A DNA stretch of 64,000 nt, taken from assembly GCA_049320885.1 (NCBI GenBank), contig JBMORA010000063.1, positions 64,001-128,000 on the forward strand, read 5' to 3'. This DNA is from Thermodesulfobacteriota bacterium. Its GTDB lineage: Bacteria; Desulfobacterota; Desulfobacteria; Desulfobacterales; SURF-7. How positions within the stretch are numbered: the first letter of the stretch is position 1; each line of letters opens with the position of its first letter. The translations under genes were made by a program, and so were the position numbers. Under the pieces are notes generated by a model. The model searched no databases. It saw only the letters and a program-made list of their open reading frames with translations, and had not been told where the DNA came from. This document shows, piece after piece, positions 1-64,000 of the stretch.

Positions 1-841
1 GGCCGTCACGGTGGCGACTCAGGATGCCTGGCTGAAAAAGCATTTTTCCGCTTTTTCCACCTATGAGATGTCGGCCTTTCCCCTGGTTTTCAGTTTTCCG
101 ATGTTTTTTACGGCCCTGGCCTTTGTTGCCGCGCCGCCCCTGGACGCCGCGTTCTGGTGGAGCTTTCTGGCGGGCCTGCCGATCAACGCCTTGGGTTTCG
201 TGTTGCACATCAAGGCCATCCAGGTTTCGCCCCTGTCCCTGACCCTGCCGTATCTGTCCTTCACCCCGACCTTCATGATCGTCACCGGCCTGGTTTTCCT
301 GGGGGAAATGCCCGATGCCTGGGGAATCGCCGGGATTCTGACGACCTGCGCCGGCAGTTACGTGCTCAACCTGGACACGGAGCGCTGGTCGCCGCTTGCG
401 CCGCTGCGGGCGGTTTTCAGGGAAACCGGCTCCTGGATCATGCTGATCGTGGCTTTCCTCTATAGCTTCTCATCCGTGCTGGGCAAACTGGCGATCCTGC
501 ACTCGTCGCCCATGTTCTTTGCGTTTCTGTTTTTCTGCGTCACGGATCTGCTGGTAGTTGGTGCGTTTTTCCTGCTCGGCCGGATCCGGCCCGTTGTCTT
601 CGCCCGGCACTGGCGCAAGGGGCTGATCGCCGGAGCCGTTTATTTCCTGCATATCCTCTTTCACAACTGCGCCATCGCCCTCACCAAGGCCGCCTACATG
701 ATCGCCGTGAAACGGACGAGCGTCTTTTTCGGGGTCGTCTTCGGCGGTCTGCTGTTTCAGGAAACCCGCCTGCGCATGCGCCTCTCCGGCACGCTCCTCA
801 TGTTCGGCGGCTCCCTGCTGATCCTGCTGAAGGCGCGCTAA
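1..841 (+). CDS. EamA/DMT-family transporter (5' end probably outside the window)
   Basis: Hydrophobic two-repeat protein with DMT-like segments (AIQVSPLSLTLPYLSFTP...FLGE; AYMIAVKRTSVFFGVVFGGLLFQE). The frame is open from position 2. Confidence 0.85.
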   Translation, partial: AVTVATQDAWLKKHFSAFSTYEMSAFPLVFSFPMFFTALAFVAAPPLDAAFWWSFLAGLPINALGFVLHIKAIQVSPLSLTLPYLSFTPTFMIVTGLVFLGEMPDAWGIAGILTTCAGSYVLNLDTERWSPLAPLRAVFRETGSWIMLIVAFLYSFSSVLGKLAILHSSPMFFAFLFFCVTDLLVVGAFFLLGRIRPVVFARHWRKGLIAGAVYFLHILFHNCAIALTKAAYMIAVKRTSVFFGVVFGGLLFQETRLRMRLSGTLLMFGGSLLILLKAR

Positions 842-947
842 CCTCTTCAGGCCGTCTTACCGGTTTCAGGCCGCGTTTCCTTCGTCTCCTTCTCGATGAC
901 GATCGCCAATGCCTCCGGATTCGTCCATTCACCGGGAACCGGTGGGG

Positions 948-976
948 TTGACATTTTTCGGCCGGCAGCCTAATAT
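948..976 (+). promoter_or_regulatory. Sigma70 promoter of TA operon 1
   Basis: TTGACA (948-953), 17-bp spacer, TAATAT (971-976); GGAGG RBS at 1012-1016. Confidence 0.8.
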
Positions 977-977
977 G

Positions 978-1000
978 GACTAAGTCACAATGACTAAGTT
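978..1000 (+). promoter_or_regulatory. Putative TA autoregulatory operator
   Basis: GACTAAGTC (978-986, palindromic GACT-n-AGTC) and GACTAAGTT (992-1000) lie just downstream of the -10 box. Confidence 0.65.
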
Positions 1001-1021
1001 ATTTGACATCCGGAGGTTGTT

Positions 1022-1243
1022 ATGATCGTGAACATACATGAAGCCAAAACCCATTTTTCAAAATTGGTGGCCAAATTCCAGCAGGGCGAGAAGATCGTTA
1101 TTGCCAAAAACGGCAAACCCGTTCTTCAGTTTGCGCCGGTGGAGGAACAGAAAAAACAATCGCGATCCCTGGGCTTTTTCAATTGCCGTATTGATATGGC
1201 CGCATTCGATGACCCCTTGGAGGGGCTTGAGGAATACGAATGA
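1022..1243 (+). CDS. Phd/YefM-family antitoxin
   Basis: 73 aa; VNIHEAKTHFSKLV...IVIAKNGKPV signature; ATGA overlap with the downstream PIN gene. Confidence 0.9.
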   Translation: MIVNIHEAKTHFSKLVAKFQQGEKIVIAKNGKPVLQFAPVEEQKKQSRSLGFFNCRIDMAAFDDPLEGLEEYE

Positions 1244-1638
1244 ATTATCTGATCGACACCCATGCCCTGATATTCTTTGGCTGCGGCGATGAGCATCAAA
1301 TCGGCAAAAAAGCGTTACAAATTTTCAAAAACCCGAAATCGAAGCTTTTTGTCTGTCAAATATCCTACTGGGAGATGGCGATCAAAATCAATGTGGGAAA
1401 GCTAACCATTCCCATAGGGTTGAAAAATCTCATGCTGCTGACCCGGGATGCCGGAATCGAACTGGTGCCGGTAGCCAACCAGCACATCCTCCATTATCAA
1501 TCGCTTCCGGTGATGGAATCCCACAAGGATCCCTTTGATCGATATCTCATTGCAGCCGCCTTGAGCGAAAAAATGAAAATCCTTTCCAGGGACCGAATTT
1601 TTGACGGTTATCCCGGAGTCGTCCGGATCTGGGAATGA
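1240..1638 (+). CDS. vapC: VapC-family PIN-domain toxin
   Basis: YLIDTH, SYWEMAIK, HKDPFDR and LSRD acidic PIN motifs. Confidence 0.9.
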   Translation: MNYLIDTHALIFFGCGDEHQIGKKALQIFKNPKSKLFVCQISYWEMAIKINVGKLTIPIGLKNLMLLTRDAGIELVPVANQHILHYQSLPVMESHKDPFDRYLIAAALSEKMKILSRDRIFDGYPGVVRIWE

Positions 1639-1785
1639 CGGGAGCCGTCGTTTCAATCGGTCTTTCCAAAATATGGTTGCCATCAAACCGGATTTTGGAG
1701 TATTGGGTATCCAGCATCGTGTTTTTCCACACCCATACCCCAAACCTCTGACCACAGCTGTTGGACGCTGCAGAAAGGAGCCGGC

Positions 1786-1977
1786 ATGAAAGCGATCGTC
1801 ACCAAACAATGCATGGGAGACCGGAATTGCAACAATCTTTGCCCCGACGTGTTCGAATACGACGAGGACGAACTCAAATCCATTGTAAAATTTGACGTGA
1901 TTCCGGAAAAATACGAGGAACTCGTCCGCCGGGCGGCCAGGGAATGCGGCGCCGAGGCCATCGAAATCGTGGAGTAA
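1786..1977 (+). CDS. Monocluster ferredoxin (CxxDxxC type)
   Basis: 63 aa, acidic; C9-x2-D12-x2-C15-x3-C19P...C54; AAGGAG RBS. Confidence 0.88.
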   Translation: MKAIVTKQCMGDRNCNNLCPDVFEYDEDELKSIVKFDVIPEKYEELVRRAARECGAEAIEIVE

Positions 1978-2006
1978 ACAACCGCCCGACGAAGGGGAGG
2001 TTCGCT

Positions 2007-2582
2007 TTGGGAAAATTCAAGGAAAGCCGGACCGCACACAACCTGTTGACATCATTCGCCTTTGAATCCCAGGCCAACATGCGCTACCGCTTTTTCGCCG
2101 GCCAGGCGGAAACGGACGGGTACATGCAGATCGCCCATATCTTCCGGGAAACCGCCGAGCAGGAATATGAGCATGCCCTGCGGTTTTTTAAATTTTTCAA
2201 CGGCGGCGAACTGGAGATCTCCGCCCGTTTCCCCACCGGCGTAATCCGGGGGACCCGGGACAATCTTCTGTCCTCCGCGGATCTGGAACGCCGGGTGGGC
2301 ACGGAACTGTATCCGGAATTCGCTGCCGTGGCGCGGGAGGAGCACTTCGAGCGGGCCGCGGAATTATGGGACGCCATCACCATCGCGGAACGGCATCATG
2401 AAAAAAGCTTCCTGCAACTGGCCGACAATCTCCTCACCGGCCGGATCTTCCAGCGGGAGCAGGCCGTGGTCTGGCGCTGCCGAAACTGTGGATTTCTGCA
2501 CCGCGGCCCGCAAGCCCCGGATAAATGCCCCGCCTGTGTCAGACCGGCGGGCTATTTCGAGCTGCTGGCGGAAAACTGGTGA
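2007..2582 (+). CDS. rbr: Rubrerythrin (TTG start, 191 aa)
   Basis: GGGGAGG RBS before TTG at 2007. Diiron ligands E20, E53, H56, E94, E128, H131; C-terminal rubredoxin-type CxxC...CxxC. Confidence 0.9.
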   Translation: MGKFKESRTAHNLLTSFAFESQANMRYRFFAGQAETDGYMQIAHIFRETAEQEYEHALRFFKFFNGGELEISARFPTGVIRGTRDNLLSSADLERRVGTELYPEFAAVAREEHFERAAELWDAITIAERHHEKSFLQLADNLLTGRIFQREQAVVWRCRNCGFLHRGPQAPDKCPACVRPAGYFELLAENW

Positions 2583-2597
2583 CCAGCGGAAGCGGCG

Positions 2598-4502
2598 ATG
2601 AATCCATTCTTCAACACGTCTCAAGCGCCCGGGGCCGACGTCATGGACTGGCGGCGGATTTTTCAGGCCGTCGGCCACGCCATGCTGATCCTGGATCCCC
2701 AATTCCGGATCCTCGCGGCCAATCAGGCCGCCGTCGACTCCCTGGGATACCCCGAGACGGACTTGCACCTCCGGAAATGCCATACGGTGTTTCACGGTTT
2801 GGAATCGCCGCCGGCAAACTGCCCCATGGTTTCCCTGCTGAAAACCGGAAAATTCGAAACCGCGCAAATGGAAGTCGAGGCCCTGGACGGCGTTTACCTG
2901 GTTTCCTGCACCCCTGTCCTGGATCAACGGGGAGCCGTGTCCGAAATCGTCCATACCGCCACGGACATCAGCGGCCGTAAGGCCGCCGAGGCAGCGCTTG
3001 CCGAGCGGGAAAAATTGTACCGGTCCTATTTCGAGGATGCCCTTTCGGGGGATTACATCTCGACGCCGGAAGGCACCCTCATCGACTGCAATCCGGCATT
3101 TGTGGAAATGTTCGGTTTTCCCTCCCGGGAGGCCGCCATGACCACGGACATGCGCCGGATTTATGATTCCCCGGTGGATCGCACCGCCTTTATCGACCAG
3201 CTGACAAAAGAAAAAAAACTGGTGCGCAAGGAATTGTCCATGAAACGCCTGAACGGCGAACGCATCCACGTGCTGGAAAACGTCGTCGGGACGTTCGACG
3301 AAAAGGGCGAACTCCTGCGCTTCAAGGGCTATCTCATCGACATCTCCGACCAGAAGAAACTGGAGGCCCAGCTCCGGCAGGCGGCCAAAATGGAGGCTAT
3401 CGGCACCTTGGCCGGTGGGATAGCTCATGATTTCAACAATATGCTGATGGCGATCCAGGGCAATGCCTCCCTGGCCCTGGCGGACAGCGACCGGTCGTCC
3501 GAAGTCCACGCCAGGATCGAGAACATCATCCAGTGCGTGAGGGACGCCAGTCAGTTGACCATGAAACTGCTGGGCTTTGCCCGGGGCGGCAAATACGATG
3601 TGACGGCCACGGACATGAACCAGCTGATTCTCAAAACCTATGAAACCTTCGGCCGCACCAAGAAAGACATCCGCTTTTTCCGGCAGCTGGAAAACCCGAT
3701 CTGGACCGTGGAGGTGGACCGGGTTCAGATCGAACAGGTCCTGCTGAACCTGTATGTCAACGCGTGGCAGGCCATGCCCGGCGGCGGCAGCCTGTACATC
3801 CACAGCCAGAACATGGTTCTCCAGGAAGACCTCACCGCGCCGTACAACGCCGAACCGGGACGATACGTGAAAGTATCCGTGACCGACACCGGCGTCGGCA
3901 TGGAGCCCGCGGTGCTGGAGCGGGTTTTCGAGCCGTTCTTCACCACCAAGGAGATCGGCCGGGGCACAGGTCTGGGCCTTGCCTCGGCCTACGGCATCGT
4001 TCAGAACCACAAGGGCTTCATCATGGTGAAAAGTGAGCTGGGCGTGGGCTCCACCTTCACGATTTTCCTGCCGGCCTCGAAAAAAAAAGCGGCGCCGGCC
4101 GCCTCCGCCGATCACCATCCCCATGCAAGGGGCAGCGAAACCATCCTGCTGGTGGATGACGAGGCCGTCAACATCGATGTGACCCGCCGGATCCTGGAAA
4201 AACTGGGCTATCACCCCCTGTGGGCCGATAACGGCTTCGCGGCCCTGGACATCTACCGGCAAAACAAAGCCGGCATCGATCTGGTGATCCTCGACCTGAT
4301 CATGCCGGACATGAGCGGCGCCGAAACCTACGACCGCCTGAAAGAGATCAATCCGCGGGTGAAGGTGCTGCTCTCCAGCGGGTACAGCATTGACGGAACC
4401 GCGGCCGCGATGCTGTCCCAAGGCTGCAAGGGTTTCATCCAGAAACCCTTTACCGTTGAAAAACTCTCCCAAAAAATCCGTCGGATTCTCGATACCGGAT
4501 AG
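2598..4502 (+). CDS. Cytoplasmic PAS-PAS hybrid sensor kinase (HisKA-HATPase-REC)
   Basis: GIAHDFNN H-box, NLYVNA N-box, DTGVG, FEPFFTTK, GTGLGL; C-terminal receiver (LVDD, LDLIMP, QKPF). Confidence 0.92.
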   Translation: MNPFFNTSQAPGADVMDWRRIFQAVGHAMLILDPQFRILAANQAAVDSLGYPETDLHLRKCHTVFHGLESPPANCPMVSLLKTGKFETAQMEVEALDGVYLVSCTPVLDQRGAVSEIVHTATDISGRKAAEAALAEREKLYRSYFEDALSGDYISTPEGTLIDCNPAFVEMFGFPSREAAMTTDMRRIYDSPVDRTAFIDQLTKEKKLVRKELSMKRLNGERIHVLENVVGTFDEKGELLRFKGYLIDISDQKKLEAQLRQAAKMEAIGTLAGGIAHDFNNMLMAIQGNASLALADSDRSSEVHARIENIIQCVRDASQLTMKLLGFARGGKYDVTATDMNQLILKTYETFGRTKKDIRFFRQLENPIWTVEVDRVQIEQVLLNLYVNAWQAMPGGGSLYIHSQNMVLQEDLTAPYNAEPGRYVKVSVTDTGVGMEPAVLERVFEPFFTTKEIGRGTGLGLASAYGIVQNHKGFIMVKSELGVGSTFTIFLPASKKKAAPAASADHHPHARGSETILLVDDEAVNIDVTRRILEKLGYHPLWADNGFAALDIYRQNKAGIDLVILDLIMPDMSGAETYDRLKEINPRVKVLLSSGYSIDGTAAAMLSQGCKGFIQKPFTVEKLSQKIRRILDTG

Positions 4503-4518
4503 AGATTGCCAGGATGTC

Positions 4519-7500
4519 ATGGAAATCGCAGCCCCTCTCTCCCTGTTTCATCCGCTGGTGGCGGAATGGTTCGGCGGCGCCATGGGATCGCCCAGCGACA
4601 TCCAGGCCAGAGCCTGGCCGGAAATCGCCGCCGGCAAGCATGTGCTGGCCACGGCGCCCACCGGCAGCGGCAAAACCCTGACCGCTTTCTTGTGGGCCAT
4701 CAACCAGCTCGTCACCCGAAACTGGCCCGCCGGGCGGATCCGGGTATTGTATATCTCGCCCCTGAAAGCCCTGAACAACGATGTCCGCGAAAACCTCACC
4801 CGGCCCCTGGCCCAATTGCACCGCCATTTTCATGCGGCCGGCCAACCCCTGCCGGTCATCCGGGTCCAGACCCGCAGCGGCGATACGCCCCGGGAAGAAC
4901 GCCGCAACATGCTGCGGCATCCGCCGGAAATTCTCATCACCACGCCGGAAAGCCTGAACCTGCTCATCAGTTCCGGGACTGGACGCCGCCTGTTCACCGG
5001 TCTCAAATGCGTCATCCTGGATGAAATCCATGCCGTGGTCGCCGCCAAGCGGGGGGTTCACCTGATGACCGCCGTGGAACGCCTGGTGCTGCTTTCCGGC
5101 GAGTTTCAGCGCATCGCCCTTTCCGCCACCGTGCGCCCGCCGGCCGCGGTCGCCCGGTTCATCGGCGGCTTTCGTCTGGAAGGCGAAGCGGCCGATCCGC
5201 TCTATGTAGCCAGACCGGTTACCATCCTGCAATCCGAAGACCGCAAACGCCTGGAACTGTCCGTGCGGTTTCCCGAACCACCGGCCCTGGAACCGGAGGA
5301 CCGGTCCGTCTGGCCGGCGCTCACGGAACAGTTCCGGCGCCTCATCCGCCGGAACCGTTCCACCCTGTTCTTCACCAACAGCCGGCGGCTGGCGGAAAAA
5401 ATCGCCCGTCTGATCAATGAAACCGAGCCGGAACCCCTGGCCTATTCCCACCACGGCTCGCTTTCCCGGGAAATCCGTCTCGCCGTGGAGCAGAAGATGA
5501 AAAACGGCGACTTGCGCGCCATCGTCGCCACCAGTTCGCTGGAACTCGGCATCGACATCGGCTCCCTGGACGAAGTGGCCCTGATCCAGACCCCCGTTTC
5601 CGTTTCCTCCGCGGTCCAGCGCATCGGCCGTTCCGGACATCGGGTGAACGCGGCCAGCCGGGGCATCCTGTTCCCCACCCACGGAATGGATTTTCTGCGT
5701 GCCGCCGTCATGGCCCGCGCTGTCGCGGATTTGGAAATCGAATCCGTATCACCGCCGGAAGCCCCCCTGGATGTACTGGCCCAGGTGGTCCTTGCCATGT
5801 GCGCCATGGAAACCTGGGATATCGACGCCCTGTTCGCCTTTATCCGGACCTGTGCCCCTTATCACCGGCTTTCCCGCCGCGCCTTCGATCTGGTCCTGGA
5901 GATGCTGGCCGGCCGGTATGCCGACACCCGCATCCGTGAGTTGAGACCCCGGATCTTCCTCGACCGGGTGGACAACACGGCGGCAGCCGGTCGCGGCAGC
6001 CTCGGCCTGGTGTATCTGGCCGGCGGCACCATTCCGGACCGGGGGCATTTCGGTCTGCGGCTTGGCCGGGAAAAAAGCAAAATCGGCGAACTGGATGAAG
6101 AATTCGTCTGGGAACGACGGCCGGGCGACACCTTTGCCCTGGGAACCCAGACCTGGCGCATCCTGCGCATCACCGAAAACGAGGTGGAAGTCGAGCCCGC
6201 GGAAAGCCGTCCCGGCATCATCCCCTTCTGGCGGGCCGAGGACCGCAACCGGGATTTTCATTTTTCGGAAAAAATCGGCCGTTTTCTGGAAGACATCGAG
6301 GAAGGGGATGCGCTGGCGGACGAAACATTGGAACAGCGGCTGAAGGACAAGTACTTCATGACTCCGCCGGCGGCCGCCGGACTGGTCGCTTTTCTCAAAG
6401 CCCAGCGGGAAGCCACCCGCGCGCCCCTGCCCCACCGTCATCACCTCCTCGTGGAGCATTTCGCCGATCCCCTGAACCGCGCCGACAAAAAGCAGGTGAT
6501 TCTGCATACCCTGTGGGGCGGCCGCATCAACCGGCCTTTTGCCGCCGCGCTTTCAGCGGCCTGGGAGCGGCGCAACGGCGGCCGCCTGGAAGTCTTCGCC
6601 AACGATGACGCCATCCTGGTCATGCTGCCCCATGAGTTCGACCTCCGCGCCCTGATGCGGGACCTGCACAGCGGCAACCTGGAAAGCCTGCTGCGGGAAA
6701 ACCTGGAATCCAGCGGGCTGTTCGGATCATGCTTCCGGGAAAACGCCGGACGGGCGCTGCTCCTGCCCAAAACCTCCTTTCACAAACGCATGCCCCTGTG
6801 GCTCAACCGCCTGCGGGCCAAAAAACTGCTGGACGCGGTGATGAAAACCGGCGATTTCCCCCTGCTGCTGGAAACCTGGCGGACCTGTCTCCAGGACGTA
6901 TTCGACCTGCCCGGCCTGAAAATGCTGTTGGACGAACTCACCGAAGGCCGCATCGCCTTGGGCGAAACCGTCACCACCGCGGCCTCGCCTTTTGCCGCCG
7001 GTTTGATCTGGCAGCAGACCAACATGTATATGTATAAGGACGACGCGCCCGAATTTTCCCGGAAATCGTCCCTGGAGGATGATCTGATCCGGGAAGTCGC
7101 CACGGCCGCTTTCCTTCGCCCGCGCATTCCTTCCTCGCTGATCCAGGCCCTGGAACGAAAGCTGCAGCGCACCGCCCCCGGCTATTCACCGGCCAGCGCC
7201 GTGGAACTGCTGGACTGGGTCCGGGAACGGGGGCTGATTCCGGAAGACGAGTGGCTGGTGCTGCTGGCGGCCATGGAGCGGGATCATGGCCTCTCCTCCC
7301 CTGAGCTGATGGGCGGGATCGGCCATAAACTGATGCGGATGAAGGCTCCCGGCTCCAGCCTGTCCGTCATCGGCGCCCTGGAAAACCTGCCGCGGCTCCG
7401 GCGGATCCTCTCCGCCGCCCACCGGGAGCCGACGGTCGCCGCCCTGGCAACGGCGGCCGGGGAAAGCCGGGGATTTCTGCGGGAGAAGCCGGAGGCGCTC

Positions 7501-9018
7501 CCGGCCCGGGACGAAGCGGAAACCGCGGCCGGCAGCCCGGACCCCCGTCTCGAACTGGTCAGCCGGTGGCTTTCCTATCACGGCCCCATCCATCCGGAAC
7601 GTCTGACAGCCGTTTTCGGTCTGGAAACGGATCAACGGGAAGAGATCATCGCCTCATTTCTGGAAGAAGGCCGGATCATCCTGGATCACCTGCGGGAAGA
7701 TGGCCACCTTCCGGAAATCTGCGACCGACAGAACCTGGAGATCCTCCTGCGCCTGCTGCGCAAGGCGGCACGGCCCGGCTTCAGGGCCCTGCCGGTCCGG
7801 GATCTGCCCCTGTTCCTGGCCGCCTTCCAGGGCCTGACGGCGCCGGCGGATTCCATGGAGGGACTCCAGGACCGACTGGGGCAATTGTTCGGGTTCTGCG
7901 CCGCCGCGCCGGACTGGGAAAGCTGGATCCTGCCCGCCCGTCTGCGGCCCTACTATCCGGCCTGGCTGGACAGCCTGATGCAGTCCCACAATCTTTGCTG
8001 GTTCGGCGCCGGCAAGGCCAAAATCGGTTTTGCCTTCGAAGAGGACCTGGAACTGTTCCTGGAGCCCGAAAATGCGGAAACCAACCCGTCGCCGGGCACG
8101 GATTCGCCGCTGCTCCGCCTGATGCCCGAAGGCACGGGGCGTTGGGGTCTGCTGGAGGTGGCCCGACGCGCCGGTCTGCGAACGGACCAGGCGGCCGCGC
8201 AACTCTGGGAAATGGCCTGGAGCGGCCTTGTCGCCAGCGACGCTTTTTCCACCGTGCGCGGGGGCATTCTGACCCGCTTCACCCCCTCTCCCGCCGCCGA
8301 GGACGGTCCAGCGGGCGGGAGGAGAAGTTTCAACCGCTGGAAAGCCGCCCGGCCCCTGGCCGGCAACTGGTTCGTCCCCCCCCGGAACGATGCCGAAGCC
8401 ACCGATGACATCACCCGCCTGGAAATCCGCAAGGACCGGGTGCGCCAACTCCTGCAACGCCACGGCCTGCTGTTCCGGGAACTCCTGGTCCGCGAACTGC
8501 CTCTGCTGCAATGGCGGCAGGTGTTCAAAACCCTGCGCCTGATGGAACTCTCCGGCGAGGTGGCCTCCGGATATTTTTTCCAAGGCATTCCCGGCTTGCA
8601 GTTCGCGTCTCAAGAGGCGGTGAACCTGCTGCGACATCCCCTGCCGGCGGAAGCCGTCTATTGGATGAACGCCACGGACCCGGCCTCCCTCTGCGGCCTG
8701 GATCTTCCGGAGCTGAAAGCCCTGTTGCCGGCAAGGCAGGCGTCCACGTTCCTGGTGTTTCACGGCCGCGATCCGGTGATGATCTGCCGCCGCAACGGAG
8801 TGGACCTGGAAATCCGGGCACCCGGAGATTCCCCTCACCTGCAGCGGTATCTGGAGGTCTACAAGGCCCTGGTGAACCGCGAATTCAATCCCCGCCGCTT
8901 CATCCGGGTGGAGACCATCAATGATCTGCCGGCCCTGGACAGTCCCTACGGACCGGCCTTGAAATCCTTCGGCTTCACCAGCGACCACAAGGGATATGAA
9001 CTCCGCCGCCGGGTCTAG
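4519..9018 (+). CDS. lhr: Lhr-family SF2 ATP-dependent helicase, long form with C-terminal extension
   Basis: APTGSGKT, YISPLKALNND, TTPES, DEIH, LSAT, HHGSLS, SSLELGID, QRIGRSGH, GTIPDRG, GELDEEFV; C-terminal GYFFQGIPGLQFA and ATDPA. ATG at 4519. Confidence 0.9.
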   Translation: MEIAAPLSLFHPLVAEWFGGAMGSPSDIQARAWPEIAAGKHVLATAPTGSGKTLTAFLWAINQLVTRNWPAGRIRVLYISPLKALNNDVRENLTRPLAQLHRHFHAAGQPLPVIRVQTRSGDTPREERRNMLRHPPEILITTPESLNLLISSGTGRRLFTGLKCVILDEIHAVVAAKRGVHLMTAVERLVLLSGEFQRIALSATVRPPAAVARFIGGFRLEGEAADPLYVARPVTILQSEDRKRLELSVRFPEPPALEPEDRSVWPALTEQFRRLIRRNRSTLFFTNSRRLAEKIARLINETEPEPLAYSHHGSLSREIRLAVEQKMKNGDLRAIVATSSLELGIDIGSLDEVALIQTPVSVSSAVQRIGRSGHRVNAASRGILFPTHGMDFLRAAVMARAVADLEIESVSPPEAPLDVLAQVVLAMCAMETWDIDALFAFIRTCAPYHRLSRRAFDLVLEMLAGRYADTRIRELRPRIFLDRVDNTAAAGRGSLGLVYLAGGTIPDRGHFGLRLGREKSKIGELDEEFVWERRPGDTFALGTQTWRILRITENEVEVEPAESRPGIIPFWRAEDRNRDFHFSEKIGRFLEDIEEGDALADETLEQRLKDKYFMTPPAAAGLVAFLKAQREATRAPLPHRHHLLVEHFADPLNRADKKQVILHTLWGGRINRPFAAALSAAWERRNGGRLEVFANDDAILVMLPHEFDLRALMRDLHSGNLESLLRENLESSGLFGSCFRENAGRALLLPKTSFHKRMPLWLNRLRAKKLLDAVMKTGDFPLLLETWRTCLQDVFDLPGLKMLLDELTEGRIALGETVTTAASPFAAGLIWQQTNMYMYKDDAPEFSRKSSLEDDLIREVATAAFLRPRIPSSLIQALERKLQRTAPGYSPASAVELLDWVRERGLIPEDEWLVLLAAMERDHGLSSPELMGGIGHKLMRMKAPGSSLSVIGALENLPRLRRILSAAHREPTVAALATAAGESRGFLREKPEALPARDEAETAAGSPDPRLELVSRWLSYHGPIHPERLTAVFGLETDQREEIIASFLEEGRIILDHLREDGHLPEICDRQNLEILLRLLRKAARPGFRALPVRDLPLFLAAFQGLTAPADSMEGLQDRLGQLFGFCAAAPDWESWILPARLRPYYPAWLDSLMQSHNLCWFGAGKAKIGFAFEEDLELFLEPENAETNPSPGTDSPLLRLMPEGTGRWGLLEVARRAGLRTDQAAAQLWEMAWSGLVASDAFSTVRGGILTRFTPSPAAEDGPAGGRRSFNRWKAARPLAGNWFVPPRNDAEATDDITRLEIRKDRVRQLLQRHGLLFRELLVRELPLLQWRQVFKTLRLMELSGEVASGYFFQGIPGLQFASQEAVNLLRHPLPAEAVYWMNATDPASLCGLDLPELKALLPARQASTFLVFHGRDPVMICRRNGVDLEIRAPGDSPHLQRYLEVYKALVNREFNPRRFIRVETINDLPALDSPYGPALKSFGFTSDHKGYELRRRV

Positions 9019-9058
9019 ACATCCGGCATCAAATACCGCTGATGTCTTTCCGTATTTC

Positions 9059-9086
9059 CAGGCGGCAGATGGAATTCCTCCGCCTG
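9059..9086 (+). terminator. Stem-loop downstream of lhr (possible terminator)
   Basis: CAGGCGG (9059-9065) pairs with CCGCCTG (9080-9086); no clear U-tract. Confidence 0.35.
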
Positions 9087-9098
9087 CAAGAAACGGAT

Positions 9099-9127
9099 TT
9101 GACAACCGGTCTTGCCTTTCATATGAT
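9099..9127 (+). promoter_or_regulatory. Sigma70 promoter of the MMPL gene
   Basis: TTGACA (9099-9104), 17-bp spacer, TATGAT (9122-9127). Confidence 0.8.
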
Positions 9128-9194
9128 GCGGACGCATTGTCATTACGGAAATTCCAACTCACTAGTGCTCGACAAGAAAATAAGGACGGGAAAC

Positions 9195-11879
9195 ATGAAT
9201 CGCTTCATCGCTTTTGTTCTGGATTGGCCCAAATCGGTTCTGCTGGTTCTGCTCGTCATCAGCGTCATCCTGGCCGGCGGTCTGAAAAAACTGCGCTTCG
9301 ACAACTCCGTGGAAGTATTCATGCCCCAGAGCGACAGCGAGTACGCCTTTTACAACGAAACCAAAAACATCTACGGCGACAGCGGACGCTTCTTCATCAT
9401 GAGCGTTTCCCATCCGGATTTGTGGTCGGCGGACACCTTCCGGCGCATCGAAACCCTGATCGCCGACATTGAGGAATACAAGGAGTACGACGAAACCCGG
9501 GAGGAAAACCGCCTGAAACGCCTGGAGGCGGCGACACAAACCGCGCCGCTTGAATCGAGCGACCTGCTGGGACAGTTTGCCGATGATCCGCCCTTCGCCC
9601 GCTACCTGAACCGCAAACTGGTCAAGATCGCGGACGGGAAGGAATTGCTGGCGAAGAAGGAGCTGGGGAAATTGCGGAAAGCCGCCCTGACCTCCAAGGA
9701 ATTGAAGCAGGGGGAGATGGTCGACCGCATCATTTCCCCCTTTACCTCCAAGGACATCTCCGGTCAGGACGACACCCTGGAAACCTACGACCTGATCGAA
9801 AAGGACGACGACGGCCGCCGCATCCTGCCGTCCACCAGGGAGGATTTCGACGCCTTGAAAAAACGGCTGGCCCGCAATCCGGCCTTTGAAAAAGGCATTT
9901 TCTACCGGGACCCCGCCAGCGGGGAAATCCGGGATCTCGGCGTCATCGTGCGGTTCATCAATCTCAAGGACCAGGACCCCATCTCCCGGGAAATGCTCGA
10001 GCTCATCCAGAGCCATGACGATCTCACCATCACGCCCCAGGGAGCGCCGGTGGCCAACATCTGGTTCAACAACTACCTGCACCGGGATCTGGGAAAATTC
10101 CTGCCCTACACCCTGCTGGCGGTGATCGTCATCTTTTTCTTCAACTTCCGCTCCATCCGGGGAATCCTGCTGCCCTCCATCACCCTGGGCATGTCCACCT
10201 TCTGGATCCTCGGCCTGATGGGCTACTGCGGCATTCGACTCACAGCCCTGGGGATTTCCCTGCCGCCGCTGATGATCGCCGTGGGCAGTTCCTACGGCAT
10301 CCATATCCTGAACCAGTACTACATCGATTTCGACATGATCGGCCGAACCGGAAAAAGAGCCGGCCTGAAAATCGCCATGGGCCACATCGCCACCACCGTG
10401 CTTCTGGCGGCCCTCACCACCTTCGTTTCCTTTGGCTCCTTAGCCACCAGCCAGCTCATCGCCATGAGCCAGTGGGGTGTCTTCTCCGGCATCGGCGTGC
10501 TCTTCGCCCTGATCATCTCCTGCACCCTGATTCCCGCGGCCCTGGCCCTCATGCCCCACCGAAGGCCCCGGCTGCTCATGAAAAAAGACCGGGAAGTGAA
10601 AAAAACCGCCATTGACACCCTGATTGAATTGGCCATAACCGCCGCCACCCGTCACCACAAACAGGTCCTGCTGGTGGTGCTGGTTCTCATCGCGGTTTCC
10701 GTGGTGGGCCTGTCCCGGCTGAATGTGGAGTCCGATTTCCTGCTGTATTTCAAGGAAAACGACTACATCCGCACCAGCGCCTTGGAAATTGAGAAAAAAT
10801 TCGGCGGCCGCTGGGGCTTCAACCTGCTCATCGACACCGGCGCGGCGGACGGGGTCAAAACCCCGGTGGCCCTGAACGCCGTGGAAACCATCCGGCGCTG
10901 GCTCACGGCCCCGGCAAACAAGCACCTGAACATCGGCCGGACCGACGCCTTCTCGGATTATATCAAGACCATGCATTTCGCCATGAACGAGGACAACCTG
11001 GACTATTACCGCATTCCGGAAAACCCAATGGATATCACCGACTACCTGGAAATCTATTCCGGCGATGACGACGATGCCGACGGCCGCATCGATGAATTCG
11101 AAGCTTATGTGGACGAAGATTTCCGGACCCTCAACCTGCTGGCGCGGTTCTGCCAGAAGGAGGATTATTCCATCGGCACGGCGGATATCAAGCGGATTTT
11201 GGGCCAGGTGCGGGAATACCTGGACAAGAATCTGCCGCCGGGTCTGAAGGCCAGGATCACCGGGTTTCCGGTGATGAACGTCAAGATGGTGGAATACATC
11301 ATCTCCGGCCAGCTCCAGAGCCTGCTGTCCTCCCTGGTGATCATCTTCATCATCGTCACCCTGCTGTTCAAGCGCTTCAGCGCCGGCATCCTCTCCCTCA
11401 TCCCCATGAGCACGGCGGTCCTCTTCAATTTCGGCATCATGGGCTTTTTCGGCATCAACCTGGACACCGTGACCTCCATCATCGCCTCCATCACCATCGG
11501 CATCGGCGTGGACGACACCATCCATTTCCTGAACACCTTCCGGCATATCCAGCGGCAAGGGGGCAGCACCGACGAATGCATCCGCCGGACCCTGCAGGTC
11601 TCGGGCAAAGCCATCATCTTTACTTCCCTGGCCCTGATCCTGGGATTCGCCGTGCTGACCATCTCCAGTTTCAAGCCCGTGATTTTTTTCGGCACCCTCA
11701 TGGGCATCACCATGACGGCCACCACCATCGGCGCCCTGGTGATCCTGCCCTCGGTCATCAAGCTCACCGGGGTGAATCTCGGGAAACGGGAAGTGGAGCA
11801 GGGGTTGTGGCGGTATATCGACATCGGGAAATTCTTCGGCCTGGAGGGGGAAGAAGCGCAGGAGCCGGTGGCCAAATGA
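9195..11879 (+). CDS. MMPL/RND-superfamily exporter
   Basis: Two repeats of one TM, a periplasmic domain and five TMs; AVGSSYGIH and GIGVDDTIHF motifs. ATG at 9195 lies downstream of the promoter. Confidence 0.88.
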   Translation: MNRFIAFVLDWPKSVLLVLLVISVILAGGLKKLRFDNSVEVFMPQSDSEYAFYNETKNIYGDSGRFFIMSVSHPDLWSADTFRRIETLIADIEEYKEYDETREENRLKRLEAATQTAPLESSDLLGQFADDPPFARYLNRKLVKIADGKELLAKKELGKLRKAALTSKELKQGEMVDRIISPFTSKDISGQDDTLETYDLIEKDDDGRRILPSTREDFDALKKRLARNPAFEKGIFYRDPASGEIRDLGVIVRFINLKDQDPISREMLELIQSHDDLTITPQGAPVANIWFNNYLHRDLGKFLPYTLLAVIVIFFFNFRSIRGILLPSITLGMSTFWILGLMGYCGIRLTALGISLPPLMIAVGSSYGIHILNQYYIDFDMIGRTGKRAGLKIAMGHIATTVLLAALTTFVSFGSLATSQLIAMSQWGVFSGIGVLFALIISCTLIPAALALMPHRRPRLLMKKDREVKKTAIDTLIELAITAATRHHKQVLLVVLVLIAVSVVGLSRLNVESDFLLYFKENDYIRTSALEIEKKFGGRWGFNLLIDTGAADGVKTPVALNAVETIRRWLTAPANKHLNIGRTDAFSDYIKTMHFAMNEDNLDYYRIPENPMDITDYLEIYSGDDDDADGRIDEFEAYVDEDFRTLNLLARFCQKEDYSIGTADIKRILGQVREYLDKNLPPGLKARITGFPVMNVKMVEYIISGQLQSLLSSLVIIFIIVTLLFKRFSAGILSLIPMSTAVLFNFGIMGFFGINLDTVTSIIASITIGIGVDDTIHFLNTFRHIQRQGGSTDECIRRTLQVSGKAIIFTSLALILGFAVLTISSFKPVIFFGTLMGITMTATTIGALVILPSVIKLTGVNLGKREVEQGLWRYIDIGKFFGLEGEEAQEPVAK

Positions 11880-11928
11880 AGTTTGAAGGTTTTGAAGACA
11901 GGAGTCAGAAGGAAAAAAATGGATGACC

Positions 11929-11962
11929 GGAGCGGGACGCCGGTGGTCCGGCCTCCCGCTCC
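11929..11962. terminator. Strong hairpin between convergent genes (probable terminator)
   Basis: GGAGCGGGA-c-GCCGG-tggt-CCGGC-c-TCCCGCTCC: 14 paired bases with one mismatch. Confidence 0.7.
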
Positions 11963-11987
11963 TTGGGGTTGGGATTCGCGGGGATGA

Positions 11988-13193
11988 TCAGTCGTCAAAA
12001 AACATCCAGGCCGCCACGCCGGCATGATCCGACGGCCACAAGCCGCCGGGGGTCATGTTCCAGGGCTTGTCGCCGAGGGTGGCGCCCACGACCCAATTGA
12101 CCTCACTGCCCACCGGCCGCAGGAGCACGAGATCGATGCGGGAGGTGAGTACGTCGTCCGGGTTATCGATGGTTTCGCCGAACCCGCTGGTGAAGCCGTC
12201 CCGGGGCCAGAAAATCCGGTTCCAGGCGTCCTGATAGCCGCTGCCGAGAACCGCCTGCATATAGGGGGGCACATAATTCTGGCAGCCGTAGACCGGGTGG
12301 CAGCCCTGGCCGGGAACATCCGCCGGCGAGCTGTTGAAATCACCCACCAGAATGATGGTCTTCGGATCCAGACTTTGCAGGTAGTCCAGGGTGCCCATCA
12401 ACTCCTGCATCTGGGCCGCCTGCACCACCCGGAAAAAACTGTCGGCCGCGCTGGCCACTTCCAGATGGGTGTTGACGAACCGGTAGTTTTTTCGGCAGAT
12501 GCGCACATCCACCGCCGACCAGCCCCGGGTGAATTCCAGATAAACACCGCCGATGGTTTCCCCGACATTGTAGGCATAGTTGGCGGACCGAGGGTTGGAG
12601 GTCGCCAGATCCGATCGGACCAGAATCACGTCCCGGTCCAGGAGCCGCAGATCGTTGAAGGCGGGATAGCCCGTACCCGGATCGAAACCGGTGAGCATGG
12701 GCAGTTCCACATCCGCGTTGGCATTGACGGCCGCCACCTTGTAGTGCAGGCCCCGGGCGGCCAGTGCGTTAAGAAGAATGTCCAGATAGTTGTAGACCAG
12801 GGTCTCCGCCGGTGTGGTTCCCCCGAAGGCCGCATCGCCCGGTGACTGCATATACCAGGTGGATACCTCCTGCAGGCCGATGAGATGCGGCTGGGTAAAG
12901 AGGACTTCGTTGGCGAGGGCCTCGGCCCGTTCCGGGAAATTCGTGTATTGCACAGTCTGAAACAGACCGGCCACAGCGATGGGGACATCCAGGCCGCCGA
13001 GGGCCGGGTCCGGGTTCTGGGCCGCCTCCAGCACCTTGAAAATATCCGCCCCCAAATAGATATTGCGGGTCATCACCCTGACCTGACCCGATACCAGCGG
13101 GTTCGCCGACGCCATGGGCGCCGCCGCGATGAGCAGCCCCAGGAACAAGGCGAACCACCCTGCCGACATTCGACCCAAACCGTGTTTTGCCAT
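11988..13193 (-). CDS. Secreted endonuclease/exonuclease/phosphatase (EEP) family protein
   Basis: Signal peptide ending ASA. EEP motifs MTRN, GLQE, NTHL, GDFN, RID, SDH. GGAGGAG RBS before ATG at 13193. Confidence 0.85.
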   Translation of the reverse strand: MAKHGLGRMSAGWFALFLGLLIAAAPMASANPLVSGQVRVMTRNIYLGADIFKVLEAAQNPDPALGGLDVPIAVAGLFQTVQYTNFPERAEALANEVLFTQPHLIGLQEVSTWYMQSPGDAAFGGTTPAETLVYNYLDILLNALAARGLHYKVAAVNANADVELPMLTGFDPGTGYPAFNDLRLLDRDVILVRSDLATSNPRSANYAYNVGETIGGVYLEFTRGWSAVDVRICRKNYRFVNTHLEVASAADSFFRVVQAAQMQELMGTLDYLQSLDPKTIILVGDFNSSPADVPGQGCHPVYGCQNYVPPYMQAVLGSGYQDAWNRIFWPRDGFTSGFGETIDNPDDVLTSRIDLVLLRPVGSEVNWVVGATLGDKPWNMTPGGLWPSDHAGVAAWMFFDD

Positions 13194-13445
13194 GACACCC
13201 TCCTCCGATATGATGGTTGGACAATGATCCGGTGCAACCTCCACCGGACCGGACAGGTTATTTCCACGTCTGATAGACAATCCGCCGGATTGATGTAGAT
13301 TCAGCAAGGGGTAGAACGGCATTTCCATTGGCGGCCAACGCGCACTGGTACGATCCCTACCATCCGGATCGGAGAATTGTCAATTGATTCCATGGGGATT
13401 CCACTCCCGGGAGGCCTTTCGCCGAAGCCGGCACTGGCGGAACGC

Positions 13446-15344
13446 CTATAACTTGATGTGCGTACCCATTTCCACCACCCGATTGGACGGCAGCCCGAAA
13501 TACGTCATGGGCGTCTGCGCCAAACGCGACAGGAAGGCAAAAAGATCCTTGCGCCAGCGGCTCATTCTGGCGGGCCCGCCGGTCAAGAGGGTTTCCCGGC
13601 TTAGATAATAGACGGCGGCCTGAAAATCCACCGGGAGCCCTTGCTTCCTTGCAAGAACGAACACATGGGGGACATTCGGAGTTTCCATGAACCCGAAACG
13701 AGCGATCACCCGCAGGAACCCCTGGCCCAGGTCCTGAATGAACACTTTTTCGTCACCGGGCACATGCGGGGTATCGGATGTCAGCATGCTCAGGAAAAGG
13801 ACCCGTTCGTACAGGATGTTGTTGAATTTCAAATGATGCAGCTGGGCCACGGGTATGCCGTCCGGCGTAACGGAGAGAAAAACGGCGGTGCCGGGAATCC
13901 GCAATGGCTTTTTGGCGGCCACATCCGAAAAAAACAATTCCTCGGATACCCGCCCTTTGAGAACGATCCGGTACAGTTCCGCCCTTCCGTCCCTCCAGGA
14001 AGTCATCACCACCATCACCAGGGCGGCAATGCCCAGGGTGATCCAGCCGCCGTCCGCCAGTTTCAGCAGGTTCGCGCTGAAATAACTGCCATCAAAAAAA
14101 AGAAAGAAACCCACGAGCAAAACGGCCTTCCAGCGGGATCGTTTCCAGGTATGCCGCATCACGAAGAAAAAGATAATCGAGGTGATTCCCATGGTCGCCG
14201 TGACGGCCAGGCCGTATGCCCCGGCCAGCCGGGCCGAACTTTGAAAAACAAGAACCAGCAGCAAACATGCCGCCAGCAGCATCTTGTTGATGATGGGCAT
14301 GTAAATTTGGCCTCTGGTTTCACTCGAGGTATGAAAAATCCGCAGGCGCGGCAGCAGACCCAGCTGGATAGCCTGCTGGCTGAGGGAGAAAACACCGGAA
14401 ATCATGGCCTGGGAGGCGATGATGGTGGCCATGGTGGCGAGCAGCAAGAGGGGATACAGCAGCGAACGGGGCGCCAAGCCGTAAAAAGGATTCGCCGCCA
14501 TTTCGGATGTCTGTAGCAGCAGGGCACCCTGGCCGAAATAATTGCACAACAGGGCGGGCCAGACCAGTAAGAGCCAGGATCGTCTGATGGCGGTTTGATT
14601 GAAATGACCGAGATCGGCGTACAGGGCTTCGGCGCCGGTGATGCACAACACCACCGAACCCAGGGCCACGAATCCGTTGAGGTGATTCGCCAGGAAAAAT
14701 CGCACCGCATAACCAGGCGAAATCGCAAGAAGTACACCTGGGTATTGCAGGACGGCGCGGACGCCCAGAAGGGAAATCACGAAAAACCAGAGCAGCATGA
14801 TGGGGCCGAAAATGCGCCCGATCCCCGCCGTCCCGCGGCGCTGGAACAGGAACAGACCGGTCAGGATCACACAGGTTATCGGAATCACGAATTTTTTCGC
14901 GGCCGGCGTCGCCGTCTCCAACCCCTCCACCGCGGAAAGGACGGAAATGGCCGGAGTGATCACACCGTCTCCGTACAACAGGGCGGCGCCGAAAATGGCC
15001 AGCAGGACCACCCGGGACTGCAGACGTATGGAAAAATGTTTCCCGGGCCTGGGAAGTTTGGCCATGAGCGCGAATATCCCGCCCTCGCCGTTGTTGTCGG
15101 CCTTGAGAATGACCGCCACATATTTCAGGCTGACGATCAGGGCCAGGGACCAGAACACCAGGGATAAAACCCCCAGGATGTTGTCTCTCGAAACATCCAC
15201 CGCGTGCAGGCCATGAAAGCATTCCCGGATGGTATACAGGGGGCTGGTGCCGATATCGCCGTAAACCACGCCGACGGCGCCGAGAAGCATCGTCATGGTT
15301 TTGGACGGGGAGGATTCGGTGTGCGCCGTTGTTGCAGTACCCAC
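13446..15344 (-). CDS. kup: KUP/HAK/KT potassium uptake transporter
   Basis: GVVYGDIGTSPLY, ADNNGEGG, GDGVITPAISVLSAVEG, TGAEALYADLGHF, GQIY, FGFME. GTG start at 15344 follows GGAGG. Confidence 0.95.
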   Translation of the reverse strand: MGTATTAHTESSPSKTMTMLLGAVGVVYGDIGTSPLYTIRECFHGLHAVDVSRDNILGVLSLVFWSLALIVSLKYVAVILKADNNGEGGIFALMAKLPRPGKHFSIRLQSRVVLLAIFGAALLYGDGVITPAISVLSAVEGLETATPAAKKFVIPITCVILTGLFLFQRRGTAGIGRIFGPIMLLWFFVISLLGVRAVLQYPGVLLAISPGYAVRFFLANHLNGFVALGSVVLCITGAEALYADLGHFNQTAIRRSWLLLVWPALLCNYFGQGALLLQTSEMAANPFYGLAPRSLLYPLLLLATMATIIASQAMISGVFSLSQQAIQLGLLPRLRIFHTSSETRGQIYMPIINKMLLAACLLLVLVFQSSARLAGAYGLAVTATMGITSIIFFFVMRHTWKRSRWKAVLLVGFFLFFDGSYFSANLLKLADGGWITLGIAALVMVVMTSWRDGRAELYRIVLKGRVSEELFFSDVAAKKPLRIPGTAVFLSVTPDGIPVAQLHHLKFNNILYERVLFLSMLTSDTPHVPGDEKVFIQDLGQGFLRVIARFGFMETPNVPHVFVLARKQGLPVDFQAAVYYLSRETLLTGGPARMSRWRKDLFAFLSRLAQTPMTYFGLPSNRVVEMGTHIKL

Positions 15345-15539
15345 GGGATTTGACCTCCGGGATGATCGGATTCGGATGATTTCCAATATCAATAAAATAT
15401 CTATGGCATTTTGAACCATGGCGGCCATTCCCCGATGGCCGCCAACAGCATCGCCCCCAATACCAGAAGGCCCAGCGCGTTGTCAAGAAACCCGATGAGG
15501 ACGGGGACCGAGGTCGACAAGGGAATGCGTTCCGGATTT

Positions 15540-15567
15540 GCCCTTGCATCCCTGCCCTTGCATCCCT
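15540..15567. repeat. 14-bp tandem direct repeat in the kup/TolC divergent region
   Basis: GCCCTTGCATCCCT occurs twice exactly, followed by a degenerate GCTTGATCC. Confidence 0.8.
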
Positions 15568-15630
15568 GCTTGATCCATTTGCCGCTTTCGTATAGAGTCC
15601 TTTGCAAAAAGGAAAGCGAACGTATTCCCC

Positions 15631-16944
15631 ATGAATTTGAAATGGATTTACCTGCCCGTTCTGCTGGCCTGCCTGCTGATTGCCCCGGGCCGGCCCGGAG
15701 CGGCGGAAAACCGGATGAACCTCGGCGATTGCATCGAGACGGCCTTGAAAAACCAGCCCCAACTGCATGCGGCCTCGGCGAATCTGGACGCCGGCAAATC
15801 CCGGGAAAAGCAGGCCTTCTCCCGGTATCTGCCCCAGGTGGCGGCCAGCACGGGATATTCGGAGTCCCAGCAGGACGGCGGCGCCTTCGGGTATACCATC
15901 ATGAAACGATACAGCACCTCGCTCTCCGTCAATCAGACGGTGTATGATTTCGGCCGGACCGGCGGTACCTATGATGCGGCCCGTCTCAGCACCCGGTCGG
16001 CGGAATTGGATGCGGAGCGGGTGAAACAGGACGTGATCCTGAACGTCAAGCAGGCCTATTTCGACCTGCTCCAGGCCCAACGGCTAGTCCTGCTCGCTCA
16101 AAAAACACTGGACCAGTCCCAAAGTCATCTCAGACAGGCGGAAGAGTTCCACCGGGCGGGCACCAAACCCGTTTTCGACGTGACCCGGGCCGAAGTGGAA
16201 GTGAACAGCATGCGGCTCGGTCTCATCAACGCCGAAAACCGTCTGCGGATCAACGCAATGGCCCTGAACAACGCCATGGGTGTCGATCCGGAAGGCCGAA
16301 TCGAAATCCACGACAGCCTGGAAGCCTGGCCGGCCGTCCCCTCCCTGGAGACGGTCAAAACCGAGGCCCTGGGAAACCGACCGGACCTGCGCAAGCTCGA
16401 TACGGACATCGCGGCGGCGGACGCGCGCATCCGCGCCGAGGAAGCCCAATATCTGCCCACCCTCGCCCTCAACGGCAGATACAACTGGAACGACGGCACC
16501 ACTGAAATGGAGATGTTGAAAGAGGATGTGGATAACAGCTGGGATGCGGAGATCGCTCTTTCCATTCCGCTGTATGAAGGCGGTCTTACAGCCAGCAAGG
16601 TCGACGAGGCCAAATTCAACCGCCAAGCCCTCCGTTCCCAGCGGGAAATCCTCCGTCAGGCCATCCTGATCGAAATATGCCGATATTACGCGGAAATGGA
16701 AAGCGCAAAAGTCCGGATCGACGTGATGAGGCACGCCCTCCGGAAAGCGGAGGAAAATTTCGCCATCGCCCGGGGCCGGTATGAGGAAGGGGTCGGGCCG
16801 TACATCGATGTAACCGACGCCCGGGTTTCATCGGTTACGGCCGAAACGGATTATGTGCAGTCCCTCTATGATTTCCAGCTCGCCGCCGCCAGACTACTGA
16901 ATGCCATGGGCAAAGGCGGGCAACTGCAAGGAAGGGTGGAATGA
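15631..16944 (+). CDS. TolC-family outer-membrane efflux protein
   Basis: Signal peptide; two OEP repeats (YLPQV / YLPTL, VKQAYFDLL, RYEEG); first gene of an exporter operon. Confidence 0.9.
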   Translation: MNLKWIYLPVLLACLLIAPGRPGAAENRMNLGDCIETALKNQPQLHAASANLDAGKSREKQAFSRYLPQVAASTGYSESQQDGGAFGYTIMKRYSTSLSVNQTVYDFGRTGGTYDAARLSTRSAELDAERVKQDVILNVKQAYFDLLQAQRLVLLAQKTLDQSQSHLRQAEEFHRAGTKPVFDVTRAEVEVNSMRLGLINAENRLRINAMALNNAMGVDPEGRIEIHDSLEAWPAVPSLETVKTEALGNRPDLRKLDTDIAAADARIRAEEAQYLPTLALNGRYNWNDGTTEMEMLKEDVDNSWDAEIALSIPLYEGGLTASKVDEAKFNRQALRSQREILRQAILIEICRYYAEMESAKVRIDVMRHALRKAEENFAIARGRYEEGVGPYIDVTDARVSSVTAETDYVQSLYDFQLAAARLLNAMGKGGQLQGRVE

Positions 16945-18041
16945 ACGCAAGCAGCGGGTTGTTGAAACGGAAATGGGTCTGGTTGTTTCTCCTGGGGGTG
17001 GTCGCGGCCGCCGGGTGGCTGATGCTGAGGGAAGGAAAAACGGTGCCGGTCAAGGCGGTTGCAGTCAAACCCGGCGAACTCCGCGTCATCGTGAACGCCA
17101 CCACCACTTCCACGGTCAAATCCGAAACCGAGGTCACTTTGTCGGCCCAGCGCACGGGCCGGGTCGTCAAACTGCCGGTGCGCGAGGGCGACACCGTCAA
17201 AGCCGGGGATCTCATCGCCCAACTGGATTTGAGTGAGGAATCGGTTCAGACCAGAAGCAACCTGGATCAGAGCAGGGCCACCTTTGAGGAGTCCCAAAAA
17301 AACCGTGCCCGCATGGAAGCCCTGTTCCGGAAGGGCATGATCGCCCAGCAGGATCTGGATGCGGCCCGCCGGGCCCATGAAATCGCCGAAGCCCAATACA
17401 CGGCGGCCTCGGCCGACGCCGCGGTGAAACAAGATTATTCCATCATCCGAACGCCTTTTGACGGCGTCGTGGCCAAAAAATACACCGAGGTGGGAGAACT
17501 GCTGCTTCCCGGAAAGCAGATCGTGATGATCGTGAATCCGGAACTCATCTATGTGCTTGCCACCATCGACGAAGTCGATGTGGGCAGACTCGAGCTGAAT
17601 CAACCCGTCACCATCACCGTCGACGCCTACCCGGGCGAACGATTCCAAGGGCGGGTGGGCCGGATATCACCCATTGTCAGCGGCGGCAAGCTTGAAACCC
17701 GCACGGCGGACGTGTGGGTGTATTTCAATGAAAAACAGCCGAAAATCAAACCCGGCATGTCGGCGGACGTGGAGATCCTGGTGATGACACTGGCGGACGT
17801 GCTGTCCGTCCCCTCCCAGGCCATTATCGAAAGGGAAGGCAAAAAACAGCTTTACTGCGCCGCCGGAGCCTCCTTGAAACCCGGCGACACGGCCCCGGCG
17901 ATATTGAAACCCGTGGGCATCGGGGAGACCAATTGGAGCTTCACCCAGATCACCGATGGTCTTTCCTCCGGGGAATACGTCATCACCACCCCCGAAGCCG
18001 AGGGACTGGAAAACGGCGTCAAGGTCAGGATCGAACCGTAA
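16941..18041 (+). CDS. Periplasmic adaptor (MacA/HlyD-like)
   Basis: N-terminal TM; GRVVKLPVREGDTVKAGDLIAQLD lipoyl half-motif, IRTPFDGVV, KPGMSA. Confidence 0.9.
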   Translation: MNASSGLLKRKWVWLFLLGVVAAAGWLMLREGKTVPVKAVAVKPGELRVIVNATTTSTVKSETEVTLSAQRTGRVVKLPVREGDTVKAGDLIAQLDLSEESVQTRSNLDQSRATFEESQKNRARMEALFRKGMIAQQDLDAARRAHEIAEAQYTAASADAAVKQDYSIIRTPFDGVVAKKYTEVGELLLPGKQIVMIVNPELIYVLATIDEVDVGRLELNQPVTITVDAYPGERFQGRVGRISPIVSGGKLETRTADVWVYFNEKQPKIKPGMSADVEILVMTLADVLSVPSQAIIEREGKKQLYCAAGASLKPGDTAPAILKPVGIGETNWSFTQITDGLSSGEYVITTPEAEGLENGVKVRIEP

Positions 18042-18068
18042 CCTAAAAGAACTCCCCGGAGCCATGCG

Positions 18069-18742
<674 letters not shown>

Positions 18743-18746
<4 letters not shown>

Positions 18747-19951
18747 ATTTACTCGAAACCTTCCGGGTGGCTTTCGAGGCCATCCTGTCCAACAAAATGC
18801 GCTCCGGCTTGACCATGCTCGGCGTGATCATCGGCGTCATGGCGGTGATCCTGCTGGTATCCATCGGCGAAGGGGCCCGGACCTATATCACCAAGGAACT
18901 GACCGGGCTCGGCACGAACCTGCTCATTATCACCTCCGGCAAGACCAGCACCAGCGGGGGATTCCATCCACCATCGGCCGGGACCGTGCGCAAACTGACC
19001 TATGACGACTCCCTGGCCATCCGGCGCCGGGCCTGGCTGTTGACCGACGCGGTACCCATTGTATTCGGCACCGGCAAGATCAAGTATGAAAACCGCGGCC
19101 GCGACACCAGCATCATCGGCACGACAAGGGAATTCGAACGCGTGCGGAACCTCTTTGTGGAAACCGGCGCATTTGTATCCCAGGGGGATGTGGATTCCAA
19201 GGCCAAGGTCGTGGTCCTGGGCAGACGGGTGAAGGATGAACTGTTCGGCGAGGAAAGCCCCCTGGGAAAAATCGTACGGGTTGCCGATGCGCGCTACCGG
19301 GTGGTGGGAGTCATGCGGAAAAAAGGCACGAGTCTCGGCTGGGATATCGATGATGTGGTCTTCATCCCCGTGACCAGCGGCCAGGAGCTGTTCGACACCG
19401 ACGGGTTGTTTGAAATCATCGCCTCCACTCCCCGGGCCGAGGATGTGGATCGCGCCATCGTCCAGATCAAGAATATTCTCATCCGGCGCCATGCCCACAA
19501 GGAGGATTTCACCATCCAGACCCAGGGCGCCATTCTGGAAACCATGACCACCATCCTCGGCGTGTTGACCGCCGTGCTGGGCGGCATCGCCGGCATATCG
19601 CTCCTGGTGGGCGGCATCGGCATCATGAACATCATGCTGGTTTCAGTGCGCGAGCGCACGCGGGAAATCGGGATCCGCAAGGCCCTCGGCGCCCGCAACC
19701 GCGACATCATGGCCCAGTTCATCGTCGAGGCCATCACCCTGAGCGGCGCGGGCGGCGTTATCGGTATCTTCGCCGGCGTGGGCATCGCCCTCGCCATCCC
19801 CGTCTTCGTGACCGTCCTGCCCACCAGCGTCTCGGCCTGGTCCATCGCCATGGCCTTCGGTTTTTCCGTGGCCGTGGGGGTGTTCTTCGGCGTGTATCCG
19901 GCCCGCAAGGCCGCCCTCCAGGATCCCATCCAGGCCCTGCGGTACGAATAG
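18743..19951 (+). CDS. ABC permease (MacB/FtsX family)
   Basis: RSGLTMLGVIIGV, GGIGIMNIMLVSVRERTREIGIRKALGA, YPARKAA..DPIQALRYE; ATGA-coupled to the ATPase gene. Confidence 0.93.
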
Positions 19952-20014
19952 TCGCCGACGGCTGTTGGCAGCCCATTGTGTTTATTTCCCTGGTCATGGT
20001 ATAGTCACACCGGT

Positions 20015-21505
20015 ATGATTGCCGGACTCATCACAAAATGGTTCAACCTGGCCACCGCCAGGCTGCGCTCCACCCGCCGCTGGCCCTGGTTCCTGGCCGC
20101 CTTGATCGTCGTCCTGTCCGAGATATTCACCCTGATCATGAACAGCATCAACAGCCTGATCTGGTACGGCCGGATCGATCGGGATCTCCTGCTCATCGGC
20201 ACCATCGACGCCTTTGCCGTTTCCATCATGGTGGGCCTCATCGCCATCTTCTTGATCAAGCACGCCTTCAGCCTGGAAAACGTCAACCGAAGGCTCCAGG
20301 AACAGATCGAGCAGCTCAATCGCGCGGAGCGGCAGCGCCGCGAACTGGAGGAGCAGCTCGCCCGGGCCAGAAAAATGGAAGCGGTGGGAACCCTGGCGGG
20401 CGGCGTGGCCCATGACCTGAACAATATCCTGAGCGGGCTGGTCACCTATCCGGATTTATTGCTCATGGAAATCCCCGAAGACAGCTGGCTGCATTCCCCC
20501 CTGTTGACCATCAAGTCATCGGGTGAGCGGGCCGCCGCCGTGGTGCAGGACCTTCTGGCCCTGGCCCGCAGGGGCTGTGTCTCCGAAGCCATGCTCAACT
20601 TCAACGATATCATCACCCAGTACAAAGCCAGTCTGGAATTTCAGGCCCTGCAAGCCAATCATCCCCGGGTGGGCCTTGTCACCTCTCTGGCCATGGAGTT
20701 GCCGTCCATCAAGGGTTCGGCGGTTCATTTGGGAAGGGCGCTGATGAATCTGGTCACCAACGCCTTTGAGGCCATGCCGTCGGGCGGCACGGTCGCGGTG
20801 AGCTCGGAAAACCTGGTCCTGGAACGGTTATACAAAGGCTACGAAGTGATTCCGGCGGGCGATTATGTGGTGATCGGCGTTGCCGACAAAGGGCCGGGGA
20901 TCGACCGCCGGCATCTGGAGTCCATCTTTGAACCGTTTTACACGAAAAAAGCCATGGGGCGGAGCGGCACCGGCCTGGGCCTGGCCGTGGTATGGGGCAC
21001 GGTCAAGGATCACGGCGGGTATATCGACGTCACCAGCGGGGATGACGCCGGAACCCTCTTCCGGCTTTTTCTGCCCGCCGCGGGCCGGCCTGTCCCCGGA
21101 GAGGCCCCCACCGCTTCCATCGACGATTACCGTTCCCGGGGGGAAACCATCCTCGTGGTGGACGACATCGAGGAACAGCGCCTGCTGGCCGGGGACATCC
21201 TGGGCCGGCTGGGGTATCGAGTGCATACGGTCCAAGGAGGCCGGGAAGCGGTGGACTTCTGTAAAACCACCCCCGTGGACCTGGTGGTCCTGGACATGAT
21301 CATGGATCCGGGGATGGACGGTCTGGAAACCTACCAGCAAATCCTCGCCTGCCGGCCCGGCCAGAAGGCCATCATCGCCAGCGGCTTTTCCGAGACCGAC
21401 CGGGTCACCCAGGCATTGGCCCTGGGCGCCGGAGCTTACGTCAGCAAACCCTACCTGGCCTCCCAACTCGGCCAGGCCGTGCGCCGGGAGTTGGACCGGA
21501 AATAA
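20015..21505 (+). CDS. Membrane hybrid histidine kinase (2 TM, HisKA, HATPase, REC)
   Basis: Two hydrophobic helices, GVAHDLNN, NLVTNA, GTGLGL, receiver VVDD and LDMIM. Start uncertain (19976-20015). Confidence 0.88.
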   Translation: MIAGLITKWFNLATARLRSTRRWPWFLAALIVVLSEIFTLIMNSINSLIWYGRIDRDLLLIGTIDAFAVSIMVGLIAIFLIKHAFSLENVNRRLQEQIEQLNRAERQRRELEEQLARARKMEAVGTLAGGVAHDLNNILSGLVTYPDLLLMEIPEDSWLHSPLLTIKSSGERAAAVVQDLLALARRGCVSEAMLNFNDIITQYKASLEFQALQANHPRVGLVTSLAMELPSIKGSAVHLGRALMNLVTNAFEAMPSGGTVAVSSENLVLERLYKGYEVIPAGDYVVIGVADKGPGIDRRHLESIFEPFYTKKAMGRSGTGLGLAVVWGTVKDHGGYIDVTSGDDAGTLFRLFLPAAGRPVPGEAPTASIDDYRSRGETILVVDDIEEQRLLAGDILGRLGYRVHTVQGGREAVDFCKTTPVDLVVLDMIMDPGMDGLETYQQILACRPGQKAIIASGFSETDRVTQALALGAGAYVSKPYLASQLGQAVRRELDRK

Positions 21506-21540
21506 AGCCGCTACGATGATCAAAAAGGAGATAAAACAAA

Positions 21541-22404
21541 ATGAATTTGATGCTAAAACTCGGCAAACAAAGCGTTGTCACCACCGAACTGGGTCCGGTG
21601 AAAGGTGCCATGGCCCGGGAGGCTCTTGAAAAGGCCGCCGCCTATGCCGCGCTCGACGGGGTCAACATCCATGATTGCCCCATGGGGAATTTGCGGATCA
21701 ATTCCATCGCCATGGGCAGCCTGATCCAGGCCCGGCTGGGACTCTCCGCGATCCCCCATTTCACCTGTCGCGACCGCAGCCTGCTGGGCACCCAGGCGGA
21801 TCTTCTCGGCGCGCACGCTCTCGGCATCCGCGCCCTGCTCGTGACCACCGGAGATCCGCCCAAACACGGCCCCTATGCCTCCAAGGCGGTATATGATTGC
21901 AACACCTTCGAACTGGTTCGGCTGGTCAAGAAAATGAACGCCGGGCTGGATGCAAACGACAAGGAATTCGGCGGCCATACGGACTTCACCGTCGCCTGCA
22001 CCGCCATGCCCACGGCCCGTGACCTGGATCGCGAACTGGAACGCATGCAGAAAAAAATCGACGCCGGCGCCGACTTTTTTCAAACCCAGGTCGTTTATGA
22101 CGTGGAAAAAGCCCTTCGGTTCGCCGAAGCGGCCCGCAAGCTCGGCAAGCCCTTCCTGATGGGTGTCATGCCCTTGAAAAGCGTCAAGATGGCCCGGTAC
22201 ATGCAGGAAAAAGTCGAGGGTATCGACGTGCCGGATCACATCATCGCAAGCATGGAAAGGCACGGTCAAAGCGGCATCGACATCGTCTGCCGCATCGTCC
22301 GCGAAATCCACGCCCATGTGGATGGCATCCATATCATGGCGCTGGGGGATGTGGCGGGCACCAACCGGATTATCGAGTTCGCCCGCTCCCTGCCGAAAGC
22401 GTGA
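21541..22404 (+). CDS. metF: Methylenetetrahydrofolate reductase family protein (stand-alone paralogue)
   Basis: TELGP, PHFTCRDR, TGDPP, KIDAGADFFQTQ, GIHIM; AAGGAG RBS. Confidence 0.85.
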   Translation: MNLMLKLGKQSVVTTELGPVKGAMAREALEKAAAYAALDGVNIHDCPMGNLRINSIAMGSLIQARLGLSAIPHFTCRDRSLLGTQADLLGAHALGIRALLVTTGDPPKHGPYASKAVYDCNTFELVRLVKKMNAGLDANDKEFGGHTDFTVACTAMPTARDLDRELERMQKKIDAGADFFQTQVVYDVEKALRFAEAARKLGKPFLMGVMPLKSVKMARYMQEKVEGIDVPDHIIASMERHGQSGIDIVCRIVREIHAHVDGIHIMALGDVAGTNRIIEFARSLPKA

Positions 22405-22428
22405 GCTCCATATTGATTTCGTCTTGAT

Positions 22429-22473
22429 TTGAACAATAATAATGAACTATATTATAATAAATTCTGGTTCATT
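22429..22473 (+). promoter_or_regulatory. Sigma70 promoter and inverted-repeat operator of TA operon 2
   Basis: TTGAAC (22429-22434), 18 bp, TATAAT (22453-22458). AATGAAC (22441-22447) and GTTCATT (22467-22473) flank the -10 box. Confidence 0.65.
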
Positions 22474-22485
22474 TTGGAGGCTTCA

Positions 22486-22740
22486 ATGAAATCAATAACC
22501 ATACACGGCATTGATAATGATCTTGATAAAAAGATCGCGGAAAAATCAAAAGAATACGGATTAAGTCAAAACCGTACCGTGAAATATATCCTTCAAAGTA
22601 CATTGCTGACGGATCATAAAGCGGCAAAAAAAAAGGCCTTCTCCGATTTGTTTGGAAAATGGACATCACAAGAAAAAGCCGAATTTGAGAACAGAATCGA
22701 AGATCTGGAAAAGATTGATGCATCGGATTGGAAAAAATGA
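22486..22740 (+). CDS. Antitoxin, FitA/Arc-like ribbon-helix-helix
   Basis: MKSITIHGID...KEYGLSQNRTV; acidic C-terminus; GGAGG RBS; ATGA overlap with the PIN gene; AT-rich. Confidence 0.8.
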   Translation: MKSITIHGIDNDLDKKIAEKSKEYGLSQNRTVKYILQSTLLTDHKAAKKKAFSDLFGKWTSQEKAEFENRIEDLEKIDASDWKK

Positions 22741-23135
22741 AGAAAATTTTGCTGGATACAAACGCCTATACCGCGTTTATGAATGGAGACCAAATCGTTT
22801 TTGATTATATCATTGAATCAGAAAAGATATTTGTATCAACCATAATGGCGGGAGAACTTTTCGCTGGATTTATTGGAGGCAAAAAATATCGTGAAAATGT
22901 CGGTGAATTGAAACAATTTCTTCAAAAAGAAGGGGTTTTGACAGTAGATGTAACAATAGAAACCGCAGAAATATTTGGTGAAATAAAATCAGAACTCAGC
23001 AAAACAGGGGAAATGATCCCATTAAATGATATTTGGATAGCAGCGCATGCAATCGAAACCGGTTCCAAATTGATCACCTATGATGCACATTTCAAAAACA
23101 TCCATGGCCTTAGAATTTGGGAAGTAGTGGGATGA
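22737..23135 (+). CDS. vapC: VapC-family PIN-domain toxin
   Basis: ILLDTN, GELFAG, IPLNDIWIAAHA, LITYDAHF. Confidence 0.92.
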   Translation: MKKILLDTNAYTAFMNGDQIVFDYIIESEKIFVSTIMAGELFAGFIGGKKYRENVGELKQFLQKEGVLTVDVTIETAEIFGEIKSELSKTGEMIPLNDIWIAAHAIETGSKLITYDAHFKNIHGLRIWEVVG

Positions 23136-23139
23136 ATCC

Positions 23140-23943
23140 ATGGTGACCATCATCATCACCTATCTGGGCGTCGGAGCCGTCGCCGGGATACTGGCGGGAT
23201 TGCTGGGAGTCGGCGGCGGACTGATCATCGTACCCATGCTGGTGTTTTGTCTGACCCGGGAGGCGGTCGCTCCCCAGGCTGTCATGCATATCTCCCTGGG
23301 CACGTCCATGGCCAGCATCATGTTCACCTCCATATCCAGCTTTTCCGCCCATCACAAGCACGGGGCCGTGCAATGGTCCGTGGTGCGCCGCATTGTTCCG
23401 GGGATCCTCACCGGCACTTTCCTGGGCTCCTGCGTGGCCGCCCTGCTGTCCACCAATTTCCTGAAGGCTTTTTTCGTGGTGTTTTTATATTACGTGGCCG
23501 TCCAGATGCTGACCAATCGAAAACCAACGCCATCCCGCACGCTTCCCGGAGCTGCCGGCATGTTCATTGCCGGCAATATCATCGGTATGACGTCAAGTCT
23601 CGTGGGAATCGGCGGGGGTTCCCTATCGGTGCCCTTCATGATATGGTGCAATCTGGCCGTGCATGAGGCCATCGGGACTTCAGCCGCCATCGGTTTCCCC
23701 ATTGCAGTGGCCGGAACCATCGGCTATCTTTTCAATGGCTGGCAAGTGGATGGATTGCCCGCTGCTTCCCTCGGCTATATCTACCTCCCCGCCCTGGCCG
23801 GAATTGTCGGCGCGAGTGTGCTGACCGCGCCCCTGGGCGTTCGCCTGGCCCACCGTCTGCCGGTGGACAAGCTCAAGCGCCTATTCGCCGCCCTGCTCAT
23901 TGTCATGGGGACGCGTATGCTGGCCGGTTTGATCTGGCCATGA
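23140..23943 (+). CDS. TauE/SafE (TSUP) family transporter
   Basis: Repeated GLLGVGGGLIIVP / SLVGIGGGSLSVP and GTS motifs; about 8 TM. Confidence 0.9.
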   Translation: MVTIIITYLGVGAVAGILAGLLGVGGGLIIVPMLVFCLTREAVAPQAVMHISLGTSMASIMFTSISSFSAHHKHGAVQWSVVRRIVPGILTGTFLGSCVAALLSTNFLKAFFVVFLYYVAVQMLTNRKPTPSRTLPGAAGMFIAGNIIGMTSSLVGIGGGSLSVPFMIWCNLAVHEAIGTSAAIGFPIAVAGTIGYLFNGWQVDGLPAASLGYIYLPALAGIVGASVLTAPLGVRLAHRLPVDKLKRLFAALLIVMGTRMLAGLIWP

Positions 23944-23965
23944 TTTTCCGGCGACCGCCCCCGTT

Positions 23966-24640
23966 TCATGTTTCCGATGATTCCGAATCCTGGCGTTTCC
24001 GGTACCATTCCTCATCCTGATACAATTCCTCCGCGCAGGCCGGACAGATGCTGTGGCTGAACAGGACTTCCGAATGTTTCTGGATATAAGCTTCCAGTTT
24101 GTTCCAGTATCCCCTGTCATCCCGGATTTGATGGCAATTGCTGCAGATGGGGAGCAGTCCGCTCAATTTCCTTACGGACTTCAGGGCGTTCTGCAAATCC
24201 CCGATGAGTCGTTCCTTTTCCGCTTCCGCCCGTTTTCGTTCCGTAATATCGCGGATGAAACCGAAAATCTGGGTTTCCGTGCCGTACTGGAACAAGGCCG
24301 CGGTGATCTCCACCGGGAAAGTGCTTCCGTCCTTGCGCAACAGCAGATCTTCCGTTTTCACGGTTTCCCCTTGCATGATTTTCTGCCATAAAATCGCGGC
24401 CTGTTCCGGTTCAAGCCCCCGCTGAAAATCATATACACTCATGGAAAGCAGTTCGCTGCGCGAATATCCCATGAATTCGCAGGCCTTTTCATTCACCTGG
24501 ACCAGCCGGCCGTTCAAATCATGAGCGAAAAAAGCGTCCGGTGCGTTTTCAATGATGGTTTTCAGCCTGTTTTCGTTTTCTTGAACAATGGATAGAACTG
24601 GTTCATGAGAAGCCGTATCGATTTGTTTCTCTCCCGGCAT
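23966..24640 (-). CDS. PAS protein with C-terminal Cys/His (ICxxC...SHxICPxC) module
   Basis: PAS-PAC ending DITERK, a coiled coil, then LLPICSNCHQIRDDRGYW...FSHSICPAC. GGAGGGG RBS. Confidence 0.8.
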   Translation of the reverse strand: MPGEKQIDTASHEPVLSIVQENENRLKTIIENAPDAFFAHDLNGRLVQVNEKACEFMGYSRSELLSMSVYDFQRGLEPEQAAILWQKIMQGETVKTEDLLLRKDGSTFPVEITAALFQYGTETQIFGFIRDITERKRAEAEKERLIGDLQNALKSVRKLSGLLPICSNCHQIRDDRGYWNKLEAYIQKHSEVLFSHSICPACAEELYQDEEWYRKRQDSESSET

Positions 24641-24915
24641 GGCCCCCTCCATCGCCGATGGTTTCCACCGGCAACGATAGCTGGAATGAAGCGTTTTCTG
24701 CTTTATACCTTTACTCGGACCAATTAGACAAGAAACATTTCGAGGGCCGATCCCTGACGGACTCGGCGATTCGATTCGGGCTTGCAATCACTTTTGGATT
24801 GCCGTAAGCTGCATCGGTTTTTGAATTGCCGAGGTCTCGGGGGCGACCTTGCGGGCCTGGGGAATGATGTTGGAGGAGAAGGTAAACCACCCACCGCATG
24901 ATGGAGGAGGAAAGC

Positions 24916-26043
24916 ATGAAAAAAGCGTTGTTGTTGACGGTCATGAGCGTTGTATTGTCGGTTCTGTGCGTCACCCATGCCGGAGCGGCCGATGAAATCA
25001 AGATCGGCGCCATTCTGAGGCTGTCCCAGGGCGCTTCCGACGGTCTGCCGGCCAGACGGGGAATCGAGATCGCGGTAAAGGAAATCAACGCCAAAGGCGG
25101 TATTGCCGGCAAACCCCTGCGCGTCATCTATGAGGACAGCAAGGACGCTCCCCAGACCGCGGTGGCGGCCTTCCAGAAGCTGGTCAACATGGACGGCGTC
25201 AAGGTGATCATCGGCCCCATGATGAGCGGCGAAGTCCTGGCCGTGGCACCGGTGGCCATGTCCAACAAGATCGTCGTCATCACTCCCAACGGCACTTCGC
25301 CGAAGATTTCCGAAGCCGGCGAATACATCTACCGCGGCTGCACCAGCATCGATAAACAGGCTTCGGCCCTGACCCGCCATGCCAAAGAAAAACTGAAAAC
25401 CACCAAGGTCGCCATTCTGTACAGCAATGAACCCTATGGCAAGGGCTGCAACGATCTGTTCACCAAAAATTTCACCGACCTCGGGATACCGGTGGTGATT
25501 TCCGAAAGTTTCATGGTGGGGGACCGGGATTTCTCGGCCCAGCTCACCAAGATCAAGCAGCAGCAGTTCGACCTGATCTTCATCCCCGGCTATCTGCAGG
25601 AAACCGCCCCGGCCGTTTCCCAGGCCCGGAAGATGGGCATCACCGCGACCTCCATGGGCGTCTTCGGCGACATGGCCCCCAAATACATTGAACTGGCCGG
25701 CAAGGCCGCCGAGGGGCATATCAACGCCAGCGAATACAATGAGGATTATGACACGCCCGCCAACAAGACCTTCAAGGAAGCCTATTTCAACATCGTGAAG
25801 ACCACCGCCAACGAGCCCAACAACATCATGTTCGCGGCCATCACCTATGACATGACCCGCCTTACGGCCGAGGCCCTGGCGGCAAAAGGAAACGAACCGG
25901 ATGCGGTCCGGGCCTATCTCGACACGGTGAAGGATTTTGACGGCGTCACCGGCAAGCTCAGCTTTGATCAAAACGGCGACGTGATCAAGCAGGGTGTTTA
26001 CCTTTTCAAGGTCTCCGGCGGCAAATACGTAAAGGTCGAGTAG
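24916..26043 (+). CDS. LIV-type ABC transporter substrate-binding protein
   Basis: Signal peptide; IKIGAI, EINAKGGIAG, DFSAQLTKIK, FDGVTGKLSFDQNGD; GGAGG RBS. Confidence 0.9.
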   Translation: MKKALLLTVMSVVLSVLCVTHAGAADEIKIGAILRLSQGASDGLPARRGIEIAVKEINAKGGIAGKPLRVIYEDSKDAPQTAVAAFQKLVNMDGVKVIIGPMMSGEVLAVAPVAMSNKIVVITPNGTSPKISEAGEYIYRGCTSIDKQASALTRHAKEKLKTTKVAILYSNEPYGKGCNDLFTKNFTDLGIPVVISESFMVGDRDFSAQLTKIKQQQFDLIFIPGYLQETAPAVSQARKMGITATSMGVFGDMAPKYIELAGKAAEGHINASEYNEDYDTPANKTFKEAYFNIVKTTANEPNNIMFAAITYDMTRLTAEALAAKGNEPDAVRAYLDTVKDFDGVTGKLSFDQNGDVIKQGVYLFKVSGGKYVKVE

Positions 26044-26044
26044 G

Positions 26045-26902
26045 GTGTTTTTTCAGCAACTCATCAACGGGCTGGTGGCGGGGTGCGCTTATGCCCTGGT
26101 GGCCCTGGGCTATACCATGATTTTCGGCATCCTGGGCATCGTCAATTTCGCCCAGGGCGAGATTTACATGTTCGGCGCTTTCAGCGCCATCTACACCCTC
26201 GCCGCCACCGGCAATATCTGGCTTGCGGCCGCCGCCGGCATGGCGGCGGCCTGCCTGGTGGGCCTGCTGCTAGAACGCATCGCCTTCCGGCCCCTGCGGG
26301 AAACCCATCCCCTCATTCCGCTGATCAGCGCCATCGGCGCCTCCATTTTTCTGAGTTCCCTGGCAAGACTGCTTTTCGGGCCGGAGGACCGGGCTTTTCC
26401 CCATGAATTTCATCCGGTTTCCTATGAGTTCGGGGGCATCGCCATCAATCAAATCCAGATCTTCATCGTGGCAGCCTCCATCGCCCTGATGACCATCCTG
26501 TCGCTTTTTCTGTACTTCACCAGACACGGCAAGGCCATCATGGCGGTGGCCATGGACAGCGATGCGGCCCGTCTTTCCGGGATCAACGTCAACCGGGCCT
26601 ATGAAATCACCTTCGTCCTCGGCTCGGCTCTGAGCGGAGCCTCCGGCATCATGATGGCGGTTTACTACAACGCCACCTCTCCCACCATGGGGCTCCTGCC
26701 CGGACTCAAGGCTTTTTCGGCGGCCATTCTGGGAGGCGTGGGCTCCATTCCGGGGGCCATTGTCGGCGCCCTGGTGCTGGGCGTGGCCGAGAACCTGGGG
26801 GCGGCCTACATCTCCTCCAGCTTCAAGGACGCCTTCGCCTTCATCGCCCTGGTGCTGGTGCTGATCCTGCGGCCCCGGGGCATCATGGGGTCGCGCAAAT
26901 GA
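26045..26902 (+). CDS. livH: LIV-type ABC permease
   Basis: YALVALGYTMIFGILGIVNFAQGE, KAFSAAILGG, RPRG. Confidence 0.9.
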   Translation: MFFQQLINGLVAGCAYALVALGYTMIFGILGIVNFAQGEIYMFGAFSAIYTLAATGNIWLAAAAGMAAACLVGLLLERIAFRPLRETHPLIPLISAIGASIFLSSLARLLFGPEDRAFPHEFHPVSYEFGGIAINQIQIFIVAASIALMTILSLFLYFTRHGKAIMAVAMDSDAARLSGINVNRAYEITFVLGSALSGASGIMMAVYYNATSPTMGLLPGLKAFSAAILGGVGSIPGAIVGALVLGVAENLGAAYISSSFKDAFAFIALVLVLILRPRGIMGSRK

Positions 26903-27765
26903 ATCCCTATCTGCTGCATGTCCTCATCATGATGGCCATCTATGCCATTCTGGCCCTCAGCCTCAACATCATCGTGGGTTTCACCGGCCTCGTTTCCCTG
27001 GGCCATGCCGCCTTTTTCGGCATCGGCGCTTACATCAGCGGTCTGCTCATGATCAACGGCTGGGATTTTCCAGCGGCCTTCTGCCTGGCCGGCTGCGCTT
27101 CCATGGCCGTGGGTTTCCTCCTGGCCCTGCCGGCCCTGCGCGTCAAGGACGATTACCTCGCCATCGTGACCCTGGGCTTCGGCATCATCGTGGGGCTGGT
27201 ATTCATCAACCTGGATGTCACCGGCGGTCCGGACGGCCTGGTGGGGATTCCGCCGGTTGCGCTATTCGGCCGGCAGCTCCATTCCAAAACCGGGTTCCTG
27301 GTCCTTACCGGTTGCGTCCTGGTCGTCATGGTGCTGTGCATGCACCGCCTGAAAAGTTCCAAAATCGGCCGGGCCTGGGCCGCCATTCGCGACAACGACA
27401 CCTCGGCCATGTTCATGGGAATCAACGTCTTTGCCTACAAAACCATGGCCTTCGCCACCAGTTCCTTCTGGGCCGGCCTGGCGGGCAGCCTTTACGCCCA
27501 CTACACGGCCTACATCAATCCCCATACCTTCAACATGCATACATCCATCATGATTCTTTCCATGGTGGTGCTGGGCGGCATCGGCAGCATCAGCGGCGCC
27601 CTGCTGGGGGCTTTCCTGCTGATCCTGCTGCCGGAATTGCTCCGGCCCCTGGCGGATTACCAGGACCTCTTTTACGGCGCCCTGCTGGTGGCCATGATGG
27701 TGTATCGGCCCCAGGGCATCATGGGCCGGGTCAAAATCACCGAGATGTTCGGGAGGAAGGGCTGA
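26899..27765 (+). CDS. livM: LIV-type ABC permease
   Basis: GFTGLVSLGHAAFFGIGAY, DYLAIVTLGF, TGGPDG, GRAWAAIRDN. Confidence 0.9.
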   Translation: MNPYLLHVLIMMAIYAILALSLNIIVGFTGLVSLGHAAFFGIGAYISGLLMINGWDFPAAFCLAGCASMAVGFLLALPALRVKDDYLAIVTLGFGIIVGLVFINLDVTGGPDGLVGIPPVALFGRQLHSKTGFLVLTGCVLVVMVLCMHRLKSSKIGRAWAAIRDNDTSAMFMGINVFAYKTMAFATSSFWAGLAGSLYAHYTAYINPHTFNMHTSIMILSMVVLGGIGSISGALLGAFLLILLPELLRPLADYQDLFYGALLVAMMVYRPQGIMGRVKITEMFGRKG

Positions 27766-27766
27766 T

Positions 27767-28495
27767 ATGCTGGAGGTCCGCAACCTGCATGTGTATTACG
27801 GCCAGATTCATGCCGTCAAGGGCGCCAGCCTGCACGTGAATCCCGGTGAAGTCGTGGCCCTGATCGGCGGCAACGGCGCCGGCAAGAGCACGATCCTGCG
27901 GTCGATCTCCGGCATCGCCCGTTCCGCTTCGGGCGCTGTCCGGCTGGAAGACGGCGACATCACCCGCCTGAGCCCAGACCGCATCCTGAAAAGCGGCATC
28001 GGCCATGTTCCCGAAGGCCGCCGGCTTTTCCGCGGCCTGAGCGTGCGCGACAACCTGATCATCGGGGCCTATTCCCGCAACGACCGGCCGGAGATCCGAA
28101 AGGACATCGCCGCCATGGAGACCCTCTTTCCCATCCTGGGAAAACGCCGGCAGCAGCCGGCCGGGACCCTGTCCGGCGGCGAACAGCAGATGCTGGCCAT
28201 TGCCCGGGCCCTCATGGCCAAACCCAAAGTCCTGCTCCTGGACGAACCCTCCATGGGGCTGGCGCCCATTATCACCGGGCAGATTTATGAGCGCATCCGG
28301 CAGCTGAATCAAAACGAAGGCCTGAGCATCCTGCTGGTGGAACAGAACGCCCGCCTGGCCCTGAACCTGGCCCGGCGGGCCTATGTCATCGAAACCGGTC
28401 GAATCGTCATGGAAGGCCCCACCGACCAACTGCGGGAAAGCAAGGAGATCCAGCGGGCCTATCTCGGCAAGGGCTATCGGGAGGTCTGGGAATAA
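27767..28495 (+). CDS. livF: LIV-type ABC ATPase (LivF type)
   Basis: GGNGAGKS, VPEGRRLF, LSGGEQQMLAIARALM, DEPSMGLAP, VEQN. Confidence 0.92.
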   Translation: MLEVRNLHVYYGQIHAVKGASLHVNPGEVVALIGGNGAGKSTILRSISGIARSASGAVRLEDGDITRLSPDRILKSGIGHVPEGRRLFRGLSVRDNLIIGAYSRNDRPEIRKDIAAMETLFPILGKRRQQPAGTLSGGEQQMLAIARALMAKPKVLLLDEPSMGLAPIITGQIYERIRQLNQNEGLSILLVEQNARLALNLARRAYVIETGRIVMEGPTDQLRESKEIQRAYLGKGYREVWE

Positions 28496-29256
28496 TGCTC
28501 AAGGCCGAAGGAATCTCAAAGCATTTCATGGGAATTCGGGCGGTAAACCGGGTTTCCATGGAGGTGGTGAATCAGGAAATCCTGGGGGTCATCGGCCCCA
28601 ACGGAGCGGGCAAAACCACGCTTTTCAATCTGCTCACCGGTCTTTTCCCGCCGGATGAAGGCCGGATCCTGTTCAACGGACGGGAAATCACCCGGCTGAG
28701 ACCCTATGCCCGGGTGGGCCTGGGCATGGCCAGGACGTTTCAGAACCTGGAGATCTTTCGTGACATGAGCGTGCTGGAGAATGTCATGGTGGGGGGCCAT
28801 ACCCGGCTCAGGGCCGGTTACTGGAAAAGCCTGCTTTCGACCAGGGGCAAGAAACGGGAGGAAGACATCCTGAAAAAGGAGGCCCTGGATCTGCTCGAAC
28901 TCCTGGGACTTTCCCCACAGGCCCGGCAACCGGCCGTGAGCCTCTCCTACGGCAATCAACGCCGGGTGGAAATCGCCCGGGCCCTGGTCTCGAATCCCGC
29001 CCTGCTGTTTCTGGACGAGCCCGTGGCCGGCATGAATCCCACGGAGACCGGAGAGATCGCCGACCTGATCCTGCGGCTCAAATCCAACCTGAAACTGACC
29101 GTGGTCATCATCGAACATGACATGAACCTGATCATGGATATCTGCGATCGTATCGTCGTAATGACCGAGGGTGCGGTGCTGACATCGGGCCGCCCGCGTG
29201 ACATCCACCAGGACCCGCGGGTCCTGGAAGCTTATCTGGGGGGAGAGATTGTATGA
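28495..29256 (+). CDS. livG: LIV-type ABC ATPase (LivG type)
   Basis: GPNGAGKT, ARTFQN, LSYGNQRRVEIARA, DEPVAGMN, IEHDM, VLEAYLG. Confidence 0.92.
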   Translation: MLKAEGISKHFMGIRAVNRVSMEVVNQEILGVIGPNGAGKTTLFNLLTGLFPPDEGRILFNGREITRLRPYARVGLGMARTFQNLEIFRDMSVLENVMVGGHTRLRAGYWKSLLSTRGKKREEDILKKEALDLLELLGLSPQARQPAVSLSYGNQRRVEIARALVSNPALLFLDEPVAGMNPTETGEIADLILRLKSNLKLTVVIIEHDMNLIMDICDRIVVMTEGAVLTSGRPRDIHQDPRVLEAYLGGEIV

Positions 29257-30533
29257 TGTTCGAAAGAGATTACGAAACCATGCCGAGGAAGCAGCTTGAA
29301 GTCCTTCAACTGGAGCGGCTTCAGTCCACCCTCAACCGGGCCTATCTGAATGTGGCCCATTACCGCCGGGCTTTCGACGCCGCCGGGGTCATGCCCGAGG
29401 ATATCGGTTCCCTGACGGAAATGGCCAAGCTGCCGTTCACCACCCGGGAGGATCTGGAGAAGAACTACCCCTACGACATGTTTGCCGTGCCCCTGCGGGA
29501 AGTGGTGCGCATTCACAGTTCCCTCGGCCGGGCGCGCAACGCCATCGTCACCGGCTATACGGCCGGCGATCTCAAGGCCTGGTCCCGGCTGATGGCCCGC
29601 TTCCTTGCGGGCACGGGCATCACCAGCGACGATGTGCTTCAGATTTCCTTCCGTTACGGACTGATGACCGGCGGCTTCGGTTTTCACGCCGCGGCGGAAC
29701 TGATCGGCGCTTCGGTGATTCCGGCGGACATCGGCAACTCCGCGGAACAGGCGGTCATCATCCGCAACTACCTCACCTCGGCCATCGCCTGCACACCGGG
29801 TTTCGCCCTGATTCTCATGGACAAGCTGGAAAGACTGGACGTCAACATCAAGTCCCTGCGCCTGCGGCGGGCCTTGCTAGGTGCGGACAAATTAACCCCT
29901 TCCGTCCGCGGCCGCATCACCAGCGGCCTGGGCGTGGAAGTGTTCAACAGCTATGGCTCCAACGTGGTCATGGGACCCGGCATTGCCGGAGAATGCACGG
30001 CCCATGACGGCCTGCACATATACGAGGATTTTTTCATCCCGGAGGTCATTGATCCTGCAAGCGGCGCCGTGCTGGGGCCCGGCCAAACCGGCGAACTGGT
30101 CATCACCACCCTCATGCGGGAGGCCTTTCCGCTCATCCGCTATCGCACCGGCGATCTTACCCGGATCAACCGGGAACCGTGCGCCTGCGGCCGGACGCAT
30201 TTGCGGCTCGTGGATTTCTATGGCCGGCTCAATAACACCGTCAAAATCAAAGGGGCCAGCGTTTCCCCGGACCGCATCCGGGCCATTCTGGCCGCCGAAG
30301 GGGTGGAGACCCGCATCCGCATCCACATTTACCGCGAGGGCGTCTACGAAAAGGCCGACATCCTCCTGGAGGTGCGCGAAAACATGTTTTTCGATGAAAT
30401 GAAAATTCAGAAAGCCTTTATCGAAAAACTGGAAAACCGCATTCAATCCGGCACCGGCATCCGCATGGGGGTCAAAATCCTGCCCCATTCGGCCTTTCCG
30501 GACGGCCCTTTAGTCACGGACGAACGGGATTAG
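29253..30533 (+). CDS. Phenylacetate-CoA ligase (PaaK)-like protein with degenerate adenylation motifs
   Basis: PaaK-like LPFTT.EDL, YPYDMFAVP, YGLMTGGFGFH, GELVITTL, PLIRYRTGD, CACGRT. P-loop and catalytic Glu/Lys are altered (see findings). Confidence 0.8.
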   Translation: MMFERDYETMPRKQLEVLQLERLQSTLNRAYLNVAHYRRAFDAAGVMPEDIGSLTEMAKLPFTTREDLEKNYPYDMFAVPLREVVRIHSSLGRARNAIVTGYTAGDLKAWSRLMARFLAGTGITSDDVLQISFRYGLMTGGFGFHAAAELIGASVIPADIGNSAEQAVIIRNYLTSAIACTPGFALILMDKLERLDVNIKSLRLRRALLGADKLTPSVRGRITSGLGVEVFNSYGSNVVMGPGIAGECTAHDGLHIYEDFFIPEVIDPASGAVLGPGQTGELVITTLMREAFPLIRYRTGDLTRINREPCACGRTHLRLVDFYGRLNNTVKIKGASVSPDRIRAILAAEGVETRIRIHIYREGVYEKADILLEVRENMFFDEMKIQKAFIEKLENRIQSGTGIRMGVKILPHSAFPDGPLVTDERD

Positions 30534-32542
30534 GCGCGGTACAGGGACTCGATCTCGTCGCGATAGTTTTGATGGATAACCCGCCGTTTCATTTTCAGGG
30601 TCGGCGTCAGCTCGCCGGATTCTTCGCTGAAAACCCTCGGCAGCAGTCGATATTTCTTGATCTGTTCATAGCGGGCCAGCCCCCGGTTGACCTTTTCGAT
30701 GGTTTCGTCGAAATGCCGGACCACCTCGGGTAGCTGAACCAGATCGTCGTTGCGGTTGAAGGCGATGCCTTTTTTGCGGGCCAGTTCCCGCAGCAAATCG
30801 AACTGGGGCACGATCAGGGCGGTGATGAAATTGCGGCCGTCGCCCACCACGCAGCATTGGTCGATATACAAATCGCTGATCAACGCCATTTCAATGGGGT
30901 TGGGCGCAATGTTCTTGCCGCCGGAAGTGACGATCAGCTCCTTTTTGCGGTCCGTGATCTTGAGGAAGCCGTCGGCGTCGATCTCGCCGATGTCGCCGGT
31001 CTTGAAATACCCGTCCTCCGTGAAGACCTCCGCGGTCTTGGCAGGCTGTTTGAAATAACCGTTTGCCCGGGAGAATACCTGGGGACCTTTCACCAGGACT
31101 TCGCCGTCCTCGGCGATTCGGATATCCGTGTCCTTGCAGGGCCGGCCGACAAACCCGGGTTTGATGATGAAATGCGGCAGGATCTTCTTGGAAACCACGG
31201 TGGCCTTCAGGATGTTCTTGAAGGATTTATACGGGCACTGTCCGCTCCCCTGGGTGAGAATCAGCACGTCGATCAACCAGGCCAGCGCCTTGCGGTAAAT
31301 CCATTTATCCGGCAGCGGCTCCACGAAAACCGGCGCATTGGAGGATACGGCCGAGGTGGTTTCCGTCAACCCGTAGCCCTCGGTGATGGTGATATTCATG
31401 CTGCGGAAAAACTTGGTGATATCCCGCTGCAGGGCCGCGCCGCCGCTGCCCGCCACCACCAGCCGGTCGAAACCGATCACCTTCCGGACCTTGTCGAACA
31501 CCAGCGCGTTGGCCAGGGCGAATTGAACCCCCAGGGCCGGCGGTAGGGGTTCGCCGGCGATCATATGATCCGCGGCCTTATCGCCGACTTTCAGGGCCCA
31601 ATCAAACGTTTTTTTGTCCCGGCCTTTCAATTTTTCCGCATGCCGCTTGATCCCTTCATGGAATTTTTCATACAGCCGGGGAACCGAGAACAGCACCTGG
31701 GGCTTTACTTCCAGCAGGTTTTCCTGGACTTTCTGGATGCTCTCGGCGAAATGGATCGTCGTGCCGATGGCCATCTGCAGGTGATAGTCGTTGGCCCGGC
31801 CCATGACATGGCAGAGGGGCAGAAAACACAGGCTGTTCAGCCGGATCCCTCGCTCGATGATTTTCTGCAGGATCGGCGTGCTCATGAGGACGTCGGTCTG
31901 GGCGCAAAAATTCCCCTGGCTCAGCATGACGCCCTTGGGGTTTCCGGTGGTACCCGACGTATAGATGATGGCGGCGATGTCTTCCTTCGTGAGGGCCTTG
32001 CGGCGTTGATCAAAAGCCTCCAGCGCCGGGGGCGCCGCGGCGCCTTTCCGCAAAAGGCCTTCAAAATCGAGACTGCCGCCGTCCGGCGCCGATGCCAGCG
32101 GTGAAAGGCAGACGACGAATTGCAGCGTGGGGATCTCCGGCTTTACCCTCAGGACCTGGGCCAGAAGTTCCATGTCGCCGGCGATGACGGCTTTGGCGCC
32201 GCAGTCATTGAGAATGAACGCCAGCTGGCTGTCGGTGCTGGTGGGATAGATGGGAACCCCGACGGCGCCGGTCCCTTGAATGGCCAGATCCGCCATGATC
32301 CATCGCGGCTGGTTGTGCGCGAACAATCCGATGCAGTCCGTTTTCTGGATTCCCATTTCCATCAGACCGGCGCCGGCATGCCGCGCCGCTTGGGCGGCCG
32401 CCGACCAGGTGATGTCCGTCCATTGCCCGCAGGGCAGACCGTCGGCATCTTTCGCCCGCATGAAAACATCGCCGCCGAATCGTCCGGCCTGGATGAAAAA
32501 AAGACCCACCTGGGAATTTTCCGTCTGATAAGCGTATGCCAT
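30530..32542 (-). CDS. fadD: Long-chain acyl-CoA synthetase (AMP-forming)
   Basis: IIYTSGTTGNPKG, FLPLCH, SVPRLYEK, EGYGLTET, FKTGDIG, ITDRKKELIVTSGGKNIAP, ELTPTLKMKR. Confidence 0.9.
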   Translation of the reverse strand: MAYAYQTENSQVGLFFIQAGRFGGDVFMRAKDADGLPCGQWTDITWSAAAQAARHAGAGLMEMGIQKTDCIGLFAHNQPRWIMADLAIQGTGAVGVPIYPTSTDSQLAFILNDCGAKAVIAGDMELLAQVLRVKPEIPTLQFVVCLSPLASAPDGGSLDFEGLLRKGAAAPPALEAFDQRRKALTKEDIAAIIYTSGTTGNPKGVMLSQGNFCAQTDVLMSTPILQKIIERGIRLNSLCFLPLCHVMGRANDYHLQMAIGTTIHFAESIQKVQENLLEVKPQVLFSVPRLYEKFHEGIKRHAEKLKGRDKKTFDWALKVGDKAADHMIAGEPLPPALGVQFALANALVFDKVRKVIGFDRLVVAGSGGAALQRDITKFFRSMNITITEGYGLTETTSAVSSNAPVFVEPLPDKWIYRKALAWLIDVLILTQGSGQCPYKSFKNILKATVVSKKILPHFIIKPGFVGRPCKDTDIRIAEDGEVLVKGPQVFSRANGYFKQPAKTAEVFTEDGYFKTGDIGEIDADGFLKITDRKKELIVTSGGKNIAPNPIEMALISDLYIDQCCVVGDGRNFITALIVPQFDLLRELARKKGIAFNRNDDLVQLPEVVRHFDETIEKVNRGLARYEQIKKYRLLPRVFSEESGELTPTLKMKRRVIHQNYRDEIESLYRA

Positions 32543-32731
32543 GACTGACCTCCTTGTTCACCATCGGTGGCTTTGGTGATTTTCCATGCAGTTCGCGTTT
32601 TCCGGCATTGATCTGAAGGTTGTTCAGTAAAACAATTTCATGAGATATTCAATAGATTTATTGATTTTTTTTGTCACCTCCATTACAGTTACGCCATCCG
32701 GAACACAATCGATCTTTTTTGTTTCCTGTTA

Positions 32732-32746
32732 TGGCACCTGGATTGC
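32732..32746 (+). promoter_or_regulatory. Sigma54 (-24/-12) promoter
   Basis: TGGCAC-CTGGA-TTGC (GG-N10-GC), about 90 bp upstream of the kinase start. Confidence 0.75.
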
Positions 32747-32834
32747 CCCACCCGCTGGAATCCGTGCCAATGAATACGTCCCATCCGTTGAACCCTTCAT
32801 TTCGGCGCGGATCCGAACCTGCCGGGAGAATTCA

Positions 32835-34841
32835 GTGGATCACCAGATGAACGCCACGTTGCAAAAACCCTCCTACGAAGCTCTGGAAAAGAGAGTCCGG
32901 GAACTGGAGCGCGCCGAGCATTCCCGGAAGTCCGCCGACGACCCGCTGGGGATCAGCTGGGAAATGTATTCTCTTCTGATGGAAACCGCGAGCGACATCA
33001 TCTGGGTATTCGATCTCGCCACCATGACCTATACTTTTTGTTCGAAGTCCGTGGAAACCATCCTCGGTCACCGGGTGGAGGACACCCGTGGCGCGACACT
33101 GGATATGGTCTTTTCCGGAGATACCAAACAGCACGTACTGGAAGCTTTCGGGAAGGTTATGATCGGAAAGGCCGATACCACCAAGGTTCTGCTGGAGGCG
33201 GAACATAAACACAGGGACGGCCGCCTGATCTGGATGGAAATCAATGCGGTGATGCAGAAAGACAGTTCAGGCCGGCCGTTATCCTTCATCGGCATCTCAC
33301 GGGACATAAGCCAGCGGAAGCAATCGGAAGAAGAATCCAGAAAACTGGCATCCGTCGTCCGCCACAGCCGGGAGCTCGTCAACATGGCGACCCCCGACGG
33401 CAGGATGTTCTTTCTGAACGACGCCGGGAAAAAAATGCTGGGGATTTCGGAAGAAGAAGTCCCGCGGACGAACATCATGAGCGTCATTCCCGCCCATTTT
33501 CGCGACAAGGTCCTGCAGGAAATCCTGCCGTCCATCCGGAAAAACGGTTATTGGGAAGGGGAACTCCAGTATCTCAATCTCAAGACAGGCCGTCTGAACG
33601 ATGTGTATGCCATAACCTATTCCATCGTCGATCCGAAAACCGGCGAATTGCAATTTCTGGCCAATGTCTCCCTGGACATCACGGATTACAAGCGGATGCA
33701 GGCCCAGCTGATCCAGTCCCAAAAAATGGAAGCCGTCGGCAGGCTGGCGGGCGGTGTGGCCCACGATTTCAACAATATGCTCGCAGTGATCATCGGCCGC
33801 GCGGAAACGGCGCTGATGAAGCTTTCGCCCGCGGATGGTCTCTACAAGGATCTGCTTGAAATCCAGTCAATCGGAAAACGCTCCGCCGAACTGACCAAAC
33901 AACTGCTGGGGTTCGCCCGCCGGCAGACCATCGCTCCCAGGGTGATCAACCTGAACCACGCGGTTGAAGGCATGCTCAAGATGCTGGGCCGACTGATCGG
34001 CGAGCACATCGAACTGCTGTGGAAACCCGCCGCCGAACTCTGGGACGTCAAGATAGACCCGGCCCAGATCGATCAAATCCTGGCCAATCTTATGGTCAAC
34101 GCCCGGGATGCCATCCAGGGACCGGGAACCATCGTCCTGGAAACGGCGAACATGGTCTGCGATGCCGGCTTCTGCGCCGCCAACGCCGATGTCGTTCCCG
34201 GGGAGTATATCCTCCTGGCCGTGGGCGATAACGGCGTCGGTCTGAACCAGGAGACGCTGGAAAAAATCTTCGAACCGTTTTTCACCACCAAGCCGACGGG
34301 TCACGGAACAGGGCTCGGCCTGGCCACGGTATATGGCATCGTCAAACAAAACAACGGGTTCATCAAGGTGCAGAGCGAGCCGGGATCCGGCACGACCTTC
34401 CGGATTTTTTTCCCCCGGTGTATGGGCCCCCCGGCTGAAAGGTGCATGCCGTCACCTGAAACACCGCCCGCCGGCGGTTCGGAAACGATCCTGATTGTGG
34501 AAGACGATCCGTCTATTTTGGAAGTTGCCGAAATCATGCTGAAAAAATTGGGATACGCTTTATTGACCGCCTCCACGCCGACGGAGGCGATGCGCCTGGC
34601 GGAAAAGGTCAGCGGGGAAATCCATTTGATCATGACCGACGTGGTGATGCCGGAAATGAACGGACCGGAAATAGCCGAACGCATGCAACGCCTTTTCCCC
34701 CGGATCAAAAGCCTCTACATGTCGGGTTACACCGCCAATGTGATCGCCCACCACGGCATTCTGGAAGAAGGGGTGCATTTTATCCAGAAACCCTTTTCAA
34801 TGAAGGAGTTGTCCGCCAAGGTGCGAGCAGCGCTGGCATAA
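32835..34841 (+). CDS. Cytoplasmic PAS-PAS hybrid sensor kinase
   Basis: KPSYEALEKRVRELE coil, two PAS-PAC domains, GVAHDFNN, NLMVNARDA, GTGLGL, REC. GTG 32835 after GGGAG (alternative ATG 32847). Confidence 0.9.
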   Translation: MDHQMNATLQKPSYEALEKRVRELERAEHSRKSADDPLGISWEMYSLLMETASDIIWVFDLATMTYTFCSKSVETILGHRVEDTRGATLDMVFSGDTKQHVLEAFGKVMIGKADTTKVLLEAEHKHRDGRLIWMEINAVMQKDSSGRPLSFIGISRDISQRKQSEEESRKLASVVRHSRELVNMATPDGRMFFLNDAGKKMLGISEEEVPRTNIMSVIPAHFRDKVLQEILPSIRKNGYWEGELQYLNLKTGRLNDVYAITYSIVDPKTGELQFLANVSLDITDYKRMQAQLIQSQKMEAVGRLAGGVAHDFNNMLAVIIGRAETALMKLSPADGLYKDLLEIQSIGKRSAELTKQLLGFARRQTIAPRVINLNHAVEGMLKMLGRLIGEHIELLWKPAAELWDVKIDPAQIDQILANLMVNARDAIQGPGTIVLETANMVCDAGFCAANADVVPGEYILLAVGDNGVGLNQETLEKIFEPFFTTKPTGHGTGLGLATVYGIVKQNNGFIKVQSEPGSGTTFRIFFPRCMGPPAERCMPSPETPPAGGSETILIVEDDPSILEVAEIMLKKLGYALLTASTPTEAMRLAEKVSGEIHLIMTDVVMPEMNGPEIAERMQRLFPRIKSLYMSGYTANVIAHHGILEEGVHFIQKPFSMKELSAKVRAALA

Positions 34842-34892
34842 AATGCCGCAAGAGGGATTCCTGAAAAGCGGTTCCCTTAAGGAGGCGGCATT
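34842..34892. terminator. Imperfect stem-loop between convergent kinase and metF
   Basis: AATGCCGC (34842-34849) pairs with GCGGCATT (34885-34892), with an inner AGGGA/TCCCT pair. Confidence 0.45.
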
Positions 34893-34926
34893 CCTGTGGA
34901 TCCGGAAAAGAGGCGGCCCGGTCCGG

Positions 34927-35829
34927 TCAGGCAGGATTCGCCCGGACCACTCCGGCGGCGGCCATGATGTCCGGGACGGTCTCCTCCTTGCCGATGGCCA
35001 TGATGTGGACCCCGTCGCAGATCTTCTCCTCATGAATCCGCCGGATCATGCGGCCGGCGATTTCGATGCCCTTGGCCAAGGCGCCGCCCTTGGGCGCGGC
35101 GGCCATTTCGTCGATCAGTTCCTGGGGCACGTTGACGCCGGCGATGTTCTTGTTCATGAAGCGCGCCATGGGCGCGGAGGTGAGCAGGATGACGCCGGCC
35201 AGGATTTTCACCGGGAATTGGCGGGCGTACTCCATGAAGGCCTTGAGCCTGTCCAGATCATAGACCGCCTGGGTCTGAATGAATTCGGCGCCGGCCTCGA
35301 TTTTTTTTTCGAACTTGATCAGCTGGGGCTCCAGCGGCTCGGCCTCGGGTGTGACAATGGCCCCGGCGCAATAGGACACCTCGCCGTCCAGATCGTTGCC
35401 CCCCAGATCCTTGCCCTTTTCCAGGGTGCGGATGGCGGCCACCAGTTGGCTGGAATCCAGATCGAACACCGGTTTGGCCTGCTTGTGGTCCCCGAGCATG
35501 ACCGAGTCGCCGGTCAGACAAAGCACGTTGCGCACCCCCCGGCTCCAGGCGAACAAGAGGTCGGCCTGGAGGGCCAGACGGTTGCGGTCGCGGCAGGTCA
35601 TCTGCAGGATGGGCTCGCCGCCCTTTTCCTTCACGAGGAGGGCGCCTCCAAGGGAAGGATACCGCATCACCGAACTCTGGTGATCGGTGAGGTTCATGGC
35701 ATCCACCTTATCCTTCAGCAAATCGATGTGATGGGTCATCTTGTCCAAGTGGGCGCCCTTGGGCGGAGCCAGTTCACAGGTGACCACGAATCTGCCGGAA
35801 ACAAGCGCTTTTTTGAATTCAGAAACCAT
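34927..35829 (-). CDS. metF: Methylene-THF reductase catalytic subunit
   Basis: CELAPPKG, NLTD, QMTCRDRNRLALQ, CLTGD, KIEAGAEFIQTQ, GVHIM. Alternative start 35874 is ATGA-coupled to metV. Confidence 0.93.
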   Translation of the reverse strand: MVSEFKKALVSGRFVVTCELAPPKGAHLDKMTHHIDLLKDKVDAMNLTDHQSSVMRYPSLGGALLVKEKGGEPILQMTCRDRNRLALQADLLFAWSRGVRNVLCLTGDSVMLGDHKQAKPVFDLDSSQLVAAIRTLEKGKDLGGNDLDGEVSYCAGAIVTPEAEPLEPQLIKFEKKIEAGAEFIQTQAVYDLDRLKAFMEYARQFPVKILAGVILLTSAPMARFMNKNIAGVNVPQELIDEMAAAPKGGALAKGIEIAGRMIRRIHEEKICDGVHIMAIGKEETVPDIMAAAGVVRANPA

Positions 35830-35870
35830 GGCTCGTCCATCCTTTTCCGAAACGGTTCGATTGACGATCG

Positions 35871-36527
35871 TCATGCGTCGGCCTTATTTTCAAAATGGCC
35901 GGGTTTGGGCTCGCCCAGATAATTCCGGGGGCCGAAAAGCCGGCGCATGGAATCCAGCCGGTCCAACGCTTTCAGGCGGTTGTAGATCAGGGTCCAGGCA
36001 CAGTCCTTGTTCTTGTCGATCTCGCATTTACCCTTGTCGGTTCCACCGCAGGGACCGTTCACCAGGCCTTTGTGGCAGGAAGTGACCGGGCAGATCCCGC
36101 CGGTTTCGCCGATGATGCAGGTGCCGCACTGGGTGCAGATTTCCTGGAACCGGCCGGCGGCGGTTTCCTTGCCGATGAACAGCGTGTCCAGAGCCGGAAT
36201 GACATTCTTCCCGATCTGCCTGGCCAGGGTCTGGACGCCGAAGGCGCAGCTCATCACCAGCAGGGCCGTGGCCTGCTGAATGCCGGCGTCGCATTCCCGA
36301 AGCATTTCCAGGGTCAGGTTGTCGCAGGCCACCGGCACAACGGTCTGACCGGTGACCATTTTTCCGGCCTGGGACAGCCGTTCCTTCATGGCGGCCACCT
36401 GCTCCGTTCCGCCGGTGCGGGTGAGGGTCGCGCAGGTGCCGCAACCGATGATGAAAATGCGGTTGAAATCCGCCAGAAGCCGCGTCAGTTCCGCCTCCGG
36501 CTTGGGCTGGGTGATGGATCGAATCAT
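35871..36527 (-). CDS. metV: Methylene-THF reductase small Fe-S/Zn subunit
   Basis: GCGTCAT, AC, SCAFGVQ, CTQCGTC...GGICPVTSCHKGLVNGPCGG...GKCE...CAW; directly upstream of metF. Confidence 0.9.
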   Translation of the reverse strand: MIRSITQPKPEAELTRLLADFNRIFIIGCGTCATLTRTGGTEQVAAMKERLSQAGKMVTGQTVVPVACDNLTLEMLRECDAGIQQATALLVMSCAFGVQTLARQIGKNVIPALDTLFIGKETAAGRFQEICTQCGTCIIGETGGICPVTSCHKGLVNGPCGGTDKGKCEIDKNKDCAWTLIYNRLKALDRLDSMRRLFGPRNYLGEPKPGHFENKADA

Positions 36528-36531
36528 GATG

Positions 36532-39500
36532 TCATCTCCTCTCTTTCTCCAGGTCGCACCGCAGGCAGCGATAGGCTTCCCGACCGGCTTCCTCCGCGCT
36601 GACAAAGCCTTTTTCAACTTCGCGGAAGTCCCTGACGCGCTCACGCGGTTGCTCCAGTTCGACCTGTATGCGCGGTTTTTCCGCCGCTGATTCCTCCTCC
36701 AGAGCCAGACCGGCGTCGACGGGTGTGCGCGTTTTTTCGTCGATGATGGTGATGCGGCCCGTGTCACCGCTCAAAAAACGGTGAACGGCTATGGCCGCCC
36801 GTCGTCCCGAGGCGATGGCGGAGATCACGGTGCTGGGACCGGTGGTGAAATCGCCGCCGGCGAAAATACCGGGTACATTGGTGGACAAACGGTTGGCGTC
36901 TACTTCCAGGCTGCCCCAGAGGGAACGCTCGATCTGGCTGTCCTTGGAAAGAAAGGAAATGTCCGGGGCCTGACCGATGGCGATGATCACCGCGCCGGCT
37001 TCCACCTGCCGGATCTCGGTCTCGTCCAGGCTCAGGCGCGAGCGTCCGTCGGCGTCATATACGGTTTTGCTGCGCGCGAATTCCATGCCGGCCACCCGGC
37101 CGTTGTTCCGCAGGATGGATTTGGGCGCCCACATGGGATGAATGGTGATCCCTTCCTCCTCCGCCTCCTCGATGTCCTTGACCCAGGCCGGCATTTCCTG
37201 AACGCTTCGGCGGTAATAGATCTGCACGTCTTCCGCACCCATGCGCAGAGCCGTCCTGGCCGCATCCAGGGCCACATTGCCGCCGCCGATCACCAGCACC
37301 TTGCCGCCCAGGGGCACGGATTTGCCGGTGCGGACGGCCGTCAGGAACTGAAGGCCGTAATGCAGTCCCGTTACCCCCTCCCCTTCTCCGGCGATGCCCA
37401 TGCGCATGCTGGCCTGGGCCCCGGCGGCGATGAAGACCGCGCCGTACCCTTCGGCCATCAAATCATTGACCGTATGTTTGGCATCGATGGGAGCATTGTA
37501 GCGGATATCCACCCCGCAGTTTGCAATGTAGGCGATTTCCTGCTCGATGATCCGCCGCGGCAGCCGGAATTCCGGCACGGCGATCCCCAGCATGCCGCCG
37601 CCCCGGTCCTGGGATTCGAACACCGTGACCTTGTACCCCGATTTGGCCAGAAAATAGCCGCAGGTCAGTCCGGCGGGGCCTGCCCCCACCACGGCCACGG
37701 TCTGTTTTCGGGTGACGGGAAAGGGGTTCCGTTCGGGACCGATGTGCTCGAAATACCAATCCGCGGCAAAACGCTTCAGGGACCGTATGGCCACCGGATC
37801 ATCCAATTCGCCGCGCCGGCATTTGGTTTCGCAGGGATGGATGCAGATCCGTCCGCAGACGGCCGGAAACGGGTTGCGCTCCCGGATGATCTCCACCGCC
37901 TGCCGGTACTGGCCGCGGGCCACTGCCGCCACATAATTGGGGACATCGATGCCCGCCGGACAGGCATGCTGGCAGGCGGAAATGACCATGGCGTCGCAGA
38001 CGGCGCCGGAACAGCGATGTTCCCGGATATGATCCTCGTATTCCTTGGCAAAATATCGCAGGGTGGAAATGGCCGGCTTGGCGCAGGTCTGGCCGAGACC
38101 GCAGAGGGAGGTCTCCGTGACGGTGGCGCCGATTTCGCGGATGCGGTCCAGATCCGTCGGGTTTCCCTGACCGCGGGTGATGCGTGTCAGGATTTTCAGG
38201 AGCTGGGTGGTTCCCAGACGACAGGGCGCGCATTTGCCGCAGGATTCGGACTGGGTGAATTCCAGAAAAAAACGGGCGATTTCCACCATGCAGTTGTTTT
38301 CATCCATCACCACCATGCCGCCGGATCCCATGATGGCCCCGATCCGCTGGAGGGTGTCGTAGTCTATCGGAATGTTCAGATAATTGGCGGGCACACAGCC
38401 GCCCGAAGGTCCGCCCATCTGCACGGCCTTGAACTTCCGGCCCTTGGGAATCCCGCCGCCGATGTCAAAGACCACCTCGCGGATGCTGACGCCCATGGGG
38501 ACTTCCACCAGGCCGGTGTTGTTCACCTTTCCCACCAGGGAAAAGATCTTGGTGCCCTTGCTCTTTTCCGTGCCCACCTCACCGTACCAGGCGGCGCCGT
38601 GGTTGATGATCAGGGGGATATTGGCCCAGGTCTCCACGTTGTTGATATTGGTGGGTTTGCCGGCCAGACCGGCCTGGGCCGGGAAAGGCGGCCGGGCCCG
38701 GGGCATCCCCCGCTGGCCTTCGATGGAGGCCATCAGGGCGGTTTCCTCGCCGCAGACAAAGGCACCGGCCCCTTTTTTCAGGCCGAGATGGAAGCGGAAA
38801 CCGGTACCCATGATGTCCTCGCCCAAAAGCCCCAGGGATTCCATCTGCCGGATGGCGATGGTGAGGTGATCGATGGCGATGGGGTATTCCTCGCGCACAT
38901 ACACATAGCCGTATTCCGCGCCGATGGCGTAGGCCCCGATGAGCATGCCTTCCAGCACGGCATGGGGGTCGCCCTCCAGCACGGCCCGGTCCATGAAGGC
39001 TCCGGGGTCGCCTTCATCGGCGTTGCAGATGATGTATTTCGGCTTGCCCTCGGCTTCCCGGGCGAACCGCCATTTCTGGCCGGTGGGAAACCCCGCCCCT
39101 CCCCGGCCGCGCAGCCTGGCGGCGATGACCTCCTCGATGATCTCATCGGGCCGCATCCGGGTCAGGGCCTTGACCAGGGCCTGATACCCACCGGCAGCGA
39201 TATAGTCCTCGATATCGGTGGGATCGATCTGCCCGCAATTGGAAAGGACCCGGCGCACCTGCTTGCTGAAAAAGGGAATGTCCCGCTCCCGGGGGATTGG
39301 GGCCCGGGTATCCGGGTCCGTGTAGAGCAGACGCGGAACCTGTTCCCCCCGTTTCACGGTCAGGTTGACGATATCCGGCACGTCCCGGGGCTCCACCTGG
39401 TTGTAGAAAATATCCTCCGGCTCGATGTTCATCACCGGACCTTTTTCGCAGAATCCGCGGCAACCGGTTTTTTTGATCACGATCTGATCCGCAAGACCCT

Positions 39501-39663
39501 GAGCCGTGAGTTCCGCCTGCATGGCCTCGATGATCTTGAGGGAACCGCCGGCCCGGCAGCCGGTGGTGCAACAAATCTTGATGACGCGTTTTTCCTTCGC
39601 TTTCCTGTCCTTGACGGCATGGGCCAGGACGGTCAGATCTTCGGGAACTCGTATTTTTTTCAC
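36532..39663 (-). CDS. NuoF/HydB-like FMN-NADH subunit fused to a C-terminal GltD/NfnB-like FAD/Fe-S module
   Basis: Trx-like [2Fe-2S] (CCTTGC...GCRGFC), LRGRGGAGFP, NADEGDPGAFMDR, FVCGEET, GGPSGG, ESCGKCAPCRLG, SLCGLG; then CQHACP...CGRICIHPCETKC, GAGPAG, GGGNVA, YRR, RCLRC. Confidence 0.92.
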   Translation of the reverse strand: MKKIRVPEDLTVLAHAVKDRKAKEKRVIKICCTTGCRAGGSLKIIEAMQAELTAQGLADQIVIKKTGCRGFCEKGPVMNIEPEDIFYNQVEPRDVPDIVNLTVKRGEQVPRLLYTDPDTRAPIPRERDIPFFSKQVRRVLSNCGQIDPTDIEDYIAAGGYQALVKALTRMRPDEIIEEVIAARLRGRGGAGFPTGQKWRFAREAEGKPKYIICNADEGDPGAFMDRAVLEGDPHAVLEGMLIGAYAIGAEYGYVYVREEYPIAIDHLTIAIRQMESLGLLGEDIMGTGFRFHLGLKKGAGAFVCGEETALMASIEGQRGMPRARPPFPAQAGLAGKPTNINNVETWANIPLIINHGAAWYGEVGTEKSKGTKIFSLVGKVNNTGLVEVPMGVSIREVVFDIGGGIPKGRKFKAVQMGGPSGGCVPANYLNIPIDYDTLQRIGAIMGSGGMVVMDENNCMVEIARFFLEFTQSESCGKCAPCRLGTTQLLKILTRITRGQGNPTDLDRIREIGATVTETSLCGLGQTCAKPAISTLRYFAKEYEDHIREHRCSGAVCDAMVISACQHACPAGIDVPNYVAAVARGQYRQAVEIIRERNPFPAVCGRICIHPCETKCRRGELDDPVAIRSLKRFAADWYFEHIGPERNPFPVTRKQTVAVVGAGPAGLTCGYFLAKSGYKVTVFESQDRGGGMLGIAVPEFRLPRRIIEQEIAYIANCGVDIRYNAPIDAKHTVNDLMAEGYGAVFIAAGAQASMRMGIAGEGEGVTGLHYGLQFLTAVRTGKSVPLGGKVLVIGGGNVALDAARTALRMGAEDVQIYYRRSVQEMPAWVKDIEEAEEEGITIHPMWAPKSILRNNGRVAGMEFARSKTVYDADGRSRLSLDETEIRQVEAGAVIIAIGQAPDISFLSKDSQIERSLWGSLEVDANRLSTNVPGIFAGGDFTTGPSTVISAIASGRRAAIAVHRFLSGDTGRITIIDEKTRTPVDAGLALEEESAAEKPRIQVELEQPRERVRDFREVEKGFVSAEEAGREAYRCLRCDLEKERR

Positions 39664-39705
39664 GCCGATCCTCCTTTGTGACGTCAGACCCAGCGGCTTC
39701 TCCGG

Positions 39706-40194
39706 CTATTCCCCCTGCCGGCCTTCCTTGCCGAAGTAGTTCAAGATACCGGCCACCTTGGGCGGCGAGAGCTTACCGAAATAGTCCCGGTTCACCATCA
39801 TGGTGGGCGCCAGGGCGCAGGCCCCGAGGCAGGCGGCCGATTCCAGCGTGAACTGATAATCCGGCGATGTTTCCCCTTCCTTGAGTTTCAGCTCCTGCTG
39901 CACCATCCGCAGGATGCTCCGGCCGCCCTTGACATGGCAGGCGGTTCCACAGCAGACCCGCATCACGAACTTGCCCCGGGGGGCGAGGGAGAATCCGGCG
40001 TAAAAGGTGATCACCCCCTGGACCTGGGAAGGAAAGATGCCCAGGGCTTCGGCTATCGGTTCCACGGATTCAGGCGGAATAAAACCGAAGGTTTTTTGAA
40101 TGTCCTGCAACAGGGGAATCAGCCCCCACTGCTCCTCCTTGCGGGATTCGATGAGAGCGTTCAGTTTCTGTTGATCGATTTCAGGCGGTTTCAT
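39706..40194 (-). CDS. NuoE/HydC-like [2Fe-2S] subunit
   Basis: LIPLLQDIQ, GVITFY, CCGTACHVKG, ACLGACALAP. Confidence 0.93.
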   Translation of the reverse strand: MKPPEIDQQKLNALIESRKEEQWGLIPLLQDIQKTFGFIPPESVEPIAEALGIFPSQVQGVITFYAGFSLAPRGKFVMRVCCGTACHVKGGRSILRMVQQELKLKEGETSPDYQFTLESAACLGACALAPTMMVNRDYFGKLSPPKVAGILNYFGKEGRQGE

Positions 40195-42842
40195 GGCGTT
40201 CCCCCTTCCGTTTTTTCAATGCCCACCGGGCAGCAGTTCCAACCCGGGGAAGCCGAATCCATCAGTGGCGTCAGGCCCAGCAGACGGCGGGCCTGATTCG
40301 ATTCTTCCCCCTGGGGCAGCCAGACCAGACCGGACCGCAGCTGCCGGTCAATCCGGACCCGTCCATGCAACGATCCCGCTGGAGAAGTCAACCGGATGGT
40401 GTCGCCCTCCGCGACGCCCCATTGGACGGCATCCTCCTCGGAGACGGCGATGCCTTCCCGGTCCTTGAAAGCGGCGATACGCGGCGACAGTGCCGTGCGC
40501 GTCCCGCTGCCCAGATGATATCGCGGGGATCCGATGACCGCCATGAATGGATATGCGGGGTCCACCGGCTCCTGAACGGAGGTTTTCACGGCTGAAAACG
40601 GGATCGCCTGTTCACCGCCTTCCCGCCTCTGGATCCAAACCAGCTGCCCGCTGCGCGAGCTGCGGGCATACAAGGGCAGCACCTGACCGATTTCAGCCCG
40701 CACTTCTGCCAGGGAGGCGGGCGGGCGCTCGTCTCCCAGATGCCGCGCAAGGGAGATCAGGATCGCGAGATCCGGCCTGGCCTGGCCCGGCGGATCCGCC
40801 GCGGCCGACAGCTGTTGCAGACGGCCTTCCATGTTGACGAAGGCGCCCTCCTTCTCCGAAAAGGCCGCTCCGGGAAGCACGATGTGAGAATCGGCGACGG
40901 TCTCGGTGAGCAGGATATCCTGGGTGACGATAAGTTCGAGTCTGGACAAGGCCGCCTTCACGCGTTCCGGCTGGGGCAGGCTTCGCAGCGGGTTCTCGCC
41001 CATGATGAACATCCCTTTGAGACGGCCCTCCTCGGCCGCCTGAATCATGGCCACCAGATCCAGCCCCGGTTCGGCGGGCAGGTCGGTCCGCCAGACCGCC
41101 TCCCATTCCCTGCGGGCCTCCTTGTCCGCCACCGGCCGCCTGCCGGGCAGGGCATCCGGGACGCTGCCCATGTCCCAGGCGCCCACCATGTTGTTTTCCT
41201 TGGCCGGGATATAGAAACCGGCGCCTTTGTGGGCGATGCTGCCGGTCAGCATGGCCAGGTTGAGCAGCGCATCGACGGTTTCCAGGCCGGAGCGCTGCTT
41301 CAGGATGCCGTCGCCGATCACAAAGGCGATTTTTTTGTGACTCAACAGGTCCACCGCTTTTGCCAGGGATTCCTTTGCAAGTCCCGTCCGCCGGCAGATC
41401 AGCGACAGATCCAGAGCGCCCAGGCTTTCGGTGTATCGCCGGAATCCCTCGACAAACCGTTCCACAAAGGAAGCGTCATGGTTGTTCCGGGCCAGCATCA
41501 TCGCGGCGACGGCATGGACCAGATCCGCATCGGACCCGGGCTGGAGCGCCAGCCATAGAGCGCTGTATCCGGCAAGCTCGGTTTTTCGCGGATCAACGAC
41601 GATGATAGGGGTACCGTTGACGGCGCTGCGTTTGAGATAATATCCCATAACCGGCATGGAATGGGTCGGATCGGCGCCCATCACCAGGATCGCATCGCTT
41701 TTTTCCAGTCCGGCCAGGGAGCCGGCGAAAAAATGAAAGCGCCCGCCGCCGTCAGTGCGATTTTCAATGCTGCTAAGCAGTCGCCGTCCCAGTATGTAGC
41801 CGCCGTTGTCCAGGTTGTTGGTCTTCAGCAGGCTCCGGGCGATTTTTTGAAACAGATAATTTTCCTCGTTGGTGCATTTGGATGACCCCAGGAAAGCAAT
41901 GCTCCGCGGCCCATGGCGTTCCTTCAGCGCCAAAAGCCGCTGCGCCGTTTCCCGCAGGGCGTCGTCCCAGGATACGGCCTCGAGGGTTCCGTTTCTGCGG
42001 ATCAGGGGGTGCACGAGCCTTCTTTCGCTGTTCAGAAAATCATGACCGAAATGTCCTCGCACGCAAAGAGTGGTCCCATTCACGGATTTGGAATCCATGG
42101 CGGGATTGGCCTCAACGATCCTTCCATTGGAAGCACCGAGCCGCAGGCGGCAACCCACTCCGCAGAAGCCGCAGACCGTATCCACTTCCCGTTCGGGGAC
42201 GCCCACGTATCCGGAACGGATGGTCAAGGCGCCGGTGGGACAGACCGCGACGCAGGTGCCGCAGAAGGTGCAGCCGGACCGTTCCAGGGGTCTGTCCTGC
42301 AGGGTCGCCGGATAGGAACGGATGCCCCGCATGGAATAATCGATGGCACCGGTGACCACCAGTTCGTGATCGGCCCGGATGCATTTGCCGCAGAGGATGC
42401 ACTTGGAGAGATCCCGATAGATAAACGGGTTGAGCTGGTCGGGGGTCTTATCGCCGGGCATGGGGTCCAGCCGGATCGCCCCGACACCGAGATCGGCGGC
42501 CGCCCGGCGGAGACCACAACGGTTGCCTTTGTCGCAAACGATGCAGGATTCCGGATGAGCGGCCAGCATCAGGGTAACAATATTGCGGCGATGGGTGAGA
42601 ACCCGGGGGCTGTCGGTCAGAATCGCCATGTTTTGAGCCGCGGGAGTCACGCAGGACGCCAGGAGCCGGCCGCTTTTCTGTTCTTCCACCAGACATACGC
42701 GGCAGGCGCCGAAAGGTTTGAGATCCGGATGATGACAGAGCGTGGGAATGCGGAAACCGTTCTGGACGGCTGCGTCCAGCAGGCTCTCTCCCGGATTGCA
42801 ATGGATGGATTTGCCGTTGATGGTCAGGGTGATGACTTCCAC
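40191..42842 (-). CDS. FdhA/NuoG-like Fe-S molybdopterin-family subunit lacking FDH catalytic residues
   Basis: [2Fe-2S] (LC...GACRVC...SC), HxxxCxxCx5C, 2x[4Fe-4S] domain, CGFCGVGC...LCVRG, SSKCTNEENY, MGENP, EKEGAFVNMEGR. GTG start after AAGGAGG. Confidence 0.88.
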   Translation of the reverse strand: MEVITLTINGKSIHCNPGESLLDAAVQNGFRIPTLCHHPDLKPFGACRVCLVEEQKSGRLLASCVTPAAQNMAILTDSPRVLTHRRNIVTLMLAAHPESCIVCDKGNRCGLRRAAADLGVGAIRLDPMPGDKTPDQLNPFIYRDLSKCILCGKCIRADHELVVTGAIDYSMRGIRSYPATLQDRPLERSGCTFCGTCVAVCPTGALTIRSGYVGVPEREVDTVCGFCGVGCRLRLGASNGRIVEANPAMDSKSVNGTTLCVRGHFGHDFLNSERRLVHPLIRRNGTLEAVSWDDALRETAQRLLALKERHGPRSIAFLGSSKCTNEENYLFQKIARSLLKTNNLDNGGYILGRRLLSSIENRTDGGGRFHFFAGSLAGLEKSDAILVMGADPTHSMPVMGYYLKRSAVNGTPIIVVDPRKTELAGYSALWLALQPGSDADLVHAVAAMMLARNNHDASFVERFVEGFRRYTESLGALDLSLICRRTGLAKESLAKAVDLLSHKKIAFVIGDGILKQRSGLETVDALLNLAMLTGSIAHKGAGFYIPAKENNMVGAWDMGSVPDALPGRRPVADKEARREWEAVWRTDLPAEPGLDLVAMIQAAEEGRLKGMFIMGENPLRSLPQPERVKAALSRLELIVTQDILLTETVADSHIVLPGAAFSEKEGAFVNMEGRLQQLSAAADPPGQARPDLAILISLARHLGDERPPASLAEVRAEIGQVLPLYARSSRSGQLVWIQRREGGEQAIPFSAVKTSVQEPVDPAYPFMAVIGSPRYHLGSGTRTALSPRIAAFKDREGIAVSEEDAVQWGVAEGDTIRLTSPAGSLHGRVRIDRQLRSGLVWLPQGEESNQARRLLGLTPLMDSASPGWNCCPVGIEKTEGGTP

Positions 42843-42858
42843 AAGACCGCCTCCTTAG

Positions 42859-42958
42859 AAGTCCCTGTTCTGTCACTCCGTCCCGGATCGGAGTCCAGAA
42901 GCAATTATAAATACTGGATGACGGAGACCGAGAGTCTCGACTTTTACGAGTTCATCAA
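42859..42958. repeat. Palindromic MITE/REP-like intergenic element (degenerate)
   Basis: Three nested hairpins (ACTCCG/CGGAGT, TCCAG/CTGGA, GAGAC/GTCTC) within AAGTC...GACTT, ending GACTTTTACGAGTTCATCAA. This resembles the end of an intergenic repeat I recall from deltaproteobacterial genomes; only one copy is in this window. Confidence 0.55.
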
Positions 42959-42961
42959 GAT

Positions 42962-43837
42962 CTATTTCAGCTTGGCGGCGTCCAGATACAATTTCAGCTT
43001 GTCTTCGCCGCCGATGGTGATGATGTGAATGCCCTGGCAAAGATCCTTCAATCCGTTGACGAGGTCGGCGAACAGTTCGATACTGGCCTTCCTCTTGTCA
43101 TGGGCTCCGGCGAGCTTCTTGATGACCCAATCGGGAACCAGTCCGGACTTGAGATGACGATTCAGGAACTGGCCCACCCCGGCTGTTTGGAGAATCATCA
43201 CCTCCGCGATCACCGGAATCCCGAAGGTCTGGGTCTGCTTCAGGAATTTTTCAAAACGCTCCAGGTCGAACACCGGCGTGGTGAGAAAATAACCGGCGCC
43301 CATGCGGGTCATCTCCTCCATTTCCTTGAGCTCGAGTTCCGGCACGTTTTTGCCCCAGGCGGATTCCACACCCGACCCGAGCACGAACTCCGCGGGTTTT
43401 GGAAGGGGTTGGCCGTCCACGGTCTGACCGGTCTTCAAATGCTCCAGAACCGAGGCCAGTTTTCCGGCATCCACATGGAAAAACATCATTTCCTGGAGAC
43501 TGTCGCCGGTAATGCGGTAATCCTCGGTGAATACCAGCAGGTTTTCGACCCCGGACTGATGGGCGCTCAGCAGGTCTTTCTGCAATTGCAGGCGGTTTTT
43601 CTGGCGGGTGGTGGTCTGGTAGATGGCTTCGAAACGGTTCTGCTGGAGGATATCGCAGGTCTTGATGGTATCCCCCACCACGCCTTCCAGTTCAATCTCG
43701 GAGATGGATACGCCGTCCACCCGGCCCCGGATGAGCTTCAGGTTGTCGATCAGATCGTCCGGGCCCTCACCCAAGGGCGACTGCACCTCGGAAGTGACGA
43801 CGAATTTGCCGTTCTTGAGCGCTTCTTTCAATTTCAT
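42962..43837 (-). CDS. Divergent MetF-like protein
   Basis: MTHFR-fold alignment (KFVVTSE, TTRQKNRLQLQKDLL, GAGYFLTTPVFD, GIHII) with several motifs altered; GGGGAGG RBS. Confidence 0.8.
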   Translation of the reverse strand: MKLKEALKNGKFVVTSEVQSPLGEGPDDLIDNLKLIRGRVDGVSISEIELEGVVGDTIKTCDILQQNRFEAIYQTTTRQKNRLQLQKDLLSAHQSGVENLLVFTEDYRITGDSLQEMMFFHVDAGKLASVLEHLKTGQTVDGQPLPKPAEFVLGSGVESAWGKNVPELELKEMEEMTRMGAGYFLTTPVFDLERFEKFLKQTQTFGIPVIAEVMILQTAGVGQFLNRHLKSGLVPDWVIKKLAGAHDKRKASIELFADLVNGLKDLCQGIHIITIGGEDKLKLYLDAAKLK

Positions 43838-43903
43838 ATCGACCTCCCCGGCGGTTTTCGACACCGCGGCGGACATGGCTGCCGAATGAGAAAGGCCGTA
43901 AGA

Positions 43904-44476
43904 TCACTTCAGTCCCAACAGGCGCGCAACTTCTTCCTTCAACTGGGGCAGGGGCAGGGGTTTGGAAAAGCAGACATCGGCGCCATTGTCCTTCATTTGT
44001 TTGAACTTCTCCTCATCCAGATAGGCGGACAGCACAATGATTTTCGTTTCTCCGGTCTCCGGATTGGATTTGATTTTCCGGCAGACCTCATAGCCTTTGA
44101 TATCCGGCATCATGATATCGAGAATCAGCACATGGGGTTTGAAATGATTGACCTGCAGCCCGGCCTCGAAACCGTCCGAGGCCGAAATCACTTCGTAATC
44201 GTATTCGTCCTCCTCCAATGCCTGGACAAGGGTCTCAACGATGATGGGATCGTCGTCCACCACCAGAATCCGCTTGCGCTGATCCTGCGGCTCTTTCTCG
44301 GGAACGGGAATCCCCTGTTTGGCCATGAAGCTCTTCAGAATCGACAGTTTTATGCGGCGATGGCCGCCCACGGTTTTATACGCCTCGATATGGCCCGAAT
44401 CGATCCAGTTGATAATGGTTTGCGGTGACACATTGCAGTATTTGCTGGCTTTGGCAACGGTCAGGATGTCTTCCAT
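43904..44476 (-). CDS. Response regulator with N-terminal excisionase/BldC-like (MerR-type) HTH
   Basis: LTVAKASKYCNVSPQTIINWIDSGHIEAYKTVGGHRRI, then REC (VVDDD, LDIMMPD, SKP). Confidence 0.9.
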   Translation of the reverse strand: MEDILTVAKASKYCNVSPQTIINWIDSGHIEAYKTVGGHRRIKLSILKSFMAKQGIPVPEKEPQDQRKRILVVDDDPIIVETLVQALEEDEYDYEVISASDGFEAGLQVNHFKPHVLILDIMMPDIKGYEVCRKIKSNPETGETKIIVLSAYLDEEKFKQMKDNGADVCFSKPLPLPQLKEEVARLLGLK

Positions 44477-44532
44477 GAGGATACCCCCCTTTTCTGGTGG
44501 TGGCGGGGAAAATTGTTTCTGATTTATAATTA

Positions 44533-44584
44533 TTTTAGTTTTTTTAGTTTGTCAACACTTATTTTGTTTTAGTTTTTTTAGTTT
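44533..44584 (-). promoter_or_regulatory. AT-rich promoter region with two identical 18-bp direct repeats
   Basis: TTTTAGTTTTTTTAGTTT at 44533-44550 and 44567-44584, each with a 9-bp internal period. TTGACA on the minus strand at 44550-44555. Confidence 0.7.
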
Positions 44585-44655
44585 TTATAGATTTTTTATA
44601 TATTAAATAAACTACTGGTACCCTCCGGATAATAGAGGCAGCGGGATTCCGCGAA

Positions 44656-46500
44656 TCAAGCGGTGGGTTCGTTTTCAGCAGGCGGATGGGAGGGGAGCAG
44701 GATGGTGAAGGTGGTGCCGGAGTCCACGGCGCTTTGCACCTGGATATCACCGCCGTGATCCTTGATAAAACCGTAACACACCGAAAGCCCGAGACCGACC
44801 CCCTTGACGCTTTCCTTGGTGGTGAAAAAGGCGTCGAAAATTTTGGGCAGGTTTTCCTCGCGGATACCCATCCCCGTGTCGGTTATCCGGACCCGGATCT
44901 CCTTGTCGTTGCGGCCGGTTTCCACCGTCAGAACGCCGCCGCCGGGCATGGCGTCACGGGCGTTGGCGATCATGTTGAGAAATACCTGGCGCAGCTGGTT
45001 TTTGGAAGCAAACACCACGCAAGGCTCCGGGCAGTAATGGGGCTCGATGGCGATGTTGTTTTCGCGGAATTGCTTTTCATGCAGGAGCAGGATTTCATCC
45101 AGGATGGTGTTGATATCCGTGGGCTGCCGGATCTCCTGATCCGGTTTGGAAAATGTCAGCATCTTCCGGAGCAGTTCGCTCAAACGGACGGTTTCGGACA
45201 GGGCCATGTCCAGAATTTTGCGGCGACGGTTTCCCGGCTGAATTTCGGTTTTCATCAGCTCCAGGGTGTTCATGATGCCGTACAGGGGGTTGTTCAACTC
45301 ATGGGCCACCTGGGATGTCAGACGGCCCATGGCGGACAGCTTCTCCGCCTGAAGCAGTTGTTCCTGGGTCTGACGCAGACGGCGTTCCATATCCAGGCGC
45401 TCCTTCAGATCCACAAAAATCCCCACGGTGGCCAACTCCTTGCCAGCATCGTCGTATAGAATCGCCGCCGAGAGATTGCCTTCCACGATTTTGCCGTCCC
45501 GTCGCATGTAGACGATGGGATAGGAGCGGAGGCGTCCGGCCCTGTCGTGGTCCGGCCGGCGCAGCATCTGCATGACCTTGCGGGCCATGCCCTGGGGATA
45601 GATTTCCGTTATATTCATCCTGCCGATGACCTCCTCGGTCTTATAGCCCAGGATTTCCTCCGCGGCCCGATTCCAGATCAGCATCCGGCCGCGCATGTCC
45701 GCGGCCATGACGGCATTCGGCGAACTGTGGATGATCTTGTTCAGGAAGTCGTTCACTTCCCGGATTTCCTTCTCCATCCGTTTGCGCTGGGTCTGGTCGA
45801 CGATGATGCCTTCGTAACCGATCACATTGCCCTGTTCATCGCAACGCACATGGCCCGTGAGCAGGACGGGAATGGGACTGCCGTCCCGGCGCTTGAATTC
45901 GATTTCGTATTCAACCACCTGCCCGGCCGTTTCAATTTCCTGCTGGAAGCGTTTCCGGTCTTCCGGCCGCAGGTAGAGATCCTGCAGAATATTGATGTTC
46001 AGAAATTCTTCCTTGCTGTCATAACCGAACATGTGGAGAAGCGCCTGATTGGCGTCCAGGAATTTCCCTTCCTTGCTGCTGATGTAGACGCCGCACCCCA
46101 CGTGCTCGAAAAGACGCCGGTAATCCCGTTCCGTGGCCTTCAGCTTTTCGGTTCTCTGTTTTTCCTGGGTGATATCGCGATAAACGCTCAGTTTGAGGAT
46201 ATCGCCGTCTGCTTTTTTCAGCGGCAGGTTCATGACATCGTAGCTCTTGTTCAGCCACGGCATATGCAATTCGCGGTGAAACGCTTCGCCGCCGAAAACC
46301 CCTTCCGATTTGCATTCGGCGCAAATCTGTTCGCTCCGGGCAATGAACCGGTGGCATTTTTCACCGATACCCTGGCCGAAATCCCGGATCATGGCGGCAT
46401 TCATGTATTGAATGGTGTAATGGCGGTCGGTGATATAGACGCCGTCCTTCATGGCGTCAAAGACCGAAATCATGTTTTGCAGTTCTTTCCGTATCGGCAT
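44656..46500 (-). CDS. Cytoplasmic triple-PAS histidine kinase (NtrB-like)
   Basis: Three PAS domains, QVAHELNNPL, NMIANARDA, DTGMG, GVGLGL; no REC. Start uncertain (46500 or 46473). Confidence 0.9.
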   Translation of the reverse strand: MPIRKELQNMISVFDAMKDGVYITDRHYTIQYMNAAMIRDFGQGIGEKCHRFIARSEQICAECKSEGVFGGEAFHRELHMPWLNKSYDVMNLPLKKADGDILKLSVYRDITQEKQRTEKLKATERDYRRLFEHVGCGVYISSKEGKFLDANQALLHMFGYDSKEEFLNINILQDLYLRPEDRKRFQQEIETAGQVVEYEIEFKRRDGSPIPVLLTGHVRCDEQGNVIGYEGIIVDQTQRKRMEKEIREVNDFLNKIIHSSPNAVMAADMRGRMLIWNRAAEEILGYKTEEVIGRMNITEIYPQGMARKVMQMLRRPDHDRAGRLRSYPIVYMRRDGKIVEGNLSAAILYDDAGKELATVGIFVDLKERLDMERRLRQTQEQLLQAEKLSAMGRLTSQVAHELNNPLYGIMNTLELMKTEIQPGNRRRKILDMALSETVRLSELLRKMLTFSKPDQEIRQPTDINTILDEILLLHEKQFRENNIAIEPHYCPEPCVVFASKNQLRQVFLNMIANARDAMPGGGVLTVETGRNDKEIRVRITDTGMGIREENLPKIFDAFFTTKESVKGVGLGLSVCYGFIKDHGGDIQVQSAVDSGTTFTILLPSHPPAENEPTA

Positions 46501-46523
46501 CGATTTGCGGAATTCGCCGGGCC

Positions 46524-48500
46524 TCAAGACCCGGCGGTGGCCCCTTTTTCCAGGGCCACCATGCCCATCTGATAACAACGCAGGCAGCGGGAGGCCTCCT
46601 CCAACGCCTGGGGCAATGTATAACCGGTTTCAATTTCAGCCAAACTGCCGACCCTCTCTTCCAACGGAATCGTCGGCATGGGCACCCGCTCCTCGGACGG
46701 CAATATCGGTCGCGGGGCCTCGCCTTCGACCCCCAGCATCCTCATCAGCTTGTCCATTTTTTCAGCAGCGGAAAGGCTGACGGGTTGATGGTTCAGGTAT
46801 TGATCGATGCTTTCGGCCGCTCGTTTACCGTGAGCGCAGGCGTCCACGATGGTCAAGGGACCGCTGTAAACATCTCCGGCGGTGAAAATCCAGGGCACAT
46901 GGGTCTGATACGTGTCCGGATCCGCCACGATGGTTTTCCAGCGGGTCAGCTGGACCCCTTCCACCCCGTTCAACACTGTCAGATCACTCTCTTGTCCGAT
47001 GGCCTGAATGATGATATCCGCCGGGACCACGAATTCGGAACCTTTCACCTCCCGGGGGCTTCTCCTGCCGCTGGCATCCGGTTCGCCCAGCTCCATCCGG
47101 ATGCATTCCATCCCGACGACCTTGCCATCTTCCGCGATGATTTGTTTGGGCGCGGCCAGGAACAAATATTTGACGCCCTCGATTTCCGAATCGTGAACCT
47201 CATGGGGATCAGCTGGCAACTCCTTTTTGGTCCGGCGATACACCACGGTTACCTCCGCGGCGCCCTTTCGGATGGGGGTTCGGCAGCAGTCCATGGCCAC
47301 ATTGCCGCCGCCCACGACGACAATCCGCTTGTCTTTCAAATCATAACATTGGGAGATCACGCAATCGCGAAGATAATCCACGCCGGTGATGAACCCCTCG
47401 TAGCCTTCATCCTCCCCCTTGGCCCCCATTTTTTTGGATATATGGGCGCCGATGGAAATCAGAACCGCCTGGTACCCCTGGTCCCGAAGCATGGGGATGG
47501 TCAGCTCCTTTCCGATGGGAGTGTCATAGCGGATCTCAACGCCCATGCCGCGAACAAAATCCACTTCCCGCTGCAGCACTTCCTTGGGAACCCGGTATTG
47601 AGGGATACCCACGCCCACCATGCCGCCGGAAACCGGCAGCGACTCGAAAACCGTCACCCGATAACCCATGAGCGCCAGATAGTAGGCCGCGGACAGTCCG
47701 GCCGGTCCGGCGCCGATAACCGCCACTTTTTCTTCCCGGAGGGATTTGGCCGGATTCCCGGGTTTCGCCACCGGGTGGGTATCCTCGAAATCCCAGGCGA
47801 AGCGTTTCAGCTTGCAGATGGAAACCGGTTTGCCGGAGTACCCCCGCCGGCAATTGGTTTCGCATGGATGGAAACAGGCCCGGCCCAGGGAGGCCGCCAT
47901 TGGGCTGGCCTCCCGAATAATTTTCAGTGATCCCAAATGGTTACCTTCATGAATACACTCAACGAAACCAGGGATGTCCATCCCCGCCGGACAGGCGGAA
48001 TAACAGGGCGCGGTCCATCTGGCGGCATACCGCGTGTCGGTGCGAAGCGGTTTCCTGGAATGAATCAGGTCCATGAATTCGTTCTTGAAATACCGCAGGG
48101 CGTGCTGAATCGGAATGGGAACGGTTTTCCCGATATAGCATTTCGACCCCATGGATATGTAATCGGCCAGTTCGGCAAGCCGGTTCAAATCCTGTTCGTC
48201 GCCCTGCCCCGCCACGATTTTCCTCAGGATCGTCGCCATGGCTTCCGTGCCCATCCGGCAGGGGAAACATTTGCCGCACGAGGCTTTCCCGGCCTCCTCG
48301 ACGTAGTGAAGACACATATCCGCCATTCGTACGGAATCCGCAAGCAGAATGATTCCCGCCCATCCCATGAATGCGCCGATCCGGTTTTCCGGATCAAATT
48401 CCTTTGGCAGCTTGATGGCGGGGGCATTCAGGCGTTTGCCCGGTTCCATCCCCCGATTGTCAATGACCTCGTTGTTCCAAGAAGAAAATAGTACTTCCAT
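46524..48500 (-). CDS. GltD/NfnB-like FAD/Fe-S oxidoreductase with N-terminal NuoF-type [4Fe-4S] domain
   Basis: ASCGKCFPCRMG...SKC; APCYSACP...GRACFHPCETNC; GAGPAG, GGGNVAMD, YRR, RCLRCY; AGGAGA RBS. Confidence 0.88.
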   Translation of the reverse strand: MEVLFSSWNNEVIDNRGMEPGKRLNAPAIKLPKEFDPENRIGAFMGWAGIILLADSVRMADMCLHYVEEAGKASCGKCFPCRMGTEAMATILRKIVAGQGDEQDLNRLAELADYISMGSKCYIGKTVPIPIQHALRYFKNEFMDLIHSRKPLRTDTRYAARWTAPCYSACPAGMDIPGFVECIHEGNHLGSLKIIREASPMAASLGRACFHPCETNCRRGYSGKPVSICKLKRFAWDFEDTHPVAKPGNPAKSLREEKVAVIGAGPAGLSAAYYLALMGYRVTVFESLPVSGGMVGVGIPQYRVPKEVLQREVDFVRGMGVEIRYDTPIGKELTIPMLRDQGYQAVLISIGAHISKKMGAKGEDEGYEGFITGVDYLRDCVISQCYDLKDKRIVVVGGGNVAMDCCRTPIRKGAAEVTVVYRRTKKELPADPHEVHDSEIEGVKYLFLAAPKQIIAEDGKVVGMECIRMELGEPDASGRRSPREVKGSEFVVPADIIIQAIGQESDLTVLNGVEGVQLTRWKTIVADPDTYQTHVPWIFTAGDVYSGPLTIVDACAHGKRAAESIDQYLNHQPVSLSAAEKMDKLMRMLGVEGEAPRPILPSEERVPMPTIPLEERVGSLAEIETGYTLPQALEEASRCLRCYQMGMVALEKGATAGS

Positions 48501-48558
48501 TGTTTCTCCTGACCCATCGCTTTCTTTTTTGCATCCGATAATCCGCTTTACCGGGCGA

Positions 48559-48789
48559 TCAGGTTTCGCACGGCGGCGTCGGAGCGATTTGTTGCAGTTC
48601 CCGGGACTGGACCTTGCGAATCCAGTATTTCCCCGCAATCAACGTCCCGATTGCCATGGGTAAATATGCACATAAAAAAACGGTTGTCAATGTTTCTTGA
48701 TCCCGGCTGGCCCAAAAGAGACAGGCCGTCAGCTCGATCAGCACCAGCACATCCAGGAAAACCACAACCAGACGTTGTCGGACAGACAT
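48559..48789 (-). CDS. Small two-TM membrane protein
   Basis: 76 aa with two hydrophobic helices; AGGAGG RBS. Confidence 0.7.
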   Translation of the reverse strand: MSVRQRLVVVFLDVLVLIELTACLFWASRDQETLTTVFLCAYLPMAIGTLIAGKYWIRKVQSRELQQIAPTPPCET

Positions 48790-48829
48790 ATTCCTCCTTA
48801 ATGACAATGGAAACCCGGCGCCATTGCAA

Positions 48830-48860
48830 GGGGGGCCGCTCCAGGGAACGGACACCCCCC
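48830..48860 (-). terminator. Intra-operon hairpin
   Basis: Minus strand GGGGGGtgtCCGTTCC-ct-GGAGCGG-CCCCCC, just after the 48880 stop. Confidence 0.45.
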
Positions 48861-48879
48861 GCAACCGTGAACCTCCAGG

Positions 48880-49203
48880 TTATTTTTTCATCAGATCCTG
48901 CTTGCTCACGTTCATGACCTTGTGAGCGACCCGGCTGGTCCCCTCTACTTTATAGGCGATTCTCAGGATGTCTCCGGGTTCCGGCGACATACCGATTTCC
49001 GCCTCCTTGACGTCATATTCGCTTTCGACTTCGGTGGGCCGGCCGTACTTGGCTTCCGGACTGAAATGGGTATCGAATTCCTTCAGTTTGATCACACCGT
49101 CCTTGAATTCGATGCATTCCCCTTGGACCACGTCCGACGCCATGGCGGTTGCCGTCATGATCAGCATGACAATCAGTAGGCCGATGGTTGCCTTCATCCT
49201 CAT
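48880..49203 (-). CDS. Secreted/periplasmic protein of the DVU0150/TSUP module
   Basis: Signal peptide (TAMA/S); IG..P.PGDILRIAY...VMNVSKQD resembles proteins I recall from this gene context. Confidence 0.75.
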   Translation of the reverse strand: MRMKATIGLLIVMLIMTATAMASDVVQGECIEFKDGVIKLKEFDTHFSPEAKYGRPTEVESEYDVKEAEIGMSPEPGDILRIAYKVEGTSRVAHKVMNVSKQDLMKK

Positions 49204-49264
49204 ATGTATCTCCTTTCCTTGCTGTGTTTTGTTAGTCTGTTCGTCTGCCCGGCTAGCATCCGCT

Positions 49265-50290
49265 TCAACCGGCCACCAGGGCTGCCTTTTTCTCGCGCAG
49301 TTCCTGAACCGCTCCCTGGAACATGATTTTCACGATGTAAAGGCAAATCACCGCAATGGTTCCGAGGATCAACACCGCCGCCGGTCCGTCGAATTTGAAC
49401 TCTTTGAGCACGATGGAGATCATGCAGCAGATCACCGCTATACCGAAAGCGATCCGGATGCCGTACCCCTTGGCGTATTTGGTGGCCACCGTGCCGATCT
49501 GCGCGCCGATGGCGGCGCCGGTCAGCATGACAAACACCGCGACAATCTCGATCCGGCCCTTCAGGGAATAGGTGAAGGCCCCATACAGACCGGAGATCAT
49601 GACTTCAAACAGGTCGGTGCCCACGGCGATATGCGTGGGGCAGCCGATCAGGTACACCAGGGAGGGCATGCGGATCAGACCCCCGCCGATGCCGAGAAAG
49701 CCGGCCAAGATGCCGGTGACAAAACTGACCCCGATGGGCAGCCAGGCCGAGCAGGTGAAACCGGCCGCCTTGAAATGCACCATGGGCGGGATCTTGATCT
49801 TGTGAAGGCTTTTGTACCAGGTGATGCCTTCGGCCCCGTGTTCGCCCACATCGCCGCTTTTCCTTTTCTGGGTGGCTTTGTAATAATCATAAAACACCAG
49901 GGAAGCGATCAGGGCCAGCAGGGCCACATAGACCCAGCGGACGACGCTGCCCACATTGCCGGCTTTTTCCAGGAACATGACGATCTGGGCGCCCACTTCG
50001 ATGCCGGCCATGGTTCCCACCACCATGACGATGCCCAGTTTGTAATCCACGTTGCCGAACTTGGAATGCCGCATGGTGGACACCATGGATTTCCCGGCGA
50101 TGTGGGCCATGTCCGTACCGATGGCGAAGGCCATGGGGAAACCGAGGATGTTCAACCCCGGCGTGACCATCCAGGCCCCGCCCATGCCGAAAAACCCGCC
50201 AATGGTGCCGACGGCGAAACCGATCAGCACCAGTCCCGGCCAAAAGATCTTCACTCCTGCAATCGGCATATACATAAACAAAAATTCCAT
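49265..50290 (-). CDS. TauE/SafE (TSUP) family transporter, DVU0149-like
   Basis: GGFFGMGGAWMVTPGLNILGFPMAFAIGTD and GFLGIGGGLIRMP...HIAVGTD repeats. Confidence 0.9.
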   Translation of the reverse strand: MEFLFMYMPIAGVKIFWPGLVLIGFAVGTIGGFFGMGGAWMVTPGLNILGFPMAFAIGTDMAHIAGKSMVSTMRHSKFGNVDYKLGIVMVVGTMAGIEVGAQIVMFLEKAGNVGSVVRWVYVALLALIASLVFYDYYKATQKRKSGDVGEHGAEGITWYKSLHKIKIPPMVHFKAAGFTCSAWLPIGVSFVTGILAGFLGIGGGLIRMPSLVYLIGCPTHIAVGTDLFEVMISGLYGAFTYSLKGRIEIVAVFVMLTGAAIGAQIGTVATKYAKGYGIRIAFGIAVICCMISIVLKEFKFDGPAAVLILGTIAVICLYIVKIMFQGAVQELREKKAALVAG

Positions 50291-50363
50291 ATTCTCTTCC
50301 TCCTTAGATTATATGCATTTCAAATGCGTTACCATGGCAGCGTTTTCACCGACGAACCCGGCG

Positions 50364-50675
50364 TCAATGCTCGATGATCTTCCGGCTCTTCAGATCCAGC
50401 CCGGTTCTGGACATGAGAAAATCCATCAGAAAGCCCAGAAAGGCCCCATAGCAAGCGGTCAGCACCGTGCACCAGATGGCGAACACCATGATGTTGTGGT
50501 TATAGGCATCGGCCATATACTTCATGAAGCTGCCGTAATACCCGCTGTCATCGATCACCCGGGTATCGGCCACCACCACCAGATTGCCGATTTTTTCACC
50601 GCCGGCCAATGCGATGGCCGGAGCCAGCAGACCGAGAACAACCCCCAGCACCACCATTGTCTTGAATAACCTCAT
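50364..50675 (-). CDS. DVU0150-family small membrane protein
   Basis: Signal-like N-terminus, LVVVADTR, AYN, one TM, LGFLMD...GLDLKSR...EH; AAGGAGG RBS. Confidence 0.8.
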   Translation of the reverse strand: MRLFKTMVVLGVVLGLLAPAIALAGGEKIGNLVVVADTRVIDDSGYYGSFMKYMADAYNHNIMVFAIWCTVLTACYGAFLGFLMDFLMSRTGLDLKSRKIIEH

Positions 50676-50762
50676 ACCGTTTCCTCCTTTTCCTTGTAAG
50701 TTGCGGTTCACGAATATGGTATATTGCACAATTCTTGCTTCAAAGATTTGCAGCAATGATCT

Positions 50763-50777
50763 GCAAGCCGCATACCA
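50763..50777 (-). promoter_or_regulatory. Sigma54 (-24/-12) promoter of the DVU0150/TSUP operon
   Basis: Minus strand TGGTAT-GCGGC-TTGC(A), GG-N10-GC, about 90 bp upstream of ATG 50675 and divergent from a bEBP gene. Confidence 0.75.
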
Positions 50778-50896
50778 TTCGGCTGATCTGACCGGAAAAT
50801 AAAGCAGCCTGCAGGAGACAAAACGATTTCACCCTATCCGCTTCAACAACAGGAATACACATGACAATCCTCCAGAAATTCACGGAGGGGGAATTT

Positions 50897-53374
50897 ATGC
50901 CCCCCCAGGACGATCAAAGTGGATTCAGTTTGCGAATCAAGTTGTTGTGTGGATTGATCCCATCCGTGATGGTGATTTTGATGATCACCGGATATATCAC
51001 CTATCTGACATCCTCCCATTTTTTAAGCCAGGCCCTGGAGCGCAGCACCCGCCAGCAGGTGAAGGCCATGGCCCACGAACTGGAAAATGTTTTTACAAGG
51101 TGTCAGCAAGATTTACAGTTTATCGCGCAAACCGCAACCAAAGATGAAAAACTGCGCAACACCTTTGCCGGATTGATTCGTGCAACGGGACTGGATTATC
51201 GTGAAATCGCCTTCATCTCGCAAAACGATCAGGCCCATCTGGTCTGGGTGGCCAAGAACGGGGAGATCCTTCCGGTTCCCGCATCCAAGATAGCGGAAAT
51301 CCACCCCCACCCGTTCCTGCATCTGGAGCACCTTGCCGTATTAAAACAAAACCAGGTATGGATTTCGAAGGTGATGGAAGTGGACCATCCGTTTCAGACC
51401 CTGGAAAACCCGAATCAACGCCTGCGGTCCCAGGTGATCTATTTTGGCACCCCTTGCCTGGCCGAACCGGATGGGAAACCGGGATATTTGCTGCTGGCCC
51501 TGGACATCCGGTCCATCCGGAATATTCTATCGCTCTACAATTCATCCCGATCCCCCATCATGGCATTCACCCGCACGCCGGAGATCCGTTACGCCTATCT
51601 GTTTGATACGGACGGCTGGATCCTGTTCCAATCCGAGGGGATTGACAACAAGGAAATGGAACTGACCACGGACATGGTCCGGGCCTCTTACAGCAACGGC
51701 ATTCTCGGCAAACCCGGCCTGGCCGCCGCGTTTCGGCCTGGTCCGGATTACCGGGATTTCTGGAAAATGGTCAGCGACGTCAAAAAAGGCCGGCATGACC
51801 TCATGGAAATCACCGACGCCGGCAGTGACGGTTCTTTCGCCAGGGAAGCCTATCTCACGTATGCGCCTGTTTATTTCAACGGCGATGTGATCGCCGGTCT
51901 GGCCTATATGGATCGGACCCGGTTCACCCGCACCGCGGGATACAAGCATTTGGATATCATGCTGATTCTTTCACTGTCGACCATCGCCGCCGTCTCCCTG
52001 ATCATTTTCATTCTGGCCCACATGATCACCAAACCGATTTATCAGCTGGCCGAGGCGGTCAATCACATTCAAAAAGGGGATCGATTATGCCCCATCCGGA
52101 TTTCCTCCACGGATTATGAAGTCAATCTGCTCGTGAACGCCATCAACAACATGATCAATGCCCTGATCGCCCAGATGGCCGAAATCAAAGAAAAAGAGAT
52201 TCAAATCCAACATGTCGAATACAAGGAAAAAATTCAACTGGAAGCCGAATTCCCCAGCCGGACGAAACCAGGGGATGATCAGGAACTTCCGGAAATCGTC
52301 GGTTTCGGCGCCAAGATCGAGCAATTGAAATCGGACATACTGAAAGCGGCCGCCAGCGACGCGGATGTGCTGATCATCGGCGAGACCGGAACCGGAAAGC
52401 AGCTGGCCGCGGAAGCGATCCACCGGCACGGTTCGCGGGCCGCCCATTCCTTCATCTCCATCAATTGCGGCGAGCTGGGTGAAACCCTGCTGCTGGACGG
52501 CCTGTTCGGTCATGTCAAGGGTGCCTACACGGAAGCCAGAACGGATCGGAAAGGCGCGTTTCTGGAAGCCCATGGGGGCACCCTGTTCCTGGATGAGATC
52601 CAGAATGCCTCGCTGAATGTCCAGCAGGCCTTGCTGCGGGCCGTATCCATGCGTAAAATCAAACCCCTGGGTTCGGATAAGGAACTGGATGTGGATGTCC
52701 GCCTGATCTGCGCCACCAACGCGGATTTGAGTGTCCTGATGGACAGGCAGCTATTCAGGGCCGATCTGTATTTCCGACTGAAGGTCATCACGATTCACAC
52801 CCCGCCGCTCCGGGAACACAGGGAAAACATACCGGTGGTGGTGAATCATCTGTTGCGGCAACTGGAGGAATCGACCCAGAAGCCGGGGCTCGGCATCAGC
52901 AGGGGGGCCCTGGAAAAAATGCGGCAATACCATTGGCCGGGCAACATCCGGGAATTGAAGAATTGCCTGACGCGGGCAGCGGTGATGAGCGAGAGTCACC
53001 TCATTCAGGCCGATGACATCATCCTGGAGGAAAGAAGGCGCGCATTCGGCGGAACGGCTGCAACGACCGGCTCGAAACCATCCGGGAACAGGGACCCGGG
53101 TTTGCCGGAACCACCGCAACCGGACCGTTCGGCGGGGCATGTCCCGCTCTCCTCCGATCAGCCCCGTCGTCCGTTGCGGTTGAACAGCCGACAGGAAAAA
53201 GTGTTTCCTCACATCCTGTCCCGGAGAATCATCACCCGAAATGAATACCTCCGCTGGGTCGACGGCGATATTTCCCCGCGTACCGCTGTCTATGACCTGC
53301 AGGATCTGGTAAAAAAAGGGGTGTTGCGCAAGGACGGAAACGGACCGTCCACCCGATATATTCTAGTGGAATAA
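50897..53374 (+). CDS. Membrane-anchored sigma54 activator (TM, periplasmic domain, TM, HAMP, AAA+, winged helix)
   Basis: Two TMs, HAMP (ITKPIYQLA), GETGTGK, GAYTEA, TLFLDEI, FRADLYFRL, WPGNIREL; GGAGGGG RBS before 50897. Confidence 0.88.
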   Translation: MPPQDDQSGFSLRIKLLCGLIPSVMVILMITGYITYLTSSHFLSQALERSTRQQVKAMAHELENVFTRCQQDLQFIAQTATKDEKLRNTFAGLIRATGLDYREIAFISQNDQAHLVWVAKNGEILPVPASKIAEIHPHPFLHLEHLAVLKQNQVWISKVMEVDHPFQTLENPNQRLRSQVIYFGTPCLAEPDGKPGYLLLALDIRSIRNILSLYNSSRSPIMAFTRTPEIRYAYLFDTDGWILFQSEGIDNKEMELTTDMVRASYSNGILGKPGLAAAFRPGPDYRDFWKMVSDVKKGRHDLMEITDAGSDGSFAREAYLTYAPVYFNGDVIAGLAYMDRTRFTRTAGYKHLDIMLILSLSTIAAVSLIIFILAHMITKPIYQLAEAVNHIQKGDRLCPIRISSTDYEVNLLVNAINNMINALIAQMAEIKEKEIQIQHVEYKEKIQLEAEFPSRTKPGDDQELPEIVGFGAKIEQLKSDILKAAASDADVLIIGETGTGKQLAAEAIHRHGSRAAHSFISINCGELGETLLLDGLFGHVKGAYTEARTDRKGAFLEAHGGTLFLDEIQNASLNVQQALLRAVSMRKIKPLGSDKELDVDVRLICATNADLSVLMDRQLFRADLYFRLKVITIHTPPLREHRENIPVVVNHLLRQLEESTQKPGLGISRGALEKMRQYHWPGNIRELKNCLTRAAVMSESHLIQADDIILEERRRAFGGTAATTGSKPSGNRDPGLPEPPQPDRSAGHVPLSSDQPRRPLRLNSRQEKVFPHILSRRIITRNEYLRWVDGDISPRTAVYDLQDLVKKGVLRKDGNGPSTRYILVE

Positions 53375-53447
53375 GGATGGGGAAAAACGCAACGTGGAAA
53401 GTTGAACCTGTGGAACGAACAACCCGAAACGGAAAGAGAAATACACC

Positions 53448-56030
53448 ATGTTCAAACGACTTCACGGCATCCTGAGGAATCGGTCCCGGAAACAACCCGC
53501 CCCAGGCGAAATCATGACGGTTTTCCGGAAAAAATACGCCAATTTCAAATCCCTCCTGGAATCCAACGCCGATCTGCTGAAAACGATTTCCGGCATGGAG
53601 GAAAAGCTCACCGGCCAGCAGGTGTTCGGCATGTCGTATATCCGCTCGGAAACCGCCCGCATCGTCTTCCACACCGCGCGAATGATAACCAGTTTCGAGG
53701 CATTGAGCGGCCGGCCCTATCCGGCGCTGACAGCCACGCTGAACCGGATCCAGTCCGTCATCCATCAGGAACTGGAACTGAAAAAAGCCCAACGGGTTCC
53801 GGAACTGGTGTTGCCCTTCACCCGCATCAACCGCACCATGGCGGATGTTGTCGGCGGCAAGAACGCCAACCTGGGCGAGATCAAAAGCAGCGTACAAATT
53901 CCCATTCCCAGGGGGTTCGCCATCACCACCACGGCCTTTGACCGGTTGATCGAGCATAATGATCTCATGGATGAAATCCGCAAACAGAAAATGGAGCTGG
54001 ACCCGGGTGATCCCGAATCCATTCTGCGGACCAGTGACAATATCCGCCGGATGTTCCTGGAAGCGGAAATACCCCCGGCCCTGGAAAAGGAAATATGGAG
54101 CGCCTACACCGAGGAAATCAGCCCGGAGGGAGCCGTCAGCGTCGCCATGCGCAGCAGCGCCGTGGGAGAAGACAGCGCCTTGTCCTTCGCCGGACAGTAT
54201 CAGAGTTTTTTGAATGTTCCCAAGGACCGGATTCTCTTGAAATACAAGGAAGTCCTGGCCGGTCTTTTTACTCCCCGGGCCATATCCTACCGGTTGCATA
54301 TGGGGATTTCCTTCGAGGATGCGGCCATGAGCGTGACCTGTCTGGAAATGATACCGGCAAAAGCCGCCGGCGTCATGTATACCCGCCATCCCTTCGAAAC
54401 CTGGAAGGACTACATCATCATCAACGCCATGTGGGGTCTCGGAATAACCGTGGTGGAAGGAACCGCCTCGCCGGATGTCTATAAACTCTCCAAGACTTCC
54501 AAGCCGGAATTGCTGGAATCCCGGATTGCCGACAAACCCGTCTGTCTCATGTCGGATCCGGAAGGGGAAGTGGTGGAACAGGAGGTGATTCGGGAACTTC
54601 AGCAATTGCCCTGCCTCACCGCCGAACAGGCCATGACCCTGGCCGCCTATGGAATGCAATTGGAACAGCATTTCCATGCCCCCCAGGATGTCGAATGGGT
54701 ACTGGATCAAAACGGGAATATTCTCATTCTTCAAACCCGGCCGTTGACCATGGAGGCCAAAGCCGGACTGCCCATGCCCATGTCGACGCCGCTGTTTGAA
54801 GATCATCCCCTGCTGCTGGAAGACGGCGTCATCGCCTGCCCGGGAGTCGGCTGCGGACCGGCCCATATCGTCCGTTCGGATGACGACCTGTTGTCTTTCC
54901 CCGACGGCGGGGTTCTGGTGGCGGCCCACTCCTCGCCCCAGTATGTGATGGTCATGGAAAAAGCCCAGGCCATCGTCACCAACGCCGGCAGCGTCACCGG
55001 CCATATGGCGTCCCTGGCCAGGGAATTCAAGGTCCCGGCGGTCCTCAACACCCGGACGGCCACCACGGCGATTTCCCAGGGGGAGATCATCACCGTGGAC
55101 GCCTACGGCGGCCGGATTTACTCCGGCAGGGTGGAGGCGCTGCTGCAAATCCAACGGCCCAAAACATCCTATATGAAAGACACCCCCGTTTACCAGACCC
55201 TGGAAACCCTGTCCCGGGAAATTATTCCCCTGAACCTCACCAATCCCAAGAGCCGCCGCTTCACCGCCGACAATTGCCGGACCATCCACGACATCATGCG
55301 CTTTACCCACGAATTGTCCTACACGGAAATATTCCAGCTGGGCGATTTCACCGCGGATCACGGCAGGATCGCGGTCCGCCTGGATGTGCCGCTGCCCATT
55401 GATCTGCATATCATCGATCTGGGAGGCGGGCTGGAGGCCGTGAAACGATCCAGAATCAAACCGTCCCAGGTGATCTCCAGGCCCTTCAAGGCCCTGCTGG
55501 GAGGCATGCTGCATCCGGAGCTGAAGCCGCTTGAACCGCGGCCGATCCATATCAAGGGGTTTTTGTCGGTTCTGAGCGAGCAGATGCTGACTCCGCCCCG
55601 CCCGCTCCAGGATCGCTTCGGCGACCGCAGCTACGCCATTCTGTCGGACAAATATCTGAACTTCAGCTCACGGGTGGGGTATCACTTCAGCATACTGGAT
55701 ACCTATTGCGGGCAGACCGCCATGAAGAACTACATCAATTTCCAGTTCAAGGGGGGCGCGGCGGATGACTCCCGGAGGAACCGCCGGGCCCGCCTGATCC
55801 GGAATATCCTGGAAGCCAGGGGATTCCTGGTGGAGGTTCAGGGGGACAGGGTCAGCGCCCGATTTGCCAAACAGGAGCCGGAAGTCATGACGGAAAAACT
55901 CGATCTGCTGGGCAGGCTCCTGATTTTCACACGACAGATGGACATGCTCATGGACAATGAGACGATCCTCGACCGGTTGACCCAATCGTTTTTGAACAAC
56001 CGCTATGACCTGAGCGCGCTTAAGGACTAG
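53448..56030 (+). CDS. PEP synthase/PPDK-related protein (ATP-grasp plus phospho-His domain, no pyruvate barrel)
   Basis: VGGKNANLGE, AMRSSAVGED, SFAGQY, PQDVEW, LQTRP, GSVTGHMASLARE; C-terminal RVGYHF...FKGGAA...RQMDM region. Confidence 0.85.
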   Translation: MFKRLHGILRNRSRKQPAPGEIMTVFRKKYANFKSLLESNADLLKTISGMEEKLTGQQVFGMSYIRSETARIVFHTARMITSFEALSGRPYPALTATLNRIQSVIHQELELKKAQRVPELVLPFTRINRTMADVVGGKNANLGEIKSSVQIPIPRGFAITTTAFDRLIEHNDLMDEIRKQKMELDPGDPESILRTSDNIRRMFLEAEIPPALEKEIWSAYTEEISPEGAVSVAMRSSAVGEDSALSFAGQYQSFLNVPKDRILLKYKEVLAGLFTPRAISYRLHMGISFEDAAMSVTCLEMIPAKAAGVMYTRHPFETWKDYIIINAMWGLGITVVEGTASPDVYKLSKTSKPELLESRIADKPVCLMSDPEGEVVEQEVIRELQQLPCLTAEQAMTLAAYGMQLEQHFHAPQDVEWVLDQNGNILILQTRPLTMEAKAGLPMPMSTPLFEDHPLLLEDGVIACPGVGCGPAHIVRSDDDLLSFPDGGVLVAAHSSPQYVMVMEKAQAIVTNAGSVTGHMASLAREFKVPAVLNTRTATTAISQGEIITVDAYGGRIYSGRVEALLQIQRPKTSYMKDTPVYQTLETLSREIIPLNLTNPKSRRFTADNCRTIHDIMRFTHELSYTEIFQLGDFTADHGRIAVRLDVPLPIDLHIIDLGGGLEAVKRSRIKPSQVISRPFKALLGGMLHPELKPLEPRPIHIKGFLSVLSEQMLTPPRPLQDRFGDRSYAILSDKYLNFSSRVGYHFSILDTYCGQTAMKNYINFQFKGGAADDSRRNRRARLIRNILEARGFLVEVQGDRVSARFAKQEPEVMTEKLDLLGRLLIFTRQMDMLMDNETILDRLTQSFLNNRYDLSALKD

Positions 56031-56051
56031 TAACCGGGGCCCCAATACCCC

Positions 56052-56444
56052 TCACCTGCATTTGGCCTTTTCCTGACCGCACTCGAAGGCCAGGGAAATT
56101 TTCAGCAGCAGCTCCTCGATATCGCAGGGTTTCATCAAATAATCGTATGCGCCGAGTTTCACCGCTTCCAGGGCCACCCCCATGGACGCATGCCCGGACA
56201 GGATGATCACCTCCGACGGCAGTTTCTTTTCTTTCATCCATTTCAGCAGTTCGATCCCGCCGATACCGGGCATTTTAATATCGAGCACCACCACATCATA
56301 GGGGGTTTTCACCAATTCCGCCATGGCCGTTTCCCCGCTGGATACGGTCATGACGGGTATTTTCCGCAGGGTGAGCACCTTCATCATGGATCGGCAGAAG
56401 ATTTCCTCATCGTCGACAATCAGCACGCGTGGAGTTTCAGGCAT
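56052..56444 (-). CDS. Single-domain response regulator
   Basis: LIVDDE, LDIKMPG, LSGH, YLMKP. Confidence 0.9.
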   Translation of the reverse strand: MPETPRVLIVDDEEIFCRSMMKVLTLRKIPVMTVSSGETAMAELVKTPYDVVVLDIKMPGIGGIELLKWMKEKKLPSEVIILSGHASMGVALEAVKLGAYDYLMKPCDIEELLLKISLAFECGQEKAKCR

Positions 56445-56463
56445 GTTCACTCTCTTTTCTGGT

Positions 56464-57213
56464 CTATGGCTGCTCTTCCCGGGCGCCGAGCGCCACCTTT
56501 TCTTCCCGGTCCGCCGGGTACCCCACGGACTGGGCCAGCACAATGCGCTGGTCCGGTCTGAGTTTCAACAGTTCCGCCAGCGCTTCCCGGTTTACCAATC
56601 CGCGCACCACGGTGGACAGGCCTTCCGAAGCGCAATAGAGATATACATTCTGGCTGATGAAGCCCACCGCCGTATCGGAAAACATATCGCGTTCCGCGGT
56701 GTTCAATACCTTGCCCATCATGCCGGTCCGGGCCGCGTCCACCACGTATACCAGATTGACCGGTGCTTTCTTGACGAAGGGCTGGATCATGGTCCCGGTT
56801 TCGCTCCGGTGGTCGCCCGCCACCACCGGCTGGAGGGTATTTTCCTTGGCGTCATACAGATATCCCCCCTGTTCCGTGAAGACATAGATATCCGTCTCCT
56901 GCCAGTTCAGGGCCGAGGGCGCCGTCCGTCTGCCGGATTCCGGACGGTTGATGCCGAAAGCGGCCCACAGCAGGTCGGACAACACCTGTTCCGGCAGTTG
57001 CTCGGGACTGAAATCCCGGCCGGACCTCCGGTCCCGCAGGGCCTCCATCAGGGGTTTCCCTCCGGTGGTCCGGGGTTCCGGCAACCGGATCTGTTCCAGG
57101 GTTCCATCGGCGAGCAAAGCCTGTTTGGAGCCTCCGCATCCCGATATTCCCCCTGTCAGCAGGAACCCCATGAGAACCAAGGGAACCGCCCATTTTCCAT
57201 ATCCTCTATTCAT
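56464..57213 (-). CDS. SagB/nitroreductase-family lipoprotein
   Basis: Lipobox ISGC; LPEP, ALRDRRSGRDF, LSDLLWAAFG, RTAPSA, QNVYL, VGYP. Confidence 0.85.
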   Translation of the reverse strand: MNRGYGKWAVPLVLMGFLLTGGISGCGGSKQALLADGTLEQIRLPEPRTTGGKPLMEALRDRRSGRDFSPEQLPEQVLSDLLWAAFGINRPESGRRTAPSALNWQETDIYVFTEQGGYLYDAKENTLQPVVAGDHRSETGTMIQPFVKKAPVNLVYVVDAARTGMMGKVLNTAERDMFSDTAVGFISQNVYLYCASEGLSTVVRGLVNREALAELLKLRPDQRIVLAQSVGYPADREEKVALGAREEQP

Positions 57214-57288
57214 GATGCTTCTCCTTTTATCATAGCCACCAGGCTGGTTGCCGTTCCTGTTGCTGTCGTCCGCGCTGACCCCGCACCG

Positions 57289-57975
57289 CTATTTCACCAC
57301 CGGATATTGTTTCCGGGACCAGTCCACTATGCCCTGCCGCATGTTGGAGACGTCCTGAAAGCCTTTATCGATCAATATTTTTGCCGCAACGGTGCTGCGG
57401 TTTCCCGTGGCGCAATAAATCAAGACCGGCTTGTCCTTGTGAGCGGACAGCTCCGTGTGGCGCGCCTCCAGCTGATTCAGGGGAATATGGACGGAATCCG
57501 GCAAATGCCCCAGCGCGTATTCCGGCGGGGTCCTGACATCCAGAACCAGCGGACGGGAGGTCTTGATGAATTCGGCGGCCTGCTCTGCGGACACTTCCCG
57601 GTAATGCGTTTCCTGATAGGGAATGACGGTCAAGGCCCCCTTGACCGGTCCGAGAGTGAAACCGAAGGTGCCCGTCTCGGTCATTTTAAAATACGGGGCC
57701 GCGTTGGCATCAGCGGGCAGCACCTGCCGTATGGAAAGCCCGGGGATGGAAAGCAGCGGGGTTCCCAGGGAAGGATCGAACTGAAATTGGATATAATCCC
57801 CCCGGTATACCGTCAACTCGACGTCCCTGTCCACCGGCTGGATGGGAATCACCCGCAGGCCGTCCTTCAGGAAACCGGAAACCACAGGCGCGGATTCCGG
57901 AAGCTCCTTGGCGCAGGCCGGCAAACCGAAAGTCAACAGCGCCAGAATGGATATGAAATACAGAATTTGTTTCAT
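57289..57975 (-). CDS. Exported rhodanese-domain protein
   Basis: Signal peptide (LPAC); N-terminal beta domain; LDVRTPPEY..GHL, active-site YCATGNRS, GIVDW. Confidence 0.85.
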   Translation of the reverse strand: MKQILYFISILALLTFGLPACAKELPESAPVVSGFLKDGLRVIPIQPVDRDVELTVYRGDYIQFQFDPSLGTPLLSIPGLSIRQVLPADANAAPYFKMTETGTFGFTLGPVKGALTVIPYQETHYREVSAEQAAEFIKTSRPLVLDVRTPPEYALGHLPDSVHIPLNQLEARHTELSAHKDKPVLIYCATGNRSTVAAKILIDKGFQDVSNMRQGIVDWSRKQYPVVK

Positions 57976-58237
57976 GTTTCCATGCCTCATTACATGTCCG
58001 ATTTGGAGTTCTAATCCCAAATCGGGATATATAACAGGAGGTAGCCAGATGGTCAAACAGCGGAAACAGATTATCAGGAAAAACCGTTCCGGTAAAGATG
58101 TTAAAGACAATCTTTCGAGGGGAGCCAGGGGGGACGTAACCTAATTTGCGCACACGGCAGGGTAGATTCTCCCCCGGGATGAATCATCGACGGCCAGTAA
58201 TCGTCAATTTATTCGCCTTTGGTTTCAAGCCCTCGAT

Positions 58238-59074
58238 TCAATACTGACTCACCCTGGCAACCAAATCCGCCATAACGAACGGCTTTTGAAGAAAGGCTTG
58301 ATACTGCTGCCCGGTGTGGTTATCCTTTCTGACGGTTCCCTCGTCGTAGCCGCTGGAAAGAATCACCGCGATACCGGCGGAAAGCTCGCGCAAGGCAGCC
58401 AACGGTGATAACCAATTGAAATATAAATTGGTTTCAATTTGCCGGCGGCTTGCCCAGGACAAGTCAGCATCAGTCCGCTCAACTCCGCGGCCCTTTTGGC
58501 CGCCTTCATGGCTTCGGACAGATTTCCGCCTGCGGCGGCATTTATCGGCTGGTCGTCCATGGCCAGCTCCAGGTTTCCCATCACCACCCCAAGCAGGTTA
58601 TTGAAATGATGGGCGATGGATCCGGCCATGCGATCAAGGCTTTTGGCCTTTAAAAGCCGCCGCTGCCGCTCCAATTGCCGGCCTTCCTCTTCCAGCCTTT
58701 TTCTTTCAGTCAGATCGGTGTTTGTCCCGGAAATGCGCACGGCTTTGTCATTCGCATCGCGCAGAATGAAACCGCGGGTGAGGATCGGCACATAATGGCC
58801 GTTTTTATGCAACAATGCAGTTTTGGCCGATGTACTGAAAAATATCCTTCGGGATTCCAGAAAATCCATCGACCATCATGCCTTCGTGCTGACCGGATGC
58901 ATCCGTAAATTCAAATGGCGGGTACCGTGTCTGACTGACAAAGATGATCGTTTCTTTTTTTCGCAGGTATTCGGTTTCCTCGATTGATAACTGGATTGCG
59001 TGGAGATCGGATATGAAAGACGATAAAATCACGAAGCAAAGACTCGCGATGACAACACGCGATTTTCGAATCAT
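58238..59074 (-). pseudogene. Collapsed hybrid sensor-kinase pseudogene (solute-binding, PAC, HisKA and REC fragments)
   Basis: Three overlapping frames carry, in order, signal plus YPPFEF...G, a PAC (TDLTERK), an H-box (GSIAHHFNN) and a REC C-terminus (LSSGY...FLQKPF). The HATPase domain is absent. Confidence 0.8.
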
Positions 59075-59091
59075 GGAGATATCCCCTTTTA

Positions 59092-59580
59092 TCATGAAAC
59101 CATCATGATGATATTGTGAAGAAACGTATCAAGGGCTTTCTCGGCCCTCCTTCTCAACAGAAAGGGGGTGATCGCCAAATGGATCGGCAGCTGTAAGAGC
59201 GGAATGCCCGCACCCAGGGCAATTCCGAGCAACATCGGCCACCTTTCCTCGAACACGATGGCGAAAAGCCCACCCATTCCGCCCCCGAGAATCACTGCCA
59301 AGCTCACCAGAAACCGGATGAGAAATTGCTTCCATTTCTCCAGTCCTTCATACCCGGCACGCACTGTGAGCCGTCCATCCGCGACGGTGACTGTGATGGG
59401 CGAAACGCCGGATATGGCCAAGCCTTTGGTAGTGGAGAAAAAAAGACCGCTTTGTTCCGCCGTGACAACGGTATCGGTCACACGAACGAGTTTATGGCCG
59501 GCATGGGCCAGTGCGGTTTTGGCGAATTCCAGTTCCCTGCGACCATCGCCGGTCAGCGCCACGGTTTTCTCATATAACAT
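59092..59580 (-). CDS. Hypothetical membrane protein (two C-terminal TMs)
   Basis: 162 aa; GGAGAGG RBS; two hydrophobic helices; no family recognised. Confidence 0.65.
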   Translation of the reverse strand: MLYEKTVALTGDGRRELEFAKTALAHAGHKLVRVTDTVVTAEQSGLFFSTTKGLAISGVSPITVTVADGRLTVRAGYEGLEKWKQFLIRFLVSLAVILGGGMGGLFAIVFEERWPMLLGIALGAGIPLLQLPIHLAITPFLLRRRAEKALDTFLHNIIMMVS

Positions 59581-59640
59581 GGGCCTCTCCAGTTTTCGAC
59601 AGTAAACGGTTGTTCGACGGTCGATTGGTCGCAACGGATA

Positions 59641-60267
59641 TTACTGCCTGGTTGCCGCCAGCTTCAATGCCAGACCCAGAAAAACGACTCCCGCCGTCCG
59701 GTTCATGATTTTCTGGATACCTTCGGATCGGTTGAGCCATTGACCAAAAGTCCCGGCCAGGAGCGCCATGGCACCGAACACCAGGATGGTGGCAAGGATG
59801 AACAGGCCGCCGAGCATCAACATCTGGATCCAAAGCGGACCCCTGGCGGGTTCGGCGAACTGCGGCAGAAACGCCAGGAAGAAAATGGAGACCTTCGGAT
59901 TCGTGACGTTCATGACGATGCCACGAATATACAGTTTCCAGATCCGGACTTCTTCACCCCTTCCACCCCCAATCGTCCCGGCGGATGCCCGGAACATCCG
60001 CCAGGCGAGATAGGCCAGGTAGGCGGCGCCGATGTACTTGAGAACGGAGAAGGCGATCGCCGAGGTTTTAAAAATAACCGCGACACCCAGCGTAACGGAA
60101 AGCGTATGCCCGATGAGGCCCGTACAAAGCCCCAGCATGATGGCCAACCCCGCTGTCCGCCCTTGCACGGCGGATTGGGTCAGAACGAAAAGATTGTCGG
60201 GCCCCGGTGCCAGGGCGAGCAGAACCGAGGCGGTTAAAAAGGACACGGCGGTTTCAATGGGTAGCAT
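59641..60267 (-). CDS. LysE/RhtB-family translocator
   Basis: LAPGPD, LKYIGAAYLAYL, NVTNPKVSIFFLAFLPQF. Confidence 0.92.
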   Translation of the reverse strand: MLPIETAVSFLTASVLLALAPGPDNLFVLTQSAVQGRTAGLAIMLGLCTGLIGHTLSVTLGVAVIFKTSAIAFSVLKYIGAAYLAYLAWRMFRASAGTIGGGRGEEVRIWKLYIRGIVMNVTNPKVSIFFLAFLPQFAEPARGPLWIQMLMLGGLFILATILVFGAMALLAGTFGQWLNRSEGIQKIMNRTAGVVFLGLALKLAATRQ

Positions 60268-60544
60268 CTTATACCTTCCTGTTTTATTGCTTGTCTTCCA
60301 ATACAGGAAGCGCTTCCCCGACACAAGAACGTTCTTGGCGGCAGGCATCCGCCCTTGATAAATTTGTTGAAATATTCGTCCGTTTCGGTATGATGGAAGC
60401 AACAAAGGGCATCAGCGGGATCCATCGGCACTTTACCGTTCCGGGCATTGGACACCGCCGTTGCCTATTCCATCGATCGACAACAGCCCCGAACACGAAT
60501 CCGTCATGAAATCAGATCATTCAAATTCAAAATGGGAGAGAGTT

Positions 60545-61192
60545 ATGAAACCGAAGATGCTGTTTCTCCGGATCGGTAGTTTTCTGTTTTGCGCCTGGAT
60601 GTTTTTCGGTTGCGGCGATCTCTACCGGATCAATTATTCCAATATCAGGGCCGATCTGATCTATAGCGGTTCCCGCTCCGTGGCCATAGGAGTTCTGGAC
60701 CAAAGGCCCTATGTGCTCAATGGAGAAAAGGATCCGAAATATGTGGGCACCATGCGGGGCGGATACGGCAATCCCTTCGATCTTTTCACCCAAAGCGATC
60801 TGCGACTGGTGGAGGATATGTCCGTCACCCTGGCCGATTCGCTGCGGAGCCGCGGCTTTCAAGTGGCTGCCGTCAAGGCCGAAGTGGGGAAAGATGCCGC
60901 GAACCTGCTGGCGGAATTATCTGCCGGGGGAGCCGAGCGGATTTTGTTTCTGGATGTGAAGGACTGGTGGAGCGACTACTATCCCGCAAGCTGGGGGCCG
61001 GAAAGGACCGAACTGATCATGAACATCGAACTGAAGGTCATGAATCCGCAGCGGCAAGTGCTTGCCTCCAGCAGGATTGAAACGACGGAAAATCCTCCTT
61101 CCGGGTGGCCGAAAGACACCATCCCCGGTTTCTACCAGAAAAAAATGGCGGTTCTGCTGAACGATCCGTCCATCCAGAAGGCGCTTCGATAG
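60545..61192 (+). CDS. Lipoprotein, YajG-like
   Basis: Lipobox FFGC; VLDQRP...VGTMRGGYGNPF...LADSLRSRGF. The family call is tentative. Confidence 0.65.
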   Translation: MKPKMLFLRIGSFLFCAWMFFGCGDLYRINYSNIRADLIYSGSRSVAIGVLDQRPYVLNGEKDPKYVGTMRGGYGNPFDLFTQSDLRLVEDMSVTLADSLRSRGFQVAAVKAEVGKDAANLLAELSAGGAERILFLDVKDWWSDYYPASWGPERTELIMNIELKVMNPQRQVLASSRIETTENPPSGWPKDTIPGFYQKKMAVLLNDPSIQKALR

Positions 61193-61233
61193 TATTGCGA
61201 CCTGAACCCCACATCCGTCCGATTATTGAACGT

Positions 61234-61262
61234 TTGACAGAAGGCCGATTTTTTATTATAGA
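61234..61262 (+). promoter_or_regulatory. Possible sigma70 promoter
   Basis: TTGACA (61234-61239), 17 bp, TATAGA, in an AT-rich stretch. Confidence 0.5.
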
Positions 61263-61384
61263 AGTATTATCATAAAAATTTAGGATCTAGAAAAAATCCA
61301 GCCGATGCATGACAGTGAAGTTGTTTGACCGTCCACCCAAGAAAAACTTATTCCGGAATAACGAAAAACAGAAAGGATACCAGA

Positions 61385-61783
61385 ATGGCGAGCCAAATTG
61401 AAAAAGGAATCAAATCGATTCAGAAGGAATTCAACAAGGTGGTCAACCGATTGGAGAAATTCATCAAGGAAATTTCCAAGCTCGGCATGTCCAAACCCGC
61501 TGAAAAAACCCGGGGAAAACAGGCGAAAGCCGTCAAGAAAACCACTACCACCAAAAAGAAACCGGCGGCCCGGAAAAAAGCCGCTTCAACGGCTTCCGTG
61601 AAATCAGGCACTGCCTTCGCCTCGGTAATGGCCATCATCGCCAAAAGCGAAAACGGCGTGAACACCACCACATTAATGGAAAAAACCGGATTCGATTTCA
61701 AGAAAATCTCGAATATCATTTTCAAGGCGAAAACCAAGGGGTTGATTAAAACAGTGAAAAAAGGAGTTTACGTAACCACGTGA
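61385..61783 (+). CDS. Lysine-rich basic protein (coiled coil, K/A/T linker, winged-helix-like domain)
   Basis: 132 aa; AAAGGA RBS; amphipathic N-terminal helix, KKTTTTKKKPAARKKAA linker, C-terminal TLMEKTGFDFKKISNII...GLIKTVKKGVY. Confidence 0.8.
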   Translation: MASQIEKGIKSIQKEFNKVVNRLEKFIKEISKLGMSKPAEKTRGKQAKAVKKTTTTKKKPAARKKAASTASVKSGTAFASVMAIIAKSENGVNTTTLMEKTGFDFKKISNIIFKAKTKGLIKTVKKGVYVTT

Positions 61784-61875
61784 GGATCGAATCGGAATAA
61801 CTTCCCCTGCGCTTCCAGTTACCCGTCGGAGGGGCCGCGGCGACGGACGCCGGGCCCCTTCTTCTGTAGTTCCTT

Positions 61876-63570
61876 TCACAGATCCAGGCCCATTTGCCCT
61901 CCCGGGCATAGAATATTATTGGGATCGAAATGTCTTTTCAATGCTCGGAGGACCGCCATCTGTTCGGGCCCCAGATGCCTGTCCATGAACTTCGCGAACA
62001 GTTTGCCCACGCCGTGATGATGGCTGATGGAACCCCCGTTTTTCAGAATGGCTTCAAGAATGCCGTCGTGAAATTTTCTGTATTCCTTCAAGTCCATCAT
62101 TTTCAGGATAAAAATAAAATACAGATTGGTGCCCTGGGGATAGAAATGGGACGCATGCGTCATGCAGATGGTCCGGGGACGGCTTTTGATGTATTTGCGG
62201 ACGCCTTCATGCAGCCGATGGATCTTGTCCCAGGTCACACCGGATTCAACCGTGTCGATGATGATACCGTAATCCATGAGGTCCTCACGCATATACGGTT
62301 CCTTATACCTTGTTTTTTCCCATAAACCGGTGGTGAAACCGGTCAGGGACATGGCCCCGTGGGTTTTGCATACTCCCGCAATCCGCTCTTTCACATATTT
62401 TGCGTATCCTTTTTCTCCCTCGCAGGTTCCCATGCAAAGGCAGCGTTTCATCGGTTTATAGCCGCGCAGGGTGATGACCTTGTCAACCGGCGTGCCGTGG
62501 ATCCCGAACAGTTTCAGGCCGACTTCCGTCTCCTCGGCATCGGAAATCCGGTATACCGCCGGTTTGCCGAATTCCCCCTGGATGATCTCCCGGCTGGCGT
62601 CCACCGCATTTTGCCAGGAGGGAAACATATAGGCAAACCGCTGCCGGTTTCCGGGCTTATGACGGAAAATCTTCATGGTCACCTCGACCAGCACGCCGAA
62701 GGCCCCTTCGCTGCCTTTCATGATGTCGTTCACCTTTGGACCGGTGGCCGTCCCCGGATACTCCAGGGTTTTAAACGAACCCGCGGGGGTCACATACTCC
62801 TGGGCGAAAACGATATCACAGGCGTCGCCATAGTAGGTCGACGCCTGCCCGGAACCCAAGGTAACCACCCATCCGCCGACGGATGAATACTCAAACGATT
62901 GCGGAAAATGCCCGCAGGTGTATCTATGCCGGGTATGATACAGTTTCGGCGCGTTGTTCAAGGCCTCCTCATACGCCGGCCCCAGCATGCCGGGTTGAAC
63001 CACCGCGGTCTGATTCAGTTCGTTGATTTCAAGCAATCGGTTCATGTGGGTGCTCATCACCAGCATCAGACCGCCCCTGGGCGTGTTCAGCCCCCAGGTC
63101 ACGGATGACCCGCCCCCGTATACATACAGCGGTATTTTCTGGTCATTGCACAGGGCCACGATTTTCTGCACATCCTTTTTGTTCCTGGGGTGAACCACGA
63201 TGTCCGGAACGCTGCGCACCATCCGGCGTCTGAGCGCCATCGCCTCATCCACCGTTTTGCCGTGACTGAACCGGACCCGGCTGTAATCGTCCGTCGCCAC
63301 GTTTTTTTTCCCGACGATATCCTCAACGCTTTTGATCGTCTTCGGGGCAAGCTGGATTTTCCGGTCCAGGGATACGATCTCGTTGCCTTCCAGGCGCGGT
63401 TTTCGGAAATCCTCATCCGTGAGTCCAAATTCCCGCTTGAGCATGTGATACCATTCATCGTTGGGATGCTTGAATTCAGAAGGGCTTCCCCATTTGAACA
63501 CCGAGCGGTAGGAATGTTTTTCAGGCGGTTTTTCCGTCCAGTCCGGTATGAATTTGCTTTCAGTTGTCAT
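61876..63570 (-). CDS. VAO-family FAD oxidoreductase, alkyl-dihydroxyacetonephosphate synthase-like
   Basis: PDIVVHP, YGGGSSV, GHFPQSFEYSSVGGWV, GSEGAFGV, SHFY, C-terminal SHHHGVGK and FDPNNIL. Confidence 0.85.
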   Translation of the reverse strand: MTTESKFIPDWTEKPPEKHSYRSVFKWGSPSEFKHPNDEWYHMLKREFGLTDEDFRKPRLEGNEIVSLDRKIQLAPKTIKSVEDIVGKKNVATDDYSRVRFSHGKTVDEAMALRRRMVRSVPDIVVHPRNKKDVQKIVALCNDQKIPLYVYGGGSSVTWGLNTPRGGLMLVMSTHMNRLLEINELNQTAVVQPGMLGPAYEEALNNAPKLYHTRHRYTCGHFPQSFEYSSVGGWVVTLGSGQASTYYGDACDIVFAQEYVTPAGSFKTLEYPGTATGPKVNDIMKGSEGAFGVLVEVTMKIFRHKPGNRQRFAYMFPSWQNAVDASREIIQGEFGKPAVYRISDAEETEVGLKLFGIHGTPVDKVITLRGYKPMKRCLCMGTCEGEKGYAKYVKERIAGVCKTHGAMSLTGFTTGLWEKTRYKEPYMREDLMDYGIIIDTVESGVTWDKIHRLHEGVRKYIKSRPRTICMTHASHFYPQGTNLYFIFILKMMDLKEYRKFHDGILEAILKNGGSISHHHGVGKLFAKFMDRHLGPEQMAVLRALKRHFDPNNILCPGGQMGLDL

Positions 63571-63644
63571 GATATTTCCCATTCCGTTTGATTGTTGATC
63601 CGCGAATCTTCCGGGAGCCGTTTCCGGAAATCCCGTCATTGCCG

Positions 63645-64000
63645 TCACACCCGAATGACTTCTCCGGCCCTGACCCCCGCCACATACTTTCCGTCTTTGA
63701 CGGCATGACCGCCGTTGATGAATACATGCGAAATCCCCTTGGGCTCCCCCGCGGGCCTGGGGCCTTCGGCCGGCGTTTCCGCGATGCCCATGGGATCGAA
63801 AACCACAATATCGGCTTTTTTTCCCGGGGCGATAAGCCCCCGGTCCGCTATCCGAAACCGCTCCGCGGATGCCGATGTCATGCGGCGCAAAGCTTCCTCC
63901 AGGGGAATCAGCTTCCGGTCCCGGACGTATTCCCCCAGAATTTTAGGGAATGCGCCCCGGGCCGCCGGATTGGGGTGGCCGCCGAAACGGGTCAGTGCGT
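63645..64000 (-). CDS. Amidohydrolase, N-acyl-D-amino-acid deacylase-like (3' part only)
   Basis: Frame open to the window end: GHPNPAARGAFPKILGEYVRD...LEEALRRMT...DRGLIAPGKKADIVVFD...GISHVFING. Confidence 0.85.
   Translation of the reverse strand, partial: ALTRFGGHPNPAARGAFPKILGEYVRDRKLIPLEEALRRMTSASAERFRIADRGLIAPGKKADIVVFDPMGIAETPAEGPRPAGEPKGISHVFINGGHAVKDGKYVAGVRAGEVIRV

Follow-up and report, generated by a model that had tools for sequence, protein, structure and literature searches.

The literature treats it as an open bioenergetic question how NAD+ can serve complete oxidisers and syntrophs in the oxidation of methyl-THF (about -200 mV). An operon on the minus strand of a 64,000-nt stretch of DNA from a Thermodesulfobacteriota bacterium (the whole stretch analysed, hereafter the window), which is conserved in bacteria of the sulfate-reducer type, may show how such anaerobes pay for this uphill step of the Wood-Ljungdahl pathway. 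Our main reading, to which we assign a probability of roughly 60% from sequence comparisons, is that the operon encodes an X-type methylene-THF reductase, i.e., a soluble MetF-MetV-ABC complex with a separable cassette that consists of a regulator and a divergent MTHFR-fold protein (MetF*). The ABC module would be made up of an FdhA-like protein, NuoF::GltD and NuoE, and its assembly with MetV and MetF into a five-protein complex appears quite probable from the same comparisons.

Six co-oriented genes had been proposed for this locus, and six minus-strand open reading frames, with domains confirmed by Pfam, were indeed present, i.e., metF* (43837-42962; 291 aa counted from an RBS-preceded ATG in a frame that opens at 43876), an fdhA-like gene (42842-40191; 883 aa), nuoE (40194-39706; 162 aa), encoding a NuoE/BfuC-like, thioredoxin-fold 2Fe-2S subunit, nuoF::gltD (39663-36532; 1043 aa), metV (36527-35871; 218 aa), encoding an Fe-S subunit with an NGPCGG motif, and metF (35829-34927; 300 aa, or 315 aa if the start is at 35874), encoding an intact MTHFR. 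The predicted spacings were also recovered, with an ATGA overlap between fdhA and nuoE, 42 bp between nuoE and nuoF and 4 bp between nuoF and metV; metV and metF are adjacent as predicted, the start codon deciding between an ATGA overlap and a distance of 41 bp. The extent of the operon had to be revised, as the unit begins upstream of the six genes with a response regulator gene (44476-43904, minus strand; 190 aa; HTH_17 (MerR-like) DNA-binding domain and receiver domain by Pfam) and a conserved promoter of sigma-70 type (TTGACA ... AATTAT; 44526..44555, minus strand), which is overlapped by A/T-rich direct repeats with a 9-bp period. All operon genes are under purifying selection as judged by dN/dS, and fdhA-like is the least constrained (0.14-0.16). 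Long plus-strand ORFs across the operon (e.g., 36781-39681) were read as antisense shadows of the coding strand.

Gene order was compared in the best 80 of 270 loci with MetF*, a sample that includes close kin and repeats. All six genes occurred in order in 43 of these 80 loci and in 37 of the 39 that have at least 8.8 kb downstream, which bears out the prediction that the linkage is conserved and does not reflect chance. With an identity cut of 56% that was set post hoc, with the matches already known, metV was next to NuoF::GltD of at least that identity in 78 of 78 cases with room downstream (77 within 600 bp, one at approx. 750 bp) and metF was present in 70 of 70, as compared to metV in 0 of 24 weaker homologues (<56%). 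The weaker homologues examined adjoin genes for Sec-FDH, [FeFe]- or [NiFe]-hydrogenase or AOR. Moreover, MetFV-linked NuoF::GltD sequences (55 of 55) formed one clade of a tree (FastTree, support 0.946, midpoint root), outside which the hydrogenase- and FDH-linked sequences fell; this tree and the Asp158 pattern of the A subunit (see below) indicate a dedicated MetFV-linked clade of the trimer. Acetyl-CoA synthase (ACS), the co-occurrence of which had been put forward as a check, was encoded in 34 of 35 genomes with this clade vs 31 of 52 other carriers of NuoF::GltD; the clade was present in only 34 of 201 ACS-positive genomes. In the genome studied here, ACS and Fhs are encoded on other contigs, and cultured strains with the operon include Desulfatibacillum alkenivorans (locus L092).

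These linkage data also bear on the possibility that the ABC trimer functions independently, as a transhydrogenase or diaphorase, and shares only its regulation with MetFV, which would then use ferredoxin like the 2S enzyme of C. ljungdahlii. NuoF::GltD and NuoE do form a mobile module with several catalytic partners, two loci (L178 and L179) carry the pair with no adjacent catalytic partner, and in Sporomusa the Stn genes adjoin metVF, yet Stn purifies as a separate enzyme. We nevertheless judge a lone trimer to be highly improbable, as no member of the MetFV-linked clade was seen without metVF and the nuoF-metV spacing across loci has a median of approx. 2 bp. The A subunit would moreover be left without a job if B holds both nucleotide sites, yet its cluster ligands and its special Asp are conserved.

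This FdhA/NuoG-like (BfuA-like) subunit has sites for a 2Fe-2S, a His-ligated 4Fe-4S, a 2x4Fe-4S and one further 4Fe-4S cluster set. At one ligand of the 2x4Fe-4S clusters, Cys158 is replaced by Asp in the window copy, and of the A subunits compared, Asp158 occurs in 72 of the 75 linked to MetFV and in none of the 20 others. The molybdopterin-type domain is without the Cys/Sec ligand, the catalytic His or the catalytic Arg; the window copy has Leu351 for the Mo ligand, Gly352 for the following His and Ala547 for the catalytic Arg, and scores 448 bits against TIGR01591 (cut-off 666). The original prediction of a trimer with no intact FDH site agrees with these residues, and no hydrogenase domain was present among its Pfam domains. 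Retention of molybdopterin, with oxidation of formate or another substrate linked to methylene-THF reduction, would be consistent with the kept pterin-region motifs (His776 in 61 of 63 sequences, GTRT, Arg262) and with Ser as the commonest residue at the ligand position. We consider an active site of this kind extremely improbable, since the ligand position varies (Ser 29, Asn 8 and Ala 7 of 63), the next residue is Gly instead of His in 59 of 63, the catalytic Arg column holds Ala, Ser or Thr in 56 of 63, and TGA-containing genes for FDH alpha subunits are present separately in the genome. One MetFV-linked A subunit (L152) still has Cys at the Mo-ligand position, and the fdhA-like gene is split or truncated in four loci.

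The N-terminal, NuoF/BfuB part of NuoF::GltD comprises a thioredoxin-like 2Fe-2S domain, an FMN/NAD site, the B1 cluster and a B2/Zn site, and the BC core of the Bfu family (FMN site, B1, C1, thioredoxin-like cluster and B2/Zn site) is present. Cys32/36/68/72, Cys475/478/481/521 and Cys458-His545-Cys551-Cys556 were invariant in 50 of 50 sequences. The B2/Zn site was kept in 107 of 107 sequences and the FMN-loop Phe/Met pair in 104 of 107, with positions matched by motif and not to the alignment of the 2022 Bfu paper, the available part of which ties residues at such B2/Zn- and FMN-loop-like positions to bifurcating members (PMC9304861). The B3/B4 ferredoxin domain is absent; matches to HydB stop at residue 560-563, and in its place stands a GltD/StnC-like FAD module (Pfam Fer4_20 and Pyr_redox_2) with eight conserved Cys. 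Domain, motif and structure-database matches (best in the PDB: 7t2r_B, 9n5u_A and 9bov_A) thus agree with the two flavin sites predicted for this fusion. The name NuoF-NfnB, under which it was first described, was rejected, as the fused module matches the NADPH domain of Stn/NfnABC (9n5u_A 338, 9bov_A 333 and 8oh5_C 326 bits) better than it matches NfnB-type chains (4ylf_B, 5vj7_A and 5jca_L; 267-295 bits) and has its RCLRC segment in C-terminal position, as in StnC. In the window copy, GGGNVA is followed downstream by YRR, a combination which we take to mark NADP(H) specificity; the GxGxxA motif for the nucleotide site of GltD-like modules is from the literature. As a general feature, the NADP(H) site proposed for this core is not supported: among 83 orthologues, the position reads YRR in 40, CLE in 42 and SLE in one, so that a universal NADP site was rejected, and the change from YRR to CLE or SLE arose more than once in the NuoF::GltD tree.

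The catalytic pair has the features of MetFV-type enzymes, i.e., metV upstream of metF, NGPCGG and two Cys clusters in MetV, and the catalytic Glu, Asp and Gln in MetF, in which Glu19, Gly107-Asp108, Lys175/176, Gln187 and His275 were invariant in 40 of 40 sequences. The genome encodes eight MTHFR homologues and four metV genes, including two HdrL-MvhD-MetVF sets that also have a GltD-like domain, a shared feature in favour of the X-type reading.

In the X-type reductase that we propose, MetF would interconvert methylene- and methyl-THF and MetV would feed single electrons into the FdhA-like subunit, which may have turned into a wire and docking platform; its Asp-ligated cluster would sit on the branch that serves the catalytic domain in hydrogenase and FDH relatives. 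The wire would end at the B1-FMN-C1 hub, the putative site of the NAD(H) reaction, and the GltD-like FAD module would act as a second exit in ferredoxin's stead and take a second pyridine nucleotide, which the YRR motif suggests to be NADP(H) in the window copy. The most likely coupling for this copy would be methyl-THF + NADPH + 2 NAD+ <-> methylene-THF + NADP+ + 2 NADH, in which NAD(H) would have the middle potential. Given potentials of about -200, -280 and -370 mV, this reaction would be near equilibrium. Coupled bifurcation by the complex is regarded as plausible, and strict coupling, provided that the complex forms, as having somewhat less than an even chance; it is weakened in copies with CLE or SLE, since one NAD site could not drive another. 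Bifurcation of the standard Bfu type is not supported, as B3/B4, reported essential for it, are missing here. Moreover, under canonical Bfu wiring, in which the third substrate has the middle potential, both arms would be energetically uphill for the oxidation of methyl-THF, so that the hub would have to be used in an inverted manner, a use for which we found no precedent. The missing B3/B4, the frequency of CLE or SLE, the restriction of the clade to a minority of ACS-positive genomes, the further MTHFR and metV copies in the genome, the location of ACS and Fhs on other contigs, and the low constraint, disrupted copies and single retained Cys of the FdhA-like subunit all count against the X-type reading.

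The same five-subunit complex might instead run uncoupled, as a plain NAD(P)H:methylene-THF oxidoreductase like MetFV-RnfC2 of A. woodii, with two nucleotide entries. The absence of B3/B4, the repeated switch from YRR to CLE and the likeness of the fused module to the NADPH entry domain of Stn/NfnABC agree with such an enzyme, and other MetVF sets in the genome could take the energy-linked role; the conserved B2/Zn site and FMN-loop pair (at motif-matched positions) and a scaffold more elaborate than an uncoupled reaction requires do not, and we regard it as rather unlikely.

MetF* had been counted as a fixed member of the complex, and its distribution argues otherwise. In each of the 73 loci with sufficient upstream sequence (among the best 80 of 270), metF* is preceded by a response regulator gene; MetF* also heads Hdr-MvhD-MetVF clusters and was not found in five of five X-type genomes tested; an obligate role as subunit was thus rejected. 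MetF* keeps Glu17, Asp106 and His271 and departs from MetF at several positions that do not vary there (G107>E, K175/K176>E/M and Q187>T). Throughout its set, the catalytic Glu and folate-binding Asp were present in 59 of 59 sequences, the Gln was replaced in 59 of 59 (Thr in 56, else Pro), the Gly was Glu in 54 of 59 and the second Lys was Met, Leu or Ile in 59 of 59; the Gln183 equivalent and the GD and KK motifs of flavin-dependent MTHFRs, the Gly and Lys of which are presumably involved in flavin binding, are thus lost. Four distant matches (L119-L122; family f82, 38-40%) are ordinary MetF and were excluded from this set. The low dN/dS of MetF* (0.04-0.07) is accompanied by an alignment-based model with a pLDDT of 85.6 (single-sequence fold only 37.7), which flavin MTHFRs match at Z 23-24, Cthe_2304 (PDB 3ijd) at Z 21.4 and mycobacterial Mfr (PDB 8bgr) at Z 19.0; 3ijd is also matched by the MetF* profile (E 4e-5), and a protein atlas search returned MTHFR clusters only.

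MetF* is most likely, as judged from these residues, a folate-binding protein without flavin that serves MetFV as an accessory or sensor, irrespective of the electron module. A second, flavin-independent catalyst, which like the flavin-free Mfr would transfer hydride directly between NAD(P)H and methylene-THF, could explain the invariant Glu and Asp and the match to Mfr; it is improbable, since Mfr retains the Gln183 equivalent, flavin MTHFRs match the model better, and intact metVF or a MetF-MetV fusion lies alongside wherever the neighbourhood is readable. Complex predictions for MetF* with MetF, MetV and the regulator scored 0.00, outside calibration, and were counted neither way for binding.

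Of 70 loci, 64 have TTGAC in the 130 nt that precede the regulator, as compared to a mean of 5.8 and a maximum of 14 after shuffling, and self-match at period 9 was 0.54 vs 0.38 in shuffled sequence; a genome scan with the two-copy 9-bp repeat matched only the operon's own promoter. In the region as a whole, promoter-type sites (four in total) were at chance level, and terminator-like sites (13 vs 14.6 by chance) showed no excess. The promoter is likely to be both the start of a seven-gene transcript and the binding site of the regulator, the cognate sensor of which is possibly the PAS-domain histidine kinase (44656..46578, minus strand; Pfam); close homologues of this kinase lie upstream of the regulator in many, not all, related loci. 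The cassette suggests a folate-responsive control layer common to different MTHFR types. The widest form of our proposal, which we put forward with considerable doubt, is an inverted Bfu enzyme in which the NAD(H) hub would hold the middle potential, MetFV on an Asp-tuned A arm the high one and NADP(H) the place of ferredoxin, such that, in the reverse Wood-Ljungdahl pathway, the oxidation of methyl-THF would be paid for by that of NADPH and need neither ferredoxin nor an ion gradient; the regulator and a flavin-free MetF pseudoenzyme would read the folate C1 pool and set expression of this enzyme and of Hdr-type MTHFRs elsewhere. The coupled reaction, if true, would bring a third substrate of high potential into Bfu chemistry without ferredoxin, and the operon provides five defined proteins as a candidate, with predictions at the level of residues (Asp158, YRR vs CLE, missing B3/B4).

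The arrangement, first taken as a candidate novelty, had already been named. Yi et al. (2021; PMC8515935) drew the same pentamer hypothesis from gene order, describing an X-type (group III) MTHFR of Dethiosulfatarculus sandiegensis as a hypothetical MetFV-NuoEFG pentamer, the NuoEFG homologues of which are encoded immediately ahead of metVF; they call it widespread in Desulfobacterales and unstudied, and speculate that it bifurcates. In the window, NuoE, NuoF and NuoG homologues likewise lie directly upstream of metVF. Since the arrangement was published as a hypothesis, the surprise is moderate. The available X-type text of that article is silent on the GltD-like fusion, the loss of B3/B4, the disabled FDH domain, the Asp ligand, MetF* and the regulator. 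Searches of titles and abstract openings, with most subscription journals outside coverage, yielded no biochemical study of an X-type enzyme and nothing on MetF*, and no paper on Cthe_2304 was found; neither MetF nor MTHFR matched in the main text of the 2022 Bfu survey (PMC9304861), nor metF in one supplement file of PMC11887813. The label 'MetF-ABC' in Strittmatter 2009 was rejected as a prior account, as it occurs in a legend and section 13, in the part available, gives no partners.

Like the 6S-type MetFV-MvhD-HdrABC (Moorella, Sporomusa) and 3S-type MetFV-RnfC2 (A. woodii) enzymes, MetFV here would borrow a nucleotide-binding flavin module encoded upstream, but the modules of those types are unrelated to that of the window. 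MetF* shares the MTHFR fold with Cthe_2304, bound to methyl-THF according to the title of its PDB entry, and with Mfr, at identities of 14-15% or less. With the Bfu family and Stn/NfnABC, the operon shares the BC core (FMN, B1, C1, B2/Zn) and a GltD-like NADP(H) module (PMC9304861, PMC11829005, PMC7483475, as far as their available text goes); in Stn/NfnABC as described there, it is subunit A that contains the GltD module, and B retains its B3/B4 domain for ferredoxin, whereas here GltD is fused to B. Sub-type I BfuB of Hydrogenedentota [FeFe]-hydrogenases, in the accessible portion of Zheng and Huang (2024; PMC11406978), likewise has a C-terminal DPD_II and FAD/NAD(P) domain for B3/B4 and a mechanism left open, but its partner is an H-cluster subunit instead of a catalytically disabled FdhA-like subunit with MetVF. 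Overall, the X-type arrangement as a hypothesis and the GltD-type NuoF in hydrogenases were already known; to these, our comparisons would add the MetFV clade, the Asp ligand with the lost Mo ligand, the non-universal NADP motif and the apparently separable MetF* cassette.

The six co-oriented genes on the minus strand (within 34927..43837), i.e., metF*, an fdhA-like gene, nuoE, nuoF::gltD, metV and metF, have the coordinates, overlaps and gaps given in the original prediction. Pfam and NCBIfam searches assigned NuoE (C), MetV and a normal MTHFR (MetF), gave MetF* a weak MTHFR match (67.6 bits), scored the FdhA/NuoG-like protein (A) under the FDH cut-off, and found a NuoF core fused to Fer4_20 and Pyr_redox_2 in one protein (B). 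Upstream, Pfam identified a response regulator and a PAS kinase. The regulator was found 5' of metF* in all 73 loci with room, and 64 of 70 loci have a predicted TTGAC promoter with 9-bp repeats 5' of the regulator, against a mean of 5.8 after shuffling. As both are conserved upstream, the transcript likely comprises seven genes, regulator included.

A MetF* search confirmed 270 relatives; among the best 80 of these, whose record titles were mostly Desulfobacterales or Deltaproteobacteria, the fdhA-like gene followed metF* in 73 loci and all six genes occurred in order in 43 (37 of the 39 with at least 8.8 kb of downstream DNA), which bears out the linkage. The full NuoF::GltD fusion was present in 87 of 301 sampled genomes of the phylum, and loci were taken from 35 genomes whose copies are closest (the source genome among them) and around 24 weaker copies. 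Among 107 full-length fusions, 83 showed at least 56% identity, a cut-off picked after the data were seen; metV and metF came next in all of these with room and in 0 of the 24 weaker copies. Those of the weaker fusions that were examined lie with genes for Sec-FDH, AOR, or [FeFe]- or [NiFe]-hydrogenase, or have no catalytic gene next to them. Across loci L162-L185, the fusion serves Sec-formate dehydrogenases, [NiFe]-hydrogenases and aldehyde oxidoreductase besides [FeFe]-hydrogenases; one partner (L172) bears a glycine-cleavage H domain. In a midpoint-rooted FastTree tree of 79 of the 103 distinct fusions (half of the first-scan set was left out as close kin), all 55 copies linked to MetFV grouped in a single clade (support 0.946). 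ACS co-occurred in 34 of 35 carrier genomes; the figures are 31 of 52 for genomes with other fusions and 201 of 301 for the whole sample, kin not being independent. The operon is patchy, with close fdhA-like orthologues in 12 of 61 relatives, source genome counted.

Subunit B retains the thioredoxin-like cluster, the FMN loop, B1 and the B2/Zn site. Its match to HydB ends at about residue 560, where B3/B4, the ferredoxin domain of BfuB, would start, and the GltD-like module begins eight residues past the last B2 ligand. The eight Cys of this module are conserved in 50 of 50 copies, and its nearest relative is the NADPH domain of Stn/NfnABC. The predicted NADP(H) flavin site fits the source copy, which carries YRR after the second Rossmann fold, but is not supported as a general feature: YRR occurs in 40 of 83 orthologues, and CLE or SLE in 43. 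All 24 outgroup copies carry YRR, and CLE falls in three separate groups on the fusion tree. A protein of about 650-700 aa with a NuoF-type NADH_4Fe-4S domain and a GltD-like module, without the FMN domain, is encoded at 46524-48638 (minus strand); in locus L033 its homologue lies directly downstream of metF.

Subunit A retains every cluster ligand except at position 158, where 72 of 75 sequences have Asp instead of Cys; the two deepest-branching members are among the three exceptions. By the usual ferredoxin ligand swap, we take this cluster to be the one adjoining the catalytic domain. The Mo ligand, the adjacent His and the catalytic Arg are all lost, in agreement with the claim that no intact FDH site remains. 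Conservation in A is lowest in the C-terminal half, and four loci have a split or truncated copy of its gene. In Desulfonema magnum (L078:13113-15281) the match ends at residue 731, with about 2.1 kb and an unrelated 390-aa ORF before nuoE, which may make this strain ill suited to purification.

The MetF* model is an MTHFR barrel (pLDDT 85.6; Z 23.9 and rmsd 3.6 over 268 residues against 3apt). MetF* is under purifying selection, as is MetF, and retains the Asp and the His as well as the catalytic Glu, with changes at four positions invariant in MetF. The original prediction had placed MetF* in a complex with the trimer (A, B and C). A fixed place there is not supported: 16 loci (L146-L161) of the X type, the published MetFV-NuoEFG arrangement, had no metF* in the fetched DNA (some end at contig ends), and a profile search of five of these genomes found nothing above 213 bits, true MetF* scoring 470-540. 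Moreover, regulator and metF* head an Hdr-type module in 20 loci (18 of 28 and 2 of 5 in two sets), with metV-metF in view at 8, and in two loci metF* lies, without the regulator, directly 5' of a 660-aa MetF-MetV fusion with an N-terminal part, an MTHFR domain and the MetV C-terminal domain (L131:9388-11394 and L138:2693-4675, both minus strand). Because of this distribution, MetF* goes with MetFV and the regulator, not with the electron module. In L146-L161 a small receiver protein mostly comes right after metF, often followed by a hybrid kinase; two-component genes therefore accompany the operon in both layouts.

MTHFR homologues number eight in the source genome and metV genes four; two of the metV copies lie behind HdrL-MvhD (G000:C48:61157-69633 and G000:C16:12185-18477); ACS and Fhs lie on contigs other than the operon's. 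Upstream of the C48 set lie HdrC/HdrB-like genes, its surroundings contain glutamate-synthase-like genes, and its MetF carries His where Asp is conserved. A second MTHFR in the window, which stands alone (287 aa; 21541-22404, plus strand), has its catalytic residues intact but lacks a neighboring metV; it directly follows a hybrid histidine kinase and an ABC efflux cluster. A degenerate MetF without metV (G000:C25:751-1704; Gln>Pro, His>Leu, Asp>Glu) is distinct from MetF* (27% identity). In locus L137 (16436-19409), HdrL-MvhD-MetV-MetF is followed by genes for a multiheme cytochrome and a cytochrome b, and ORFs of matching size occur at L130:456-3459; this suggests a membrane link. The available supplement of the D. 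multivorans paper includes a MetF1 of 307 aa for the pathway; X-type MetF is shorter (294-300 aa).

Overall, the order of the genes, the structure of the clade and the co-adapted residues favor a five-subunit NAD(P)H-linked MTHFR, to which we assign a probability of roughly 0.7. For coupling, NAD(H) would have to act at the middle potential, with NADP(H) substituting for ferredoxin. Such a scheme agrees with the motifs of the source copy and with the potentials, but is at odds with the CLE variants and with the known role of B3/B4, reported as essential in the accessible part of Li 2025; because these two do not fit, we consider the full reading of a coupled, sensor-controlled enzyme unlikely.

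The caveat that the arrangement might have been noted before proved correct: the available text of Yi 2021 (PMC8515935) describes it as the X type and speculates on bifurcation. Schut 2022 defines the bifurcating family Bfu, and the portion of its Bfu text available does not mention MTHFR. Some details of our system were not found in print, and the system itself is of the published, hypothetical kind. According to the accessible text of Zheng and Huang 2024 (PMC11406978), the BfuB of hydrogenases shares the architecture of B.
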